DNA of 64,000 bases from Thermodesulfobacteriota bacterium (GCA_964291405.2 OZ219926.1:3552001-3616000), one strand, 5' to 3'. Counted from the stretch's first letter, positions 1 to 64,000 are shown. Made by a program: numbers and translations. Notes: a model not told the origin generated them from the letters alone.

Positions 1-1160
1 GCTTCGGCTTTTCCGCCAGCTTTAGCATGGCGAATCGCGACTATGACGGCGGCTATCTCCCGACCCATGTGGCACCGCGTGAAGAGTTTCTCGAAATGGC
101 GTCCGTCATGCGCGAGTTCAACCGCGGCTCTATCGAGTGGACGATGGGCCATGCCTTACAAGGACTGGGCATGGACTTCTTATTGGAGTTGGCCAAGACG
201 AGCGGTAGACCGGTGAACTGGAACGCGATTATCCACGATCCGTCCTCACCCAATACCTGGCGCGAGCAATTGGCCTGGACCGAGCGGGCAAACAGGGAAG
301 CGCCGGTCCTGCCGGTCAACATCTGCATGCCGATTGAGTTTGAGTTTACGCTGGAGACCATGGGCTTGTTTGACCAACTGCCGGCCTGGAACGAGGCCAC
401 GGTCGGCACCCTGGAAGAGCGACGCATGAAGTTGGCCGACCCAGGTCGGCGGGCGGCCCTCAAAGCCGATATGGAAAAGGCCCCGACCGTTATGCCGGGC
501 GAGAATCCCGACGGGGAGCAGGGCCAGCTCCGGATGTTCCGCTGGGATGAGACCTTTATCGATGATGTCCACCTGGAAAAGAACGCCCATCTCAAGGGCC
601 GCACCGTTGCAGAACTGGCCCAAGAGCAGGGCAAACACCCGATCGACGCATTGCTCGACCTGTCGGTGGAAGAAGAACTCAAGACCGAGTTTGCCATGCA
701 GGGCTTCATCAATAACGATGAAGAAGCCCTGAGCACCATTCTCAAACACCCGCTCTGCCTGGTCGGAGCCTCGGATGGTGGCGCGCATACCAAATTCCTG
801 ACCCTGGGCCGCTACCCGACCCACTTCCTGACCCACTGGGTGCGCGACAAGCAGATCATGACCCTGGAAGAGGCGCACTGGCGGCTGTCGACCATGGTTG
901 GCTGGGCGATTGGCATCCGGGACCGAGGTTGGCTGCGCGAGGGTATGCCTGCGGACATCGTGGTGTACGACCTGGAAAAGCTGGCCGTGCGACCGATGGA
1001 GACGATCACCGACCTGCCCGACGGCGACTGGCGGCGAGTTCAAAAGGCCGACGGCTATCGGTATTCGATTATCAATGGGCAGATTACGTTTGAAGACGGC
1101 AAGTGCAGCGGGGCCCTGCCGGGTAAGATGCTGCGCAGTTATGATATGGCCGCCGGCTAA
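1..1160 (+). CDS. N-acyl-D-amino-acid deacylase-like amidohydrolase (Amidohydro_3), 5'-partial
   Basis: The frame is open to the window edge upstream of ATG 27. C-terminal motifs GASDGGAH and RG.LREGMPADIVVYD and the ending GALPGKMLR are typical of D-aminoacylase-like enzymes. Confidence 0.85.
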   Translation, partial: FGFSASFSMANRDYDGGYLPTHVAPREEFLEMASVMREFNRGSIEWTMGHALQGLGMDFLLELAKTSGRPVNWNAIIHDPSSPNTWREQLAWTERANREAPVLPVNICMPIEFEFTLETMGLFDQLPAWNEATVGTLEERRMKLADPGRRAALKADMEKAPTVMPGENPDGEQGQLRMFRWDETFIDDVHLEKNAHLKGRTVAELAQEQGKHPIDALLDLSVEEELKTEFAMQGFINNDEEALSTILKHPLCLVGASDGGAHTKFLTLGRYPTHFLTHWVRDKQIMTLEEAHWRLSTMVGWAIGIRDRGWLREGMPADIVVYDLEKLAVRPMETITDLPDGDWRRVQKADGYRYSIINGQITFEDGKCSGALPGKMLRSYDMAAG

Positions 1161-1202
1161 CGCAAAAGGAGTCAGCCACTCACCCTTGGTTTTTACCGAG
1201 GA

Positions 1203-1232
1203 CAAAACGCCGGGTTTCGACCCGGCGTTTTG
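1203..1232. terminator. Intrinsic terminator hairpin, possibly bidirectional
   Basis: Perfect 13-bp stem CAAAACGCCGGGT-TTCG-ACCCGGCGTTTTG with a UUCG tetraloop and A/T-run ends, just after the amidohydrolase stop. Confidence 0.85.
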
Positions 1233-1282
1233 GTATGTAGCGAGCACTCCGCTGCTTTGTCTCTCAAGGAGGATTGTGGAGC

Positions 1283-1789
1283 ATGACGGATTCGGAACAA
1301 CGAGTTATTGACGCACTTGAAGCCCTGGGACTACCCTTTGAGCGGATAACCATAGATCCGGCTCATGCCGATACGGCCGTGTTCTGCGCTCACTACGGCT
1401 ATCCGCCGGAAACGTCCGGCAACACGATTGTTGTGGCGTCCAAGAAAGAGCCTAAAAAGTTTGTTGCCTGTGTGGTCCTGGCCACAACTCAGCTTGATGT
1501 GAACAAACGGGTGCGCAAGCTTATGGGGGTGTCTAAGGCGTCGTTTGCCTCGGCCGAGGAGATGCACACGCTGACGGGAATGGAAGTCGGTGGCGTGACG
1601 CCGTTTTCACTGCCTACGGCTATGCCCCTATACGTTGATACACGGGTGATGGAGCTGGAAACCGTTATCCTGGGTGGCGGGGGACGCAGTCTCAAGATTG
1701 GGATTTCACCAGAAGTCTTTCACAAGCTGGGGGCTGAGGTTGTCGCAGATTTAGCTATACGGCGACCTGTGATAGAGACGGAAGCATAG
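1283..1789 (+). CDS. YbaK/EbsC aminoacyl-tRNA deacylase family protein
   Basis: TGMEVGGVTPF and ILGGG motifs. AGGAGG lies 10 nt before ATG 1283. Confidence 0.85.
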   Translation: MTDSEQRVIDALEALGLPFERITIDPAHADTAVFCAHYGYPPETSGNTIVVASKKEPKKFVACVVLATTQLDVNKRVRKLMGVSKASFASAEEMHTLTGMEVGGVTPFSLPTAMPLYVDTRVMELETVILGGGGRSLKIGISPEVFHKLGAEVVADLAIRRPVIETEA

Positions 1790-1826
1790 GGCTCCATCCG
1801 TATCGGGGAACAAAAGGAGGAAGGGC

Positions 1827-2165
1827 ATGAGCATTTTTCACATGTATACAGGGGACGACGGCCAATCGCATATTGAGGAGCCGGCGTTGAGTGCGCAACC
1901 GAGCCAGGAAACGCCACAATCGACCCAGGAGATTTTCTTCCGAGAACTCCCGGCCGGAACCGCCATGGATTGGCATAACGCCCCCCGACGACAGTATGTC
2001 ATTGTATTACGGGGCCAGATGGAAATCGGCTTTAAGGACGGGTCGGTCCAGCGCTGTGGACCGGGGGATGCCGTGCTTGCCGCCGACCTGACCGGTGGGG
2101 GGCATACGACCCGTGTGGTCGGAGACGGTCCGGCGATGGTTGGTGTCGTACCCCTGGCCGACTGA
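1827..2165 (+). CDS. Cupin-domain protein
   Basis: WHNAPRRQYVIVL...GPGD...DLTGGGH cupin motif; RBS AAGGAGG. Confidence 0.85.
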   Translation: MSIFHMYTGDDGQSHIEEPALSAQPSQETPQSTQEIFFRELPAGTAMDWHNAPRRQYVIVLRGQMEIGFKDGSVQRCGPGDAVLAADLTGGGHTTRVVGDGPAMVGVVPLAD

Positions 2166-2225
2166 GCAGAGAGCTGACTCACTTGTCTCTTTGGGGAAAT
2201 AACTCACCCTTACTTTTGGAAAGCA

Positions 2226-3089
2226 ATGGAATCCCACAGCACTCTCCGCATCTTTGACGGTGCGGTAGCTATCATGACCGGCGGGGCCTCGGGTATCGGG
2301 CGCGCGCTGAGTGAAGCGCTGGGCCGACGCGGGGCAAGTGTGGTCTTAGCTGATCGTCAGATCGAGCTGGCCCAAGAGGTCGCGGCTGGCATCCAAGAAA
2401 AGGGCGGCAAGGCGTCCGCGGTTGAACTGGACGTCACGGACTTCCCTGCGGTAGATCAGTTCGTCCGGGCAACGACCCAGGCGCAAGGCCGGCTGGACTA
2501 TATGTTCAACAACGCCGGCATTGCGATTGGGGGAGAGGTCCGGGTGTGTCAGATTGAGGACTGGGACAATGTCTTGAACGTCAATTTACACGGCGTGGTT
2601 AACGGGGTGCAGGCGGCGTACCCGGTTATGCTCAGCCAGGGCTACGGCCATATCGTCAATACCGCTTCCATGGCCGGTCTGCTGCCCATGCCAACGGCCG
2701 TCAGCTATGCAGCAACCAAACATGCGGTTGTCGGCCTGTCAAAATCACTCCGGGTTGAAGCCGCGTCCTACGGGATCCGTGTCAGCGTGCTCTGTCCTGG
2801 GTTTATTCGGACACCTATCCTGTACGGCGGGAAGTACGGCAAGAACTTGCAGTCCGTGCCGCCAGAAGTCCAGGAAAAATTCATACGGAAATACCGGCCC
2901 ATGGACCCGGCTGTGTTTGCTGAAAAAGTGCTAGACACGCTGGCCCGGAACAAACCCCTGATCATTGTTCCGGGCTGGTGGAGGCTCTTTTGGTGGCTAA
3001 GTCGCCTCTCACCAGCGCTGGAGTTTTCTCTCGCCCAACGCAGCTATCGGTCGGCGCGCAAGGTTATGCAGTCTGAGACAGACGCGTAG
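2226..3089 (+). CDS. Short-chain dehydrogenase/reductase
   Basis: TGGASGIG, NNAG and catalytic YAATK (YxxxK). Confidence 0.92.
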   Translation: MESHSTLRIFDGAVAIMTGGASGIGRALSEALGRRGASVVLADRQIELAQEVAAGIQEKGGKASAVELDVTDFPAVDQFVRATTQAQGRLDYMFNNAGIAIGGEVRVCQIEDWDNVLNVNLHGVVNGVQAAYPVMLSQGYGHIVNTASMAGLLPMPTAVSYAATKHAVVGLSKSLRVEAASYGIRVSVLCPGFIRTPILYGGKYGKNLQSVPPEVQEKFIRKYRPMDPAVFAEKVLDTLARNKPLIIVPGWWRLFWWLSRLSPALEFSLAQRSYRSARKVMQSETDA

Positions 3090-3108
3090 CGTGGGCGATA
3101 GGCCCAGG

Positions 3109-3687
3109 TCAGGCGACCTGCTCAGCCCCGTTGGTATGTGTCTCCGACAGCGGACACACGCCGCCTTTTTCTAAGCCGAGCGCCCGGATAAAACGCCCAT
3201 AGCCGACAAAAGCCGTAATCCGAAACCCGAGGTCTATGATCTCCGGCTCGGTGAAGTACTGGCGCAGTTCGTCAAACAGTTCTGGTGAGGCTTGGGTATG
3301 ATCTCCGGCTAACACGTCGGCATAGCGGACGGCAGCCCTTTCACGCGGGGTGAGAATCTCGCTGTCGGCATAGATTGACAGTTCGCCGATTTGTTCTTCC
3401 GTCAGACCTTGTTGCTTTGCCAAAGCAACGCGACCGTTAATTCAAAGGGCACAGTCGTTGCGTTCCGCGACCTTCAGCCGCACCATCTCGGTCAGCTTCA
3501 TATCGATGCTGCCACGGGTCTCAAAGATGAGCGGGAAGTAATAGTTGACGAAAGACTTGAATACCTCAGGGGCATGGGCGAAGGCCTGCAAGAACGCCGA
3601 GCCGCCATACTCCTTGTCATAGGTCTGCATGATCTGCTGAACCTCAGGATCGATCTGCTCAAATGGAACCGGACTGACATGCGCCAT
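3109..3687 (-). CDS. AhpD/carboxymuconolactone-decarboxylase family selenoprotein (CxxU), 192 aa by UGA read-through
   Basis: ORFs 3442..3687 and 3109..3423 are in the same frame, separated only by TGA (3444-3442) and six sense codons. Read-through gives ...KVAERNDC-A-L-U-INGRVALAKQQGLTEEQI...ERAAVRYADVL, one continuous CMD fold. AAGGAGG precedes ATG 3687; no RBS precedes TTG 3423. Confidence 0.85.
3411..3429 (-). promoter_or_regulatory. Candidate bacterial SECIS element
   Basis: Minus strand GTTGCTTT-GGC-AAAGCAAC: a perfect 8-bp stem starting 13 nt after the in-frame UGA, with an apical loop beginning with G at +21. Confidence 0.7.
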
Positions 3688-3844
3688 AACACTCCCTCCT
3701 TACTCAGCTTGTGTGTACTCCTTCTAGGGGTGAGGAGGCAAGGGGAGATCGTGCTCTATCCCTCTCCTTTCAGAAGGTAGCTTACCTGCTATCCTTATCC
3801 CTCTGTGCGTACACTACAGACGGCTGTTATGTGAAGGAGGAAAA

Positions 3845-4459
3845 ATGATTACGCTCTACCATGTCCCCGGCGCCCGTTCGACGCGTTCTCTCTGGCTGTT
3901 GCATGAACTGGGCGTTGAGTTTGAACTCGTGGAGATGGCCTTTGATCTCAAGGTGCTGCGCGCGCCCGAGTATCTCGCTATCCATCCGCTCGGCCGAGTT
4001 CCCTGCCTGGTTGACGATGGGCAGACGATTTTCGAGTCGGGTGCGATCGCGCAGTATTTATGCGAAAAATACGACGATGGCAGGCTTGGCCGCGGTCCCA
4101 GTCATCCGGAGCGGTATGAATGGTTGCAGTGGATACACTACGCCGAAACCGTCGCCGTTCATGGTGCCAGCCTGGTCCAGCAGTCGGTCTTTATTCCCGA
4201 AGAACAACGTTCGCCCATTATTCAGAAATTGGAATCGCGTCGATTGGAAAAGGCGGTTGAGGTGTTGGACAACCACCTCAAAGATCGGGACTACTTGCTC
4301 GCCAGTGGATTTTCCGCCGCCGATGTGAACGTCGGCTATAGTATCTACCTGGGAGATCAGTTCCTCAGCTTTGACGCCTTCCCCACGGCGATGCAGTATT
4401 ACGACCGGCTGAGAGAACGCCCAGCCTTTCAGGCCTCGGTTCCAAAAAAGGAAGGATAA
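3845..4459 (+). CDS. Glutathione S-transferase family protein
   Basis: RS.R..WLLHELG, HPLGRVPCL and FESGAI motifs; RBS AAGGAGG. Confidence 0.92.
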   Translation: MITLYHVPGARSTRSLWLLHELGVEFELVEMAFDLKVLRAPEYLAIHPLGRVPCLVDDGQTIFESGAIAQYLCEKYDDGRLGRGPSHPERYEWLQWIHYAETVAVHGASLVQQSVFIPEEQRSPIIQKLESRRLEKAVEVLDNHLKDRDYLLASGFSAADVNVGYSIYLGDQFLSFDAFPTAMQYYDRLRERPAFQASVPKKEG

Positions 4460-4460
4460 A

Positions 4461-4491
4461 GCAGGGGCGGGCCAGAGCGACCCGACCCTGC
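4461..4491. terminator. GC-rich hairpin between convergent genes
   Basis: Imperfect stem GCAGGG-G-CGGG / CCCG-A-CCCTGC between the GST and DUF1330 stops; no U-tract. Confidence 0.4.
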
Positions 4492-4502
4492 GTGTTGGTT
4501 TA

Positions 4503-4787
4503 CTACGCGCCCGGAATAATAGACATGACGAAATTGGCAGTGTTCGCACGCGTCTCGCGGGCGGCGGTATACTCCGGAGAATTGAAGAAGTCCTTCGCGA
4601 CTTCGACCGACTCAAACTCGATAATGAGGGCGAGTGGGGCAGCCCATTGGCCCTCGACTGTGTCCGGTGCTCCCCGACCGAGAATCTTACCCTTGTATTT
4701 CTGCACGGCAGGGAGAGCAAGTTTTTGGTATTCGGGAAACTTCTCGGGATTCGTAATCTCTGCCTGAACGATCATGTATGCTGACAT
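4503..4787 (-). CDS. DUF1330 family protein
   Basis: 94 aa with MSAYMIV, VEG.W, IIEFES and FFNSPEY..AR pattern; RBS AGGAG. Confidence 0.85.
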   Translation of the reverse strand: MSAYMIVQAEITNPEKFPEYQKLALPAVQKYKGKILGRGAPDTVEGQWAAPLALIIEFESVEVAKDFFNSPEYTAARETRANTANFVMSIIPGA

Positions 4788-4834
4788 GTGATATCTCCTG
4801 TATTCCGAATTGCTTCACCCTGTATGTCTCAATT

Positions 4835-5929
4835 CTACAGCGGTGGCAATAGCCGGGCGTCTTGGAAGCGTTTGAAGCACGCCCGGAAATTGTCTTCCGT
4901 ATCCAGGCATTCGTGAAAGCCGGCTTGCCGCAGTTTGATTGTACTCACCAGCATGGGCGGTGGAGACTGGTCTCTGCTGCCATAGCCGAATGTAAAATCA
5001 GCCAGAATAAAGGACTGTCCCACAAATTCTTTCAAGCTGGTGGGGGCGCGTAGATCGTACTGCTTGACAATAGCCGCCCACTCGGCTTCATGCTTGGGCA
5101 TCTCTTCCGCAAGAGAGCATGGCTCTGGTGGGCCCACCTCCATGCCTAGCGCATCAGCGATAGCTGGCCACACATTTTGCCACACAAAGACATCACCGTT
5201 CGTAATATTAAAAATTTCGTTCTGCGCGTTTTCTGATGTCCCTGCCCACTCGCACGCTCGGGCAATCATTCCTGCATCAATTGCTTCGAGAACAAAAGAT
5301 GGGCCACCGGGGAAGGACAAGGGTAGCCCGGCCTCCTTGCGCAACGCAGCATACACGCCCAGAGCAGGAATGACGTTCATATTGCTACCCAGCGATTGTC
5401 CCAGGATGAGTTGAGGTCGCCAGACTGTCCAGTGCCAGTTTTTGCCGGGCTGTCGCTCGCGCAAATAATCTTCTTGTAGAAAATAGAAGTTCTCGTGTTG
5501 GTGGCGCGGCCAGCGTTCGCGGGCCGGGACGGGAAAGGGTTCAATATGCACTCCATACGCCTTTGTGCCTTGGAGTAAAGAGACGTGCTGAAGGTTTTGC
5601 GCGACGGCTTCGAGTGGAGAGAAGAGATTATCCAGCATGGCCAGATTGGTTTCCATCTGGTCTTTCTGAAACCAGCCTTCGACCAGCCCTGGCTTTTCGT
5701 ACAGCGCCGTATAGATCAGATGGGTCACGTCCGACATGCGGCCAAAGACTTCCGCACAGCGGGCCGTATCCGTCAGATCGACCGAAATGACCTCAGCGCC
5801 TTCGAGTCCGTCAGGGATACGGCGCGAAACCCCAACCACATCCCAATCGTCCTGCTGCGCGAAGTGCTCGACCGCGGCGTAACCAACCAAACCGGATGCA
5901 CCCGCCACCAACATCTTTTTCTTGGACAT
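4835..5929 (-). CDS. PRISE-type (progesterone 5-beta-reductase/iridoid synthase-like) SDR
   Basis: GASGLVG, GVSRR, QGTKAYG, NFYFLQED and WTVWRP match the PRISE motif series. Confidence 0.8.
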   Translation of the reverse strand: MSKKKMLVAGASGLVGYAAVEHFAQQDDWDVVGVSRRIPDGLEGAEVISVDLTDTARCAEVFGRMSDVTHLIYTALYEKPGLVEGWFQKDQMETNLAMLDNLFSPLEAVAQNLQHVSLLQGTKAYGVHIEPFPVPARERWPRHQHENFYFLQEDYLRERQPGKNWHWTVWRPQLILGQSLGSNMNVIPALGVYAALRKEAGLPLSFPGGPSFVLEAIDAGMIARACEWAGTSENAQNEIFNITNGDVFVWQNVWPAIADALGMEVGPPEPCSLAEEMPKHEAEWAAIVKQYDLRAPTSLKEFVGQSFILADFTFGYGSRDQSPPPMLVSTIKLRQAGFHECLDTEDNFRACFKRFQDARLLPPL

Positions 5930-5972
5930 AAGAAATTCTCCTTCAGAACAGACAAAGCCCGGCGGCGAAAAC

Positions 5973-6983
5973 TCAGCGAAAACACTCTGCTAGCCCGATC
6001 GCGGCCAGCCAGTCTTGGACGGTCCGGCGTTCTTCTGCGTCGATTTGATTCGCAATGCGGTTGACGAGCATGCGCCGGGATAACTCGGGATAGGGGCGAG
6101 AGAGGTAGCTGACCTCTTCTGCATAGGTTGTCACAACAAAGGCTTTCGTGCCGCTGGCTTGGGCCTGGGAGTTCGCCAGGATGTAGGGCTTATAGGTTGT
6201 TGGCATTTCCGAGAGTATCATCTGCGCAAAGGGAGTCGACTGCGGGAACGACGCCAACTCTCCAGTCCCGTCCCAGCGGTCTGCATCTCGCTCGCACCAC
6301 GCGACAATACGGGGATACCGAGCGACGATCTTTTTTGGGTCAGGGTCCATATAGGTGTGCGCTCGCAGGCCGCCCAGGACGATAGTATCAACCGCGCACG
6401 GGCGGGTGCCTAACAGATAGGGCGTCTGCTGAAGTTGTCGGTCTATGGCATCAAGAATACGGATATATTCGGCCTCTGCGGCGCGTTGTTGTTGCTCGGA
6501 AGCGGTACCGGTGGCACGACAGGCCCGATTTCCCCATTCGGCAATCGGCGCGTTTGTGAGGGCCGCGGCAATGGTTGTCTCGTCCGCGTCCGGCATGGTT
6601 GCTCGGGTAATCCGCTCGGCGGCAAAGCGGCTGCTTTCTTCATAATGCCACCGATAATGGACCATCACCCGTGCCACCCACTCGTCCAAGAACTCTTCAA
6701 TGACATGCACGAGGACGCCAAGCGGGCCGTGAGGAAACAGCGCTCGGGCGGGATACCGATTGTCCAGCAGCATCATGAGGGGGGTCGTATCGCCGATCAT
6801 CCAGTTCTCGGGTGTGTGTAAGACCGGGACTTGATGGGTCCCTGAACGGTGCTCAATCTCTTGCCGGTTCGCCTGGGTTTTTGGCTTGCGAACAAATGGC
6901 GCGCCATAAAAAATCAGGGCCGCTTCGAGCTTGCGGGTGAACAGGCTGAGTTCCAGGCCGTAGACGGTATATTGATAGTCCAC
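5973..6983 (-). CDS. Long GST-family protein (GST N-terminal domain)
   Basis: LSLFTRKL, QVPVL, DTTP, DEW...VMVHYRW and PYLLGTRPCAVD; GTG start with AGGAAAGGA upstream. Confidence 0.8.
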   Translation of the reverse strand: MDYQYTVYGLELSLFTRKLEAALIFYGAPFVRKPKTQANRQEIEHRSGTHQVPVLHTPENWMIGDTTPLMMLLDNRYPARALFPHGPLGVLVHVIEEFLDEWVARVMVHYRWHYEESSRFAAERITRATMPDADETTIAAALTNAPIAEWGNRACRATGTASEQQQRAAEAEYIRILDAIDRQLQQTPYLLGTRPCAVDTIVLGGLRAHTYMDPDPKKIVARYPRIVAWCERDADRWDGTGELASFPQSTPFAQMILSEMPTTYKPYILANSQAQASGTKAFVVTTYAEEVSYLSRPYPELSRRMLVNRIANQIDAEERRTVQDWLAAIGLAECFR

Positions 6984-7118
6984 GCGTTTCCTTTCCTCTA
7001 GAGCGGTGTGAAAAGAGGTCTATCATGCGGTTAGACGGAAATGAATGAGCAATTCGGTACAGGGCCGTACCGCGAGCGGAGTTTTTTCTTCTCGGCTTTT
7101 CTGCCATGTTAGCAGTCG

Positions 7119-7949
7119 ATGAAAGATCACAAGGCTGCCCATTCTTTGACGATGAAAAACGGAGTACCAGGGAAACGGCTATCCAGGGGGCAATGGTCGG
7201 GACTGCTTGTCCTCAGCCTGCTACTCTGCCCGCCCGTTCTCGCTTCCGCCGAAGAAACGCCGCGTGAACAAATCGGTACCGTGTTGGGACAGCCGGTGTA
7301 TAGAGACCAACTCTCGGCCAAAGGGGGCGTGGCGCTCTCGAACGAATTGCACAATCTGTTCAGTCACCCGGTGATGCAGCAGTATCGTGCAGCCCACAGC
7401 AAGGAGCTTCAACCCACGGAGCACGAGGTCTCGAATGCGACCGCGCATTTTGATGGCTGGCATAACGAACGCCTCAAGGCTCAGGACCACCCGCTCAAAG
7501 ACCGCCGGGCGGAGATTGAACAAGTGCTTGCCAAGCCAGGACTGGCGGCGGAGGAGAAACAACAGCTTGAGGACGAACGGCAAGCGATTGATAGTCAGCT
7601 CAGACCACCCGGACGACGTTTTGCCGGCTGGATGGTCGTCAACTGGAAACTCCAGCGTCATTTATACAAGGAATACGGTGGTGGGCGGGTCTTATGGCAA
7701 CAAGCCGGGCTTGAAGCCTTTGACGCCATGCACGTCTGGCTGAAGCAGCGCGAGAAAGCGGGAGACTTTGCCATCTCCGACCCGCTCCTGCATGAGCAAT
7801 TCTATGCGTACTGGACGACGGTGGACCACGGCCCGTCGCTGAGCGACGATCCTCTTTTTATTGAGGAGGAATTTCTCAATCCGTATTGGTTGCGACCGTT
7901 TATCGGTGATTCGCTGCAGAAGAATCTGGAGGCGGACCAGCGCCGATGA
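7119..7949 (+). CDS. Hypothetical secreted protein
   Basis: 276-aa ORF filling the gap, with a signal-peptide-like segment (GLLVLSLLLCPPVLASA-EE). Start is uncertain (7119 or 7152). Confidence 0.7.
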   Translation: MKDHKAAHSLTMKNGVPGKRLSRGQWSGLLVLSLLLCPPVLASAEETPREQIGTVLGQPVYRDQLSAKGGVALSNELHNLFSHPVMQQYRAAHSKELQPTEHEVSNATAHFDGWHNERLKAQDHPLKDRRAEIEQVLAKPGLAAEEKQQLEDERQAIDSQLRPPGRRFAGWMVVNWKLQRHLYKEYGGGRVLWQQAGLEAFDAMHVWLKQREKAGDFAISDPLLHEQFYAYWTTVDHGPSLSDDPLFIEEEFLNPYWLRPFIGDSLQKNLEADQRR

Positions 7950-7965
7950 TGTCGCTCCGCCCGCG

Positions 7966-9252
7966 CTATACCAGCACCTCGTTCTGAACGATCTGATCCA
8001 GTGTCTGCCGCTTGCGGATGAGCACGGGTTCTTGCTCCGGCCCGCGGTAGAGCACCTCCGGCGCTTCCGGAAACGAGTTGTAGTTTTTGGAGCTCATGCC
8101 GGAGCAATACGCGCCCGAGCCTTCAATCACCAGGTAATCGCCAATTCCGGCATCACGGAGCGCGCGGGGTTCCAGCGCTTCCGGGTCGCCGGCCGAAGGC
8201 GTGAGGATATCCCCGGATTCACAGCAGTGGCCGGCAACAATAGCGTCGATGGTCGGCTGTTGCTCTTGCTCGGCTGCCTCCGTTGCCAGGACAACAACGA
8301 GCGGATGCTGCGCGCCATACATGCTGGGACGGAGCACCTCCGTCATGCCGCTGTCGATCTTGAGAAAGTCATAGCCGTCTTTCCCGGTGCGGGTCCGGTC
8401 CTGGATCGTGGTAATCACGCAGCCAGCATTGGCGACCAGATACGTCCCCGGCTCGACTTCCAGGCGGATTCTTCTGCCTGTGGCTTCCCCAAAGGCCACA
8501 AAAGTCTGGACCACGGGCTGGCCGACCTCTTGCAGGTCGGTTGAGGTTTCGTGGCTCATCCGTCCCACCTTATACCCCCCGCCAAGGTTGAGCGTGTGCG
8601 CCTCCGGAAAATGTTCCAACAGGCCAATACTCATACCCGCCACATGCTGCCACACCTCGGGGTCTGAGCCTGAGCCAATATGGGTATGAATTCGGATAAC
8701 CCTGAGCCCATGCTGTTGCACAATGTCCTGGACCGTTGCTCTATCCTCGTGCCAGATCCCAAAGCTTGCCGCCGGGCCACCCACATTGGTTCGGTTCGTC
8801 CCGCCGGAGCCGAGGCCGGGATTGAAGCGGATGCCGAGTTCCTGGCCTGGAAAATGCTCGCCAAAATAGCGCAACTGATCGAGCGAACAGGCGTTGAATG
8901 CGACACCGGCGGTGTGTAAATCCTGGAAATTCTGTGGAAGCTCCTGGGCGGTCAAGGCGATCTTCTGGGTGGCGATGCCGGCTTTCATGGCCCGTTCGAC
9001 CTCAAAGCCGGAGCTGGCGTCAAAATGCAGTCCCAGACGGTCAAACAAACGAAGAATATTGCCGTTGGGCAGGGCCTTCATGGCGTAGCGCGCTGTCAGA
9101 CCGAAGGCGTTTGGAAAGTGCAAAACCTCTTGGGCGGCCTGGGTGAGTCGCGCCTCGTCGTAGACATACACTGGTGTCCCGAATTGCTGCGCGATTTTCC
9201 GCACTGCACTGTGAGAAAGAAAACTGGTGGTCTCAATGGCTTGCGTTGACAT
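7966..9252 (-). CDS. lysA: Diaminopimelate decarboxylase
   Basis: [12 protein letters not shown] lysine YAMKA, HTHIGS, NLGGG, EPG, RPSMY, CESGD and GAY...MSSKNYNS. Confidence 0.93.
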
Positions 9253-9323
9253 TGTGCTCCTCTGTATATCGGAACGCGGACAATTGTCGAGGACGGGCAG
9301 CCGGCTGGACGAGGAACGTGGCC

Positions 9324-9995
9324 TTAGCGGCAGACGGTGCCGTCGTTGTCGGCGTCGTGCATATAGATATAGGCCGGATGGCCCCGGCGCACCGGGGCGA
9401 TGCCGTGGCGGCGCGCTTCGGCGCAGGTGATGCGGCCATTGCCGTTATCGTCGTATCGCTCGAGTACGCTAGCCGGACGGGTCCTTGAGGGTCTCCGCTT
9501 CCTGACCCCTACACCCCAGAGGCCCAGGCCAGCCCGCTGGGCCTCGCGTTCATAGCGCCGGAAGCGGTCTCTATAGCGGAACGGGAAGCGTTTTATCAGC
9601 CTGCCATACCCATGCTGAATGAGCATCTCGTTGACAAAGACGCCGTTTGGCAGATGAACATAGGCCAGAGTGCGCCCGTACTTGTCCGTTCTCTGCTGGT
9701 CGTATTGAAGACGTATCTGCTTGCCTTCGACGAGGCGCTGCGTGAACGCGCGCGCCTCCTTGCCGAAGGGCGCGTCCCATTCGGGGGTATCGACCCCAAT
9801 GAGTCGGACTTCCCCAACGCCTCGAACCTGGAGTGAGTCGCCATCAATGACCTTATCCACGATTTGAGCCTGAGCGGGGGCTGATACGAGACAGGTCAAA
9901 ATGACCGTCAGGCTGAGCCAGACGCCGGACGCCGCCTTGTGCTTAGCCTGTGGGTTCGGTATGCCTGCTAATGGAAGAAAAGTGTTTCTGATCAT
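9324..9995 (-). CDS. Secreted thermonuclease (SNase-like) with C-terminal Excalibur calcium-binding domain
   Basis: [26 protein letters not shown] and GLGLW; C-terminus CAEAR...GHPAY...DADNDGTVC; signal peptide ending AQA. Confidence 0.9.
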
Positions 9996-10024
9996 AGGAG
10001 AATGACGAAAGAGGAGGTCGTCTT

Positions 10025-10861
10025 ATGACTCATCCCCAACCCGTTCGCGTTCACCTGATTGTCGGTGGGTTTCCGCCGGGCTCTCCGGCAGGGCACGATA
10101 TGGACTATGCCCGGCTACGGATTCTTCAGCTTTTACTACACGAGCAACCCAATGTCACGGCCTCGGTCAGCGGTGACTTCACCGACATCGATAAATGGCT
10201 GCCTGGGTGTCATTTGCTGGTGACCTATGTCGCCGGCCCGTTCCCCAACGAAACGCAAAACAGCTTCCTCCGACAGTGGCTCGAAGACGGCGGGCGTTGG
10301 CTGGGGCTGCACGGGACGAGTGGCGGAAAGGCAGCACCTGTGGGCAACGACCGACGCGTACGGAAAATGGTCAAGGCCGACCACCACACGACCCTGGGCG
10401 GTTTCTTTCTGAATCACCCGCCGCTGCGCAAGTTCCAGGTTGATGTGGTCAATCGGCAGCATGTCTTGACCAAGGAACTGCCCGCTTCGTTTGAGGTCAT
10501 GGACGAGCTGTATCTGATTGAACTCCAGGAACCAGAGGCTTCAGAGATTCTGTTGACCACCGAGTTGGCAAAAGACCCGTCCCCTTCGGGGTTTGGCTTT
10601 GTGTACGATGAAGACACCGCCCTGCAACCGGATGGAAAAACACGGGTGCTGGGCTTTACCCGAGCGTTGGGTAGGGGAGGGGTCGCCTATATTGCGCTGG
10701 GTCACTGCCATTCAACAACCAGTAATATGCAGCCGTTTGTTGATACGAGCGTCGATGCCGCGAGCACAACGCCTCAGGTCTTTCGCGGCTCGTGGGACAC
10801 TCAGCCATTTGAACAATTGCTCCGCAATGGAATCGAGTGGGGCTGTAGTCATAGTGCCTGA
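10025..10861 (+). CDS. ThuA-like domain protein
   Basis: GGRWLGLHG, LGGFFLNHPP, DELY and ALGH motifs; RBS GAGGAGG. Confidence 0.8.
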   Translation: MTHPQPVRVHLIVGGFPPGSPAGHDMDYARLRILQLLLHEQPNVTASVSGDFTDIDKWLPGCHLLVTYVAGPFPNETQNSFLRQWLEDGGRWLGLHGTSGGKAAPVGNDRRVRKMVKADHHTTLGGFFLNHPPLRKFQVDVVNRQHVLTKELPASFEVMDELYLIELQEPEASEILLTTELAKDPSPSGFGFVYDEDTALQPDGKTRVLGFTRALGRGGVAYIALGHCHSTTSNMQPFVDTSVDAASTTPQVFRGSWDTQPFEQLLRNGIEWGCSHSA

Positions 10862-11640
10862 TGCCGACGGTCGTGATACCAGCAGCGTTTTCGCTTGAGG
10901 GAAAAATTGCGCTGATTACCGGTGGGGGACGCGGGCTGGGCCTGGAAATCGGCCGGGCCTTTGGGCGGCATGGGGCTCTGGTGCTCGTCAACGGCCGCCG
11001 CCGGAACCAGCTTGAGCGGGCTCTGGCCGCCATTACCGACGAGGGGGGCAGGGCCGAGGCGCTGGTGTGTGATGTTGCCGACGAAGGAGCCGTATCTGCC
11101 GCCTTCCAACATATTCGAGCCACCTACGGTCGGCTCGATATTCTGGTGAACAACGTTGGCCGGCGCGACCGTCGAAAACTCTTTGAATTCGAGCTGAATA
11201 CGATTCGCCAGCTCATCGACGTGAACCTGCTTGCGCCTTTCAATATGAGCCGAGAAGCGGGCCGCCTGATGATTGAGCATGGCAGCGGGCGGATTATTAA
11301 TATCACCTCAATCGCCGGTCCGATTGCCAATAGCGGGGACGCCGCGTATACCGCGACCAAGGGTGGCCTTGAAGCGTTGACGCGAGCCTTGGCGGCCGAA
11401 TTGGGTCCGTCCGGTATTACCGTCAACGCCATCGCGCCGGGATTTTTTGCCACTGAGACAAACAGTGACCTTGTTGCGGACCGAAAAATTGCCAGCATGC
11501 TGAAACGGCGTACCGCGCTCGGACGGTGGGGCAAGCCCGCGGAGATCGCGGGGGCGGCGGTCTTTCTGGCCTCGCCGGCAGCCTCGTATATCACCGGACA
11601 AGTGCTGGCGGTCGACGGCGGCTACCTGGCTCATTTCTGA
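10861..11640 (+). CDS. SDR oxidoreductase (gluconate 5-dehydrogenase-like)
   Basis: TGGGRGLG, NNVG, YTATK and NAIAPGFF; TGATG overlap with the ThuA gene. Confidence 0.9.
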   Translation: MPTVVIPAAFSLEGKIALITGGGRGLGLEIGRAFGRHGALVLVNGRRRNQLERALAAITDEGGRAEALVCDVADEGAVSAAFQHIRATYGRLDILVNNVGRRDRRKLFEFELNTIRQLIDVNLLAPFNMSREAGRLMIEHGSGRIINITSIAGPIANSGDAAYTATKGGLEALTRALAAELGPSGITVNAIAPGFFATETNSDLVADRKIASMLKRRTALGRWGKPAEIAGAAVFLASPAASYITGQVLAVDGGYLAHF

Positions 11641-11729
11641 CGGTTGATTTTTTTCTCGCCCGCCTGGATAAAGAAAGGACGAGTTTGGGAACTGCGGCCA
11701 ATCGGTTCGGCAACATGGGAGGAAGAGCG

Positions 11730-12578
11730 ATGACGCTTCAGATTACGCCATTAAGTGATGCCCTCGGGGCTGAGGTGGCAGGTGTCGATTGGACACAGCC
11801 AGTCAGTGATACGACCGTCGCGGCCATTAAGGACGCCTTTTTGACCCATCACCTCGTGTGTTTACGCTCAGCACCGCTGACGCCGGCGGCCTTCGCCCAA
11901 GTCAGCCGGTATTTTGGTGAACCCCAAATCCAACTGCTGCGGAATATGCGGGTTGAGGAGGTCCCGGAAGTCTCGGTCTTTAACAGCACGTATAAAAAAG
12001 CGGAAGACAAACCGGCCGACTTGATACTCGACCGGCGCTCGGGCTGGCATACGGATGACTCCTATTTTGCGGTTCCGGCCCAAGTGACGCTCTTACAGGC
12101 TCTGGAAATTCCTGGACATGGTGGGGAAACTCGTTTTTGCAATGCGCGCGCGGCCTACGAAGATTTATCCGCAGAGATGAAGGCCCGCCTCGACAGGCTG
12201 CGTGCCGTTCACAGCTATGATACCATGCGTGCTCCGGCCCGAGCGATGAAGCGCACCAAGGAAGAAGCGGCGGAAACGCCGGATGTCGTTCATCCCTTAA
12301 TTCGCACTCACGATGAGACGGGCCAAAAAGCGATTTATTTTAACTCGAACCGGACTGACCGAATCCTGGAGATGGAACGGGAAGCAAGTGACGCGCTGCT
12401 CGATCAAATCCATACCCATATGACACAACCGCAATATCAGTATCATCATGCCTGGCAGGTCGGAGACGTACTCATGTGGGATAACCGGAGCGTGACGCAT
12501 TCGGTCAATATGGATTTTCCTCCGGGCCAACGCCGTGTCCATCAGCGTATTCTGCTCAAGGGCTCGGTGCCAGCGTAG
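11730..12578 (+). CDS. TauD/TfdA alpha-ketoglutarate-dependent dioxygenase
   Basis: LGAEV, WHTD (HxD), HPLIRTH and WDNRSVTH; GGAGG before ATG 11730. Confidence 0.92.
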   Translation: MTLQITPLSDALGAEVAGVDWTQPVSDTTVAAIKDAFLTHHLVCLRSAPLTPAAFAQVSRYFGEPQIQLLRNMRVEEVPEVSVFNSTYKKAEDKPADLILDRRSGWHTDDSYFAVPAQVTLLQALEIPGHGGETRFCNARAAYEDLSAEMKARLDRLRAVHSYDTMRAPARAMKRTKEEAAETPDVVHPLIRTHDETGQKAIYFNSNRTDRILEMEREASDALLDQIHTHMTQPQYQYHHAWQVGDVLMWDNRSVTHSVNMDFPPGQRRVHQRILLKGSVPA

Positions 12579-12630
12579 GGAGACGTGCAACCGCGCTCTA
12601 CTCTTTCTTTCTGTTCTACTCTTGCCTTGG

Positions 12631-12662
12631 AGGGTGGGTCTGTCGGACCCACCCTTTTTTTT
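12631..12662 (+). terminator. Rho-independent terminator
   Basis: 10-bp stem AGGGTGGGTC-TGTCG-GACCCACCCT followed by a T-run. Confidence 0.9.
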
Positions 12663-12714
12663 GTGTGGGCATATGGGGTAGGGTGACGCTGCGAAAGGCT
12701 GGAGTACAAACTGT

Positions 12715-13839
12715 ATGAAATTTCACGCGATTGCCTATTGTACGGTAGGAACCCGAAAAGAGCTCGAATGTGGCATGGCCGGCAAGCGACCCGAGCTCTA
12801 CCAGCGCATGCTCAAAGACCTCAAAGAATACGTCACGGTTTGTGATCAAGCTGGTTTTGAAGGCTTTGGCCACCCCGAGCATCATCTTCAGATCGAGGGC
12901 ATGGAAGCCACCGGCAGCCCCGGTTTACTGAGCATGTTTATTGGCCAGCACTCCACGCGCTTAAAGGTTGACGTGCTGGGCTATGTGCTCAACACTCACA
13001 ACCCTCTGCGCGTGGCGGAAGATGTAGCGATGATGGATCATATGCTTGAGGGCCGTCTGAACGTTGCCTTCGTGCGTGGCTATCAGGCGCGCTGGGTCCA
13101 AAATTATGGTAGCCTGCCCGGTGTCGAAGCCGTTGGCCACTGGAATAAAAAGCAAGCGTCCGATCTCAAAAACCGCAGAGCGTTCGAAGAGTCGGTCGCG
13201 GTCATCAAGAAGGCCTGGAGCACCGATACGTTTTCCCATCGTGGCGAGTTCTGGCAGTTTCCGCCCGAAGGCGCAAAAAATCCGCATCCCATGGAAGCGT
13301 ATACGCAGTTCGGCGCCGGGGTGAAGGATGACATGAGCATAGAAGAGATCGGCATCGCGCCACGTCCCTACCAGAAGCCCCACCCACCGCTGTATGCCGG
13401 CTTTACCCATAATACGGAATCCATTCGCTATTGGGGCCGGGAAGGTGGGAAGCCGATTATCATTCTGCTGCACGAGGAGTTATGTGCCCGCCTGCAAAGT
13501 GTTTATCGGGAGGAGGCGGAAAAGGCGGGCCGGACGGTACAACCCGGCACCGAACTGGCCTTAGGTGGTCAGCTCGTACTCACGGAAAATCCCTCGGAAA
13601 CGTCTCAGATCATGGCGGATACCCGCTGGTTCTGGGAAAAGTGGGGGATTCCGTTCGGACTGGGGGTTGCCGAGCCGTTGATCGGGGACCCGGACAGCGT
13701 GTCGCGCAAGATCGAGCTGGCCCAGAAGATCGGAACGGACGAAATGTTCTTCCTGCTGGGTGATGGGCTCCTGCCGCGGGATACCATTCTGCGCAGCTTC
13801 GAGCTCTTTGCCACGAAAGTGATGCCGCGTTTTGCCTAA
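12715..13839 (+). CDS. LLM class flavin-dependent oxidoreductase
   Basis: PEHH, NPLRVAED, GRL...RGYQ, PRPYQKPHPP and FATKVMPRF. Confidence 0.9.
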   Translation: MKFHAIAYCTVGTRKELECGMAGKRPELYQRMLKDLKEYVTVCDQAGFEGFGHPEHHLQIEGMEATGSPGLLSMFIGQHSTRLKVDVLGYVLNTHNPLRVAEDVAMMDHMLEGRLNVAFVRGYQARWVQNYGSLPGVEAVGHWNKKQASDLKNRRAFEESVAVIKKAWSTDTFSHRGEFWQFPPEGAKNPHPMEAYTQFGAGVKDDMSIEEIGIAPRPYQKPHPPLYAGFTHNTESIRYWGREGGKPIIILLHEELCARLQSVYREEAEKAGRTVQPGTELALGGQLVLTENPSETSQIMADTRWFWEKWGIPFGLGVAEPLIGDPDSVSRKIELAQKIGTDEMFFLLGDGLLPRDTILRSFELFATKVMPRFA

Positions 13840-13860
13840 GAGCGACAGAGAGAAAGCCGG

Positions 13861-14277
13861 ATGCACCAGCCTGATCGAGCCGGAGAAGCAGACGAATTGC
13901 GTTCGGCGTTCCCGCGTATTTACGATATTGCCCGGCAAATTCCCTACGGGCGGGTGGCAACCTACGGCCAAATCGCCCAAGTCATGGGACCACCGGTGAC
14001 TGCACGGGACGTTGGGGACGCCATGGCCGCCCTACGGGATGGACAGCCGGACCCGCCCGTGCCGTGGCAGCGGGTCATTAACGCCCAAGGCAGAGTGAGT
14101 ACCGGGCAACGTCAGCAGACTTTACTCGAACAGGAAGGCGTGGTCTTTACTGTCAAAGGCGTGACAGACCTTGGACGCTTTGGCTGGCAGGGGCCGGACC
14201 CGGATTGGGCCGAAGCGCATGGATTCCATCCCCTGAAAAACGCGAGTGAGGAGAAGAAACAGCTCGATCTGTTCTGA
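13861..14277 (+). CDS. Alkyltransferase-like protein (ATL/YbaZ, MGMT family)
   Basis: IPYGRVATYGQIA and PWQRV, with Trp in place of the MGMT catalytic Cys; LLEQEGV. Confidence 0.88.
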   Translation: MHQPDRAGEADELRSAFPRIYDIARQIPYGRVATYGQIAQVMGPPVTARDVGDAMAALRDGQPDPPVPWQRVINAQGRVSTGQRQQTLLEQEGVVFTVKGVTDLGRFGWQGPDPDWAEAHGFHPLKNASEEKKQLDLF

Positions 14278-14296
14278 GCATTGCAAGAGGAAAACG

Positions 14297-14689
14297 ATGA
14301 GCACATTCAACGTCGATTTACTCCGTGAGTCGTCCGACGACGGCCCGGTTACCATGATTAACCTGATCAAGTATCGAACACACTCGCTTGACGGCGACGG
14401 AACGGGCCGGGAAGCCTACGCTCGGTATACCAAACCGGTCCAGAAGCTCGTTGAGGAGCGAGGCGGACGGGTGCTGTGGGCCGGGCCGGTAGCCGAAGCT
14501 GCCCTGCAGGAAGGGGGCGATGTGGATTGGGACTGGGCGATCCTCGTCTACTATCCCAGTCGAGCCGCTTTCATTGATATGGTGGAAAGCAAGGAATTTT
14601 TAGAAGCGAACGAACATCGACGGAACGGGGTTGAAAAGCATGTTATCATGGCGGCTCGAACCCTGTTGCTGGAAAACCTGCCGGAATAG
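14297..14689 (+). CDS. DUF1330 family protein (long variant)
   Basis: GPVTMINLIKY, TGREAYARY, WD..ILVYYPSRAAF..M and HR..G; AGAGGA before ATG 14297. Confidence 0.8.
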   Translation: MSTFNVDLLRESSDDGPVTMINLIKYRTHSLDGDGTGREAYARYTKPVQKLVEERGGRVLWAGPVAEAALQEGGDVDWDWAILVYYPSRAAFIDMVESKEFLEANEHRRNGVEKHVIMAARTLLLENLPE

Positions 14690-14732
14690 TGAGTATCAGT
14701 AAGACCGCCAAACGAAGGACAAGGAGGATATT

Positions 14733-15191
14733 ATGGGTGAGGTCAAAATACCGGATAGTCTGCCAAGCTGGATTGCAGACCATTTGCAGCGCTACCTCGA
14801 TACGGATGGCGCTGACGGACATATGTGGGATTCCGCGCCGGTTGGTGGCCCAGGGCTCCTCCCGACACTGTTGCTGACCACAACGGGTCGTCGGTCAGGC
14901 AAGACAGGTATCATGCCCTTAATCTATGGCGAGGCTGATGGGAATTATATTGTGGTCGCGTCCAAAGGTGGTGCCCCCAAACATCCCGGCTGGTATCTGA
15001 ACTTGGCCGCCAACGAGGACGTTGAGGTGCAGGTGGAGGCCAGACGTTTTAAGGCCAAGGCACGAACCACCAGCGGAGACGAACGCGCTGTACTGTGGGA
15101 AAAAATGGCGGCCATTTATCCGCCCTATATTGACTATCAGGCCAAGACCGAGCGCGAGATTCCGGTGGTGGTGCTGGAGCCGGTGACGTAA
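14733..15191 (+). CDS. Deazaflavin (F420H2)-dependent nitroreductase family, FDOR-A/Ddn-like
   Basis: LLTTTGRRSG, VASKGGAPKHPGWYLNL and YQAKTEREIPVVVL. Confidence 0.92.
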   Translation: MGEVKIPDSLPSWIADHLQRYLDTDGADGHMWDSAPVGGPGLLPTLLLTTTGRRSGKTGIMPLIYGEADGNYIVVASKGGAPKHPGWYLNLAANEDVEVQVEARRFKAKARTTSGDERAVLWEKMAAIYPPYIDYQAKTEREIPVVVLEPVT

Positions 15192-15264
15192 TACGAACCC
15201 TCGCTGAATTCCTGCGAGGGGATATAAGCGTTCTACCAACCATCGCGTACAAGGAGGCACGCCA

Positions 15265-15726
15265 ATGAGTGACGAAATGCGTCGGGTTGTGGACGAAGCC
15301 GCCATCCGCCGGGTGATTGATCGCTACTGTCATGCGGTCGATCGTGGCAGCGCGGATGATGTGGCTGCGCTCTTTCATCCCAACGGGCGGTTAGTGGTCA
15401 GCATTGAAGAGAACGATGGCTATAATGGTCGTGAGGCCGTGCGTGAATGGTATGCGAACTACCATAAGCACTTCCGGGCCAAACTGACCCACCTCCGCCA
15501 TAAGATCTCCAACATTCAAATTGATCTGAACGGAGACGAGGCGCGGGTGGTATCCTATATGGACGCCGACCTCATCGCCAAAGACGAAACCACACCCCGT
15601 CAGGCGATTGGTCGATATGACGACCGCTTTGTCCGCGATGGTGGGGAATGGTACTTCGCCGAACGCGCGATTGTTGTGTACTACGCCGATGAGCGGCTGG
15701 CCGAATTGTTGAGCGCCGATTCGTAG
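15265..15726 (+). CDS. SnoaL-like/NTF2 family protein
   Basis: IRRVIDRYCHAVD, GREAV and GRYDDRFVR.GGEW...R. Confidence 0.88.
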   Translation: MSDEMRRVVDEAAIRRVIDRYCHAVDRGSADDVAALFHPNGRLVVSIEENDGYNGREAVREWYANYHKHFRAKLTHLRHKISNIQIDLNGDEARVVSYMDADLIAKDETTPRQAIGRYDDRFVRDGGEWYFAERAIVVYYADERLAELLSADS

Positions 15727-15731
15727 ACACT

Positions 15732-15768
15732 AAAAGGAGGATAGGTCGCCGGACCCATCCTCTTCTTT
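15732..15768. terminator. Probable bidirectional terminator
   Basis: Stem GAGGAT-A-GGTC / GACC-C-ATCCTC with GCCG loop, flanked by AAAA and TTCTTT, between convergent genes. Confidence 0.6.
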
Positions 15769-15785
15769 ATTAGAGCCCCCTCAGA

Positions 15786-16919
15786 TCACGTCTCTCCCAA
15801 ACCATACAAGCGCACGCAGTTCTCTACGACAATCGGCCGGGCCTCATCGGCGGGGACGGTGGCCAGATGTCTCTCCAAGAACTTCCGCGATTCGGGCCAG
15901 CTGCTGTCGAGATGGGGAAAATCCGACGACCACATAATGCGATCCACCCCAATGAACTCGCGCAGCATGACACCGGGCAGGTCATCAATAAACGTCAGAT
16001 AACAGTGCTCGTGCCAATACTCGCTAGGTAAGCGCTGACACTTGACCATGGGATCTTTCGCCATAGTGCGGCGATGATAGCCCCAGTCCAGGCGACCCAG
16101 AAAATTGGCGGCCCACGACAGTTCGTTCTCGGCGGAAATCAGCTTCAAGCCCGGATGGCGGTCGAACACGCCCTCCAGAATAAACGTACCGAACGCCCGC
16201 GCCATGCGGACCGGTAGAACCGCATAGCCGACCGCCGCGCTTTCTTCGCCCGTCTCATCCCGCGTCCAATTGGTGTTGGCATGGCCGGAGGCAATAATAT
16301 GAAGACTGAGCGGCATGTTGAGTTCGGCCAGCGTCGCCCACAGCGGGTCCCATTGAGCTGCCGAATAGCGTGAACCGTCGGGCGCATCTTGCGGCAACAG
16401 CGCCCCAACCAGCCCCTTCTCCTTGGCGCGTCGGCATTCCCGTATTGCCCAGTCCACATCAAAGACCGGTATGACGGCAATGCCGAATAACTCCTGTGGA
16501 TGGGTGCTGCAAAAATCGCTCAGCCAGTCATTATACGCCTGGCAGACGGCCTGCTGCAGGTCCGGGTCGGGGATGCCAAAAGCGCGCATAACGTAATTCG
16601 GATACAGCACTTCGGCATCCACTCCGTCCTGACGCATATATTCCACCCGGGCATCCGGGTGCCAATCGTTCGTGTCCGTGGCGTAGCGTTTATCGCCTTC
16701 TGCGGCCGCGGCGTAGGCTTTCTCTTTATTTTTTGCCACCGCGCCCATCGGACGTTTTGCGATATGCGACGGCATTCCCTCGCACACCCAGATATCTCCC
16801 GTAGGTTCCGAAATGACACGCGGTCCTCGGTCTTTATAGGCTTGGGGCAGATAGCGTTGCCACAGGTCAGGGGGTTCGATGGCGTGCGAGTCGGCCGATA
16901 TGACGCGATACTGTTTCAT
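15786..16919 (-). CDS. Amidohydrolase 2 family protein
   Basis: ISADSH..EPPDLW, DGVDAEVLYP, AYNDWL and WSSDFPH.DSSWP. Confidence 0.92.
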   Translation of the reverse strand: MKQYRVISADSHAIEPPDLWQRYLPQAYKDRGPRVISEPTGDIWVCEGMPSHIAKRPMGAVAKNKEKAYAAAAEGDKRYATDTNDWHPDARVEYMRQDGVDAEVLYPNYVMRAFGIPDPDLQQAVCQAYNDWLSDFCSTHPQELFGIAVIPVFDVDWAIRECRRAKEKGLVGALLPQDAPDGSRYSAAQWDPLWATLAELNMPLSLHIIASGHANTNWTRDETGEESAAVGYAVLPVRMARAFGTFILEGVFDRHPGLKLISAENELSWAANFLGRLDWGYHRRTMAKDPMVKCQRLPSEYWHEHCYLTFIDDLPGVMLREFIGVDRIMWSSDFPHLDSSWPESRKFLERHLATVPADEARPIVVENCVRLYGLGET

Positions 16920-17034
16920 CGTTCGTTCCTTCCTTCGCCTGGAAAATGAGGGATTCTCGATCTATTGAGGGCCACTCTACCCCATTGCCGTATGTCCATG
17001 TCAAGCGTTCGGCTTGGTCGGAGCCGGGTGTAGC

Positions 17035-17063
17035 TTGAAAAGGGCGCTGGAAGTTTCTATCTT
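17035..17063 (+). promoter_or_regulatory. Putative sigma70 promoter of the hydrolase
   Basis: TTGAAA-17 nt-TATCTT. Confidence 0.45.
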
Positions 17064-17090
17064 CCTGTAAAAAAGAGAAGGGAAGCAGAT

Positions 17091-17813
17091 ATGCCGATAT
17101 TCGAACGTGGCGAGACCAAGTTGTATTACGAAGAGCAGGGCACAGGATTTCCGCTCTTACTCATCGCACCCGGAGGGATGCGCTCCTCCGTGCCATTTTG
17201 GCAGCAAACCCCCTGGAACCCTATTGAGCAGCTTGCCCCCAGCTATCGCGTGATCGCCATGGACCAGCGCAACGCCGGCCAATCAACCGCCCCGATCAGT
17301 GCCGCAGATAGCTGGCATACCTACACGGAAGACCAGCTGGCGTTGATGGATCATTTGGGAATCGACGCTTTCCATGTGGCCGGTATGTGCATTGGCGGAC
17401 CTTACTGTATGGGTCTCATCCAGGCCGCGTCGCAGCGGGTTGCGTCGGCTATTCTCTTTCAGACGATTGGGCTGTCCGATAACCGCCAGGCGTTTTTTGA
17501 CATGTTTGACGGTTGGGCAGCCGAGCTGAAACCTGGGCGGCCTGACGTGAGCAACGAGGCCTGGGAGTCATTCAAGACAAATATGTACAGCGGCGATTTT
17601 CTCTTCAACGTCTCGAAAGAGTTTGTCTCCCAGTGTCAGACGCCGCTCCTGGTCCTCCTGGGGGACGATCTCTATCATCCGCAGGAGACCTCCCGAGATA
17701 TTGCCGCGCTCGCCCCAAACGCCACACTGGTTGAGCACTGGAAAGAGCCCGAGCATCACTCGGCTGCCAAGCAGGCGGTCGAGCGTTTTCTGTCTGAGCA
17801 TACTCCGGCATAG
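17091..17813 (+). CDS. Alpha/beta hydrolase with Cys nucleophile motif
   Basis: MDQRNAGQS, nucleophile elbow GMCIGG and DDLYHP. Confidence 0.85.
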   Translation: MPIFERGETKLYYEEQGTGFPLLLIAPGGMRSSVPFWQQTPWNPIEQLAPSYRVIAMDQRNAGQSTAPISAADSWHTYTEDQLALMDHLGIDAFHVAGMCIGGPYCMGLIQAASQRVASAILFQTIGLSDNRQAFFDMFDGWAAELKPGRPDVSNEAWESFKTNMYSGDFLFNVSKEFVSQCQTPLLVLLGDDLYHPQETSRDIAALAPNATLVEHWKEPEHHSAAKQAVERFLSEHTPA

Positions 17814-17862
17814 AGCAAATGATTGCCGGTGCAGGCTCCGATGTCGCAGGCAGGTTTGTCGC

Positions 17863-17891
17863 TTGCGTGTGCATTGAACGGCGGTTATGCT
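17863..17891 (+). promoter_or_regulatory. Putative sigma70 promoter giving a leaderless transcript
   Basis: TTGCGT-17 nt-TATGCT, then 7 nt to ATG 17899, which has no SD. Confidence 0.5.
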
Positions 17892-17898
17892 CTACCGC

Positions 17899-18138
17899 AT
17901 GGGGAGCGATTTTGAACTCCTCGGTGAACTAACGGCTATTGAAAGCATTGCGTCCAATCTATCCATTCGCGAGCGGCGGCGCTTGCGAGAACAATTCGGC
18001 GGACGGCGGTGGCGGAAGCTCAAAGGTATTGGCCGCGTACGTTTCCCCAACCACGAGGTTCGCTTGGCAGAGTTGCACTGGTATGAAGCCCATGGCGTCG
18101 GTCGGCGAAAGATGAAGGTCAAGCGAGTCTTAGATTAA
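17899..18138 (+). CDS. Small basic hypothetical protein, putative toxin
   Basis: 79 aa, 19 Arg/Lys vs 10 Asp/Glu, with WRKLKG and AELHWYEAHGVG. Alternative start at 17887. Confidence 0.75.
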   Translation: MGSDFELLGELTAIESIASNLSIRERRRLREQFGGRRWRKLKGIGRVRFPNHEVRLAELHWYEAHGVGRRKMKVKRVLD

Positions 18139-18149
18139 GGCTGCTAGAT

Positions 18150-18383
18150 ATGTCAACAGAGCAATGTGAATTCGCCATTTGCGTGACCAATGAAAGCTAC
18201 GAAGACCTGGAAGTATGGAAGGTGTACCAGGTCATTCCCGACCAGAAGGCAGCAGGGGTCGATTGCTTACGCGTAGTTGATGAATCGGGGGAAGACTATC
18301 TCTATCCGACGAGTCGTTTCGTTCGAGTAACATTCCCCGATGACGTACGTACTCGGCTGCTCGCGACGGCAGGGGGGAAATAA
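18150..18383 (+). CDS. Small acidic hypothetical protein, putative antitoxin/immunity protein
   Basis: 77 aa, 14 Asp/Glu vs 8 Lys/Arg, with LRVVDESGEDYLYP; starts 11 nt after its partner. Confidence 0.75.
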   Translation: MSTEQCEFAICVTNESYEDLEVWKVYQVIPDQKAAGVDCLRVVDESGEDYLYPTSRFVRVTFPDDVRTRLLATAGGK

Positions 18384-18440
18384 GTCTAACCTGACCTCCT
18401 AGGGATAGACGGAGAACAATTTTTCATCAAATCAGTCGGA

Positions 18441-19700
18441 TTAACTCGCCCCGTGCCGCGGCGGAGGCACGCCGTTCAGCCAGTAGTTCCCAATGGCGTG
18501 ATATTTCCAGCGCACGGGATCGTGCAGGGTATGGGTACGCGCGTTGCGCCAGTGACGGTTCAGGTTGTACTCCTCCAGCGTTGAGCGGGTGCCGGCCAAC
18601 TCAAACAACTTGTTTGTTGTCAGCACAGAAACTTCCGTGGACATGGCTTTTGCCTCAGCCACGGCAATCGAGGCTTGAGAGACGTTCTCCTCGGTTGGTG
18701 AGGCGACCGCCGCATCCACAAAACGGCCCGCCCGTTCGAGCAGGGCGTCCGAGGCGTGCACCCGGACCTCAAGCTCGCCAATTTGATGAATCGTGTACGG
18801 GTCCTCGTAGCCGTGCTCCTGGCCGCTATCGATCCACGGCCGCGTATACTGACGGACAAAGGCGATCGTCTCGGCCAGGGCTGCGCGGGCGATGCCGGCA
18901 TCGACCGCGGTATGAAAAATTTGAGCAACGGCACCCATCGGGGTGGGCCGATCAAACGCGGCCTGATGGTCGATAATATCAAAAGGCTCGACCGCAACAT
19001 TCTCGAACACCGCAGTCCCGCTGGCCGTGGTCCGCTGGCCGAAGCCTGACCAGTCGTCGATGATGGTGACCCCCGGCGCATCACGCCTGACAAAGACGAT
19101 GGCAATCCGTCCCTGGTCGTCCTTGGCGACAGCCGGTACCCAGTGGGCAAACATCGCACCCGTGGAATAGAACTTTCTGCCGTTCAGGAGGAATTTGTCG
19201 CCGGAGGCCGTGAGGTGCGTCTGAAAGTCAAAGACGGTTTTTGTGCCGCGCTCGACAAAGGCATTCCCAAAGCGATCGCCCTCCAACACCCGTTTGAAAA
19301 GGAACTCCTTTTGCTCCTCGGTCCCGTCCAGTCGGACGGCTTCGATCATATAGTAATGATTCTGGGGAATCTGGCCTAAAGACGAATCCGCGGCTGATAT
19401 GACGGCCGTGACCTCGGCCGCGGTCGAGAAGGACACCCCCGCCCCACCGTATGCTTTCGGAATAGTGATGCCCCATAAGCCGCTCTGCGAGAATTCGTCC
19501 AATTCTTTATGCGGCAGGCGGCGCTCGCGGTCGCGCTCGGCCGACTCCTGCTGAAAGCGCTCGGCGAGACGGTGGGCAACTGCCAGGGCTTCCTGATCGT
19601 CACGAATAATGTGGGCAGGAGCCTCAACCCGCGCCATTGGTGCGGCGACTCGAATACCTTGATCCGGTGGAGCGGTAGCTTGCGAGGACGCTTGGCTCAT
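18441..19700 (-). CDS. SfnB/DszC-like sulfur-acquisition flavin monooxygenase (acyl-CoA dehydrogenase fold)
   Basis: QIPQNH, FGNAF, DDWSGFGQRTTASG and RHWRNARTHTLHDPVRWK. Confidence 0.9.
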   Translation of the reverse strand: MSQASSQATAPPDQGIRVAAPMARVEAPAHIIRDDQEALAVAHRLAERFQQESAERDRERRLPHKELDEFSQSGLWGITIPKAYGGAGVSFSTAAEVTAVISAADSSLGQIPQNHYYMIEAVRLDGTEEQKEFLFKRVLEGDRFGNAFVERGTKTVFDFQTHLTASGDKFLLNGRKFYSTGAMFAHWVPAVAKDDQGRIAIVFVRRDAPGVTIIDDWSGFGQRTTASGTAVFENVAVEPFDIIDHQAAFDRPTPMGAVAQIFHTAVDAGIARAALAETIAFVRQYTRPWIDSGQEHGYEDPYTIHQIGELEVRVHASDALLERAGRFVDAAVASPTEENVSQASIAVAEAKAMSTEVSVLTTNKLFELAGTRSTLEEYNLNRHWRNARTHTLHDPVRWKYHAIGNYWLNGVPPPRHGAS

Positions 19701-19722
19701 ATATTCTCCCTGGCCTGTTCTT

Positions 19723-21003
19723 CTATATCCACGCGTGGCGTGGCGGCTTGATATTATTCAGATAGTAATTGCCGATGGCCTGGAACTTCCACCGGACGGG
19801 ATCGTGCAGTGTATGCGTGCGGGCATTCCGCCAGTGGCGATCCAGATTGTACTCTTCGAGTGTAGAGCGAGTGCCGGCGAGCTCAAACAACTTGTTGGTC
19901 GCCTGAATGGCGATTTCCGTGGTCAGAACTTTTGCTTCAGCCACGGCAATAGACGCCGCGGCTACACTGTCTTCATTCGGATTGGCCATTGCTGCATCGA
20001 CCGTGCGGCCAGCCCGGTCCAGGATGGCCTCTGCCGCGTGCAAGCGCATTTTCAGGTCTCCTATTTGAGCAATGGAGTACATGTCCTCATAGCCGTGCTC
20101 CTGACCGCTATCGATCCACGGACGGGTATAGCTGCGGACAAAGTGGATGGTTTCATCAATCGCGGCCTGGGCAATACCGAGATCGATGCCGGCATGAATA
20201 ATCTGTAAGACTGCCCCGTTCGCGGTTGGTATATCGTACGCTTCATGCGCCGGGATAACATGGCTGGCCGGCACGAATGCGTCCTCCAGCAGAACGGTCC
20301 CACTGGCGGTGGTGCGTTGGCCGAAACTCGACCAGTCATCAATAATGCGCATCCCCGGCCCATCGCGTTCCACAAAGGCAAGCTGCGCTTTGCCGCGCTC
20401 ATCGGTCGCTGCGACCGGCACCATATGGGCGAGAAGCGCGCCGCTGCAATAAAACTTTTGTCCATTCACGACATAGCCGTCCCCGTGGGGACGTATTTGC
20501 GTTTCAAAATGGCCGACGGTTTTGCTGCCTTTTTCGGAAAAAGCATTGCCGAGGCGCATGCCTTTTAAGACCTCGCCAAAGAAAAAACGCTTCTGCTCCT
20601 CACTGGCGCACAGACGAATGATATCGAGTAGACCAAGATGGTTTTGCGGAATCTGTCCGAGCGACGGGTCGGCCGCGGAGATAATTTTAATCACCTCGCC
20701 CACCGTGACATACGAGACCTCGGCGCCGCCATAGACTTTGGGTACGGTCATGCCCCACAAGCCGCTCTGCGAGAATGCGTCCAGTTCGGCAAGCGGCAGT
20801 CGGCGTTCCCGGTCACGCAGCGCCGCTTCCTGCGCAAAGCTTTTTGCCAAACGGTGGGCGATATCAACCGCTTCCCGGTCGTCCTGAATAATATGGGCAG
20901 GTGTGGTGGGACGCGGTGGGCCGAAGGCCTCCAGGTCTTCGATCCGAGATGTTCCATTCGTTTCTGAACGGTCTATTAGTCTTTCACTGTCTTCCCTGCT
21001 CAT
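19723..21003 (-). CDS. SfnB/DszC-like sulfur-acquisition flavin monooxygenase, paralog
   Basis: Same motifs as its neighbour. AAAGGAG precedes ATG 21003, so the ORF-track start at 21141 is too long. Confidence 0.9.
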   Translation of the reverse strand: MSREDSERLIDRSETNGTSRIEDLEAFGPPRPTTPAHIIQDDREAVDIAHRLAKSFAQEAALRDRERRLPLAELDAFSQSGLWGMTVPKVYGGAEVSYVTVGEVIKIISAADPSLGQIPQNHLGLLDIIRLCASEEQKRFFFGEVLKGMRLGNAFSEKGSKTVGHFETQIRPHGDGYVVNGQKFYCSGALLAHMVPVAATDERGKAQLAFVERDGPGMRIIDDWSSFGQRTTASGTVLLEDAFVPASHVIPAHEAYDIPTANGAVLQIIHAGIDLGIAQAAIDETIHFVRSYTRPWIDSGQEHGYEDMYSIAQIGDLKMRLHAAEAILDRAGRTVDAAMANPNEDSVAAASIAVAEAKVLTTEIAIQATNKLFELAGTRSTLEEYNLDRHWRNARTHTLHDPVRWKFQAIGNYYLNNIKPPRHAWI

Positions 21004-21046
21004 GGCCGCTATAGCTCCTTTGCATAGCTCTGAAAGGGGACTCCGT

Positions 21047-21075
21047 AGCCTATCGTTCACCCTCCTGAGCGTCAA
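21047..21075 (-). promoter_or_regulatory. Putative sigma70 promoter of the SfnB-like pair
   Basis: Minus strand TTGACG-17 nt-TAGGCT. Confidence 0.5.
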
Positions 21076-21159
21076 CGCGCTTCGTCGGCGTGTTGCTTGA
21101 CTTTGGCAGGGCAGGGTGTCATGACAGGCGCAGAGTGCCAATGTCTAAAGGAGGGTCAG

Positions 21160-22005
21160 ATGAAACTCGGTATTGAGATGTTTGCCACGGATTATTCTAT
21201 CCGGCCGGATGAGCTGGCCGTTGCCTGCGAAGAACGCGGTTTTGAGTCCGTGTGGTACCCGGAACACACCCATATCCCGGCCAGCCGCCGTACTCCCTTT
21301 CCCCTTGGGGGTGATTTGCCCAAGGAGTACTGGCATACGCACGACCTGTTTGTGACGCTCACCGCCGCCGCCGCCGTCACCACCAATATCAAAATCGGGA
21401 GTGGGATTTGTCTGGCTATGGAGCGCGACCCGATTACGATGGCCAACGAGGTTGCCTCGGTTGATCAGATCTCCAACGGGCGTCTGCTCTTTGGTATCGG
21501 TGGTGGGTGGAACGCCGAAGAGATGGAGAACCACGGGACGCCGTTCAAACGACGTTGGAAGGTCTTACGTGAGAAAATTGAGGCGATGAAAGCCATTTGG
21601 ACCGAAGAGGAAGCCGAGTATCACGGCGAGTTCGTCAACTTTGATCCGATCTGGTCCTACCCGAAGCCCGTGCAGAAACCCCATCCGCCCATCATCCTGG
21701 GTTCACACACCTCAAACGGACTCGACCGGGTGGTGCGCTATTGTGATGGCTGGTTTCCCAATGCTCAGGCCTATAAAGACTTGCCCGCGGTCGTGAACGA
21801 CCTCTGGACCCGGGCCGAAAAGGCCGGCCGTCAACCGGATGACATCTCAATTTCCTTCCTGGGCGCTCCGGAAGATGAGGCGGTGCTGCAACAATACCGC
21901 GAGTTGGGAGCTGAGCGAGCGGTATTTTTTGTACCGTCCGAAGGGAAAGAGGCGATCTTCCCGCTGTTGGACACATACGCCGCGTTTATCCCCAAGGTTG
22001 CTTAA
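21160..22005 (+). CDS. LLM class F420-dependent oxidoreductase (Rv2161c-like)
   Basis: EERGFESVWYPEHTHIP, GIGGGWNAEEMENHG and PKPVQKPHPPI; RBS AAGGAGG. Confidence 0.88.
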   Translation: MKLGIEMFATDYSIRPDELAVACEERGFESVWYPEHTHIPASRRTPFPLGGDLPKEYWHTHDLFVTLTAAAAVTTNIKIGSGICLAMERDPITMANEVASVDQISNGRLLFGIGGGWNAEEMENHGTPFKRRWKVLREKIEAMKAIWTEEEAEYHGEFVNFDPIWSYPKPVQKPHPPIILGSHTSNGLDRVVRYCDGWFPNAQAYKDLPAVVNDLWTRAEKAGRQPDDISISFLGAPEDEAVLQQYRELGAERAVFFVPSEGKEAIFPLLDTYAAFIPKVA

Positions 22006-22036
22006 GGACACACGGAAACGCTGCCGGAGGCCTACT

Positions 22037-22852
22037 ATGCCATTTACTGCTGTCCGTGACATTCAAATGTATTACGAACTGCGCGGGGTCGGACCGCGCC
22101 TGCTCTACATCAGCGGAACGGGTGGAGATCTGCGGCGTTCGCCGAATGCGTTTGATTCGCCGCTCACGGAACATTTTGAGGTCCTGGCCTATGACCAGCG
22201 TGGCTTGGGTCAAACGGACAAACCCGACAGTGCCTACACCATGGCGGACTATGCGGCTGATGCGGATGGTCTGCTCGAAGCTGTTGGATGGGAGTCATGT
22301 CTGGTGATCGGTATCTCTTTTGGTGGCATGGTTGCACAGGAATTTGCGTTGCGGTATCCGAGCCGCGTCAAGCGGTTGATCCTTGGCTGTACAAGTAGCG
22401 GTGGGGAGGGAGGAGCTTCATATCCGTTGCATGAACTTGCTTCACTCTCCGCGGAGGAGTGGGCCAAACGAGTGGTCGAGCTGAGCGATGAGCGCCGCGA
22501 TGCTGCCTGGCAAGCAGCTAACGCCCAGGAGTTTCAGACTTTGATGGATGAGATGCTCGCCATTCGGACGATGGGGGTGGACGAACCTGACAAGATTATT
22601 GGTGCGCGGCGCCAGATCGAAGCGCGACAAGAGCACGATACATATGAGCGTTTGTCTCAGCTCAACATGCCGACTCTCGTCTGTGGTGGGCGGTATGATG
22701 GGATAGCGCCGGTGGATAATCAGGAAGCATTACTCCGCCAGATTCCCACCGCCCAAATGTCGCTGTTTGAAGGGGGCCATCTATTCTTTACGCAGGACCC
22801 CAAAGCATTTGAGGAAATTATCGCCTTCTTTAAAGATGAAGCCATGCTCTGA
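22037..22852 (+). CDS. Alpha/beta hydrolase (enol-lactone hydrolase-like)
   Basis: YDQRGLG, nucleophile GISFGG, GRYDG and GGHLFF; RBS GGAGG. Confidence 0.9.
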   Translation: MPFTAVRDIQMYYELRGVGPRLLYISGTGGDLRRSPNAFDSPLTEHFEVLAYDQRGLGQTDKPDSAYTMADYAADADGLLEAVGWESCLVIGISFGGMVAQEFALRYPSRVKRLILGCTSSGGEGGASYPLHELASLSAEEWAKRVVELSDERRDAAWQAANAQEFQTLMDEMLAIRTMGVDEPDKIIGARRQIEARQEHDTYERLSQLNMPTLVCGGRYDGIAPVDNQEALLRQIPTAQMSLFEGGHLFFTQDPKAFEEIIAFFKDEAML

Positions 22853-23021
22853 TCTCTCCCGTCTAGAACTTGTTATTGATGTAGACAATCAAGCCAGCCA
22901 GCGCGTTGCCGAGAAGTTAGGGGCCTTCCGAGAAGGCGTGTTACGCCAGAGACTCTTCGTGCACAATCAGGCTCGGGACGCAGTCATGTACAGTTTGATC
23001 CTGCGCGATCTCAAAAGCTAA
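22845..23021 (+). pseudogene. C-terminal remnant of a RimJ/RimL GNAT acetyltransferase
   Basis: LSRLELVIDVDNQASQRVAEKLGAFREGVLRQRL...DAVMYSL is a RimL-type C-terminus. The space for its N-terminal part is occupied by the hydrolase gene. Confidence 0.8.
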
Positions 23022-23046
23022 GCAAGACGCAGACTGGAACCTTACT

Positions 23047-23913
23047 ATGACCACAACAAATCCTGTTGAAAATCATTATGGCGTTGGTGGAATCTTGGAT
23101 TCTATCCTCAAGGCCCTGAGCGACATGGGCAAAGACGTACACCAACTCACACCTATCGATCTTGCCCCTGTGGATGAATTTCATATTCGGGGCCGTGATG
23201 CCACCATCGAGTTAGCCCGCCGCGCCAGCTTAACAGCTAGAATGCACATACTTGATGTGGGGTGTGGGCTGGGTGGTTCCGCCAGATATTTGGCCACAGA
23301 GTATCAGTGCCAGGTGACCGGGGTTGACCTCACACAGGAATATATTGATGTCGCGAACGCTCTTGCGAAACTGGTCGGCTTACAAGAGGTCGTAAAATTT
23401 CGCCAGGCCAATGCGCTGGAACTCCCATTCAACGATCAGGCTTTTGATATTGTCTGGACCGAGCACGTCCAGATGAATATTGCGGATAAACATGGCTTTT
23501 ATTCCGAGATCGCTCGGGTCCTCAAGCCGGGAGGCCGTTTAGTCTTTCATGACATTTTTCAGGGAACAGGAGGAGAGCCCCACTATCCAGTGCCGTGGGC
23601 GGAAGAACGGTCCATCAGCACGCTCGCTCCTATAGCGAATATGAAGGACATTCTGGAAGGGGCCGGCCTGCTTGTCCTGGATTGGGCGGATAGGAGTGGT
23701 CATTCAATAGAATGGTTCCAGAACATGGTTGAGAAGATGCAGAATGCCGGCCCGCCATCGCTTGGACTTCACCTGCTGACTGGCAAAACCGCAAAAGAAA
23801 AGTTTGCCAACGTTCTACGCAATCTCAAGGAGAAGCGGATTGTCGTATTTCAGGGTGTGACGGGTAGTCGAGCTGAGCGACCTGCGCCGGGACGCGGCCT
23901 GGCAGGCAGCTAA
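23047..23913 (+). CDS. Class I SAM-dependent methyltransferase (sarcosine/dimethylglycine N-methyltransferase-like)
   Basis: DEFHIRG, LDVGCGLGG and RVLKPGG. The last ~17 codons run out of frame into the hydrolase remnant. Confidence 0.88.
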   Translation: MTTTNPVENHYGVGGILDSILKALSDMGKDVHQLTPIDLAPVDEFHIRGRDATIELARRASLTARMHILDVGCGLGGSARYLATEYQCQVTGVDLTQEYIDVANALAKLVGLQEVVKFRQANALELPFNDQAFDIVWTEHVQMNIADKHGFYSEIARVLKPGGRLVFHDIFQGTGGEPHYPVPWAEERSISTLAPIANMKDILEGAGLLVLDWADRSGHSIEWFQNMVEKMQNAGPPSLGLHLLTGKTAKEKFANVLRNLKEKRIVVFQGVTGSRAERPAPGRGLAGS

Positions 23914-24244
23914 CGGTCAGGAGTTTCAAACCCCAATCGATGAGATACTGGCCATCCGCACAGGGAGTGCGGCCATTGGGGCGCGCCGCCAAATCGAGGC
24001 CCGCCAAAAATACGATACCTATAGCCGCCTGCCTCAGCTCGGGATGCCGGTGCTGATCTGCGGGGGGCGGTATGACGGGGTCGCCCCGGTCGCCAACCAG
24101 GAAGCGCTGCACCGACAGATTGCGACTTCCCGGATGGCCCTCTTTAAAGGCGGCCACCTGTTCTTTGCGCAGGATCCCCGAGCGTTCGAGGACATTATCG
24201 TTTTCCTGAATGACGGTAATGTCCTCAGGGGGACGGAGGCCTGA
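23861..24244 (+). pseudogene. Diverged duplicate of the 3' half of the alpha/beta hydrolase (22469..22852)
   Basis: Open frame RVVELSDLRRDAAWQAANGQEFQT...IGARRQIEARQ...CGGRYDG.AP..NQEAL...GGHLFF.QDP is collinear with the upstream hydrolase. It has no N-terminus or nucleophile, and TGA lies directly upstream. Confidence 0.88.
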
Positions 24245-24740
24245 CACGGGTTACGGTGGAGCGCTCCTTTTTTTCAACCAGGACTGCCATATCTTCAGCC
24301 GCCTTGGCGACCGTATCAGTCCGGGTGCACATATCGGTTTTCAAATCGCCCTGCGGACTGCGGTAGGCATACACGACGTATTCTTTCCCGGTCTGAAACG
24401 GAATGCCGCACTGTTCCTGTGAGGCCAACGTTTCGAGAATCAGTGGAGACTCATCAGCCGCCTTAAGCGGGGTTGTGACCTCCAGCGTCACCCGTAGGGT
24501 TTCAAACTCGTACAGCTGCTCCGAGCCCATCATCTGCTTGAAGGTGCCGTACAACCAGCCATCCGCTTCTATCGTTTCCACGTCGGTCGCTTTGCCGACA
24601 AAGACGACGTCTGACTTTTCCAGCCCAAAATTCGGCGACGGAGGCGGCAGACAGCGGCACGCCAGGGCAGCCGCAGGCAGCAGCCAAGAAAGGGCTATTC
24701 CTGCAACGAGTATGGGTAGCATCCTTCTTGAAACAGACAT
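24225..24740 (-). CDS. Secreted TIMP-like (NTR/OB-fold) protein
   Basis: Signal peptide ending ALA, then mature CRCLPP; SDVVFVG, CG..F..G.EY.VYA and CTRT; RBS AAGGAG. Confidence 0.78.
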   Translation of the reverse strand: MSVSRRMLPILVAGIALSWLLPAAALACRCLPPPSPNFGLEKSDVVFVGKATDVETIEADGWLYGTFKQMMGSEQLYEFETLRVTLEVTTPLKAADESPLILETLASQEQCGIPFQTGKEYVVYAYRSPQGDLKTDMCTRTDTVAKAAEDMAVLVEKKERSTVTRVRPPSP

Positions 24741-24816
24741 CAGGCTCTCCTTTTGTACTGGCCGAAACCGTACGTTTCAAATGACCCGGACCACCTTCCA
24801 GCAGTGCACACCGAAG

Positions 24817-24853
24817 AAAAACAAAAGGGTCAGGGAAGACTCCCCGACCCTTT
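24817..24853 (-). terminator. Rho-independent terminator of the amidohydrolase
   Basis: Minus strand GGGTCGGGGA-GTCT-TCCCTGACCC followed by TTTTGTTTTT. Confidence 0.82.
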
Positions 24854-24880
24854 CCGTTTTACACGAATCAGCGGCCCTGA

Positions 24881-25990
24881 CTAGTCTAGGTCCATCCGGT
24901 ACGCCTTGATCGCATTCTCAAAGACGATTTTGCGGGTGATCTCCTCCGGCACGCCGTTGAAGTCCTTCTTGATCCACTGACGGGATTCCGGCCAGGTTGA
25001 GTCGGTATGCGGGAAGTCGGACGCCCACATGTAATTGTCCTCGCCAAAAATCTTATAGGTCGCCGGACCAACCGGATCGTCCTGGAAGGTCGCCCAGACC
25101 TGCCGCCGGACGTATTCGCTCGGCTTCATCGGCAGGGGCTCTTTTTCCATGGCGTGGAATTTATCGTAGGCATGGTCCATACGATACATGAAGTGCGGGA
25201 ACCAGCCCGTGTCATTTTCGGCGGAAACAATTTTCAGTTCGGGAAAACGCTCCAACACACCACCAAAAACGAGTGTGGACAGGGACCGTTGCACTTCGTG
25301 GATCACGTTCATATAGAACAGGCTGATCTGCGAAAAATCGACCCTGCTCTCTTTACTCTTGCCGGTAATCACGTGGAGTGAGAGCGGCATGTGGAGTTCC
25401 GCGGCCGCCTGCCAAAAGGGATCGTACTCGCGGCTGCTATACGGCTTGTCCTCCGGCGGCGAACCCCAAATCATGGCCCCGCGCATACCCTGCTTATGCG
25501 TCCGCTCCAGTTCTTTGACCCCCTCATCAATATCTTCGAGAGAGATCAGGCTGATGCCGTACAGGCGTTTGGGACTATGCGAACAGAACTCTGAGACCCA
25601 GTCGTTATAGGAGCGAAAGCAGGCCCGTTGCAGGTCGGCATTGGGCAGCCCGAAGAGCGGCATACCGAGCGTGGTGTAGAGCACCTCCGCTTCGACCCCA
25701 TCGATCTCCTGGTCTTTGATGCGTTCGACCGGGTCCCATCCGCTCGGACGGGCGGCTTCGTAGCCTTTGTCCATATGGTCTTTGAGCTCTTCTCCGGACC
25801 GTCCGGCCCCGAACCCACCGGCGACGGGAAAGGGCTCAATGCCGTCCGCCACAAAGATGAAGCCCGGCTTCTTCGGGTTTTCGACCACTTTCGGCGCCTG
25901 GTCGCGGAATTTGTTGTCCAAACGTTGTTGCCACAGATCGGCCGGCTCCATCATATGTGAGTCTGCCGAGATCACGCGTAACTTTGCCAT
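24881..25990 (-). CDS. Amidohydrolase 2 family protein
   Basis: ISADSH..EP, DGVEAEVLY, YNDW and WASDFPHTDSTWP; paralog of 15786..16919. Confidence 0.92.
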   Translation of the reverse strand: MAKLRVISADSHMMEPADLWQQRLDNKFRDQAPKVVENPKKPGFIFVADGIEPFPVAGGFGAGRSGEELKDHMDKGYEAARPSGWDPVERIKDQEIDGVEAEVLYTTLGMPLFGLPNADLQRACFRSYNDWVSEFCSHSPKRLYGISLISLEDIDEGVKELERTHKQGMRGAMIWGSPPEDKPYSSREYDPFWQAAAELHMPLSLHVITGKSKESRVDFSQISLFYMNVIHEVQRSLSTLVFGGVLERFPELKIVSAENDTGWFPHFMYRMDHAYDKFHAMEKEPLPMKPSEYVRRQVWATFQDDPVGPATYKIFGEDNYMWASDFPHTDSTWPESRQWIKKDFNGVPEEITRKIVFENAIKAYRMDLD

Positions 25991-26159
25991 ACTACCCTCC
26001 TCTTCAAAGAAAGCCTTGCTTCCTTAATGATGTTGTATGTACGAATATTCTATCTGTGGCATACTCCAAAACGGTCTGTCAAGCGGTAGGGCCAGATAGG
26101 TTGAGTGAGCGTTCAGTTTTTTATCCGTCCGTCTGGATTGAGGCCGGGAGTGGTCCTCG

Positions 26160-26189
26160 TTGCCACAGCAGGAAATCACCCCGTATAAT
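26160..26189 (+). promoter_or_regulatory. Putative sigma70 promoter of argC
   Basis: TTGCCA-18 nt-TATAAT. Confidence 0.6.
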
Positions 26190-26216
26190 ACAGCTCACAG
26201 CAAGAAGGCGAGAACC

Positions 26217-27170
26217 ATGCTCCCGAAAGTCTATATCGACGGTCATGTTGGCACGACCGGACTGCGTATCCGGGAATGGCTGACGGGACGAAACGACATC
26301 GAATTACTGACCGTAGCCGAAGCGCAGCGCAAGAGTGATGCCGCGCGGCGGGCGGTGTTGGACGAAGCCGACGTGGCCATTCTGTGTCTGCCCGATGCCG
26401 CGTCACGCGAGGCTGCGGAGTGGGCTGCGCACACGAACACCCGTCTGATTGACGCGAGTACGGCGCATCGCATCGAGGACGGTTGGGTGTATGGTCTGCC
26501 GGAACTCCAGCCTGACCAACGCAAGGCCATTCGGCAGGCAAAATATGTTGCCAATCCCGGCTGCTACCCCTCGGCTTTTCTGCTGTTAGTCCGGCCCTTG
26601 CTTGAGGCCGGCTTGATCGAAAAACATACGCCGATTTCCATTCACGCGCTGTCCGGCTATTCGGGCGGCGGACGGCCACTGATTGAGAAATGGGAGGACA
26701 CTGAGCTGGGCTTGGGCTCGTTAGTATACGAAGCGCCCTACGCGCTGGAGCGGGTGCATAAGCACGTTCCGGAAATGACGAAGTACAGTCTGCTCGACTA
26801 TGCACCCCACTTCGTCCCGGCGGTCGGTCCGTTCCGCTGCGGCATGCGGGTCCAGGTACCGATTCATACCGGTCTGTTACAAAGTGGAGCGGGCGATACG
26901 ATCTGGGAAGTCTTACGGGAGCGCTATCGGCATGAACCGTTTGTGCGGGTGCTGCCCAACGAGCAGCCCCCGGAAACCAACGAACGCAGCTTCGACCCGC
27001 AGGCCTGTAACGACACCAATCGCATCGACCTCCACGTTGCGCCCCATCCCGCCGGTCATGTCCTGCTGATAGCGATTCTCGATAATCTGGGAAAGGGCGC
27101 CTGCGGCGTCGCCATCCAGAATTTGAATGTGATGTTAGGCCTGCCCGAGACAACCGGGCTGACGGTGTAG
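26217..27170 (+). CDS. argC: N-acetyl-gamma-glutamyl-phosphate reductase (type 2)
   Basis: IDGHVGTTGL, IDASTAHR, YGLPEL, ANPGCY, SGYSGGG and DNLGKGA. Confidence 0.95.
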   Translation: MLPKVYIDGHVGTTGLRIREWLTGRNDIELLTVAEAQRKSDAARRAVLDEADVAILCLPDAASREAAEWAAHTNTRLIDASTAHRIEDGWVYGLPELQPDQRKAIRQAKYVANPGCYPSAFLLLVRPLLEAGLIEKHTPISIHALSGYSGGGRPLIEKWEDTELGLGSLVYEAPYALERVHKHVPEMTKYSLLDYAPHFVPAVGPFRCGMRVQVPIHTGLLQSGAGDTIWEVLRERYRHEPFVRVLPNEQPPETNERSFDPQACNDTNRIDLHVAPHPAGHVLLIAILDNLGKGACGVAIQNLNVMLGLPETTGLTV

Positions 27171-27236
27171 GAGAACCTCCCTCCAAAGCCAACCAGAGCC
27201 TGAACGCATTTTGCTTCCACGCCCTCGAAAAAGAGA

Positions 27237-29158
27237 TCAATCGCTAACGTTTTCCTCTAAGCCGGCCTCCCGAAAGGCGGCCAGGATACGTTCGAGGTCG
27301 GCGGGGTCTTTATACGGAAGCGCCTGGGTCATGGTTGTGAACGAGAAGTTGGGGCTGAGGCGGAGAATCTCCGTTGCCAGCGCTCGGGCTTCTTCAAGAC
27401 GGCCCAAATCAACCGAGGCCAGGAGCAGATTATAATAGGCCGGCAGAAAATCCGGGTTGTGGGCGAGCGCGCGTTTTAAGACGGCTATGGATTCTTCAGT
27501 CTGACCGAGCACACGGTAGGTATGCCCCAGGAAGTGCAGATAGATAAACGGATAGCGGGGGTTGAGGCGGATGGCTTGTTGGATGAGTCGAAGGGCCTCC
27601 TGTGGTCGCCCAACGAAAGTCAGCGCGCTCCCGAACCAGGCATAATTGTCCGCATCGTTCGGGCCGAGAGCCACCGCCCGCTCAAGCTCGCTAATCGCCC
27701 GCTCATGCTGCTTCTCGAACAGATAGATATAGCCCAATAACCGATGCGCGACGGGCAAGGAGTCGTCCAGGGCCACCGCCCGCCGCACGAGCGCATGCGC
27801 GCGCTGTGGGACCTGGGGGTCTTGCTCCCACTGCATGATGAAGCCGAAGAAATCTGCCCAGCCCAGCCAGGCATAGGCCGCGGCATACTGCGCGTCCAGG
27901 GCGATGGCCTGCTCAAACAAACGGCGGGCCTGGACCAGCGATTCCTGCGTTGTGCGCCAGAGATAGCTTTCCCCGCGCAAAACGAAATCGTAGGCTTGGA
28001 GGTTATCGGTCGATCTTTGGACCAAACGGGTTTGTTCGTCCGCGGTCAGGGTGATGTGGAGGGCCTGGACAATTTGCTGTGTGATCTGATCCTGGAGGGT
28101 AAAGATATCCTGCATTTCGCCGTCATAGCGCTCCGCCCAGACATGACCGCCAGTGGTGGCGTCTAATAACTGAGCATTGATACGAACCCGGTCATTGGCT
28201 CGGCGCACACTCCCTTCCAAAACATAACGGACGCCCAAGTCGCGCCCGACCTGCTCAACATCGACCGCTCGACCCTTATAGGTAAACGAGGAATTGCGGG
28301 CGATGACAAATAGGCCAGAGATTTTTGAGAGGTCGGTAATAATGTCTTCGGTGATGCCGTCGCTGAAATACTCCTGCTCCGGCTCGCCGCTCATATTCGT
28401 AAAGGGCAGTATGGCAATCGAGGGTTTGTCGGGTAGCGGTAGGCGCGGTGGATTCCAGAAGGCTGACGATGATAAGAGCGGGTACCAGTCTTTGAGGGCA
28501 AAAGCGCCAAGGCCGAGAATCACAAGGACGACCAGACCGAGGGTGATCAGCGATCCGGGTCCTGGGGGTTTTGGTTCCAGGGGGGGAGGTCGTTGTCGAG
28601 TGTGGGCGGCGCGAGGTCTACCGCCTCCCAGCGCACCTGATAGACCTGAATGGGCTTGGCGATATTCTTCACCCTCTGCTCGCCCTGATATGTGAACACC
28701 AAGTCGAGCTTGTTTGCTATCTGTTCATGCACGGCGCCCGAGATACAGATACCTCCCCCTTCAGCCAGGCTTTCCAAACGGGCCGCGATGTTGACCCCAT
28801 CTCCGTAAATACGCTCATCCTCAACCACCACGTCGCCGACGTTGATACCCATGCGGTAGTGCATCTGTCGGTCTGCCGGAAGCTCGGCGTTCCGCACGGC
28901 AAGCTCAGTCTGCACCTCAACTGCGCATTGCACCGCGTCAACCACGCTCGAAAACTCGGCCAGGAGATTATCGCCGGGGGAATCGACCACCCGGCCGGCA
29001 TGGTGCTGAATGGTCTGGGTCATCAGCTCCCGATATGCGGTCAGCGTCCGAATCGTGGCAACCTCATCATCACCCATGAGGCGACTATAGCCTTGGACAT
29101 CGGCGCTCAGGATGGCGGCGAGTTTGCGCCTGACGGCGGACGGGTCTCTCTCTGACAT
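27237..29158 (-). pseudogene. Class III adenylate/guanylate cyclase-TM-TolB-like-TPR protein, frameshifted near the G7 run 28580-28586
   Basis: 29158..28547 encodes the cyclase (RRKLAAILSADV, GD, GDGVNIAARLE). The TM helix, PDKPSIAILPF.N, ARNSSF and TPRs are in the -1 frame. One extra base in the run restores a ~640-aa ORF. Confidence 0.8.
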
Positions 29159-29265
29159 AAGCGGTGGTCGCGTTCCGGGGTGAACTGCTCGTGCTGAACT
29201 GGCAAAAGCTCCTGCCAAAAGGTAGCATAGCCGCAGACACGACTGAAGGCATCGAGGGAAACAGC

Positions 29266-29946
29266 ATGGCAACCTATGTGATTATTGGAGCCGACCGAGG
29301 CATTGCAAATGCGCTGTGTCTGCAATTATGCGAGCGCGGGGAGAATGTGATTGCCGCCTGTTTGGATGACTCGCCCGCCTTGGTAGCAAAGGGTGCGCGC
29401 GTCGAGACGGGCGTCGATGTGACGTCGGACTCGGCGGTCCACGCTCTGGCCCAGCGCTTGATCGGTACGCATGTGGACGTGCTTATCCATGTAGCCGGGA
29501 TCTATCTGGACGACAGCCTCGAAGCCTTACCCATTGCCAACGTGCAACGCCAGATTGAAGTCAATGCGCTGGGACCCTTGCGCGTTGTCCACGCCCTCCA
29601 GTCCTGCCTCGGTCACGGCGCAAAAATAGGCATTGTGACCAGCCGGATGGGCTCGATTACCGACAACACCTCGGGCCGGCTGTACGGCTATCGGATGTCC
29701 AAGGCTGCGGCCAATATGTTGGGGGCAGCGCTGGCCCAGGACCTCAAAGAGCGCGGAATCGCGGTGGCCTTACTCCACCCTGGGATGGTCAATACCCAAC
29801 TGGTGCCCAATCTCCCCGAGAGTGCGCGCAGCCAACTGATTGAACCCGAGCAGGCGGCACGCGGCCTGCTTGCCCGGATGGATGCGCTCACCCTGGAAAC
29901 AACCGGAAAGTTCTGGCACGCCAACGGCGAAGTGCTGCCCTGGTAG
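29266..29946 (+). CDS. SDR oxidoreductase (CsgA/C-factor-like)
   Basis: GADRGIA, VNALGPL, TSRMGSI, YRMSK and LHPGMV. Confidence 0.88.
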   Translation: MATYVIIGADRGIANALCLQLCERGENVIAACLDDSPALVAKGARVETGVDVTSDSAVHALAQRLIGTHVDVLIHVAGIYLDDSLEALPIANVQRQIEVNALGPLRVVHALQSCLGHGAKIGIVTSRMGSITDNTSGRLYGYRMSKAAANMLGAALAQDLKERGIAVALLHPGMVNTQLVPNLPESARSQLIEPEQAARGLLARMDALTLETTGKFWHANGEVLPW

Positions 29947-30009
29947 GGGCGGCGGGACCGGTCAGATTGAGCTGCCCTGTCCTGAAGTAATAGCCCCCTG
30001 CCACGGTCG

Positions 30010-30777
30010 TTAGGCAAACGTCGCGGACACGCTGCCAAACGAGGAAAAGGTAGTTTCCCAGGCATCGCCCTTTTCAATGGGTGTCGGCTTGGTCATCGAA
30101 CCGGTCATAATGTACTGGCCCGCCTCCAAGGCCAGATCGAATTGCGCCAGATGGTTCGCCAGCCAGGCAACCGTCTGCAACTGATCGTCAATTGCATCTT
30201 CGCCCTGTACACTGGCCACGACCTCGCCGTTTCGCCTGGTTTCCGCGGTCATGGCTCCGAGGTCCACATCCGCCGGGTAGGGTCTGACCTCAGGGCCTGT
30301 CACAAATCCCCACTGCGCTACCCCATCGGCAACACCGAGCGGGAGGTCCGCGCCAATATTGAGCCGCATGTCCACTAACTCCAGAGCCGGAGCGGCACCG
30401 GCCACGGCAGCCAAAGCCTGCTCGCGAGTGACGCCAGGACCTTTCAATTTCTGCCCCATGATGATGCACAGCTCAGATTCAATAATCGGCTTGCGAAAGT
30501 CGGCACAGTTAAAGCTGCCTCCGCTCTGAAACCGACGGCTGGCCAGTAGATAGGCACTGATCGGGGCATCGAGACCAAACATCTGACGGGTAGCATCGGA
30601 CGAGAGACCGACCTTCCAGCCCGCGAGTTGTTCGCCCGCGCTCAGGTGCCGTTCCAGAATCGCCAGTTGAATCTGATAGGCATTCTCAAAATTCAAGGCC
30701 TTTTCCAAACCGGGAGGCGGATACTGCCCGCTCTGGATAGCCTGCCACAGGGTTTCCACCGCTTCGTTGATATTCAT
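30010..30777 (-). CDS. 2-keto-4-pentenoate hydratase-like (MhpD/FAH superfamily)
   Basis: AYQIQ, GWKVGLSS, IESE, APALELVD, WLAN.L and IMTGS. Confidence 0.88.
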   Translation of the reverse strand: MNINEAVETLWQAIQSGQYPPPGLEKALNFENAYQIQLAILERHLSAGEQLAGWKVGLSSDATRQMFGLDAPISAYLLASRRFQSGGSFNCADFRKPIIESELCIIMGQKLKGPGVTREQALAAVAGAAPALELVDMRLNIGADLPLGVADGVAQWGFVTGPEVRPYPADVDLGAMTAETRRNGEVVASVQGEDAIDDQLQTVAWLANHLAQFDLALEAGQYIMTGSMTKPTPIEKGDAWETTFSSFGSVSATFA

Positions 30778-30823
30778 CGGCTGCTCCTTTTTCTGGAAAG
30801 TCTTTTGAGACCCGGTACCTGGG

Positions 30824-31837
30824 TCACGTAATAAACTCGGCTGACGGATGCGCGCGCGGATAGTCCCGTAAGTACTGGAAGAATTTGCTCAGGGCTTTAT
30901 CACTCTTTGTCAGTGTGCCGGGCTGAAAATGAATGGTTTGCATAATGGGCACATCCTCCCCCACAACTTTTTTTTCGAGCTGCATGGCGAATTGGAGGAA
31001 GGCTTCGGTTGAGGCGGCATCGCTGTCCGACTTGCGGGCAACGACAATCATATAGGTTGTTGTCCGACCCGGACGGGGCAGGCCAAAAGGAGCCAAGAAG
31101 CCAAACCAGCGCCCATCAAAGATGCTGCTCTGATAGAAGATGCTGGTGCCATAAATACCAATCCGATATTCAATCGGCTCGCCATTGGCGTGGCGGCCTT
31201 TGAAATCGTACAGCATGGAGTGGGCCGTCCACTCGATATCTTCATCCGGGTCTTCCTGGTCAAACGTGACGCCATGCAGGGCTTTGATATGCTGCATGTC
31301 CGGCGTGTTGCAGCACAAGACCCACGGATCGACTGGGAGAACCGCCTCAATCGCCTCAACCTGTATGGCGAGTTCATCCTCGGGATACGGGAAGTCCGGT
31401 AGCGCAAAGAGCGCTGTTTCGCCATTAAAGGCCCAGATCAGGCCATATTTTTCGGCTGTGGGAAAGTGAAACAAACAGGCGCCGGGTGGTGGCGGGTCGC
31501 CAATGCCCGTTTTGACGCACACGCCGCGTTGGTCGTACTGCCAGTGATGAAAAGCGCAGCGAATGGTATTGCCTAGTACCTCACCCACGGAGAGGTCTGC
31601 GCCAACGTGTGGACAGTAGGCGCTCAGCACCTGAGCCCTGCCGTTCCCCCCGCGGAAAATAACGACCCGTCCGTCAAGAAAATCCACACCCCGGACCTGA
31701 CCTTTGGCCACTTGGCTTGAGAGACATAGGGGGAACCAGGATTGCGTGAATAGCCCGTTTGCGCCCTCAGCCGGGATGGGACGGCCAAGAAAACGCCGGC
31801 GCGGCTTAAGAGGCGCGCCGATAGAAGCAGTGGCCAT
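30824..31837 (-). CDS. Rieske [2Fe-2S] monooxygenase (KshA/VanA-like)
   Basis: CPHVGADL...CAFHHW and mononuclear iron motif NTPDMQHIKALH. Confidence 0.9.
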   Translation of the reverse strand: MATASIGAPLKPRRRFLGRPIPAEGANGLFTQSWFPLCLSSQVAKGQVRGVDFLDGRVVIFRGGNGRAQVLSAYCPHVGADLSVGEVLGNTIRCAFHHWQYDQRGVCVKTGIGDPPPPGACLFHFPTAEKYGLIWAFNGETALFALPDFPYPEDELAIQVEAIEAVLPVDPWVLCCNTPDMQHIKALHGVTFDQEDPDEDIEWTAHSMLYDFKGRHANGEPIEYRIGIYGTSIFYQSSIFDGRWFGFLAPFGLPRPGRTTTYMIVVARKSDSDAASTEAFLQFAMQLEKKVVGEDVPIMQTIHFQPGTLTKSDKALSKFFQYLRDYPRAHPSAEFIT

Positions 31838-31852
31838 AATGCTCCCCTTCTT

Positions 31853-32134
31853 TTATGCCGGCCCGCCAAAGAGGGGATGCAACAGGACCGGTGTGACCTC
31901 AAACTCCAGATAGCGCGCCAGGGGCAGGCTGGAGAAAATCTGGTGGACCTCTTCGTTTGAGTCTGCATCGACAATAAAGAACGATCCCCCACCGCCGAGC
32001 CGACGGTAAGCCGCCAGGATTTTCTTTTGCTCAATAAATTGGCGCGCATGGGCCATTTCTTTTTGGATGAGTTCGGCAGCCTGATCTTCGGGAATCTGCG
32101 ACCGAAGAATTTTGGTTGTGACAACATAGAGCAT
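31853..32134 (-). CDS. Muconolactone delta-isomerase family protein
   Basis: 93 aa with DADSNEEVHQIFSSLPL..YLEFEVTPV..HP. Confidence 0.82.
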   Translation of the reverse strand: MLYVVTTKILRSQIPEDQAAELIQKEMAHARQFIEQKKILAAYRRLGGGGSFFIVDADSNEEVHQIFSSLPLARYLEFEVTPVLLHPLFGGPA

Positions 32135-32179
32135 GGCCTGTCTCCTTTCCTGTGAAATATGAAAAACTGCTGCAGCTAT

Positions 32180-33025
32180 TTAGCGGAATGTCGCCATGAT
32201 GTCCTGGGCAAAATGACGCAGGAGTTGGGGCTCGGTTGACGGGGAGACCGAGAAGACAATATGGGTCACACCCACGGCAAGATAGCCTTCAATCAGCTTG
32301 CGCATATTGTGATCGGAGGAGAAGGTCGTCGAGATCAGGACGGACTTCTCAATCTCGTCCGGGTCTCGGTCGATATGCGAGCAGTGGTCGGCCAGAACCT
32401 CGATCTTATGCCGAAAGGTCTCCGGCGTGCCGAAGCTGTTCCACATGTCCGCGTGACGCGCCACAATACCCAAAGCGACCTTTTCCCCACCGGCCCCAAC
32501 CAGGATCGGCGGGTGCGGCTGCTGGATCGGTTTTGGCTCAAAGGGCGCATCGTGCAAATGGTGATGGCGCCCCGTAAAATTCGCTCGCTCCCGCGTCCAG
32601 AGGTGCTTAATCAGGGTGATTGACTCGTCCAGGCTGATCAGCCGCTCCCCGGTTGTGGGAAAGGGAATATCGTAGGCCTCGTGCTCCAACGCAAACCAGC
32701 CGCTGCCAATCCCGAAAATCAGCCGTCCGTTGCTAATGATGTCCACCGTTGTCGCCATCTTGGCCAGGACAGCCGGGTGGCGATAGGTATTGCCCGTCAC
32801 CATGACGCCCAGGCGTACCCGCTGGGTTGCCATAGCCAGAGCCGATAAGGCGGTCCAGCCTTCCAGGCACGGGCCGGTTGGATCGGAAAAAATCGGTAGA
32901 AAGTGATCGAAGACCCAGGCTGTATCAAATCCCAGACTGTCTGCTTCTTGCCACAGCCTGAGCATATCGTTCCAGTCCCCGTTTTGTTGTGGAACCTGAA
33001 TGCCGAAGCGGACTGGGTGTGACAT
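32180..33025 (-). CDS. LLM class F420-dependent oxidoreductase (Rv1855c-like)
   Basis: WVFDHF, EGWTALSAL, VTGNTYRHPAVLAKMATTVD and GAGGEK. Confidence 0.9.
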   Translation of the reverse strand: MSHPVRFGIQVPQQNGDWNDMLRLWQEADSLGFDTAWVFDHFLPIFSDPTGPCLEGWTALSALAMATQRVRLGVMVTGNTYRHPAVLAKMATTVDIISNGRLIFGIGSGWFALEHEAYDIPFPTTGERLISLDESITLIKHLWTRERANFTGRHHHLHDAPFEPKPIQQPHPPILVGAGGEKVALGIVARHADMWNSFGTPETFRHKIEVLADHCSHIDRDPDEIEKSVLISTTFSSDHNMRKLIEGYLAVGVTHIVFSVSPSTEPQLLRHFAQDIMATFR

Positions 33026-33038
33026 GAGGGGCCCTTTC

Positions 33039-34253
33039 TTAGAATTCCTTGAGGGCGCGGATCGTGTCTTCATCGTACATGGCTATCCCGAAGGCGGTTT
33101 TGCCGAGGAGTTCCAGGGTCTCGTCGCTGTCGAAAGGGTGGAATAGGCCAGCCCGCACATCACGATAATAGCGTTCTAAGGGCAAGCGCTTAAAATACGA
33201 AGCACCTCCCACAGCCCGCATGGCGAGGTCAACCACGCGAGCGGAGTTCTCCATGGCGACCATCCTGGCAGCCACACTTTTGCGCAGCCAGGTACGGGGC
33301 GCTTCCCGGTCGGCCTCGGTCGCGGCTTTCCACAGACCGGCCCGGGCCGCTTCCAGCAGCATGTCCATCTCGCCGACTTTGGTATAGACACTCGGCAGAT
33401 GACTCATTGGTGTGTTGAGCGGAAAACGCGGCCGGTCACGCATAAACTCTACCACAAAATTACGGGCCGCAGTGGCAATGCCGATATACACGCTGCCGAT
33501 GGTAAACGGCGCGCGCGGGAACAGATTGGTTATCCCGCCGCGAGTGACTACCGGACGCTCCAAGAAGACCGCGGATTCCGGAATAAAGGCATCTTTGAGT
33601 TCGGTACTTCTCGACTCGGTTGAGCGCATGCCCATGGTATGCCAGTCGTCTTTGATGATGAAACCCGGTGTGTCGCGCGGAATCAGAAAGGTAATAATCG
33701 TCCCGGTCTGCTTGCCGTCGTGGACACCTTCCTTCCAGGTCGCTTCTGCAAAATATCGATCGAGCGCAATAGACTGGGTGCTGAAGATCTTACGTCCGCT
33801 CACCCGCCAGCCGCCGTCCACCCGTTCTGCCGTAGTCCGCGGACGAAGAATGGAAACCGCGTTGTCCGGCTCGGAACCCGAGCCGCCGATAATGAGCCGC
33901 TCAGCGGCGATCTGACGCAGCATGGCTTCGACGGGAGCCGGACGCTCCCGCTGCCAGAGGTTGATGAGGAGGCTCATCACATTGAAATGCATATTGATGG
34001 CCAGCGCCGTCGGACCGCAGCCCTGGGCCAGCCGTTCCTGCGCTTTGATCCGTTCCAAGAGGTTGGCGCCCATGCCGCCCAACTCTTCGGGTATGGTCAG
34101 CACGCTGTAGCCGGTCTCTTTCAGCCGCTCGTAATTCTCATACGGAAAAGAGCCTTCTTCATCGTGCTGGGCCGCGCGTGTGGCAAAGTCGTCGGCTAAG
34201 GTGGCCGCGAGGTCTATGAAGCGCTGTTCCCGCTCGGTGTGGAACTGCTGCAT
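33039..34253 (-). CDS. Acyl-CoA dehydrogenase-fold flavoprotein (possibly monooxygenase)
   Basis: PEELGG.G, SEP, GRKIFST, W.TMGMRSTES and LERYYRDVRAG. A second in-frame start at 34334 results from the duplication. Confidence 0.88.
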   Translation of the reverse strand: MQQFHTEREQRFIDLAATLADDFATRAAQHDEEGSFPYENYERLKETGYSVLTIPEELGGMGANLLERIKAQERLAQGCGPTALAINMHFNVMSLLINLWQRERPAPVEAMLRQIAAERLIIGGSGSEPDNAVSILRPRTTAERVDGGWRVSGRKIFSTQSIALDRYFAEATWKEGVHDGKQTGTIITFLIPRDTPGFIIKDDWHTMGMRSTESRSTELKDAFIPESAVFLERPVVTRGGITNLFPRAPFTIGSVYIGIATAARNFVVEFMRDRPRFPLNTPMSHLPSVYTKVGEMDMLLEAARAGLWKAATEADREAPRTWLRKSVAARMVAMENSARVVDLAMRAVGGASYFKRLPLERYYRDVRAGLFHPFDSDETLELLGKTAFGIAMYDEDTIRALKEF

Positions 34254-34405
34254 GCATCCCCTCCTGTGTTCCTGGTTACGATCACTATCATTCTGTATGA
34301 GATGGGGTAAGTCGGGGTGTCTGCACTGCTGCATGCATCCCCTCCTGTGTTCCTGGTTACGATCACTATCATTCTGTATGAGATGGGGTAAGTCGGGGTG
34401 TCTGC
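34244..34405. repeat. Exact 81-bp tandem duplication (two copies)
   Basis: 34244-34324 equals 34325-34405 (ACTGCTGCATGCATCCCCTCC...GGGGTGTCTGC). Confidence 0.95.
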
Positions 34406-34455
34406 ATTGACAGTCCGTACGGGCATATCATACCAAGGCTCGAGTAGGAGGCAGC

Positions 34456-35182
34456 ATGTCCACATTTGTCCTGGTTCATGGCTCATGGCACGACGGCTCT
34501 GCCTGGGAGCCGGTGTGTGCTCACCTGGCGGAGAAAGGTCATCAGGCATTCAGTCCCGACCATAGCCGGCCACGGCAAAGGCGTTGATAAAAACGTCAAT
34601 CACGCCCAGTGCACGCAGTCGATTATCGACTTCATCCTTGAAAAAGACCTGCGCGACATTGTCCTGCTCGGCCATAGCTTTGGCGGGACGATTCTCTCCC
34701 AGGTTGCTCCGGCTCTTCCCGAGCGGATTCGACGGCTGATCTTTTGGAACGCGTTTGTGTGCGAGGACGGCAATAGTCTGCTGGATGAGATTCCGGAGCA
34801 CTATCGCGCTCTGTTTGCCGAGTTGGTAACGCAGTCGAGCGATTATACCGTGACCCTGCCGTTCCCGATTTGGCGCGAGGTATTTATCAACGACGCTGAC
34901 CTGGAACTGGCCCAAACGGCCTATGCCCGGCTCTCGCCCGAACCGTATCAGCCGTTTTGCGATACGCTCGACATGAAGCCGTTTCACGCCTTAGACATCC
35001 CCAAGAGTTTTCTGAACTGTACGGAAGACATTGCCCTGCCGCCCGGAGAGTGGGGCTGGCATCCGCGCATGTCAAACCGCCTGGGGCTATATCGGCTGGT
35101 GCAAATGCCGGGCAGCCATGAGGTGATTTTCACCGATCCAATTGGTCTGGCGGAAAAGATTATTGAGGCCGGACGGGATTAG
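34456..35182 (+). pseudogene. Alpha/beta hydrolase (salicylate esterase-like) with a +1 frameshift at ~34555
   Basis: AGGAGG and ATG 34456 give MSTFVLVHGSWHDGSAW...FSP, stopping at 34587. PTIAGHG...GHSFGG...PGSHE continues in the +1 frame. Removing one C of CCC (34555-34557) restores 241 aa. Confidence 0.85.
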
Positions 35183-35236
35183 GGTCTCAGGTGGGTAGCG
35201 GTATGCAATCTCCGTGACCCCCCGAGTTTCGCTCGC

Positions 35237-35845
35237 TCAGGGAACCTTCAGAATATCCAGCATGTTCTCAATCATGTGCTGGGTCGCGCCCCAGATTTTA
35301 TAGCCCTGGTAGCGATAGGTCTGAATGGGAATAGTTGCGCCGTCGTACAGCCAGGTTTCCGCATTCAGGTTGCCGCGGTCGGCGAGAAACGTGAACGGCA
35401 CGGAGAAAATCTCTGCCACTTCCCAGGCGTTGGGTTGAAAATCGTACGGGTGGGGAATCATCCCAACATAGGGCGTGACCACATAGTTGCTGGCCATGGT
35501 GCGCAGGTCGTCCAAGGGGCCAATCGGGTGGACGTCAGACGGGCGCAAGCCTAGCTCTTCTTCGGATTCTCGCAGGGCGGTGTACAGGAGCGACCCATCC
35601 TTTTTGTCCGCTCGTCCACCCGGAAAAGAAACATCGCCTTTGTGAGTCGGGAGGTTGGATGTGCGGAGGGTAAAGAGGAGATGATACTCTCCCGCACGCT
35701 CGAAGAACGGGACCAACACCGCCGCACGTTTGGCGGTCGTATCAGCGTCAACGAACCGGGTTCGACTCTGAAGACGGGTTTCCAGGGTAGCGAGCAGGTC
35801 GGTATGCACTGCTGCCAGCCCATCACATCTGTGGTGGTGAGGCAA
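35237..35845 (-). CDS. Nudix CoA pyrophosphatase (NudL-like)
   Basis: AAVLVP, LFTLR..L.TH.G.VSFPGG, ALRESEEELGL and IWGAT. Start is uncertain (GTG 35809 is possible). Confidence 0.9.
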   Translation of the reverse strand: MPHHHRCDGLAAVHTDLLATLETRLQSRTRFVDADTTAKRAAVLVPFFERAGEYHLLFTLRTSNLPTHKGDVSFPGGRADKKDGSLLYTALRESEEELGLRPSDVHPIGPLDDLRTMASNYVVTPYVGMIPHPYDFQPNAWEVAEIFSVPFTFLADRGNLNAETWLYDGATIPIQTYRYQGYKIWGATQHMIENMLDILKVP

Positions 35846-36003
35846 GGAAGCGTATCCGGTTGGCTTGTGAGGCCCATTCTCAGTTGTTACTTCAGGACTG
35901 GTGCGAGATGGACCGGGCGCTCGAAGGAGACCGGTATGGTCCTTCTCTATAAGCAGTGTCTCAGGAATCTGAGAGGCATAACCAGGTTAAGAGGTTGAAC
36001 AAT

Positions 36004-37041
36004 ATGGAAAACCCGTCAAGCGATAAAATGCGCCTGGGCTTCTGGACGCCAGTGTATGGCAATTGGATCATCTCAAAAGACCCAGACACGATGGATGCCT
36101 CCTTTGAGTATACCAAGCGCCTGACACTGCTGGCCGAAGAGCTGGACTTTGCCACTGTGTTGCTGGCCGAGCATACGTTTAATCCGTTTGGCCCCGAGCT
36201 GAATCAGCAGGACGCTTGGACGACCAGTGCGGCCTTGGCCGCAATTACTAAGAACATTGAACTTATGCCGGCCGTGCGTCCGGCCTTTAAGCATCCGGCA
36301 ACAGTGGCCAAGATGGCCTGTAGTATTGACGAGATTAGTGGTGGCCGAGCCGCGCTTAACCTTGTGACTGGCTGGTGGCAACGTGAATGGGAGGCGATGG
36401 GATTACCACCCATGCCGCACGATGATCGCTATGTCCGATCTGAAGAATTTCTCACCATTCTCAAAGGACTGTGGACCCAGCCGCATTTTAGTTTTGAAGG
36501 ACGCTATTATCAGATCGACGATATTACCCTGACGCCGCCTCCCATTCGTAAACCACATCCGACCATTTACTTTGGTGGAGAGTCTGACGTGGCTCAGCGT
36601 TTGGCGGCAAAGCTCGCCGATGTGTATCTCATAAACGGACGTCCAGTAGATGAAACAAAGACGTTGGTCGATCAAGTTCGTGCCTCTGCGGCAGAACAGG
36701 GCCGTGAGGTACAGTTTGGTATGAGCGCGTTCGTGATCTGCCGTGACTCAACGACGGCAGCGCAAGAAGAACACGCCCGGCTGCATAGCCTACGCTATGA
36801 AGAACCGATCGCTGGCGTTGACCGTAAAGCTGTCATGACTCGGACGTACGGATACGCAGTCGGCCATATTGGTACAAACGGCGGAACAGCCGCCGGCATG
36901 GTGGGTACTCCTCAACAGATCGCCGATCAGTTCCGTGCCTTTCAAGACATTGGCGTGACCACTTTTCTCCTCCAGTTTCATCCCATGTTGGAAGAGATGG
37001 AACGCTTTGGGGAATACGTTATTCCGCGTCTCTGTGTGTAA
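36004..37041 (+). CDS. LLM class monooxygenase (SsuD/SfnG-like)
   Basis: AVRP, AKMA.SID.ISGGR..LNLVTGW, HDDRY..SEEF, YFGGES and VGTPQQIA. Confidence 0.88.
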   Translation: MENPSSDKMRLGFWTPVYGNWIISKDPDTMDASFEYTKRLTLLAEELDFATVLLAEHTFNPFGPELNQQDAWTTSAALAAITKNIELMPAVRPAFKHPATVAKMACSIDEISGGRAALNLVTGWWQREWEAMGLPPMPHDDRYVRSEEFLTILKGLWTQPHFSFEGRYYQIDDITLTPPPIRKPHPTIYFGGESDVAQRLAAKLADVYLINGRPVDETKTLVDQVRASAAEQGREVQFGMSAFVICRDSTTAAQEEHARLHSLRYEEPIAGVDRKAVMTRTYGYAVGHIGTNGGTAAGMVGTPQQIADQFRAFQDIGVTTFLLQFHPMLEEMERFGEYVIPRLCV

Positions 37042-37062
37042 CGGAACGCTTCCACCCCCTTT

Positions 37063-38064
37063 TTATTCGCTCGGTTCTGCTCGAATCGGTAGCGCCAGCG
37101 GACGGATTGGCGAACCGGTTGCGCCGCGCATTTTGATCGGCGCTGCGATAAAGGCGAATTCATACACTTGGTCCTTGGCCAAATCCTCCAGCCACAGCAA
37201 CTCAAGCAGACACACCCCCCGTTCGGTAAACAAGTAGACATGCACACTGTCTTTTGCCATCGGAAATTTTTCGACTCCCATATTATCCGCCCCAAGAATG
37301 ACCGCGCCGTTATCGACCAGCCAGGTGGCACTTTCTTTGGTAAGACCTGGGTCGTTATGTACGAACTTTTTGGGGTCAGGCCAGACCGTCATGCGTCCGG
37401 TGCGGATTAAAACGGCGTCGTTCTTCTGGAGACGGACGCCCTGCTTCTTCATCACTCGCTGAAGGTCTTCGACCGTAATCTCATATGAGGCAGGGAGCAT
37501 GTCCACGCCTTGCTCACCGGCCACGTCAATCAGAATCCCACGGGTAATAATGGGAGGGATGGCATCCGCTCCGGCCTTGGTCCAGCCCTTGTCGCTCAAA
37601 TAGGTCGAGGCGTCGTAGCCATTAAAAATTTTCTCGCCCCGTCCGAGATGATTCAACGCATCAATATGGGTGCCCGTATGAGCGGACAGGGTATAGGCAT
37701 CATCGTATAAGGCGAGGTTGGGCGGACCGCCGGCCGGGGCCAGTTGCTCGACCCGCATCCCGCGTGGCGTATGTGTCATCCACATATGAAACGGCGGGTC
37801 GCCCAACCCGAAGTCGGCCAGGCCGGGCATCCCCACGAAATTTGCAACGCTGAGGTCATACGTTTTGCCGCTGCTGACACGCTGTAAGACGGCCAGGGTA
37901 TTGGCCTCGGTTAATTCGTTCAGCACTCCAATCTCATCATCCGGGCCATACGGACTCTTGGCCACATCGTCGGCTTGAGCGATAGACCAGGTGAGGAAGA
38001 GGATGAACACACTCGATAAAGATCTTGCTTTAAGACAGATCCGACAGATCTTTTCTGCGCCCAT
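37063..38064 (-). CDS. Cyclase-family metal-dependent hydrolase (KynB-like) with signal peptide
   Basis: HTGTHIDALNH, TRGILID, IRTG, GADN and GATGSP.RP; signal ending AQA. Confidence 0.85.
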   Translation of the reverse strand: MGAEKICRICLKARSLSSVFILFLTWSIAQADDVAKSPYGPDDEIGVLNELTEANTLAVLQRVSSGKTYDLSVANFVGMPGLADFGLGDPPFHMWMTHTPRGMRVEQLAPAGGPPNLALYDDAYTLSAHTGTHIDALNHLGRGEKIFNGYDASTYLSDKGWTKAGADAIPPIITRGILIDVAGEQGVDMLPASYEITVEDLQRVMKKQGVRLQKNDAVLIRTGRMTVWPDPKKFVHNDPGLTKESATWLVDNGAVILGADNMGVEKFPMAKDSVHVYLFTERGVCLLELLWLEDLAKDQVYEFAFIAAPIKMRGATGSPIRPLALPIRAEPSE

Positions 38065-38143
38065 TTTTGTTCTCCTTTTGCTTCATATTGATGGGTTATG
38101 AGAGCGTATGGGAGTTCGTACGCCTCTACAACCAACGTTTTCC

Positions 38144-38173
38144 TTGACACTCAATACACGACAGAGCTAGGGT
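38144..38173 (+). promoter_or_regulatory. Putative sigma70 promoter of the Rieske-deacetylase-hydantoinase operon
   Basis: TTGACA-18 nt-TAGGGT. Confidence 0.5.
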
Positions 38174-38214
38174 CCGGCTCAGGGGACACCCATCCGGATC
38201 GAAAGGAGGACATT

Positions 38215-39423
38215 ATGCCCGGTGTGATAACTGGCGATGATTTGGGGGCGGCGCGACGACCGCTGTCCCAAGCCTCGATGCTCCCGCCTGCCTGTTACAC
38301 CTCGCCTGAATTTTATGCGCAAGAAGTCGAGCGAATTTTCTTGAAAGAATGGCTCTGTATCGGACGGACAGACCAGGTAGAGAAGCCGGGAGATTTTTTT
38401 ACACTGACGCTGCTGGGCGAGCGCCTAATTGTTGTCCGAGACGAGGACAACCAGGTTCGGGTGTTATCGAACGTCTGTCGGCATCGGGCCACTCAGGTGG
38501 TGGAAGGACACGGCAACCTCCGCCGGTTTGAGTGCCCCTACCACGGCTGGACCTACTCTCTGAAAGGTGAACTCATTGGCGCGCCCGAGATGCAACGCAC
38601 TGACAACTTTGACAAAGAACAGTGTCAATTAGCCTCGCCACGGGTCGAGACCTGGGAGGGGTTTATCTTTGTCAATTTTGATCAGCAGGCTGCGCCGCTT
38701 GGACCCAAGTTGGCTCCCCTCTCCGAGCGATTACAGCACTACCATCTGAGCGAGATGCAGACTGTCAAAACGTTAGTCTATGAGGGCAACTGGAATTGGA
38801 AGATCATGGTCGAGAACTATATGGAAGCCTACCACGTTCTTGGTCTGCATAAGGGACCGCACGATGTGATGCCAGTCCATTCCGTCCTTAATGCCTCGCA
38901 TCAGGCTTACAATATTACCAACGCGGCTTATAACGGCGCGTTTGGGATCATCTGGGGAGATTTCGCAACGCCGGGGGCAACGTTTTATTCACCGGGGGTG
39001 ACGGAAGCCGAACCTGGCAAGACCGAGTGGTTACCTTCTCCTTTCCCGTTGATTGAGAGTTTGTCTACCGAAGAGCGCCTGCGCGGAGACTTTATCAATA
39101 TCTATCCAACCCATCTCTTCACCCCGTTGCCGGATGGCATGTTTTATGGACAGATCCTGCCCCAAGCCGCTGACCGCATTACGTGGAGCCTGTCCCTGTG
39201 TTTCCCGCCAGAGACTTTAGAAATGCCCGACTTTGAGCAACACCTGGCACCCGCGATCGAGGGGATCGAGTTTATCAACTCACAGGACATGTGGGCGTGC
39301 GAGTCGGTTCAGCGGGGGTTGGTATCGCGTATGGCGCAGCCTGGACGCTACTGTCACCTCGAAGAATGTATCCATCAACTGGCGCAATACGTTATGGATA
39401 AAGTCCTGGACACACGAGCCTGA
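38215..39423 (+). CDS. Rieske ring-hydroxylating oxygenase alpha subunit (choline monooxygenase-like)
   Basis: NVCRHR...CPYHGW, NWK...[11 protein letters not shown] and D...CE.VQRG; RBS AAGGAGG. Confidence 0.92.
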
Positions 39424-39448
39424 AACAGGCGCAGGAGAAGGAGAAGAT

Positions 39449-40330
39449 ATGGCCACAAAGGACATCAAGCTTGCCTATGGAATTGACGTGGACGCGGTCG
39501 GCGGCTGGCTGGGATCGTACGGTGGCGAAGACTCGCCGGACGATATTTCGCGCGGTCTGTTTGCCGGCGAAATCGGTGTACCGCGTTTGCTCAAGCTGTT
39601 TGAGAAGTACGGCATCAAGACAAGCTGGTTTATTCCTGGTCACTCGATCGAGACGTTTCCCGAGCAGACCCACATGATTGTTGAGGCCGGACACGAGATT
39701 GGGGCACACGGCTACTCCCACGAAAATCCGATTGCCATGACACCCCAGCAAGAGGAAGACGTGCTGGTCAAAACCATCGGCCTGATCGAGGAAAAGTCGG
39801 GCAACCGTCCGTCCGGTTATGTGGCCCCGTGGTGGGAGTTCTCGAACGTGACCAACGAACTCCTGCTCAAACACGGTTTCCACTATGACCACAGTCTGAT
39901 GCATAACGACTTCCATCCCTATTATGTCCGGGTCGGCGATACCTGGACCAATATCGACTACTCCAAACCGGCGGTAGAGTGGATGAAGCCGCTCATGCGC
40001 GGTGAGGAAACCGACCTGGTCGAGATTCCGGCCAATTGGTATCTCGACGACCTGCCGCCCATGATGTTCATCAAAAAATCGCCTAATAGCCACGGCTTTG
40101 TGAATCCCCGCGACATCGAACAAATGTGGCGTGATCAGTTCGACTGGATCTACCGCGAGTACGACTATGCCGTGTTCACCATGACCATCCATCCGGACGT
40201 GAGCGGTCGCCCGCAGGTGCTGATGATGCACGAGCGCCTGATTGAATATTTCAACAGTCACGCTGGTGTGAACTGGGCCACGTTTTCGGAGATCGCAGCG
40301 GACTTCGCCCACCGGCAACCGCGTCACTAG
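39449..40330 (+). CDS. CE4 polysaccharide-deacetylase family (HpPgdA/PuuE-like)
   Basis: [39 protein letters not shown] and [10 protein letters not shown]. Confidence 0.92.
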
Positions 40331-40345
40331 TGCATTGGAGGAAGT

Positions 40346-41371
40346 ATGCAGTTTGCAAAGCTTGGTAACACTGGAATAACCGTGTCGCGGCTGTGTCTCG
40401 GCTGTATGAGCTATGGCGGCGGTCCGCAGCCCGACTGGGCGATGCCGCGCGACTGGGCCCTGGGTCAGAACGACGCGCGTGAGCATTTCGTCGTGGCCCT
40501 AGAAGCCGGTGTAAACTTCTTCGATACCGCCGATGTCTACTCGATTGGCCTGAGTGAGGAGATCACCGGACACTGGCTGGGGGAGATGGCCTCACGCGAT
40601 GATATTGTCGTTGCCACCAAAGTATGGGGCAAGATGGGGCCCGGGCCAAACCGTGGCGGGCTGAGTCGTAAGCATATTATTGAGGCGTGCGAGCATTCTC
40701 TGCGTCGTCTCAAGATGGATTATATCGACCTGTATCAGATCCACCGCTGGGATTTTTCCACTCCGATTGAAGAAACCCTGGAAGCCCTGGATTACCTCGT
40801 GCGCAGCGGCAAGGTGCGCTATTTGGGCGCGAGTAGCATGGCGGCCTGGCAGTTTTCCAAGGCTCTCTATGAAGCCAAGGAACAGGGCTGGCACCGTTTC
40901 GTGACCATGCAGAACCACTACAATCTGATCTATCGTGAGGAAGAGCGGGAGATGAATCCGTTGTGTATCGACCGGGGTGTGGCGCTCATTCCGTGGAGTC
41001 CGCTGGCCCGAGGCTTCTTCGCCGGCAACCGTCAGCCCGAAGGCGGCACGGCACTGACCAAGCGTGCAGAAACCGATGCGTTTGCCCATAGGAATTATTT
41101 TCGTGAGAACGATTTCGTTGTTGCCGCGACAGTGGAAAAGGTCGCCGAACAGCGGGGTGTCACACCGACCCAGATTGCCTGTGCCTGGATACTCCAGGCG
41201 CCGGGCGTCACAGCGCCCATAATCGGAGCCACGCAGATTCATCATCTGGAAGAGCTCTTTGCCGCTGTTGATATAGAACTGAGCGATGAGGAAGTCGCGA
41301 CGCTCGAAGCGCCGTATCAGCCCCATCCCATCCTGGGGCATGAGCAGCCAAGCCCGGCCAAGATGGTGTAA
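40346..41371 (+). CDS. Aldo/keto reductase
   Basis: LCLGCMSYG, FFDTADVY, SLRRL.MDYIDLYQIHR and PWSPLARG. Confidence 0.93.
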   Translation: MQFAKLGNTGITVSRLCLGCMSYGGGPQPDWAMPRDWALGQNDAREHFVVALEAGVNFFDTADVYSIGLSEEITGHWLGEMASRDDIVVATKVWGKMGPGPNRGGLSRKHIIEACEHSLRRLKMDYIDLYQIHRWDFSTPIEETLEALDYLVRSGKVRYLGASSMAAWQFSKALYEAKEQGWHRFVTMQNHYNLIYREEEREMNPLCIDRGVALIPWSPLARGFFAGNRQPEGGTALTKRAETDAFAHRNYFRENDFVVAATVEKVAEQRGVTPTQIACAWILQAPGVTAPIIGATQIHHLEELFAAVDIELSDEEVATLEAPYQPHPILGHEQPSPAKMV

Positions 41372-41382
41372 GGAGGTGGCCC

Positions 41383-42315
41383 GTGCAACTTGTCGATAAA
41401 GATGTGCCCGGTCCGAAGCGTGACTTTGTCGGCTATGGCCGACGGCCGCCGCAGGTGGTCTGGCCGCATAACGCCAAGGTCGCGGTGAATCTTGTGGTGA
41501 ATTATGAAGAGGGCTCCGAGTATGCAAAACCGGCTGGCGACGAGCGCAACGAAGGGCTGGCCGAGATCAGCTATACGCTCGATAAAAAATATCGGGACCT
41601 CGCGACCGAGTCCGTCTACGAATACGGCAGCCGGGCCGGAATCTGGCGACTCATGCGCCTCTTCGACGAATATAAAATTCAGGTGACGTTTTTTGCCTGC
41701 GCGGTTGCCCTGGAGCGGAATCCCGAAGTGGGCGAGTGGATCGCCGAGAGTGGCCACGAGCCATGTTCCCACGGCTGGCGCTGGAGCGAGCACTGGCGAC
41801 TGAGTCGGGAAGAAGAGCAACAGCATATGCAGTGGGCTATCGAGTCGATTCAGAAGACGTGCGGCGAGCGCCCGCTGGGCTGGTACTGTCGTTACGGGCC
41901 GAGCGTGAACACGCGTGAGCTTATTGTCGCCGAAGGCGGCTTTGCGTATGACGCGGACGCCTATAATGACGACCTGCCGTACTTCACCCAAGTCGGAGAC
42001 ACCCGACATCTGATTGTGCCGTACTCCTTCACCTATAACGACGCGCGCTATGTCCTGCCCCAGGGCTATGGCAGCCCGGCGGATTTCTTTGAGTCGTGTA
42101 AGCGCGGCCTGGACGAGCTCCGGGCCGAGGGTGAGGCCGGCTATCCCAAGATGATGTCCATCGGACTCCACCCGCGTATCGCCGGCCAGGCCGGTCGGAC
42201 GTCGGGACTGCGCGAGTTTATCGAGTATGCGCAGGCTAAAGGTGATGTGTGGTTTACGCGGCGCATCGACATTGCGCGCTGGTGGCTCGAACATCACCAA
42301 GAGTTTCAGCGCTAA
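41383..42315 (+). CDS. PuuE allantoinase-like CE4 hydrolase
   Basis: RDFVGYG, NYEEG, ES.YEYGSRAG.WR, HGWRW and MMSIGLH.R; GTG start with AAGGAGG. Confidence 0.9.
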   Translation: MQLVDKDVPGPKRDFVGYGRRPPQVVWPHNAKVAVNLVVNYEEGSEYAKPAGDERNEGLAEISYTLDKKYRDLATESVYEYGSRAGIWRLMRLFDEYKIQVTFFACAVALERNPEVGEWIAESGHEPCSHGWRWSEHWRLSREEEQQHMQWAIESIQKTCGERPLGWYCRYGPSVNTRELIVAEGGFAYDADAYNDDLPYFTQVGDTRHLIVPYSFTYNDARYVLPQGYGSPADFFESCKRGLDELRAEGEAGYPKMMSIGLHPRIAGQAGRTSGLREFIEYAQAKGDVWFTRRIDIARWWLEHHQEFQR

Positions 42316-42326
42316 GGAGGGATCGA

Positions 42327-42821
42327 ATGGACAACGAATGGATGGAAAAACTGGCGATCCAGGAACTCTTTGCTCGCTATGCCCACGCTATTGACGACCT
42401 CGATCCGGAAGCCTGGGTCGAATGCTTCACGCCGGACGGAGTGTTTCAGGTTGGCACGCGCGCCATGCGTGGCCAGACGGCCCTGCGTGGCTATGCCGAT
42501 GTTCATATCGAAGAAATTCGCTGTCGGCACATGATGGCCAACTTTCTCTATGAGGTAAACGGAGACGAAGCTACAGGCCAGTGCAGTATGCTGGCAACGC
42601 TGGCGACCGCTGGTGGATATAAGATATTCGCCCAGGGCCGTTATGTTGACCGCCTGGTCAAGCACGAGGGCGCATGGCGTATTGCACATAGAAAAGTCGA
42701 GACCGACCAGCTTGCTTCCAATCCTACCGGGATTACAAGCATTGCCGATCCCGACGTTGCCGCATTGGTCCAACCGTTGGTGGACGCGGCCCGAAAGCTG
42801 GGAGACCGGGTACAGGTGTAA
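42327..42821 (+). CDS. SnoaL-like/NTF2 family protein
   Basis: IQELFARYAHAID, FTPDG and GRYVDRLVK.EG.WRI..R. Confidence 0.88.
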   Translation: MDNEWMEKLAIQELFARYAHAIDDLDPEAWVECFTPDGVFQVGTRAMRGQTALRGYADVHIEEIRCRHMMANFLYEVNGDEATGQCSMLATLATAGGYKIFAQGRYVDRLVKHEGAWRIAHRKVETDQLASNPTGITSIADPDVAALVQPLVDAARKLGDRVQV

Positions 42822-42845
42822 ACACCATCTTCAAAGGAGGGCGGT

Positions 42846-44213
42846 ATGGATCTCGTGATTCGGAACGGCACGGTTGTGACGGCGAGTGATATTGCACAGG
42901 CCGATGTGGGCATTGAAGGCGGTCAGATCAAACACATCGGTCAAGGGTTAGGACCGGCAGCAAAGGAAATTGATGCAAGTGGAAAATATCTCTTCCCCGG
43001 TGGCGTTGATGTCCACACCCATGTGGATATCGAACTTATGGGCTACCGCTCGGTTGATGATTTTTACTCCGGGAGCGTGGCTGCGGCGTGTGGCGGTGTG
43101 ACCACCATCGTCGATTATGCCTTGCCCGAACCTGGCCAGTCGATTCAGGGCAGCGTCGAAGCCTGGGAAGAGAAAGCCGGGGATAAATCCATTATCGACT
43201 ACGGCATCCACCCGGTCATCCTGGAGCCGACCCCGCAGATTATTGATGAAATGGCCGACGCAATTGCTGAAGGTCATACCAGCTTCAAGCTGTTCATGAT
43301 CGGCATGGCCCGTTTCGACGAGCTGGCGGCCGACTACCTCAAGGTTATGGCCCAGGCCGGTAAGCATGGGGCGCTTACGAATGTTCATGCCGAAGATCAA
43401 TGTTTAATCGGCTATCTGTGCGAACAAATGACGGCCGAAGGCAAGCTGGGACCCAAGCATTTCCCCGACTCGCGGCCGCGCGAGGCCGAGGGCCTGGCGG
43501 TGCAGCGCGCCATCAGTATGGCCAAATACGCCGAGGCGCCCATCTATTTGGTCCATCTATCGTGTGAGGAAGCCCTGGCTCCGATTCGTCAGGCCCGTGC
43601 CCACGGTCAGATCATCTACGGTGAAACACGGCCGCTCTATCTGCATCTCTCGCGCGAACGCTTTGAAGAGCCGGACGCCGAACGCTATGTTGGCTGGCCG
43701 CCCCTCCGTGAGGCGTCCCAGATGCAGGTCATGTGGGACGGCTTGCGCAGCGATAATCTGCAAACCGTGGCCACCGACCACTGCGGCTGGAACCTGGCTC
43801 AGAAAAAAGCGGGTAAGACCGTAGACGAATTGCTACCCGGCATGTCCAACCTCGAAACCCTGATCCCGATGCTCTACTCCGAAGGGGTCGGTCAAGGGAA
43901 ACTGTCGCTCAACCGCTTCGTCGAAGTGAGTGCTACCAACCCGGCCAAGCTATTTGGTCTCTATCCCCAGAAAGGTACGATCGCGGTGGGGTCGGACGCC
44001 GACATTATGATTTTTGATACAAAGAAAGATGTCACCATCCGTCATCGCAATATGCACTCGCGGGCCGACTATGAGCTGTATGAAGGCTTTCAGGTGACGG
44101 GCTGGCCAACGCATACCCTCTCGCGGGGGGAGGTGATTGTGGAAAACGGGACGGTGTTAGGCAACGCGGGCAGGGGGCAACTGCTGAAAAGGAAACGCTT
44201 TGCGCCGTTGTAG
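42846..44213 (+). CDS. hydA: Dihydropyrimidinase / D-hydantoinase
   Basis: PGGVDVHTH, GGVTT, SFKLF (carboxylated Lys), VHAE, TDHC and NPAKLFGLYPQKG. Confidence 0.9.
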   Translation: MDLVIRNGTVVTASDIAQADVGIEGGQIKHIGQGLGPAAKEIDASGKYLFPGGVDVHTHVDIELMGYRSVDDFYSGSVAAACGGVTTIVDYALPEPGQSIQGSVEAWEEKAGDKSIIDYGIHPVILEPTPQIIDEMADAIAEGHTSFKLFMIGMARFDELAADYLKVMAQAGKHGALTNVHAEDQCLIGYLCEQMTAEGKLGPKHFPDSRPREAEGLAVQRAISMAKYAEAPIYLVHLSCEEALAPIRQARAHGQIIYGETRPLYLHLSRERFEEPDAERYVGWPPLREASQMQVMWDGLRSDNLQTVATDHCGWNLAQKKAGKTVDELLPGMSNLETLIPMLYSEGVGQGKLSLNRFVEVSATNPAKLFGLYPQKGTIAVGSDADIMIFDTKKDVTIRHRNMHSRADYELYEGFQVTGWPTHTLSRGEVIVENGTVLGNAGRGQLLKRKRFAPL

Positions 44214-44309
44214 GAAAGGAACGCCTCGCGGATTTTGTGACTACGGTGTATGGGCGGCTCTTACAATGTAAACGGGGGCGGCGGATGGTTGCGTCTTGGC
44301 TTGCCCCGT

Positions 44310-44336
44310 CCCCCTCTCCCGACAGGGGAGAGAGGG
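44310..44336. repeat. CCCTCTCCC...GGGAGAG palindromic intergenic element
   Basis: Hairpin CCCCTCTCCC-GACAG-GGGAGAGAGGG between convergent genes, next to a second GC hairpin (~44271-44309). Confidence 0.45.
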
Positions 44337-44346
44337 TAGGCAGTTA

Positions 44347-45861
44347 CTACTTTGCCACTTGGCCCTCGGCCCGACCGTTCACGCTGACCTCGGCGCCCCC
44401 CTGAGCCAAGACCGCGGCAGCGGTATCTTCCACCACCGTGCCTTTGAAAAAGTCCGGATTTGTTCCACCCAAGAACCGAATCGGATTGTCGCAGGTGAAA
44501 TCGCGAAAGTTTCCCGGCGTCATCAGTCCGTCCTCAACGAACTCATACGTTTCGGGCAGGACATGGGCCATGTTCGGAACATCGAAATGACCGATGTCGG
44601 AACCGAACAGGGCGTGCAACTGCGCGCCAAACGGATTGTTCTTGCGGTTGAACGCCAGGGTATTCATCCGATCATCCGCCTCGCAGCCGAAGTAAAAGTT
44701 CGTGGTGAACAAGTCCTTGATATCCTCGGCCTTGGTGATGCCGCAGGCCGAGTAGTCATCCAGATTTTCAATACCTCCGGTATCGACCGAACCCTTGGGC
44801 GGCATGGCGGTATCAAGGGCGGCTTCCCGCCGGCGCAGCGCCTCGACAATAGTAGAGTTGCCGTACTGCTCGGCGAGTTCACGAAACAGTGTATGGTCGA
44901 GGTTGGCCGGATCAACTGCGGCCAGGGCATCGAGATTGCGCTTTTCCCAGTGCTCGATCAGATCGACGTAGAGCTGACACGCCCAGCCGACCCCGCCTTC
45001 GAGAAAGGCAAATTTGAGCTCTGGGAAGCGTCGCGTCACGCCACCTAAGAACAGCGCCTTGCACACCGCCTCGTTGGCGGCCGCGAAATGACCAATGTGG
45101 TTATAGGTGAAATTGCTCGGCGACATGCGCATGGCAAACCCGCGTCCGCCGGAATGAAAAGACGGGGCGACTTTGAGCTCAGCGCATTTGGCCCAGACCG
45201 GGTCATAGTTATAGTCACTGTCCAGACCCAGGACGTCCCGATACGCAACGAATTTCGCCGCATCGGGGTGAACCTCAAGCGCGGCCGGAACATCGCGCCG
45301 GATCAGACTGCCTAACATGACGACCTTCAAGCCGAGCTGCTTGACCGCGTATTCCAGCTCGGCAACCGCCTCGTCCGGGGTGTGCATGGGAATCACCCCC
45401 GCGGGCGTTAGCCGATCCGCGTATTTACCAAAATACTCGGCGCTAAAGGTATTGAACGCGCGACAGGCCGCTTGACGCTGCTCTGCATCAGGAATCAGCG
45501 GCAGGCCGAGACCGGCCGTGGGATACATCACGCTGAAGTCGAAGCCAAATTCGTCAAGCCGTTCATACAAGAGTTGCGGCATGACCGCAGTGGCCCGGTC
45601 GCGCGTGTTCTTGGTCGGCAGCGCCCAGAACGCCTGCTGGCCGACCCCATTCGCCCGGCGTTCGGCCACGGACATGGCGAGCTCCTTTTGCACCAGCTTG
45701 GGGAAAAAAGAGAATCCTTCGACGGCTTTATCGCCACCGATTTTTCGCATTTCCTCTCTGACCAAGGGGCCGAATTCCAGCCAGTGTCCATCTGCGTCGA
45801 TGATCGGATGATGCAACCGGGCGCGTACCTCTGACGTTGTTGCGTGTCCGTTACTGCTCAT
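44347..45861 (-). CDS. Amidohydrolase 2 family protein (long form)
   Basis: IIDADGH..E, FLEGGVGW, GCEADD and FGSDIGHFD; AAGGAGG before ATG 45861. Confidence 0.88.
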   Translation of the reverse strand: MSSNGHATTSEVRARLHHPIIDADGHWLEFGPLVREEMRKIGGDKAVEGFSFFPKLVQKELAMSVAERRANGVGQQAFWALPTKNTRDRATAVMPQLLYERLDEFGFDFSVMYPTAGLGLPLIPDAEQRQAACRAFNTFSAEYFGKYADRLTPAGVIPMHTPDEAVAELEYAVKQLGLKVVMLGSLIRRDVPAALEVHPDAAKFVAYRDVLGLDSDYNYDPVWAKCAELKVAPSFHSGGRGFAMRMSPSNFTYNHIGHFAAANEAVCKALFLGGVTRRFPELKFAFLEGGVGWACQLYVDLIEHWEKRNLDALAAVDPANLDHTLFRELAEQYGNSTIVEALRRREAALDTAMPPKGSVDTGGIENLDDYSACGITKAEDIKDLFTTNFYFGCEADDRMNTLAFNRKNNPFGAQLHALFGSDIGHFDVPNMAHVLPETYEFVEDGLMTPGNFRDFTCDNPIRFLGGTNPDFFKGTVVEDTAAAVLAQGGAEVSVNGRAEGQVAK

Positions 45862-45988
45862 TTTTCCCTCCTTAGCCGACTTTGTGCTCTCTGATAGACC
45901 GCCGGGCGGCCGTCCGGCTGGATATGAGGACAATAGAAAGTTTCTTGATGCTTTTCAATGCATAGTTTGCGCGTCTCCCTCCGACGTC

Positions 45989-47179
45989 TCAGCCACCAGA
46001 GACATACTCGTCAATTACCTTATGGGAGTGCCGGACCAGCACTTCCTCGTCGTTCAAATTGAAGTGTGTTCTGATTCCAGTCGCGAGCATGGACTGGGTG
46101 GCTTCAAGCGTGCTGCCATCCTCCAAAAGTGTGTCACGCAATACACATCTGCTGACTTCCTGGCTGAAGCGCTGTCCGGCCCGTGTTGTGGGCGGGCAGT
46201 ATAAACAGGCTTCCCAGAGGGTGCGGTTGGCCGTGAGCGGCCAGAAATGATGCGTGACATACGTCCCGGCAGAGACATCGACTGAAAAGTTGGGAAAGAT
46301 CACATTCAGATCAAACGCCCACTGCGGGCTGCGGGTCGGATTGACACCGAGCGGGAGCTGGTCTTCCGCAATACGGCCTTGGGTGACGACCGAGCCAAAG
46401 CGATAGGCAAGGGATTCGACGGGCGAGGGCTGATGGCTGGGGTTGCCATACAGAGACATCATCCGATGGCGAGGATAGAGTTTGATGGTCAAGGCGTGAC
46501 TAAACGGATTCTCCGGTCCGGAAAAGGTATCACCGATGGTTCGCCGGTGGAGGACCGGAACGTGGTAGATCTCCTGAAATGCATCCAGGGCGACTTTCCA
46601 GTTGCAGTTGACTTGAGTGGCGTACCGATAGCAGGTTGACATGTAATGAAAGGGGTAGCCCCGTAGCTGCCGGCCAAACTCGCCCAGAAATTCGTCCAGC
46701 GTTTCGCGTGGGTGCGGATCAATATGGACGAAGAGAAATCCCTCCCAGATATCGAGTGTCACCGGCGTGAGACCCAGCCTGTCTTTATCAAGATCAAAAA
46801 ATCTGTCCTCGTCCGGCACAAATCTGAGCTGTCCATCCAGACCGTAGGACCAGCCGTGGAATTTACACGTCACCATCTGGCAGGTGCCTTGAGTGTCCCA
46901 GGCAAGCTTATTACCGCGATGGGAACACATATTGTGAAAGGCGCGAATCCGGTCGTCTTTGCTCCGCACGATAAGGATGGACGTATGACAAATGGCCAGC
47001 TCTTTGACGAAATAATCGCCAACGTTGGGGACGTCCTCTACGCGTCCAATATTCAGCCACACCCGACGAAACAGGTGTCCCTGCTCCTGCTCAAAATAGG
47101 TTGACGAGACACACGGCTCGATCGGGACGGGTTGCCTGCCGAGTGCGGCAGGGGTGTGTCGCGTGTGCTGCTCCTGCAT
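45989..47179 (-). CDS. Rieske ring-hydroxylating oxygenase alpha subunit
   Basis: HNMCSHRG...CKFHGW, NWK..LDAFQE.YHV..LH and ED; RBS GAGGAG. Confidence 0.92.
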   Translation of the reverse strand: MQEQHTRHTPAALGRQPVPIEPCVSSTYFEQEQGHLFRRVWLNIGRVEDVPNVGDYFVKELAICHTSILIVRSKDDRIRAFHNMCSHRGNKLAWDTQGTCQMVTCKFHGWSYGLDGQLRFVPDEDRFFDLDKDRLGLTPVTLDIWEGFLFVHIDPHPRETLDEFLGEFGRQLRGYPFHYMSTCYRYATQVNCNWKVALDAFQEIYHVPVLHRRTIGDTFSGPENPFSHALTIKLYPRHRMMSLYGNPSHQPSPVESLAYRFGSVVTQGRIAEDQLPLGVNPTRSPQWAFDLNVIFPNFSVDVSAGTYVTHHFWPLTANRTLWEACLYCPPTTRAGQRFSQEVSRCVLRDTLLEDGSTLEATQSMLATGIRTHFNLNDEEVLVRHSHKVIDEYVSGG

Positions 47180-47278
47180 GCTTCTCCTCAATCCTCTCCT
47201 CAATTAACTCCGCACCAACTCCTGCTGACAACTCGGCTGCGTCGTTCCCTCCTTCTTCGTTACGGTCGTGCCCTGTTG

Positions 47279-48226
47279 CTAGGCTGGAACGCCGGAAGCG
47301 AGCGCATCGACTTGCACTACTTCTTCTGCCGAGAGCTTCCAGTTCGGCGCGGCTACATTCGCCTGCACCTGTGCCGGCGTCGTTGCTCCGGCTATTACCG
47401 AGGTGACGCACGGTTGGGCAGCGAGCCATGACATGGCGAGTTCAAGCAGGGTGTGGCCGCGCTGTTCGGCAAAGTCTTGCAGAACCTCAACCTTGGCAAA
47501 ATTCTCCTCAGAGGCCATACGCTGGGTGAAGGGCAGAACGGCCAGCCGCGTTCCGGGCGCAAAGTCCTCACCGCGTCGATATTTGCCGGTCAGCATGCCG
47601 CTGGCTAAAGGAAAGTAGGGCAACTGGCCGAGTCCATGCCGCTCACAGGCTGGGATCGCATCTGCCTCAACCGTACGATTCAACAGGCTCCAGTCATTCT
47701 GTGCAGTGACAAAGTGAGCAAAATTGTGCGCTGTGGATTGTTTGACCGCTGCATTCATCTGCTCAGCAGAAAAATTTGAATGTCCGATGGCACGCACTTT
47801 GCCCCGGCCGACCAGCGTGTTCAGCGTCTCAAGGGTCTCTTCAATCGGCGTGTTCGGATCAGGGTAGTGCATTTGATATAGGTCAATCCAGTCTGTTTGT
47901 AAGCGGCGCAGGCTGTCTTCGACACAGCGCCGAATATACTCGCCCGCTCCCCACCGTTCTCCCGATTTGGCTAGCTTGGCGACACCGCCGAATTTTGTGG
48001 CCAGAACGATATCCTTGCGACGCGGACCCAACACTTTACCCAGGAACTCCTCGGACTGGCCTTTACCGTACATGTCTGCGGTATCAAAGCAGGTAATGCC
48101 GACCTCCAGAGCCGTGTCGATCACGGCCCGGCTGGCTTCCAAATCAATCTTCATTCCAAAGTTGTTACACCCAAGACCGACCACACTGGCCTGGATTCCC
48201 GATGCACCAAGCGGACGTGTTTCCAT
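47279..48226 (-). CDS. Aldo/keto reductase
   Basis: GLGCNNFG, DTADMY, ATKFG, IDLYQMH and PYFPLASG. Confidence 0.93.
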   Translation of the reverse strand: METRPLGASGIQASVVGLGCNNFGMKIDLEASRAVIDTALEVGITCFDTADMYGKGQSEEFLGKVLGPRRKDIVLATKFGGVAKLAKSGERWGAGEYIRRCVEDSLRRLQTDWIDLYQMHYPDPNTPIEETLETLNTLVGRGKVRAIGHSNFSAEQMNAAVKQSTAHNFAHFVTAQNDWSLLNRTVEADAIPACERHGLGQLPYFPLASGMLTGKYRRGEDFAPGTRLAVLPFTQRMASEENFAKVEVLQDFAEQRGHTLLELAMSWLAAQPCVTSVIAGATTPAQVQANVAAPNWKLSAEEVVQVDALASGVPA

Positions 48227-48259
48227 AGACGATGTCTCCTCAGAGCGGATTGGTTTTCT

Positions 48260-49834
48260 TCACACGGCAGCGGGGAACAGGCTATCCCAGTCCACCGCAC
48301 GCTGATACGCCGCCGCGACCCTGAGCAACTGGTCCTCGCGGAAATGCGGGGCGACCAGCATCAGGCCGATTGGCAGGCCGTCGACCTTGCCGCAGGGCAC
48401 GCTGAGGGCAGGATGGCCGGTCAGGTTAAACGGTCCCATATTACGGATGACCAGACCGAGGTCCAGCCCTAGTTGTCCGCCGAAAAGAGTCTGCTCAATC
48501 GCTTCCTCGTAATTCTCAGGCTGGTGATAACGCGGAGCCTTGATCGGTACTGTGGGCATGGCCAGGATATCGACCTGAGCAAAGGTCTGGTTATAGTGTT
48601 TGATAAAAGTGGGCCGGACATTATGCGCCTTGGCGTGCAGCCGTCCGTGCGTAAAGCGAGCCAGGTAGGTGCCGAGGATCAAATGGAGTTTGTAGTTCAG
48701 GGGGAGTTCGTGGCCGTGGCTGCGCTTGAAGCGGCCAAAGGTGGAGATGAATGAGCTGGGATAATAAGTCTTTGTACCAGCGCCACCCAGATTGGTATCG
48801 AACATATGCTTGCCGCCTTCAAAGTAGATAGGCAGCAGGGCCAAAGTGGCCTTGTCGTGTAGCGGAATAGACACGCGCTCAAGCTGTGCACCGGCTTGCT
48901 CCAGGGTGGTGAGCGCGCTCAAGACGGTCTGGTCAACCTCGGGTTCGCTGCCGGGAAAACCAAAGCCCTCGGATAAAATACCGATCCGGACGCCCGCGAT
49001 ATCCTGTGCCAATGCCTGGGTATAGCTCGGTAGTTGGACCGGCAGGGCAGCCTGCCGGGGATCATAGCCGTCCGCACCCGCTACGCACTCCAGGATAAGC
49101 GCGATATCTTCGACCGTTCGGGCGAGTGGACCCACGTAATCGATCGTTGGGTCCAAGCCAAACACTCCAGTATGGGAGACCAGCCCGTGTGTGGGCATCA
49201 GGCCCACAGTCCCCGACCACGCCGCAGGCAGTCGGACCGAGCCGCCTTGGTCTCCACCAAAGGCCACGTCAACGAGACCTGCGGCAACCGCCGCACCAGA
49301 CCCCGAAGAAGAGCCGCCCGTGACATGAGCCGTATTATGCGGGTTCAGTGGCCGTCCAAAGTCACCAACGCCGCTGAGCCCTGGGCCGCCAAAAGAGAAG
49401 TCTTCCATGTTCATTTTGCCCACGATGGTGGCTCCGGCGTCGAGCAGCCGTGTGACCAGCGGCGCGTCAAAGTCCGGGGTATAGCCGTCCATGAAATGAC
49501 AGCCGAGCGTGAGGGGCACACCAGCCACACTGATGTGGTCTTTCAGGCCGATGGTCTTGCCGGCGAGCAGTCCGTCTTTTGCGCCCTCGATCCGACATTT
49601 CCGAATAAAAACGTTCAGCGGGTCTTCTTCCGCCGTTGGCCGATAGCCGGGGTCCCGGTCGGTATAGCGGAGGGGTAGACGCTGCTCCTCGATTCTCAAC
49701 TCCTGAAAGGTCTCGAACGTGGCGATATGCTCAAGCAGGCGAGAATGCATGCTCTGCATCTCAGCCGGGGTGAGTTCCAAGCCGAGTTCCTGACTGTATT
49801 GGGCAAGGTCTTGGATACCGAGTCGGGGCAGCAT
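48260..49834 (-). CDS. Amidase (amidase-signature family)
   Basis: LKD, GGSSSGS and GDQGGSVRLPA (Ser-cisSer-Lys triad motifs). Confidence 0.92.
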   Translation of the reverse strand: MLPRLGIQDLAQYSQELGLELTPAEMQSMHSRLLEHIATFETFQELRIEEQRLPLRYTDRDPGYRPTAEEDPLNVFIRKCRIEGAKDGLLAGKTIGLKDHISVAGVPLTLGCHFMDGYTPDFDAPLVTRLLDAGATIVGKMNMEDFSFGGPGLSGVGDFGRPLNPHNTAHVTGGSSSGSGAAVAAGLVDVAFGGDQGGSVRLPAAWSGTVGLMPTHGLVSHTGVFGLDPTIDYVGPLARTVEDIALILECVAGADGYDPRQAALPVQLPSYTQALAQDIAGVRIGILSEGFGFPGSEPEVDQTVLSALTTLEQAGAQLERVSIPLHDKATLALLPIYFEGGKHMFDTNLGGAGTKTYYPSSFISTFGRFKRSHGHELPLNYKLHLILGTYLARFTHGRLHAKAHNVRPTFIKHYNQTFAQVDILAMPTVPIKAPRYHQPENYEEAIEQTLFGGQLGLDLGLVIRNMGPFNLTGHPALSVPCGKVDGLPIGLMLVAPHFREDQLLRVAAAYQRAVDWDSLFPAAV

Positions 49835-49836
49835 GA

Positions 49837-50880
49837 TTAACCCTCCTGTGCTGCAAAATGAGGCATGACCTCTTTGGCAAACAAGCGCATGGAATATTCC
49901 GCCCGGCGCGGATCAATGCCACCGATTTGCATCCACATGACCAGATGGGTCACGCCGGCTTCCTGCTGTGAGCGTGTAATCTCTTGAATCGCATCCTCGG
50001 GTGTCCCAATGATGGGCGGCGCCCCAAAGAAGTGGAGTCCCTGAGCCGTACCAAGTTCTTCGGCGGGCGGTAAGGGATCGACGCCAAAATAGCCGCCGGG
50101 GATTTGAAAATCTCCAGCCTCGTCGAGCTTTTGGGTATAGACGGCCATACGATGCCGCACGTGTGGCGCGCATTCTTCCCAGGCGCGTGCGCGCGTGTCG
50201 GACAGGTAGACCAATCGCAGCGCGGCTTTATGAAAATTCTTCGGATCATGACCGTGGCGGCGCAGACTGTCTTCGTACAGCCGCGTAGTATGGGCACTGC
50301 CCGCGCCCGCAAAGTGACAGCCGTAGCGGGCAACCCGGTCGATCGATTTTGGAGTCAGCCCGGCCACCCACAACGGAGGAGTGGTTTGCACCGGTCGGGG
50401 ACGGAGAGAAATGGGTCCAATCGTGAAATGCTTGCCGGCGTAGGTAAACTCCTCCTGGGTCCACAGACCGGTGATAATCGCCAGGCCGTCTTCCATCCGC
50501 GCCGGGCGCTGGGAGCGAGGGATGTTATAGGCCGCGTATTCGTCCACGACATAGCCCTGGCCCAGACCCAGGTCGAAACGACCGTCCGATAGGGCATCGA
50601 GCGTTGCCGCTTCTTCCGCAACCTGAAGCGGGTGGTAAAGCGGCAGGATGACGATATAGGTTCCGAGTCGAATGCGGCTGGTCTGGGTGGCCAGTGCGGC
50701 CAGCAGCGGGAACTGGGCTGGGAAGTAGTCGTCGGTGCCGTGGTGCTCTGCCGTCCAAATGTGGTCGTAGCCAAGCTCTTCGGCTAGCACCCCCTGTCTG
50801 ACCATACTCCGACAAAGTTGAGCCGATGAAACCTGCCAGGGCCGTGGGTTCTCAAACGCGAACAGCAGTCCGAAGTCCAT
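49837..50880 (-). CDS. LLM class flavin-dependent oxidoreductase
   Basis: AEELGYD.IWTAEHH, PLYHPL.VAEEAA.LD.LS.GR and FAKEVMP. Confidence 0.92.
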
Positions 50881-50979
50881 CTCTCCCCCCTCGTGAGACG
50901 CATTGGGAGTGGCCCGTGCGCCCAAACCTTGTCCTCCCGAAGTGGGCGTGGTTTAACCGAAGGCAGAAGGGAGGCCGCT

Positions 50980-51744
50980 ATGGCAACATTCGACGAGTAC
51001 CGCAATCAGTATAAGCATGTTCAGATGGAGCGGCGCAACGGAATTCTGCAACTCATGCTCCACACGGATGGGAAAACCCTGCACTGGGGAGAAGGCCCAC
51101 ACTCGGAGTTAGGAAAATGTTTCTACGATGTTGGCAGCGACCCGGAGAACAGAGCCGTCATTATTACCGGCACGGAGGACAAGTTCATTGCCCGCTACGC
51201 CCGGGAGGGCCAATGGGAGATCACGCCCCAGTTATGGGATCATATTTATTGGGATGCCAAAAAGCTTCTGATGAATCACCTGGACATCGAGGTGCCCATG
51301 ATTGCCGCGGTCAACGGTCCGGCTACCATTCACGCCGAGCTGGCGGTCTTGTGTGATATTGTGCTTGCCTCAGACGACGCGGTATTCCAGGATGCGCCGC
51401 ATTTTCCCAACGGGATTGTGCCGGGCGACGGGGTACATATTGTCTGGCCGCTTCTCCTGGGCGCGAACCGAGGGCGTTACTTCCTGCTCACCGGTCAGAA
51501 ACTCTCGGCTCAAGAGGCGCTGACACTCGGGGTGGTCAACGAGGTCATGCCGCGTGAAAAACTGCTTGAGCGGGCCTGGGAGTTGGCGGAGATTGTCTCC
51601 AAACAGCCGCCGTTGACCGTTCGCTACGCCCGCGTCGCGCTGACCCAGCAACTCAAGAAGCTGATGCTCGACAACCTTGGCTACGGCTTGGCGCTCGAAG
51701 GTTTAGGCGCCCAGGAATACTGGCCGGGCGGGAAGAAGAAGTAA
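50980..51744 (+). CDS. Crotonase-superfamily beta-diketone hydrolase (6-oxocamphor hydrolase-like)
   Basis: [12 protein letters not shown] and [17 protein letters not shown], carrying the His/Asp dyad region of the OCH type. Confidence 0.82.
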
Positions 51745-51785
51745 TAGAGTGGGGGAAATATTACCCTAGTGGTCTGAATCCGCTG

Positions 51786-52925
51786 ATGTACCGCTATCAG
51801 GAAACGCAACGCTACTTTGCCCAAGTAGCGGATGATATCAAGGACATTGCCGAGCAAGAGCTCCGCACGCTTGGAGCCCGAGAGACCAGTCCGACGTATC
51901 GCGGAATGTATTTCACTGCCTCACCAAAGGTGCTCTATACCATTAATTTTTACGCCCGCCTGATTACCCGCGTGCTCGCTCCGCTCACGTCGTTCAGGTG
52001 TCACTCCGACCGCTATCTGTACAAAAAGGCGCGGGAGGTCGAATGGCAGGATTTCCTCGATCCGTCACAAACCTTTGCCGTTTTTGCCACCGTGGCCAAC
52101 AGTCGGCTGCGGCACTCGAAATTTGCCGCCCTCCGCCTGAAAGATGCAGTAGTTGACTCTCTTCGAGCTGCCACTGGTGCGCGTCCGTCCATCGATACCA
52201 GAGAGCCGGATGTCTGGATTAATCTGTACATTCAGAATGATGAGGCCACGATCAGCCTGGATACGTCTGGAGGCTCGCTCCATCGCCGCGGCTATCGAAA
52301 AAAAAGCGTCCAGGCACCCCTGGTCGAGACCTTGGCCGCGGCGATTATTCACCATACTGAATGGGATGGACGCCGACCGCTGTACGATCCGTTCTGCGGC
52401 TCCGGTACCCTGCTGTGCGAGGCCTATATGTCGGCTGCACGGATGCCGGCGGGGCTGTTTCGTCAGCGATTTGGTTTTCAGTCCCTGCCCGACTTCGACA
52501 CGAGGCTCTGGCGGCAGGTGCAAGAAGACGGGCGGGCTGCGCTGCGTCCTCCTCCTCGGGGCCTCATATCCGGCAGCGATATCGACCCCGAAGCTGTTCA
52601 CGCCGCGAGGGCCAACTGCGCCGCCTTTCCCGCCGGTAGTTCCATCACGGTTGAGCAACGCGATGCCTTTCAGATTCGTCGGATCGACGACGCGGTCATT
52701 GTGTGTAATCCGCCGTATGGCATCCGCATGGGCAAACAGGACAATCTGGACGCTTTCTACGCCCGCCTGGGCGATTTCCTCAAACAGCGCTGTCAAGGCT
52801 CGACGGCTTTCATTTATTGTGGAGACCGTCAGTACCTGAAGCGGATTGGCCTCAGACCGGCGTGGAAAAAACCGCTCGTCAACGGCGGCTTGGACGGACG
52901 CCTGGCAAAGTATGAACTGTATTAA
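51786..52925 (+). CDS. THUMP-domain rRNA methyltransferase (RlmL-like)
   Basis: DTSGGSLHRRGYR, APL.ETLAAA, DPFCGSGT and NPPYG. Confidence 0.9.
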   Translation: MYRYQETQRYFAQVADDIKDIAEQELRTLGARETSPTYRGMYFTASPKVLYTINFYARLITRVLAPLTSFRCHSDRYLYKKAREVEWQDFLDPSQTFAVFATVANSRLRHSKFAALRLKDAVVDSLRAATGARPSIDTREPDVWINLYIQNDEATISLDTSGGSLHRRGYRKKSVQAPLVETLAAAIIHHTEWDGRRPLYDPFCGSGTLLCEAYMSAARMPAGLFRQRFGFQSLPDFDTRLWRQVQEDGRAALRPPPRGLISGSDIDPEAVHAARANCAAFPAGSSITVEQRDAFQIRRIDDAVIVCNPPYGIRMGKQDNLDAFYARLGDFLKQRCQGSTAFIYCGDRQYLKRIGLRPAWKKPLVNGGLDGRLAKYELY

Positions 52926-53018
52926 CTCCTCATCCGGTACGATCCCTGAGCTGATGCGTGGACGATTTCGAGTACGACATGGTAGAGTAAACGCTACTCA
53001 ACGAAGGAGGGCCCGATA

Positions 53019-54464
53019 ATGTTATCCCTGAGTGAATATGCAAAGTATGACGGCCTTGGGCTGGCTGGCTTGGTTGCGCGCAAAGAAGTCAGCGCCGAAG
53101 AACTGGTGGCGACTGCCGTCCAGGCTATTGAAAAGGTCAACCCGCAACTGAACGCCGTACTCCAGGTGCTGTCGGACCAGGCACAAACCGAGATTCGGGG
53201 AGGGCTGCCGCAAGGCCCCTTCAGCGGCGTACCGTTTCTGATCAAAGAACTGGTCCTGCACGCTAAGGGAGTCCGCCTCGATATGGGCTCACGGCTGGCT
53301 CAGGGCTATGTTGCCTCCGAGGATTCCGAGCTCATGGCGCGCTTTCGACGTGCTGGATTCGTGCTGACCGGAACAACCCAAACGCCAGAGCTGGGCTATA
53401 ACCCGACAACGGAGACTGTCCTGTTCGGGCCGGTCCACAACCCGTGGAAGGCTGGCCATAGCGCCGGCGGTTCGAGCGGTGGGTCCGGCGCGTCAGTCGC
53501 CGCCGGCATTGTCCCGGTTGCCCATGCCAACGATGGTGGCGGCTCCATTCGTATTCCGGCCTCGTGCAACGGTCTGGTTGGCCTCAAGCCCTCGCGCGAT
53601 CTGGTGCCTACCGGGCCCGACTATTCTGATCCGCTGTGTGGTCTGGCGTGTGAGTTTGTGGTCTCGCGCAGCGTCCGCGACTCCGCGACCCTGCTTGACA
53701 TCGTAGCCGGGGCCGATGCAGGTGCACCTGGCATCCCGGTCCCGCCGGCCCGTCCCTACCGCGAGGAAGTGAGTGCGCCGCCGGGGAAGCTGCGCATCGC
53801 CTGGACCACCACGCCCGCTTCGGGCGAAAAGGTTGACCCGGAATGCGAGCAAGCGGTCCATGACACCGTGCGGGTGCTGGAGGAGCTTGGCCATACGGTG
53901 TACGAAGGCCGACCGGAATATGACTGGGAGGAGTTCCTTAAAGAGATTCACGTGATTTGGGTGGCGTATAACGCCATGGCGGTTGAAGACTTGGCTACGG
54001 AAATGGGCCGTTCGCCAAGTCCGGATACGCTGGAAGCCGTGACGCTGGCCTGCTGGGAAGACGGCAAGAAATATAGTGCAGTTGATCTGCTGAAATCCCT
54101 GGACTACGGGGGTCGTCTGTCCCGTATCGTCGGTCGCTTCTTTGAAGGCCTGGATGTCTTTGTAACGCCTACTATTGCCAAGCCGCCCGCGCCGCATGGG
54201 GAAGTGAACCAGAACCGGGCCGGTATGACGGCTATGGAGTGGACCCGTCAAATCTTTTCTTATGTTCCTTTTACGCCGCTCTTTAATACGACCGGGCAGC
54301 CGGCGATTTCATTGCCCTTGCACTGGAGTGCCGACGGCCTGCCGGTCGGTGTCCAGTTTGTTGGGCAATTCGGGGACGAAGCAGGGCTGTTGCGCTTGGC
54401 CGCTCAGTTGGAAGAGGCAAAGCCGTGGGCGGACAGGCGTCCGCCGGTGCATGTAGCCGCCTAG
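53019..54464 (+). CDS. Amidase (6-aminohexanoate cyclic dimer hydrolase-like)
   Basis: GVPFLIK, GGSSGGS, NDGGGSIRIPAS and TGQPAISLP. Confidence 0.92.
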   Translation: MLSLSEYAKYDGLGLAGLVARKEVSAEELVATAVQAIEKVNPQLNAVLQVLSDQAQTEIRGGLPQGPFSGVPFLIKELVLHAKGVRLDMGSRLAQGYVASEDSELMARFRRAGFVLTGTTQTPELGYNPTTETVLFGPVHNPWKAGHSAGGSSGGSGASVAAGIVPVAHANDGGGSIRIPASCNGLVGLKPSRDLVPTGPDYSDPLCGLACEFVVSRSVRDSATLLDIVAGADAGAPGIPVPPARPYREEVSAPPGKLRIAWTTTPASGEKVDPECEQAVHDTVRVLEELGHTVYEGRPEYDWEEFLKEIHVIWVAYNAMAVEDLATEMGRSPSPDTLEAVTLACWEDGKKYSAVDLLKSLDYGGRLSRIVGRFFEGLDVFVTPTIAKPPAPHGEVNQNRAGMTAMEWTRQIFSYVPFTPLFNTTGQPAISLPLHWSADGLPVGVQFVGQFGDEAGLLRLAAQLEEAKPWADRRPPVHVAA

Positions 54465-54524
54465 TCCCCGCGCGAGAGTGAGGCGAGGCCATAAAAGAAC
54501 CGCGCACTGGTAAGGAGTACGCGC

Positions 54525-55190
54525 ATGACCGAGACGCACCCGTCCCCCCACCTCATCCTATGGGGTGCAGGAACAACCCGCACCATCCGGCCGCACTGGG
54601 TACTGCACGAACTCGGTCTGGAGTATGAAAAACACCCGATTGGCTCACGGACGGGAGAAACTCAGACTGCCGAATTTCGTGCCCTCAACCCGCGTGGTAA
54701 GATTCCGGTGCTCCAGGATGGGGATCTGATCCTGGCCGAGAGTGCCGCGATTATCAATTATCTGGTTGAAAACTATGGGCCGGAATCCGGGCTGGTCCCC
54801 CGTCCGGGCACCCCGCAGCGGGGACTGTACGATCAGTGGTGTTTTTTCATTATGACCGAGCTTGATGCTCACACCCTATACATTCTACGGCGGCATGATG
54901 ACTTGGCACACCTGTATGGCGCGGCTCCGAATGCGGTGCAAGCCGCAAAAGAAGGTTTTGCGCGTCAGATTGCCGTTGTGACACAGACCCTCCGTTCCGG
55001 CGGGCCGTATCTATTGGGCGCAAGCTTTACCTGTGCCGATATCCTGTTGACCACCTGTTTGACCTGGGCTCGCTACTGTAAGATTCCTTTAGCCAATGCG
55101 CTGATCGACTATGCCCGGCGGCTGACGGCTCGGCCGGCCTATCGTCAGGCGGCGGCAACTAACGGTGGACCCATGGTTGGTCTCACATGA
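54525..55190 (+). CDS. Glutathione S-transferase family protein
   Basis: RT.R.HW.LHELGL, NPRGKIPVL, ESAAI and FTCAD. Confidence 0.9.
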   Translation: MTETHPSPHLILWGAGTTRTIRPHWVLHELGLEYEKHPIGSRTGETQTAEFRALNPRGKIPVLQDGDLILAESAAIINYLVENYGPESGLVPRPGTPQRGLYDQWCFFIMTELDAHTLYILRRHDDLAHLYGAAPNAVQAAKEGFARQIAVVTQTLRSGGPYLLGASFTCADILLTTCLTWARYCKIPLANALIDYARRLTARPAYRQAAATNGGPMVGLT

Positions 55191-55251
55191 AAAACCCCGG
55201 TCGGCTTGCGGGCCGCCGGCTCGCATCCCTCTCACAAATGGTAGCTGCCTC

Positions 55252-55776
55252 ATGACACAACCGGTTCCGACAAAACGCCTGCTGCTTTTTCGACATGCCA
55301 AGTCTGATTGGGGCGCGGCGGCTGAGGATGACCATGCGCGCCCGCTGACAAAACGTGGGATCGCTGCGGCCCAGGCAATGGGGCGGATTCTGGCGGCTTC
55401 CGGCCAAATGCCGGACCGTGTCGTGACCTCGTCCGCGGTCCGGGCAAAAACGACGCTGGAGGTGGCTCGGGTGGCCGGCAAATGGAAGTGTCCGACCGAC
55501 ATAAGCGACGCCCTGTATGATACCGATGCGAGCGCGGTGCTGGAAGAAATACGCGCCCTCCCCAAGAGCGCGACGACGGTCCTATTCGTTGGTCATGAAC
55601 CGACCTGGTCGGAGTTGGCGAGCTTTCTGATCGGCGGGGGGAATCTCCGGTTTCCAACCGCGGCGCTGGCCCGTATCGACCTGGTTGTCCCCGGCTGGCA
55701 TGCGGTGACCTTTGGTCGGGGAGAACTCGTCTGGCTCCTCCAGCCCAAGTTTTTCACCAAGGGGAAATTTCTATGA
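55252..55776 (+). CDS. sixA: SixA-type phosphohistidine phosphatase
   Basis: RHAKS, RPLTKRG, SSAVRA..T and VGHEP. Confidence 0.88.
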   Translation: MTQPVPTKRLLLFRHAKSDWGAAAEDDHARPLTKRGIAAAQAMGRILAASGQMPDRVVTSSAVRAKTTLEVARVAGKWKCPTDISDALYDTDASAVLEEIRALPKSATTVLFVGHEPTWSELASFLIGGGNLRFPTAALARIDLVVPGWHAVTFGRGELVWLLQPKFFTKGKFL

Positions 55777-55860
55777 GATCCGCCAAAAACGGCAAATGAG
55801 TATGTTTGACCAGAGAGGGGAGAAGGGGAGGCGAACGACACCCTAGAAGGAGGGATAAGC

Positions 55861-56325
55861 ATGATAAAAGGCATTCATCACACCGCTATTTCAACCGGGG
55901 ATATTGAACGGGCACTGCGCTTCTACAAAGACCTGCTCGGTTTTGAAGAGCTCTTTGCGTTTGAGTGGAAAGTGGGGTCGCAGTCGGTCGATCAAATTGT
56001 GGGACTCAAGGACTCTTCCTCAAAAGTCGTCATGCTCAAGGCCGGGAACGCCTGCGTGGAGCTGTTTCAGTACGCCACACCAGAGCCCAAGCCCGGCGAC
56101 CCCAATCGTCCGGTGTGTGACCACGGTATTACCCACCTGTGTCTGCAAGTGGAAGATATTGACGGCGAATACGAACGGCTCAAAGCCGCGGGCATGACGT
56201 TCCACTGCGCGCCGCAGAAAGCCGGCAGGGGGCTGCGGGCGACATACGGACGTGATCCCGACGGCAATGTTGTCGAGCTGTTGGAAGTGGAAAACTCGGA
56301 CGATAAGCTCTCGGTGGCGGCGTAG
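55861..56325 (+). CDS. VOC/glyoxalase family protein
   Basis: HHTAI, FY..LLG, GITHLC and DPDGNVVEL. Confidence 0.9.
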   Translation: MIKGIHHTAISTGDIERALRFYKDLLGFEELFAFEWKVGSQSVDQIVGLKDSSSKVVMLKAGNACVELFQYATPEPKPGDPNRPVCDHGITHLCLQVEDIDGEYERLKAAGMTFHCAPQKAGRGLRATYGRDPDGNVVELLEVENSDDKLSVAA

Positions 56326-56363
56326 CGAGAGCATGGAATGCCCATATTTCTCAGGAGAGGCAT

Positions 56364-57236
56364 ATGACACAGCAAACCCCCGACTCGAAAGAGCCTTACG
56401 TTGGCAAAGAGCTTGGCAGTGTCTCCTTCACTGTCACCGAAGCCGTCTTAAACGATTACTACGATGGTCTGAATCTCTCGCGTCCGCAGGCCGCTGCTGT
56501 CCCTTCCATGATTGCCAGCGGACCGGATAACGCTTATTTCGCGCAGTCGTCGTTCAGCAATCATTTTGGCCATCTCTGGATGCGCCAGGAGTGGGAATTG
56601 TTCACGCCGCTGACGTCGGGCCGGACGTATACGGCAACCGCACAGATCACGGATATTTATCCGAAGCGCAATCGCTCGGTGGTACGCTACGAGGTCGAGT
56701 TGCGCGCAGACTCCGGAGAATTGGCCTTACGCACGCGACACCACCAGAGCTATCTGCTCGACCAGCACGACGGGCAGCTCACCTTTCGCGACCCAAAGGC
56801 CAAACAGGGCGCGCGGCGCTTCGTTGTCCCGGAGGGTGAACCGTTTGGGCCGCTCGAACGCGTCATCAGTCTGGAGATGTGCGACCGGTTTTTTCACGGC
56901 GACGCCAACTACCACACTAACCGTGAGGAATCGAAAAAACTCGGTTTTGGCGATGTCGTTATCGGTGGACGGATGACCATGGCCTATGCGGCCCATATTC
57001 TCGAAGAACGCTTTGGCACTGCCTGGTGGACGAGCGGCCGGTTGGATACGAAGTTCACCAACCCGGTGTGGCCCAATGAGACCGTTATCGCCCATGGTGT
57101 CATGACTGGCCCGCTCGAAGAGGAACCGGAACGGACGGGCGCCTTCGTGTGGCTGGCAAAACCGGACGAGACCATCGTGCTGGTTGCAAACGCGAGCGTC
57201 AGGTCAATAGAGGAAGAACGCAAACGGGATAGCTGA
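56364..57236 (+). CDS. MaoC-like double hot-dog dehydratase
   Basis: DANYHT...LGF..VV..G and KFTNPVWP.E in the second hot-dog repeat. Confidence 0.75.
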   Translation: MTQQTPDSKEPYVGKELGSVSFTVTEAVLNDYYDGLNLSRPQAAAVPSMIASGPDNAYFAQSSFSNHFGHLWMRQEWELFTPLTSGRTYTATAQITDIYPKRNRSVVRYEVELRADSGELALRTRHHQSYLLDQHDGQLTFRDPKAKQGARRFVVPEGEPFGPLERVISLEMCDRFFHGDANYHTNREESKKLGFGDVVIGGRMTMAYAAHILEERFGTAWWTSGRLDTKFTNPVWPNETVIAHGVMTGPLEEEPERTGAFVWLAKPDETIVLVANASVRSIEEERKRDS

Positions 57237-57241
57237 GTCTC

Positions 57242-58144
57242 ATGGCAAACCACCGCAAGTCCCCGCAATTTTTTACGCCTCCCGACAGCCCATTTCAGGT
57301 ACCGTGCGACGGAACCTTTCTGGTGAAGGACGCGCCGACCGGTCCCGGGAAGAACGCACCCGGTACTGCCGAGTGTCGCAAGCAGCTTGAGCAGTTGACT
57401 ACCCGCCTCGACGAGCGGCAGCGCGTTTTATATGCCCAGACCCAGTATGCCGTCCTGTGTATCTTCCAGGCCATGGATGCCGCGGGCAAAGACTCAACAA
57501 TCCGGGCCGTCATGCGGGGGCTGAACCCGGCCGGGTTTCAGGTCTTCTCGTTCCAGGCGCCGTCAGTAGAAGAATACGCCCACGATTTCTTGTGGCGGGC
57601 GTCGCTCCGCCTGCCTGAGCGTGGACGGATCGGCATTTTTAACCGCAGCTATTACGAAGAGGTGCTGATCGCGCGGGTCCATCCCGAATTCCTGACCCGC
57701 CAACACCTGCCTTGGCCGAAGGATCACGACAGCCTCTGGGAGTATCGCTTTGAGTCCATCCAGGACTATGAGAAGCACTTGGTTCGGAACGGCACGATAG
57801 TGCTCAAGTTCTGGCTCAACGTCTCCAAGGCAGAACAACGGCGCCGCTTCCTGGATCGTCTGAAGAAACAGGAAAAACACTGGAAGTTCTCGGAGGCCGA
57901 CACAGCCGAGCGGGCATATTGGGACACGTATATGCATGCCTACGAAGACTGTCTGAATCAGACCTCTACTCCGTGGGCTCCGTGGTATGCGATTCCTGCG
58001 GACAACAAGCCCTATATGCGTCTGGCTGTGGCCCAGGTCTTGGCGCAGACTCTTGAGCAACTGGACCTGCACTACCCGACCCTGACACCGGAACAGAAGG
58101 CCGGTCTTGCCGCTAGCCGCAGGCGTCTCAAAAAGGAAAGTTAG
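57242..58144 (+). CDS. ppk2: Polyphosphate kinase 2 family (polyphosphate:nucleotide phosphotransferase)
   Basis: QAMDAAGKDS, HDFLWR, FNRSYYEEV and APWY.IPAD.K. Confidence 0.92.
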   Translation: MANHRKSPQFFTPPDSPFQVPCDGTFLVKDAPTGPGKNAPGTAECRKQLEQLTTRLDERQRVLYAQTQYAVLCIFQAMDAAGKDSTIRAVMRGLNPAGFQVFSFQAPSVEEYAHDFLWRASLRLPERGRIGIFNRSYYEEVLIARVHPEFLTRQHLPWPKDHDSLWEYRFESIQDYEKHLVRNGTIVLKFWLNVSKAEQRRRFLDRLKKQEKHWKFSEADTAERAYWDTYMHAYEDCLNQTSTPWAPWYAIPADNKPYMRLAVAQVLAQTLEQLDLHYPTLTPEQKAGLAASRRRLKKES

Positions 58145-58182
58145 CGCGGATTGCGCGGTCGAATCGCCTCCGCCCTATTGCC

Positions 58183-58464
58183 CTAACTCCCTGTCTCAGA
58201 TCCCGCACCCGCGGATGTCTCGTTGGTGAGTGGAACCTCAATGCGCTGTCTTCCCAGGACCGTGAGTGAGTACGTGCGGTTGCGAGTCGTTCCTCGCGCC
58301 GTCAGAAGTCCCTCTTTGACAAGGCGACTGAGATGTTTGTTGACAGCTTGACGGGAGATCCCGAATTGGAAAGCTGTGGAACGGGCAATGTGTTGTGAAT
58401 TGGAATCAACGTGCTCCAAGATATAGCGGCGAACGAGTCGTCCCCGCTCTCGTATTCCTGCCAT
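58183..58464 (-). pseudogene. Winged-HTH protein, probably a truncated N-terminal fragment of a larger wHTH-ATPase-STAS-like protein
   Basis: FGISRQAVNKHLSRLVKEGLL...G.TRNRTY.L wHTH followed by a low-complexity tail; AT-rich upstream DNA. Confidence 0.55.
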
Positions 58465-58625
58465 GGTTTTTAGTGCTCTTCTTTATATCTGTTAATTTTT
58501 ATGCATACTGTTTGCATCCAAGAGACCTCTGCCTATCCGAGAGCACCTTTACCGTCAATCTTCACATTTCGCCTTATAAGCCGCTTGCTTGAGGGGCCGA
58601 GCATCTCGGCTTCCTTCCTCGATTT

Positions 58626-58650
58626 GGGCAACCACGGGGGCTGCCCTTAA
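58626..58650. repeat. REP-like palindrome (degenerate)
   Basis: GGGCAACCACGGGGGCTGCCCTTAA, a GGGCA/TGCCC hairpin resembling GTAG-family REPs with a decayed CTAC foot. Confidence 0.5.
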
Positions 58651-58715
58651 GGAACACGGAGGCGGGCAGGGTGTCCGCGACTCCAGAGGGTAGAGGGAAC
58701 TTTCGTCGTGCGTGG

Positions 58716-60530
58716 CTATGCGTCGGCGACGCGCATGGCTGCCCGAAGGGCTGTGGTGGCCGCTTCGTCAATCGTCCTGGTTGCGATATCCACAACCACA
58801 CCATAGACGCTACGCGCCTTCTCCACAGAGATATACTCGTCCAGCGTATCGTCGAGGACCTCTTGTACGGGACGGTCGAGCGGATTACCCCAACCGCCGC
58901 CGCCGGTGGTTTCAAACCAGAAGGTGTCACCATAGGAGAGCTTGTGACCGCGCAGCAGGGGATTGAGCCAGCGATTGTCCTCGGTCAGACCGCCGACAAT
59001 GTTTTGCGTGCCATCCGCACGGAGGTGCCACAGCCGTTGGGGCGAACTCCGCTGTCCGCCGTTCACGCCTGGGGTGCCCTCGCGCGTACGGGCCGTTTCC
59101 ACGCTCATCGCGCCCTCGCAGAGGAAGCGGATTTTGAGATGGGACCCAACCCCGCCCCGATGGTGGCCGTCCCCGGCCGAGTCTTGCCGAATATCAAAAG
59201 CTTCATAGGCAATCGGGAACATCAGCTCTGCGGTCTCCGCTTCCATATTCATGCAGTTGCCCAGCGGATCCATGGTGACATTCATGCCGTCATTAAACGG
59301 GGTCCCGCCCCAGCCGCCGGCCGGCAGGTCCGAGAAGACATCGGTTTTCCCGTCCGGCTCACGCACGCCACACACAAACCAGTTGCAGTCGCCGCACGCG
59401 GAGCCGACCGCGCGGTCGGGCAGGGCGTTGGCAATCGCCTGCCAGACCGCGCTGGCAACTTTCGGGGCGGCCAGCACCGTACAGCCGATGGTCGGGGCCG
59501 GCCATTTGGGGTTCAGCCAGCAGTCGTCGGGTAAGACCACGCTGATCGGGTTGAACATGCCCTCGTTTTGCGGCGCGCTGGGTTCCAGGAAAAACTGGAG
59601 GGAGTAAAAGACCGCAGAGTGGGTATTGGCCTTGGGCGAGTTGATAGCGCCAAGACACTGGGGGTCGGAGCCGGTCAGGTCTACGGTGATATCCGAGTCT
59701 TTGACCGTCAGGGTCACTTTGACTTTGACAGGATCATCGCTCTGGCCGTCGGTATCGGCATAATCCTCGCCGGTATATACCCCGTCCGGGATACTCTCGA
59801 TTTTCTTGCGGACAATCCGCTCGGTATAGGCAATCAGCTCGGCCATGGCGGCCTTGATCGTCTCCAGACCGTACCGCTCGGCCGCGGACTGCATTTCTTC
59901 TTCTGCGGCTTTAAGACAGCCGACATGGGCCTGGAGGTCACCCTGGATAAAATGCGGGGTGCGCGTATTGGCCAGCAGAATCTTGAGGATTTCCGGCTTG
60001 ACCTCATTGTTTTCAAAGGCTTTGATGGGCGGCAGGCGAAGCCCCTCTTCCGCGATATGCGTGCCCCACGACTGGCCGCCCGGCGCCCCGCCACCAAAGT
60101 CCATCCAATGACCCCGGCTGACCGCAAAGCCCAGCAGCTCCGTGTCTTTGTAAAAAATCGGCTTAATCCAGGAGATGTCGTTAATATGGGTGCCGCCCCG
60201 GTACGGGTCGTTGACCACATAGATGTCGCCGTCCTTCATATTCTCGATGCCGAACTCGTCCCGCACGGCATGGGCCGAAAACTTCATGGCCGCCAGATGG
60301 ACGGGAACATTGGCGGCTTGGCTCAACAGCCGCATCTCCGGGTCATAAATGGCGTTTGAGAAATCAACCATATCGGACAGAATCGGCGAGAACGACGCTC
60401 GTTGGAGCACCGCGGTCATCCGATCGCAGGTATACTCAAACAGATTCCGCAAGACCTCAAAGGTAATATGATCGAGTCCTGTCCGGTTTTTAATGCTGTC
60501 GCCCGTTTTTTCGAGTGCGCTGGATTGCAT
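58716..60530 (-). CDS. Hydantoinase B/oxoprolinase family protein
   Basis: DFSNAI, PVH, NDPY.GGTH.ND, HW.D.GG, EEGL, DSAG.G..RGG and GGGGWG.P; AGGAGG 6 nt before ATG 60530. Confidence 0.93.
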   Translation of the reverse strand: MQSSALEKTGDSIKNRTGLDHITFEVLRNLFEYTCDRMTAVLQRASFSPILSDMVDFSNAIYDPEMRLLSQAANVPVHLAAMKFSAHAVRDEFGIENMKDGDIYVVNDPYRGGTHINDISWIKPIFYKDTELLGFAVSRGHWMDFGGGAPGGQSWGTHIAEEGLRLPPIKAFENNEVKPEILKILLANTRTPHFIQGDLQAHVGCLKAAEEEMQSAAERYGLETIKAAMAELIAYTERIVRKKIESIPDGVYTGEDYADTDGQSDDPVKVKVTLTVKDSDITVDLTGSDPQCLGAINSPKANTHSAVFYSLQFFLEPSAPQNEGMFNPISVVLPDDCWLNPKWPAPTIGCTVLAAPKVASAVWQAIANALPDRAVGSACGDCNWFVCGVREPDGKTDVFSDLPAGGWGGTPFNDGMNVTMDPLGNCMNMEAETAELMFPIAYEAFDIRQDSAGDGHHRGGVGSHLKIRFLCEGAMSVETARTREGTPGVNGGQRSSPQRLWHLRADGTQNIVGGLTEDNRWLNPLLRGHKLSYGDTFWFETTGGGGWGNPLDRPVQEVLDDTLDEYISVEKARSVYGVVVDIATRTIDEAATTALRAAMRVADA

Positions 60531-60568
60531 GACCATCCTCCTGCAAATGGAACACTGATTCTGCCCGA

Positions 60569-62626
60569 CTATCGTCCTACCTGTATAATAAGATTACCCT
60601 GGGTATCAATAGTTGCCTGCGCGCCGGGCGGCAGCACGGCCACCGAATCCAGATATTCCAGAATCGCCGGTCCCCGAAGCTCTGCGCCGGGCTGGAGAAT
60701 TTGGCCGTTGTAAATCGGACAGTCGATCCATTCTCCAGAGAAATACACCGAGCGAGCGCTTTTCATGGCCACGACATTTTCTGCGGCGACACTTTTATAG
60801 GGAGGCAGGGCTGCGGTTGGCGCTGTCGCTGCGAGACTCAGAGAAACAAACGCCGGGTCGAAGATATCCGAACTGACCCCATGCTCCTGCTTGTGTACGG
60901 CGTGAAAGGTATCGGCAATGGTGACAAGGGCATCCTTGGTGAGCGCGCCGCCCGGAATGGGGGTTTCAATTTCATATGTCTGGCCCACATAGCGCATCTG
61001 GGCGGTGCGGTTGATGAGCACATTTCCCGCTGAGACATTATCGCGAGCGAGCAGAGTACGGGCCGTCCGTTCGAGTTCGGCATACACGCTATTCAGTCGG
61101 TCCAGGTCAACCTCCCCAATCGGGGCGTACATGAATTGCTCGACGTCCTGGCGGACATCCATGACGGTTGCTCCAAAGGCCGAGGCCACCCCGGCGGCCG
61201 CCGGGACGATGACTTTCGGAATATTCATGGCCCGGGCAACAAAGCAGGCGTGCATGGGCCCGGCTCCACCAAAACTGGTCAGCACAAAATCGCGCGGGTC
61301 ACGGCCTCTATTAATAATGACCCTTTTGACGGCCTGGGCCATAATCTCACAGCTGATCTGGATCATGGCGTCCGCGGTCTCGACCGTCGACAGGCCCAGT
61401 TGCTCAGCAACGGTACTCACCGCCTGTTCAGCCGCCTGCCGGTCCAGATTGATTTTTCCCCCCAGGGTCGGCTCCAGACGGCCGAGCAGCAGGTTGGCGT
61501 CCGTGATCGTCGGCTCGGTCCCCCCGTTGCCATAACAGGCCGGTCCTGGTTGCGAACCGGCGCTGCGCGGCCCCACCCGGAGCGAGCCGCCGCCATCCAC
61601 CCAGCCGATCGAGCCACCGCCGGCACCCACGCTGTGGATGTCGAGCATGGGCAGGATGATCGGCAGCTCAAATTCGAGTTCATACTCGCGGGTGACGAGT
61701 CCCTTGCCATCTTCGACTATCGAGGCGTCAAAACTCGTGCCGCCCATGTCCGCGCAAATAATACTGGGCTCGTGTATGGCATCGGCCAGATAGCCGGCAT
61801 AGGCCACCCCACCGGCCGGTCCGGACTCCAGCAGCTCTTCCGGATGTTCCTTGGCCAGATCGACACCCATCACGCCGCCGCTGCTTTTGAGAATCAACAG
61901 GGAGCCGTCAAAGCCTTGTTGGGTGAGGCGTTCCAGCAGATGATCGAAATAGGCTCCCATCACCGGCTTGAGCGCGGCGCTCACCGCAGTGGTGACAAAG
62001 CGACCGTGCTCGCGGAACAGGGGTCGCGTCTCGCCCGACAGCATAATATGCGCGTCAGGAATGTGTTCGAGCAGGATGTCGCGCATCTGCCGCTCATGAT
62101 CGGCGTTGACATAGGAATTGATGAAACACACCGCAATGGAGCGGATTCCCTCCGCCTTGATTGTTTCGGCCACCTGCTGCGCGGCCGCGGTATCGAGTGG
62201 GCGTTCTTCTTTCCCCTTGACGTTAATGCGTTGCGGGACCGTGTAGCGATAGCGACGCCGAATGAGCGGTTTGGGTTTGACCTGATAGGGGTCGTACAGG
62301 TCTTTCCGATGCTGACGGCCGATTTCAATAGTATCGCGAAAGCCCTGGGTGGTGACCAGGGCCGGGGCCGGGTAGGAGCGCTCGATCAGGGCATTGGTTG
62401 CGGTGGTCGTGCCATGGACCAGGCAGGAGATCTGGTCAAACGGAATACCCGATTGCTCGACCGCTTCAAGAGAATCCCGGGCGGCCTTTTTGACGGCCTC
62501 AATGACACCAACGGAGCGGTCCCAGGGGGTGGTCAGAACCTTGGCCGTGACGCGCTCACCGGTCGTTTCCTCCCAGCCAAACAGGTCGGTAAATGTTCCG
62601 CCAACATCGACGCCTACCCGCCACAT
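60569..62626 (-). CDS. Hydantoinase A/oxoprolinase family protein (ATP-binding)
   Basis: VDVGGTFTD, HGTTTATNA, SGPAGG, DMGGTS.D, VGPRSAGS.PGPACY and FGGAG. Confidence 0.94.
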   Translation of the reverse strand: MWRVGVDVGGTFTDLFGWEETTGERVTAKVLTTPWDRSVGVIEAVKKAARDSLEAVEQSGIPFDQISCLVHGTTTATNALIERSYPAPALVTTQGFRDTIEIGRQHRKDLYDPYQVKPKPLIRRRYRYTVPQRINVKGKEERPLDTAAAQQVAETIKAEGIRSIAVCFINSYVNADHERQMRDILLEHIPDAHIMLSGETRPLFREHGRFVTTAVSAALKPVMGAYFDHLLERLTQQGFDGSLLILKSSGGVMGVDLAKEHPEELLESGPAGGVAYAGYLADAIHEPSIICADMGGTSFDASIVEDGKGLVTREYELEFELPIILPMLDIHSVGAGGGSIGWVDGGGSLRVGPRSAGSQPGPACYGNGGTEPTITDANLLLGRLEPTLGGKINLDRQAAEQAVSTVAEQLGLSTVETADAMIQISCEIMAQAVKRVIINRGRDPRDFVLTSFGGAGPMHACFVARAMNIPKVIVPAAAGVASAFGATVMDVRQDVEQFMYAPIGEVDLDRLNSVYAELERTARTLLARDNVSAGNVLINRTAQMRYVGQTYEIETPIPGGALTKDALVTIADTFHAVHKQEHGVSSDIFDPAFVSLSLAATAPTAALPPYKSVAAENVVAMKSARSVYFSGEWIDCPIYNGQILQPGAELRGPAILEYLDSVAVLPPGAQATIDTQGNLIIQVGR

Positions 62627-62679
62627 ATGCTGACATACTCCTTTCGGTGATTCCTTCGCCCTTGCTCCGTGCGCCATGG

Positions 62680-62892
62680 TCAGGCGAGCATCAAGCGTTC
62701 ACCCTTGGGCTGCGGTACAGGATCTCCGTATTCCCGCGCCGTATCAATCCATAATTGTATGGCTTCCTTGATGTGTTGGAGCGCGGCTTCCTGACTGTCG
62801 CCATGTGCCATACATCCCGGCAGTTCAGGCACTTCGGCAACGAACACCTGATCCTCGTTACTCCAGTAGAGAATGATCTCAAACTTATGCAT
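62680..62892 (-). CDS. hicB: HicB antitoxin (short form)
   Basis: YWS.ED..FVAEVPELPGCMAHG...EA..W...G.PVP.P. Confidence 0.92.
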   Translation of the reverse strand: MHKFEIILYWSNEDQVFVAEVPELPGCMAHGDSQEAALQHIKEAIQLWIDTAREYGDPVPQPKGERLMLA

Positions 62893-63146
62893 CAGTCGCC
62901 CTCTCCCAGGTGATATCTCAGGATCAAGCGGCGGATTTGCCGGACCTGATACGGCTTTGCATGGCCGCCGTCCCGTTGCAAGTTGGGTTTCTCCATGAGT
63001 CCCTGCTTTCGGTAGATATAATGACTGCCGCGTATGCGCTCGTCAAATCCCATCGCTTTCAACAGGGCGCGTAGCTCATCGAATCGGATATGAGCATCCG
63101 ACCGGCCGCTGAGAATCTTCTGAAGAAGCTGCCCGTGTCTACTCAT
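62892..63146 (-). CDS. hicA: HicA toxin
   Basis: GF..RIRGSH and AKPYQVRQ; its stop overlaps the hicB ATG (TGATG). Confidence 0.9.
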   Translation of the reverse strand: MSRHGQLLQKILSGRSDAHIRFDELRALLKAMGFDERIRGSHYIYRKQGLMEKPNLQRDGGHAKPYQVRQIRRLILRYHLGEGD

Positions 63147-63176
63147 GCCAAGCACCGCCTCAAACGTAGTAGTGGG

Positions 63177-63206
63177 GTAGGTCGGATTAGCGAAACGTAA
63201 TCCGAC
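63177..63206 (+). repeat. GTAG-family REP element
   Basis: GTAG foot followed by a perfect 9-bp stem GTCGGATTA-GCGAAACG-TAATCCGAC. Confidence 0.75.
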
Positions 63207-63212
63207 ATGGGG

Positions 63213-64000
63213 CTAAACGTCCTCGGCAAAGTAATTTTCGTCCATCTTTTTGATCTCATAGGTAGATTCGGTGACTACGCCGACGCCGTGCTGGATCATC
63301 AATTTTACCAACTCTTGTCCGTCAATCAGCCGAATGAACTTGCCGCTCGCTGAAATCGTCTGGGCGGTTTGTTCGGCGGTGTTGCTAAAGGTTGAGGTGG
63401 TAATGAGGACGCCTTTCGCGGCCCCTTCGGGGTCGAGGCTGCCGGAGAAGTTGCGGACCACTGGCTCGCCGACTTGATTAGACCAACATTTAGCTTGAAT
63501 ATAGACTTTCTCCAAGCCGAGCGGGTCCTGATCTATGATGCCGTCTATGCCTCCGTCGCCGCTACCCCCGACTACCTGACCCTCCCCGTAGCCCATTTCC
63601 TCCAGCAAGTTGACTACTAATTGCTCGAATTGGTCCGGCGCCAATTCCTTAATTTTTCCCAGCAACTCCTCTTCGAGGTTGGTCCGTAGTTGCTGGTAGA
63701 CCTGCTTCATCAGTTCCTTCTTGGGCGCGGCATTGGTGTCATGGTCAATGCCGGTATCCGCCGTTTCGGTTGCGTTGTCATTGGCTTGTTGAGACGCTAC
63801 ATGGAGCTGACGCAGATCAGCCGAGGTTATCTTGCCTTTATGTATATTGAGAAAATTCCGGCCCTGTTGAGTAATATACCAAGGGCCGCGTGGCGGATTA
63901 TGCATTAAGCCGGCTGTTTTCAAAGACCACAACGACCAGTCAGTCCGTTTTTTTATTAGTCGTGTCCCAGATGGAATCTTTTCTTGTCGCTCCTCATCCG
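63213..64000 (-). CDS. mrr: Mrr-family type IV restriction endonuclease, 5'-partial
   Basis: FEQLV..LL..MGY, DGGIDG, YIQAK, KGVLITTSTF and LIDG..L..LM; the frame is open to the window edge. Confidence 0.92.
   Translation of the reverse strand, partial: DEERQEKIPSGTRLIKKRTDWSLWSLKTAGLMHNPPRGPWYITQQGRNFLNIHKGKITSADLRQLHVASQQANDNATETADTGIDHDTNAAPKKELMKQVYQQLRTNLEEELLGKIKELAPDQFEQLVVNLLEEMGYGEGQVVGGSGDGGIDGIIDQDPLGLEKVYIQAKCWSNQVGEPVVRNFSGSLDPEGAAKGVLITTSTFSNTAEQTAQTISASGKFIRLIDGQELVKLMIQHGVGVVTESTYEIKKMDENYFAEDV

Follow-up and report, generated by a model that had tools for sequence, protein, structure and literature searches.

The gene described here lies on the minus strand of the window, that is, of the whole 64-kb stretch of DNA that was analysed. 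Positions 3687-3112 of this strand form a single frame, interrupted solely by a TGA at 3444-3442. This codon is in frame between two open reading frames (ORFs). The upstream one (3442..3687) begins with ATG and encodes 81 amino acids. The downstream one (3109..3423) begins with TTG and encodes 104 amino acids. The first-pass annotation of this DNA had described two minus-strand ORFs in one frame, joined by this single TGA, and our coordinates agree with it. It had also placed a Shine-Dalgarno sequence at the first ATG only. We see the same: AAGGAGG stands 7 nt before 3687, and none stands before TTG 3423, which is preceded by coding sequence only. The codon after the TGA is ATT. The first start codon 3' of the TGA is a TTG inside a hairpin, so the second piece has neither a Shine-Dalgarno sequence nor an ATG.

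Read through the TGA, the product has 192 residues. It contains the segments ...AERNDC79-A-L-U82-I-N-G-R86... and ...EKGGVC178PLSE.... The features of the locus are the following.

3109..3687, minus strand: whole gene; ATG at 3687-3685, 192 sense codons including the putative Sec82, stop codon TGA at 3111-3109
3695..3701, minus strand: Shine-Dalgarno sequence AAGGAGG, 7 nt 5' of ATG 3687, read from the sequence
3487..3489, minus strand: codon of Glu67, at the AhpD relay Glu position (E-x11-C), aligned with the Glu of PA0269
3451..3453, minus strand: codon TGT of Cys79, which opens the CxxU motif and is kept in 78 of 81 sequences
3442..3444, minus strand: in-frame TGA at the column where CxxC has its second Cys; read as Sec82
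3430..3432, minus strand: codon CGC of Arg86, at the AhpD relay His position, opposite the His of the PA0269 motif CAYCVNMH in the alignment
3411..3429, minus strand: SECIS-like hairpin with an 8-bp stem (-8.1 kcal/mol), in which 3429-3422 pairs with 3418-3411
3154..3156, minus strand: codon TGT of Cys178, in the C-terminal G-x-x-C-P-[LI] tail; Cys in 81 of 81 sequences

The read-through protein matches the Pfam CMD family (PF02627) across the TGA. The match covers residues 40-124 and profile positions 1-83 of 84, and its 50.5 bits clear the cut-off of 23. The two halves stay under that value when taken singly (16.7 and 19.2 bits). The earlier assignment to the AhpD/CMD family agrees with this score. 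In what we take to be a Candidatus Binatia bacterium, 3687-3109 is very probably a single gene. It would encode a 192-residue AhpD-like selenoprotein, part of the CMD superfamily, with selenocysteine (Sec) presumably inserted at codon 82. A selenoenzyme of 192 amino acids with Sec82 had been proposed at first pass. The Pfam span, the TGA or TGC codons of the column and the covariation of the hairpin give support to this proposal.

The bare pattern of a TGA and a hairpin energy is not beyond chance, and it is protein homology and comparative data that carry the argument. The window has 57% G+C and contains 84 sites where a TGA has at least 50 open codons on both sides. At two others of these 84 sites a Cys adjoins the TGA, presumably off-frame. 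The 66-nt stretch after the TGA folds no better than its shuffles (z +0.49). The hairpin alone, taken as 25 nt, is mildly unusual: its energy of -8.1 kcal/mol corresponds to a z of -1.79, and 7 of 200 shuffles are equally good.

Split gene calls and the UGA column

A search of 5.8 billion proteins gave 42 matches among 166 candidates. Ten of them are full-length (186-198 amino acids), one has 247 amino acids, and the other 31 are pieces of the C-terminal half (106-125 amino acids). We aligned 28 of the 42 matches, namely the ten full-length proteins and 18 pieces. Twelve of these pieces begin directly after U, and six begin further along. Likewise, when 1.84 billion representatives were searched with a profile, 8205 relatives came out at E<=0.001, with 47 at E<=1e-30. 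Among the best 150 of the 8205, nine begin at profile position 83 and four end at 80 or 81. Three of the four N-terminal pieces end with ...NQCDL, ...SSAKP and ...NQCQL, immediately ahead of U. There are C-terminal pieces that start at U+1 and N-terminal pieces that run up to U, and therefore the gene is systematically split in public calls. Gene callers cut it in two because the in-frame UGA is conserved and almost certainly encodes Sec. Such a splitting had been foreseen for this gene, and the 31 pieces among 42 matches, with 12 of the 18 aligned ones starting at U+1, bear it out. A dedicated family model would repair many of these split records at once.

The same lists could be taken literally, as two separate small genes: one for an N-terminal protein of 81 amino acids and another for a C-terminal protein of about 104-110 amino acids. 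Both pieces are present in the lists of gene callers. Pieces of 106-125 amino acids make up 31 of the 42 matches, and nine starts at 83 and four ends at 80/81 occur among the best 150 of the 8205 representatives. However, we give this reading next to no credence. The second piece lacks a Shine-Dalgarno sequence and an ATG in the window, and neither half reaches the Pfam cut-off. The homologs of the Cys form are single chains. Moreover, C79 and U82 would sit on different pieces.

In the ten full-length database homologs, the U column contains Cys in nine (C-x-L/V/S-C) and W in one, the JGI protein P0009. This W is probably a TGA called as Trp by the gene caller. The nine Cys agree with the first-pass placement of the UGA at the second Cys of CxxC. 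We also made one scan of the GTDB species representatives, which gave 151 relatives, and kept the best 80 loci. Of these best 80 of the 151, 76 carry TGA at the U column and four carry TGC (L058, L061, L065 and L077). The best 80 loci (of 151) come from independent assemblies of several phyla. In 80 of the 80, the frame is open from ATG or GTG through the U codon, over 180-204 codons. The closest relatives among the best 80 are Candidatus Binatia MAGs with 91-97% protein identity (L001-L015 and L079). The centre of the family among these relatives is in Binatia and related soil and groundwater MAGs, plus a gammaproteobacterial branch.

We estimated the dN/dS ratio against 16 orthologs of the same length. 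Codons 1-81 give values of 0-0.08, and codons 83-192 values of 0.10-0.22. Judged by these ratios, both halves are under purifying selection, and the portion after the TGA is translated and constrained.

A pseudogene with a nonsense mutation, or a TGA that is a sequencing error, would equally give a recognisable domain split by a single in-frame TGA, and 84 such flanked TGA sites occur in the window by chance. Nevertheless, this explanation is hardly tenable. The TGA is found in 76 of the best 80 independent assemblies (of 151) across several phyla, and all of these 80 loci are open to 180-204 codons. The dN/dS values of 0.10-0.22 after the TGA and the compensatory changes in the downstream stem also argue against it.

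The TGA codon does not seem to have another meaning in this genome. The stop codons of the 48 family-matched ORFs in the window (of 66 scanned with NCBIfam) are TAA in 19, TAG in 17 and TGA in 12. TGA ends 12 of the 48, and therefore it is not reassigned genome-wide. The gene's own stop codon is also TGA.

The hairpin downstream of the UGA

The hairpin consists of the arms GTTGCTTT (3429-3422) and AAAGCAAC (3418-3411), which form a perfect 8-bp stem around the loop GGC (3421-3419). It starts 13 nt after the TGA, which leaves 20 nt from the UGA to the loop. The bSECIS model, as given in the legend of Fig. 2 of PMC13188914, allows 3-9 nt for the loop and 4-16 bp for the stem, and asks for a G in the first two loop positions. 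It further has 16-37 nt from the UGA to the loop and a minimum free energy of at most -7.5 kcal/mol. With its loop GGC, 8 bp, 20 nt and -8.1 kcal/mol, the hairpin of the window lies within all these limits of PMC13188914.

We aligned the hairpin without gaps in the 66 Sec loci outside the gammaproteobacterial branch, which give 49 distinct rows. Over these rows, 91.8% of the stem cells are paired. Five of the eight stem pairs change on both sides; for instance, one pair appears as U-A, C-G and G-C. No pair varies on one side only, and one departs only through unpaired cells. The covariation score was reached by none of 500 shuffles. When the partner is slid by 1-3 columns, the pairing falls to 40-60%, compared with 91.8% in register. 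The outermost G-C pair is confined to the window's own clade. In several of the compensations, a synonymous change of an Ala codon goes together with a replacement of Lys by Arg or Ala on the opposite arm. On this alignment, the coupling between the Ala and Lys arms is not explained by coding constraint alone.

The 11 gammaproteobacterial loci present another hairpin. It has 7 bp, lies about 2.5 nt upstream and is 17 nt from the UGA. Its loop is GGTC, AGTT or AGGT, 95.7% of its cells are paired, and two of its pairs are compensatory. The loop G is invariant in both hairpin alignments. Placed in the register of the 8-bp stem, the four TGC loci form only 1, 2, 3 and 5 of its pairs.

The first-pass annotation had reported a perfect 8-bp hairpin with a G-led loop 13 nt downstream. 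That structure is there, fits the bSECIS model and covaries. The annotation had named TGA or Cys in the column of the homologs as support for Sec, and varied residues, TAA or TAG with no conserved hairpin as evidence against it. The 76 TGA and four TGC of the best 80 loci (of 151) are the only codons in the column, and the hairpin is conserved through covariation.

An Rfam scan gave no match for the whole window at gathering thresholds, nor for 3350-3500 at E up to 10. This result says little because bacterial SECIS elements are, to our knowledge, mostly absent from Rfam.

Proposed decoding of the UGA and probable selenocysteine use in the lineage

We propose that the UGA of codon 82 is read as selenocysteine during translation. 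The hairpin at 13-31 nt downstream would act as a bacterial SECIS element. Judging from its fit to the bSECIS model, it would bring SelB, loaded with Sec-tRNA(Sec), to a ribosome that has paused at this codon.

None of this machinery was found in the window itself. The genes selA, selB and selD were not found among the 66 window ORFs scanned with NCBIfam (a scan that covers the ORFs other than the gene's own two). ARAGORN found no tRNA genes in the 64-kb window, and therefore there is no tRNA-Sec locally. A second candidate comes from a relative. In the Binatia contig L020, a UGSC gene (Pfam PF24696) lies 1.4 kb downstream of the homolog. UGSC is a classic selenoprotein family. This gene presents an in-frame TGA exactly at ...LCA-U-GSC..., followed by 95 more codons. 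It also has a 7-bp hairpin with the loop UGUAU, which stands 18 nt after the UGA. The two predicted selenoprotein genes, the present one and the UGSC gene of L020, indicate that Candidatus Binatia uses selenocysteine.

Another possibility is that UGA-82 is recoded to a residue other than Sec. It could be Cys, through a SelB-like and SECIS-dependent route, or Trp, through near-cognate read-through. SECIS-dependent insertion of Cys exists in some bacteria. There are no sel genes among the 66 window ORFs and no tRNA in the window, and a W is recorded in the column of P0009, though this is most simply the code choice of a gene caller. We consider such a recoding very unlikely on four grounds. The column is that of the redox Cys of CxxC, and its sole alternative codon is TGC (best 80 of 151). 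The hairpin fits a Sec-specific model with the G at the start of the loop. AhpD-like CxxU proteins are an established selenoprotein class. Finally, the UGSC gene of L020 shows the same TGA pattern.

In the literature searched, no paper joined Binatia or Binatota to selenoproteins, and selenocysteine appeared at most within a reference list. Neither the review PMC13188914 nor the BSepDB paper contains the string 'Binat'. The subfamily may be listed in the supplements of the GOS, Sargasso and BSepDB studies.

Fold, active site and known relatives

We modelled the protein with AlphaFold2 on an alignment of 41 rows. The model is all-helical, with a pLDDT of 88 and a pTM of 0.82. Only residues 171-192 are weak, and in the tail around Cys178 (residues 171-180) the pLDDT is 61. 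The best Foldseek match in the PDB is PA0269, the AhpD-like protein from Pseudomonas aeruginosa (TMt 0.89, rmsd 1.9, 29% identity). The structures matched over the full length are the debrominase Bmp8 (TMq 0.75) and three peroxidase-related proteins, 2oyo, 6k40 and 2prr (0.75-0.78). The modelled protein has an AhpD-like fold.

PA0269 (2o4d, 2ijc and 7xw1) is also the best solved relative by sequence (E 8.7e-16), and it shares the helix hairpin with Glu-x11-Cys-x-x-Cys. According to PMC3141380, the AhpD relay in PA0269 consists of Glu36, Cys48, Tyr50, Cys51 and His55. Both Cys and the relay His are described there as invariant among the AhpD-like structures compared. In the phmmer alignment to PA0269, E67, C79, L81, U82 and R86 occupy the relay places. 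Compared with the present protein, PA0269 has Cys instead of Sec, Tyr instead of Leu81 and His55 instead of Arg86. It is 145 amino acids long, without the roughly 57 N-terminal residues and the C-terminal Cys tail. The same paper reports that it reduces H2O2 weakly.

The family conserves most of these positions. Position 67 is Glu and position 82 is U or Cys in 81 of 81 sequences, and His130 is likewise present in all 81. The first Cys (C79) is kept in 78 of 81; the remaining three loci read SSAKPU. Position U-1 is Leu in 78 of 81. Arg at U+4 occurs in 78 as well, and the other three have Val at that position and Arg at +2. The C-terminal Cys is present in all 81, as CPL in 65, CPI in nine, CSL in five, CRL in one and CPV in one. 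An Arg in place of His (CxxUxxxR) and an extra C-terminal Cys (GGVCPL) had already been pointed out in the single sequence of the window, and both extend to the relatives. Tested as an AhpD-like relay, the protein has the Glu and both catalytic positions (Cys79 and U82 or Cys); the relay His is absent, with Arg instead. The Arg is also found in the Cys-form clade and is therefore a mark of the family, independent of Sec. The relay His is replaced by Arg86, and therefore the canonical AhpD chemistry is not guaranteed.

The protein would be a thiol/selenol oxidoreductase with the redox centre C79-A-L-U82. In M. tuberculosis AhpD, Cys133, the second Cys of the motif, is the attacking nucleophile. 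Because Sec replaces this second Cys, the equivalent of Cys133, we assign the role of nucleophile to U82 and that of resolving thiol to C79. The U82 selenolate would attack an oxidised substrate, which might be a peroxide, a protein sulfenate or a disulfide. C79 would then resolve the adduct to a selenenylsulfide, and an external thiol reductant would restore the redox centre. Cys178, on its flexible C-terminal tail, could be a second resolving or shuttle thiol. It may act as a resolver, as suggested at first pass, and the three SSAKPU loci, which lack C79 and keep the tail Cys, are consistent with this role.

No partner and no function emerge from the gene context. Neither an AhpC or peroxiredoxin neighbour nor a conserved operon was found among the window ORFs and in the flanks of 16 representative loci. 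Nor is there a shared partner, by Pfam, among the 60 flanking ORFs of these 16 loci. Synteny (SDR, YbaK-like, GST and amidohydrolase) is limited to close Binatia orthologs. A glutathione S-transferase (GST) gene lies divergently upstream in the window and in the closest orthologs, which amounts to 12 of the best 80 loci (of 151). A promoter and terminator scan of 2900-4000 is uninformative: promoter-like sites are absent, and the single terminator-like site falls within the SDR gene.

A selenoprotein with other thiol chemistry, for example reductive dehalogenation or detoxification of electrophiles, could be suggested instead of an AhpD-type peroxide or AhpC reductase. The change of the relay His to Arg86 in 78 of 81, the C-terminal Cys, the lack of an AhpC neighbour and the divergent GST gene of the window and the closest orthologs point in this direction. 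So does Bmp8 (6ohi and 6ohj), which is the best full-length solved homolog by profile. It aligns from profile positions 15-173 to 22-179 with E 3.9e-9, has its CxxC in the same column and is likewise without His at +4. However, Bmp8 is a debrominase with Cys and not Sec, and its identity is just 15-16%. The GST neighbour occurs in 12 of the best 80 loci (of 151), all of them close relatives. Glu67, C79 and U82 retain the AhpD geometry in sequence. We regard the proposal as unlikely.

AhpD-like CxxU selenoproteins are a recognised class, as the first-pass annotation held. They have been known since 2005. PMC1088965 gives 27 such sequences (COG2128) from the Sargasso Sea, and PMC2398784 gives 299 sequences of 'AhpD-like 1' (COG2128) and 70 of 'AhpD-like 2' (pfam02627) from GOS. 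In a comparison by description, those proteins share with ours the CMD/AhpD fold, the CxxU motif, Cys homologs in the column and a small G-containing hairpin just after the UGA. The table of the 2026 review PMC13188914 lists TIGR01926, PF02627, NF041047 and NF041238 in its AhpD-like entries, with TIGR01926 as the model given for 'AhpD-like protein'.

The present protein has the CxxU motif, and JGI names its homologs 'alkylhydroperoxidase family enzyme'. We take this to be the name of COG2128. Two NCBI models have the same architecture of about 180 amino acids. For NF053654, 'YciW-related (seleno)protein', residues 1-170 match positions 1-169 of 179, with 76.1 bits against a cut-off of 310. For TIGR01926, 'peroxidase-related enzyme', residues 4-171 match positions 3-172 of 178, with 50.9 bits against a cut-off of 81.8. 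All 41 family members tested match both models below their cut-offs, and the best E value is 2e-23, for NF053654. The scores are far below the cut-offs, and therefore the NCBI models would neither name the protein nor mark the Sec.

M. tuberculosis AhpD was absent among the sequence matches at E up to 1. It shares a CxxC-type centre and the relay Glu with our protein, and its relay residues are given as Glu118, Cys130, His132, Cys133 and His137 in PMC3141380. By the same paper, it differs in topology and in its trimeric state. Moreover, it works with AhpC from the same promoter, whereas the present gene has no AhpC neighbour.

The earlier suggestion of a distinct subfamily stands in part. No curated NCBIfam model claims the family, but the AhpD-like CxxU kind has long been known. 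The protein is most probably an AhpD-like selenoprotein of an established type. Its branch is set apart by the Arg in place of His, the invariant C-terminal Cys and the NCBIfam scores. A stronger view would make it a separate selenoenzyme family and not a copy of the marine ones, with an Arg active site, an invariant Cys on a mobile tail that would exchange electrons with the C79/U82 centre, and maybe a substrate other than peroxide or AhpC, as in its relative Bmp8. We advance this view tentatively and find it rather doubtful. If it were true, the SSAKPU variants, which lack Cys79, would have no resolving thiol other than the tail Cys. The family would be almost fixed for Sec (76 of the best 80 loci) with a pair of paralogs in each Binatia genome, and Binatia would be an unrecognised selenium-using lineage.

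A tree built from 41 rows, with a bootstrap that had not settled, explains the Sec/Cys label with two changes. There is one proteobacterial Cys clade of eight, and L077 (Cys) adjoins the Sec-bearing L076. Two distant Cys outgroups are placed on long branches. A branch that is nearly always Sec beside a clade with only Cys makes a compact natural setting in which to ask what advantage Sec brings to a CxxC-type centre. The replacement of His by Arg and the invariant tail Cys add to the value of such a Sec/Cys comparison. Finally, 12 contigs or chromosomes carry two loci each, an ortholog and a paralog of about 63% identity, with TGA in both. The window itself has one copy only.

Paralogs and variants at the Sec column

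The AhpD-like gene (window 3109-3687, minus strand) occurs once in the 64-kb window. Two paralogs per contig or chromosome are present in 12 Binatia records, as seen among the best 80 of 151 relatives in GTDB species representatives. These pairs of loci are L011 and L021, L015 and L024, L006 and L025, L014 and L026, L010 and L027, L008 and L028, L005 and L031, L009 and L032, L003 and L034, L013 and L036, L079 and L037, and L012 and L071. Paired paralogs share about 63% identity. Both members of all 12 pairs have TGA at the Sec column, where the second Cys of CxxC would align.

A variant clade (loci L068, L074 and L075) presents S-S-A-K-P-U at codons 77-82, replacing N-x-C-x-L-U. The first Cys is missing, and Sec and the C-terminal Cys are retained. 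At L068, a Redoxin/AhpC-TSA plus Thioredoxin_10 gene (1675-2775) precedes the AhpD-like gene, and a thioredoxin gene lies nearby (1177-1509).

The database homolog P0009, a JGI protein, shows tryptophan at the Sec column (motif C-F-L-W). Here the gene caller, working on a short contig, probably applied a code in which TGA means Trp. Double-domain chains of 340-410 amino acids, with two matched stretches each, are found among the best 150 of 8205 relatives (P0044, P0054 and others). In P0044, the first copy has an intact CxxC; the second carries N-Q-S-P-N-D-M at the same place.

The hairpin in the gammaproteobacterial branch

This branch comprises loci L059, L060, L062-L064, L066, L067, L069, L070, L072 and L073. 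Its hairpin has a 7-bp stem and a 4-nt loop, about 10-28 nt past the TGA. Relative to the Binatia hairpin, the register is different and the centre is shifted upstream by about 2.5 nt. The structure is retained between the two branches, while its sequence and position are shifted.

A UGSC-family gene with an in-frame TGA

On the Binatia contig of L020, the AhpD-like homolog is followed 1.4 kb downstream by another gene:

L020:4718-5287, plus strand: UGSC-family gene (Pfam PF24696), in-frame TGA at 4997-4999

The TGA falls exactly at the U of LCA-U-GSC, and the frame continues for 95 codons past it. A hairpin with a 7-bp stem has its loop 18 nt from the UGA. The gene appears to be the Binatia lineage's second split selenoprotein gene, after the AhpD-like one.

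Other reading frames of the window

3391-3780, plus strand: ORF of 129 amino acids, antisense to the selenoprotein gene
58716-62677, minus strand: gene pair like caprolactamase or acetophenone-carboxylase alpha and beta subunits
18441-21141, minus strand: SfnB-family pair
35956-37041, plus strand: SfnG-like monooxygenase gene

The antisense ORF has no family match. Most likely, the frame is open as a side effect of G+C-rich coding sequence on the other strand. The subunit-like pair scores 481 and 308 bits, both far under the equivalog cut-off of 1000. The SfnG-like gene is also below its cut-off. The two adjoining SfnB-family sulfur-acquisition oxidoreductase genes exceed theirs (649 and 652 bits). 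Genes for LLM oxidoreductases that depend on F420 or FMN are numerous across the window. Together with the SfnB pair and the SfnG-like gene, this predicted content points to organosulfur scavenging.
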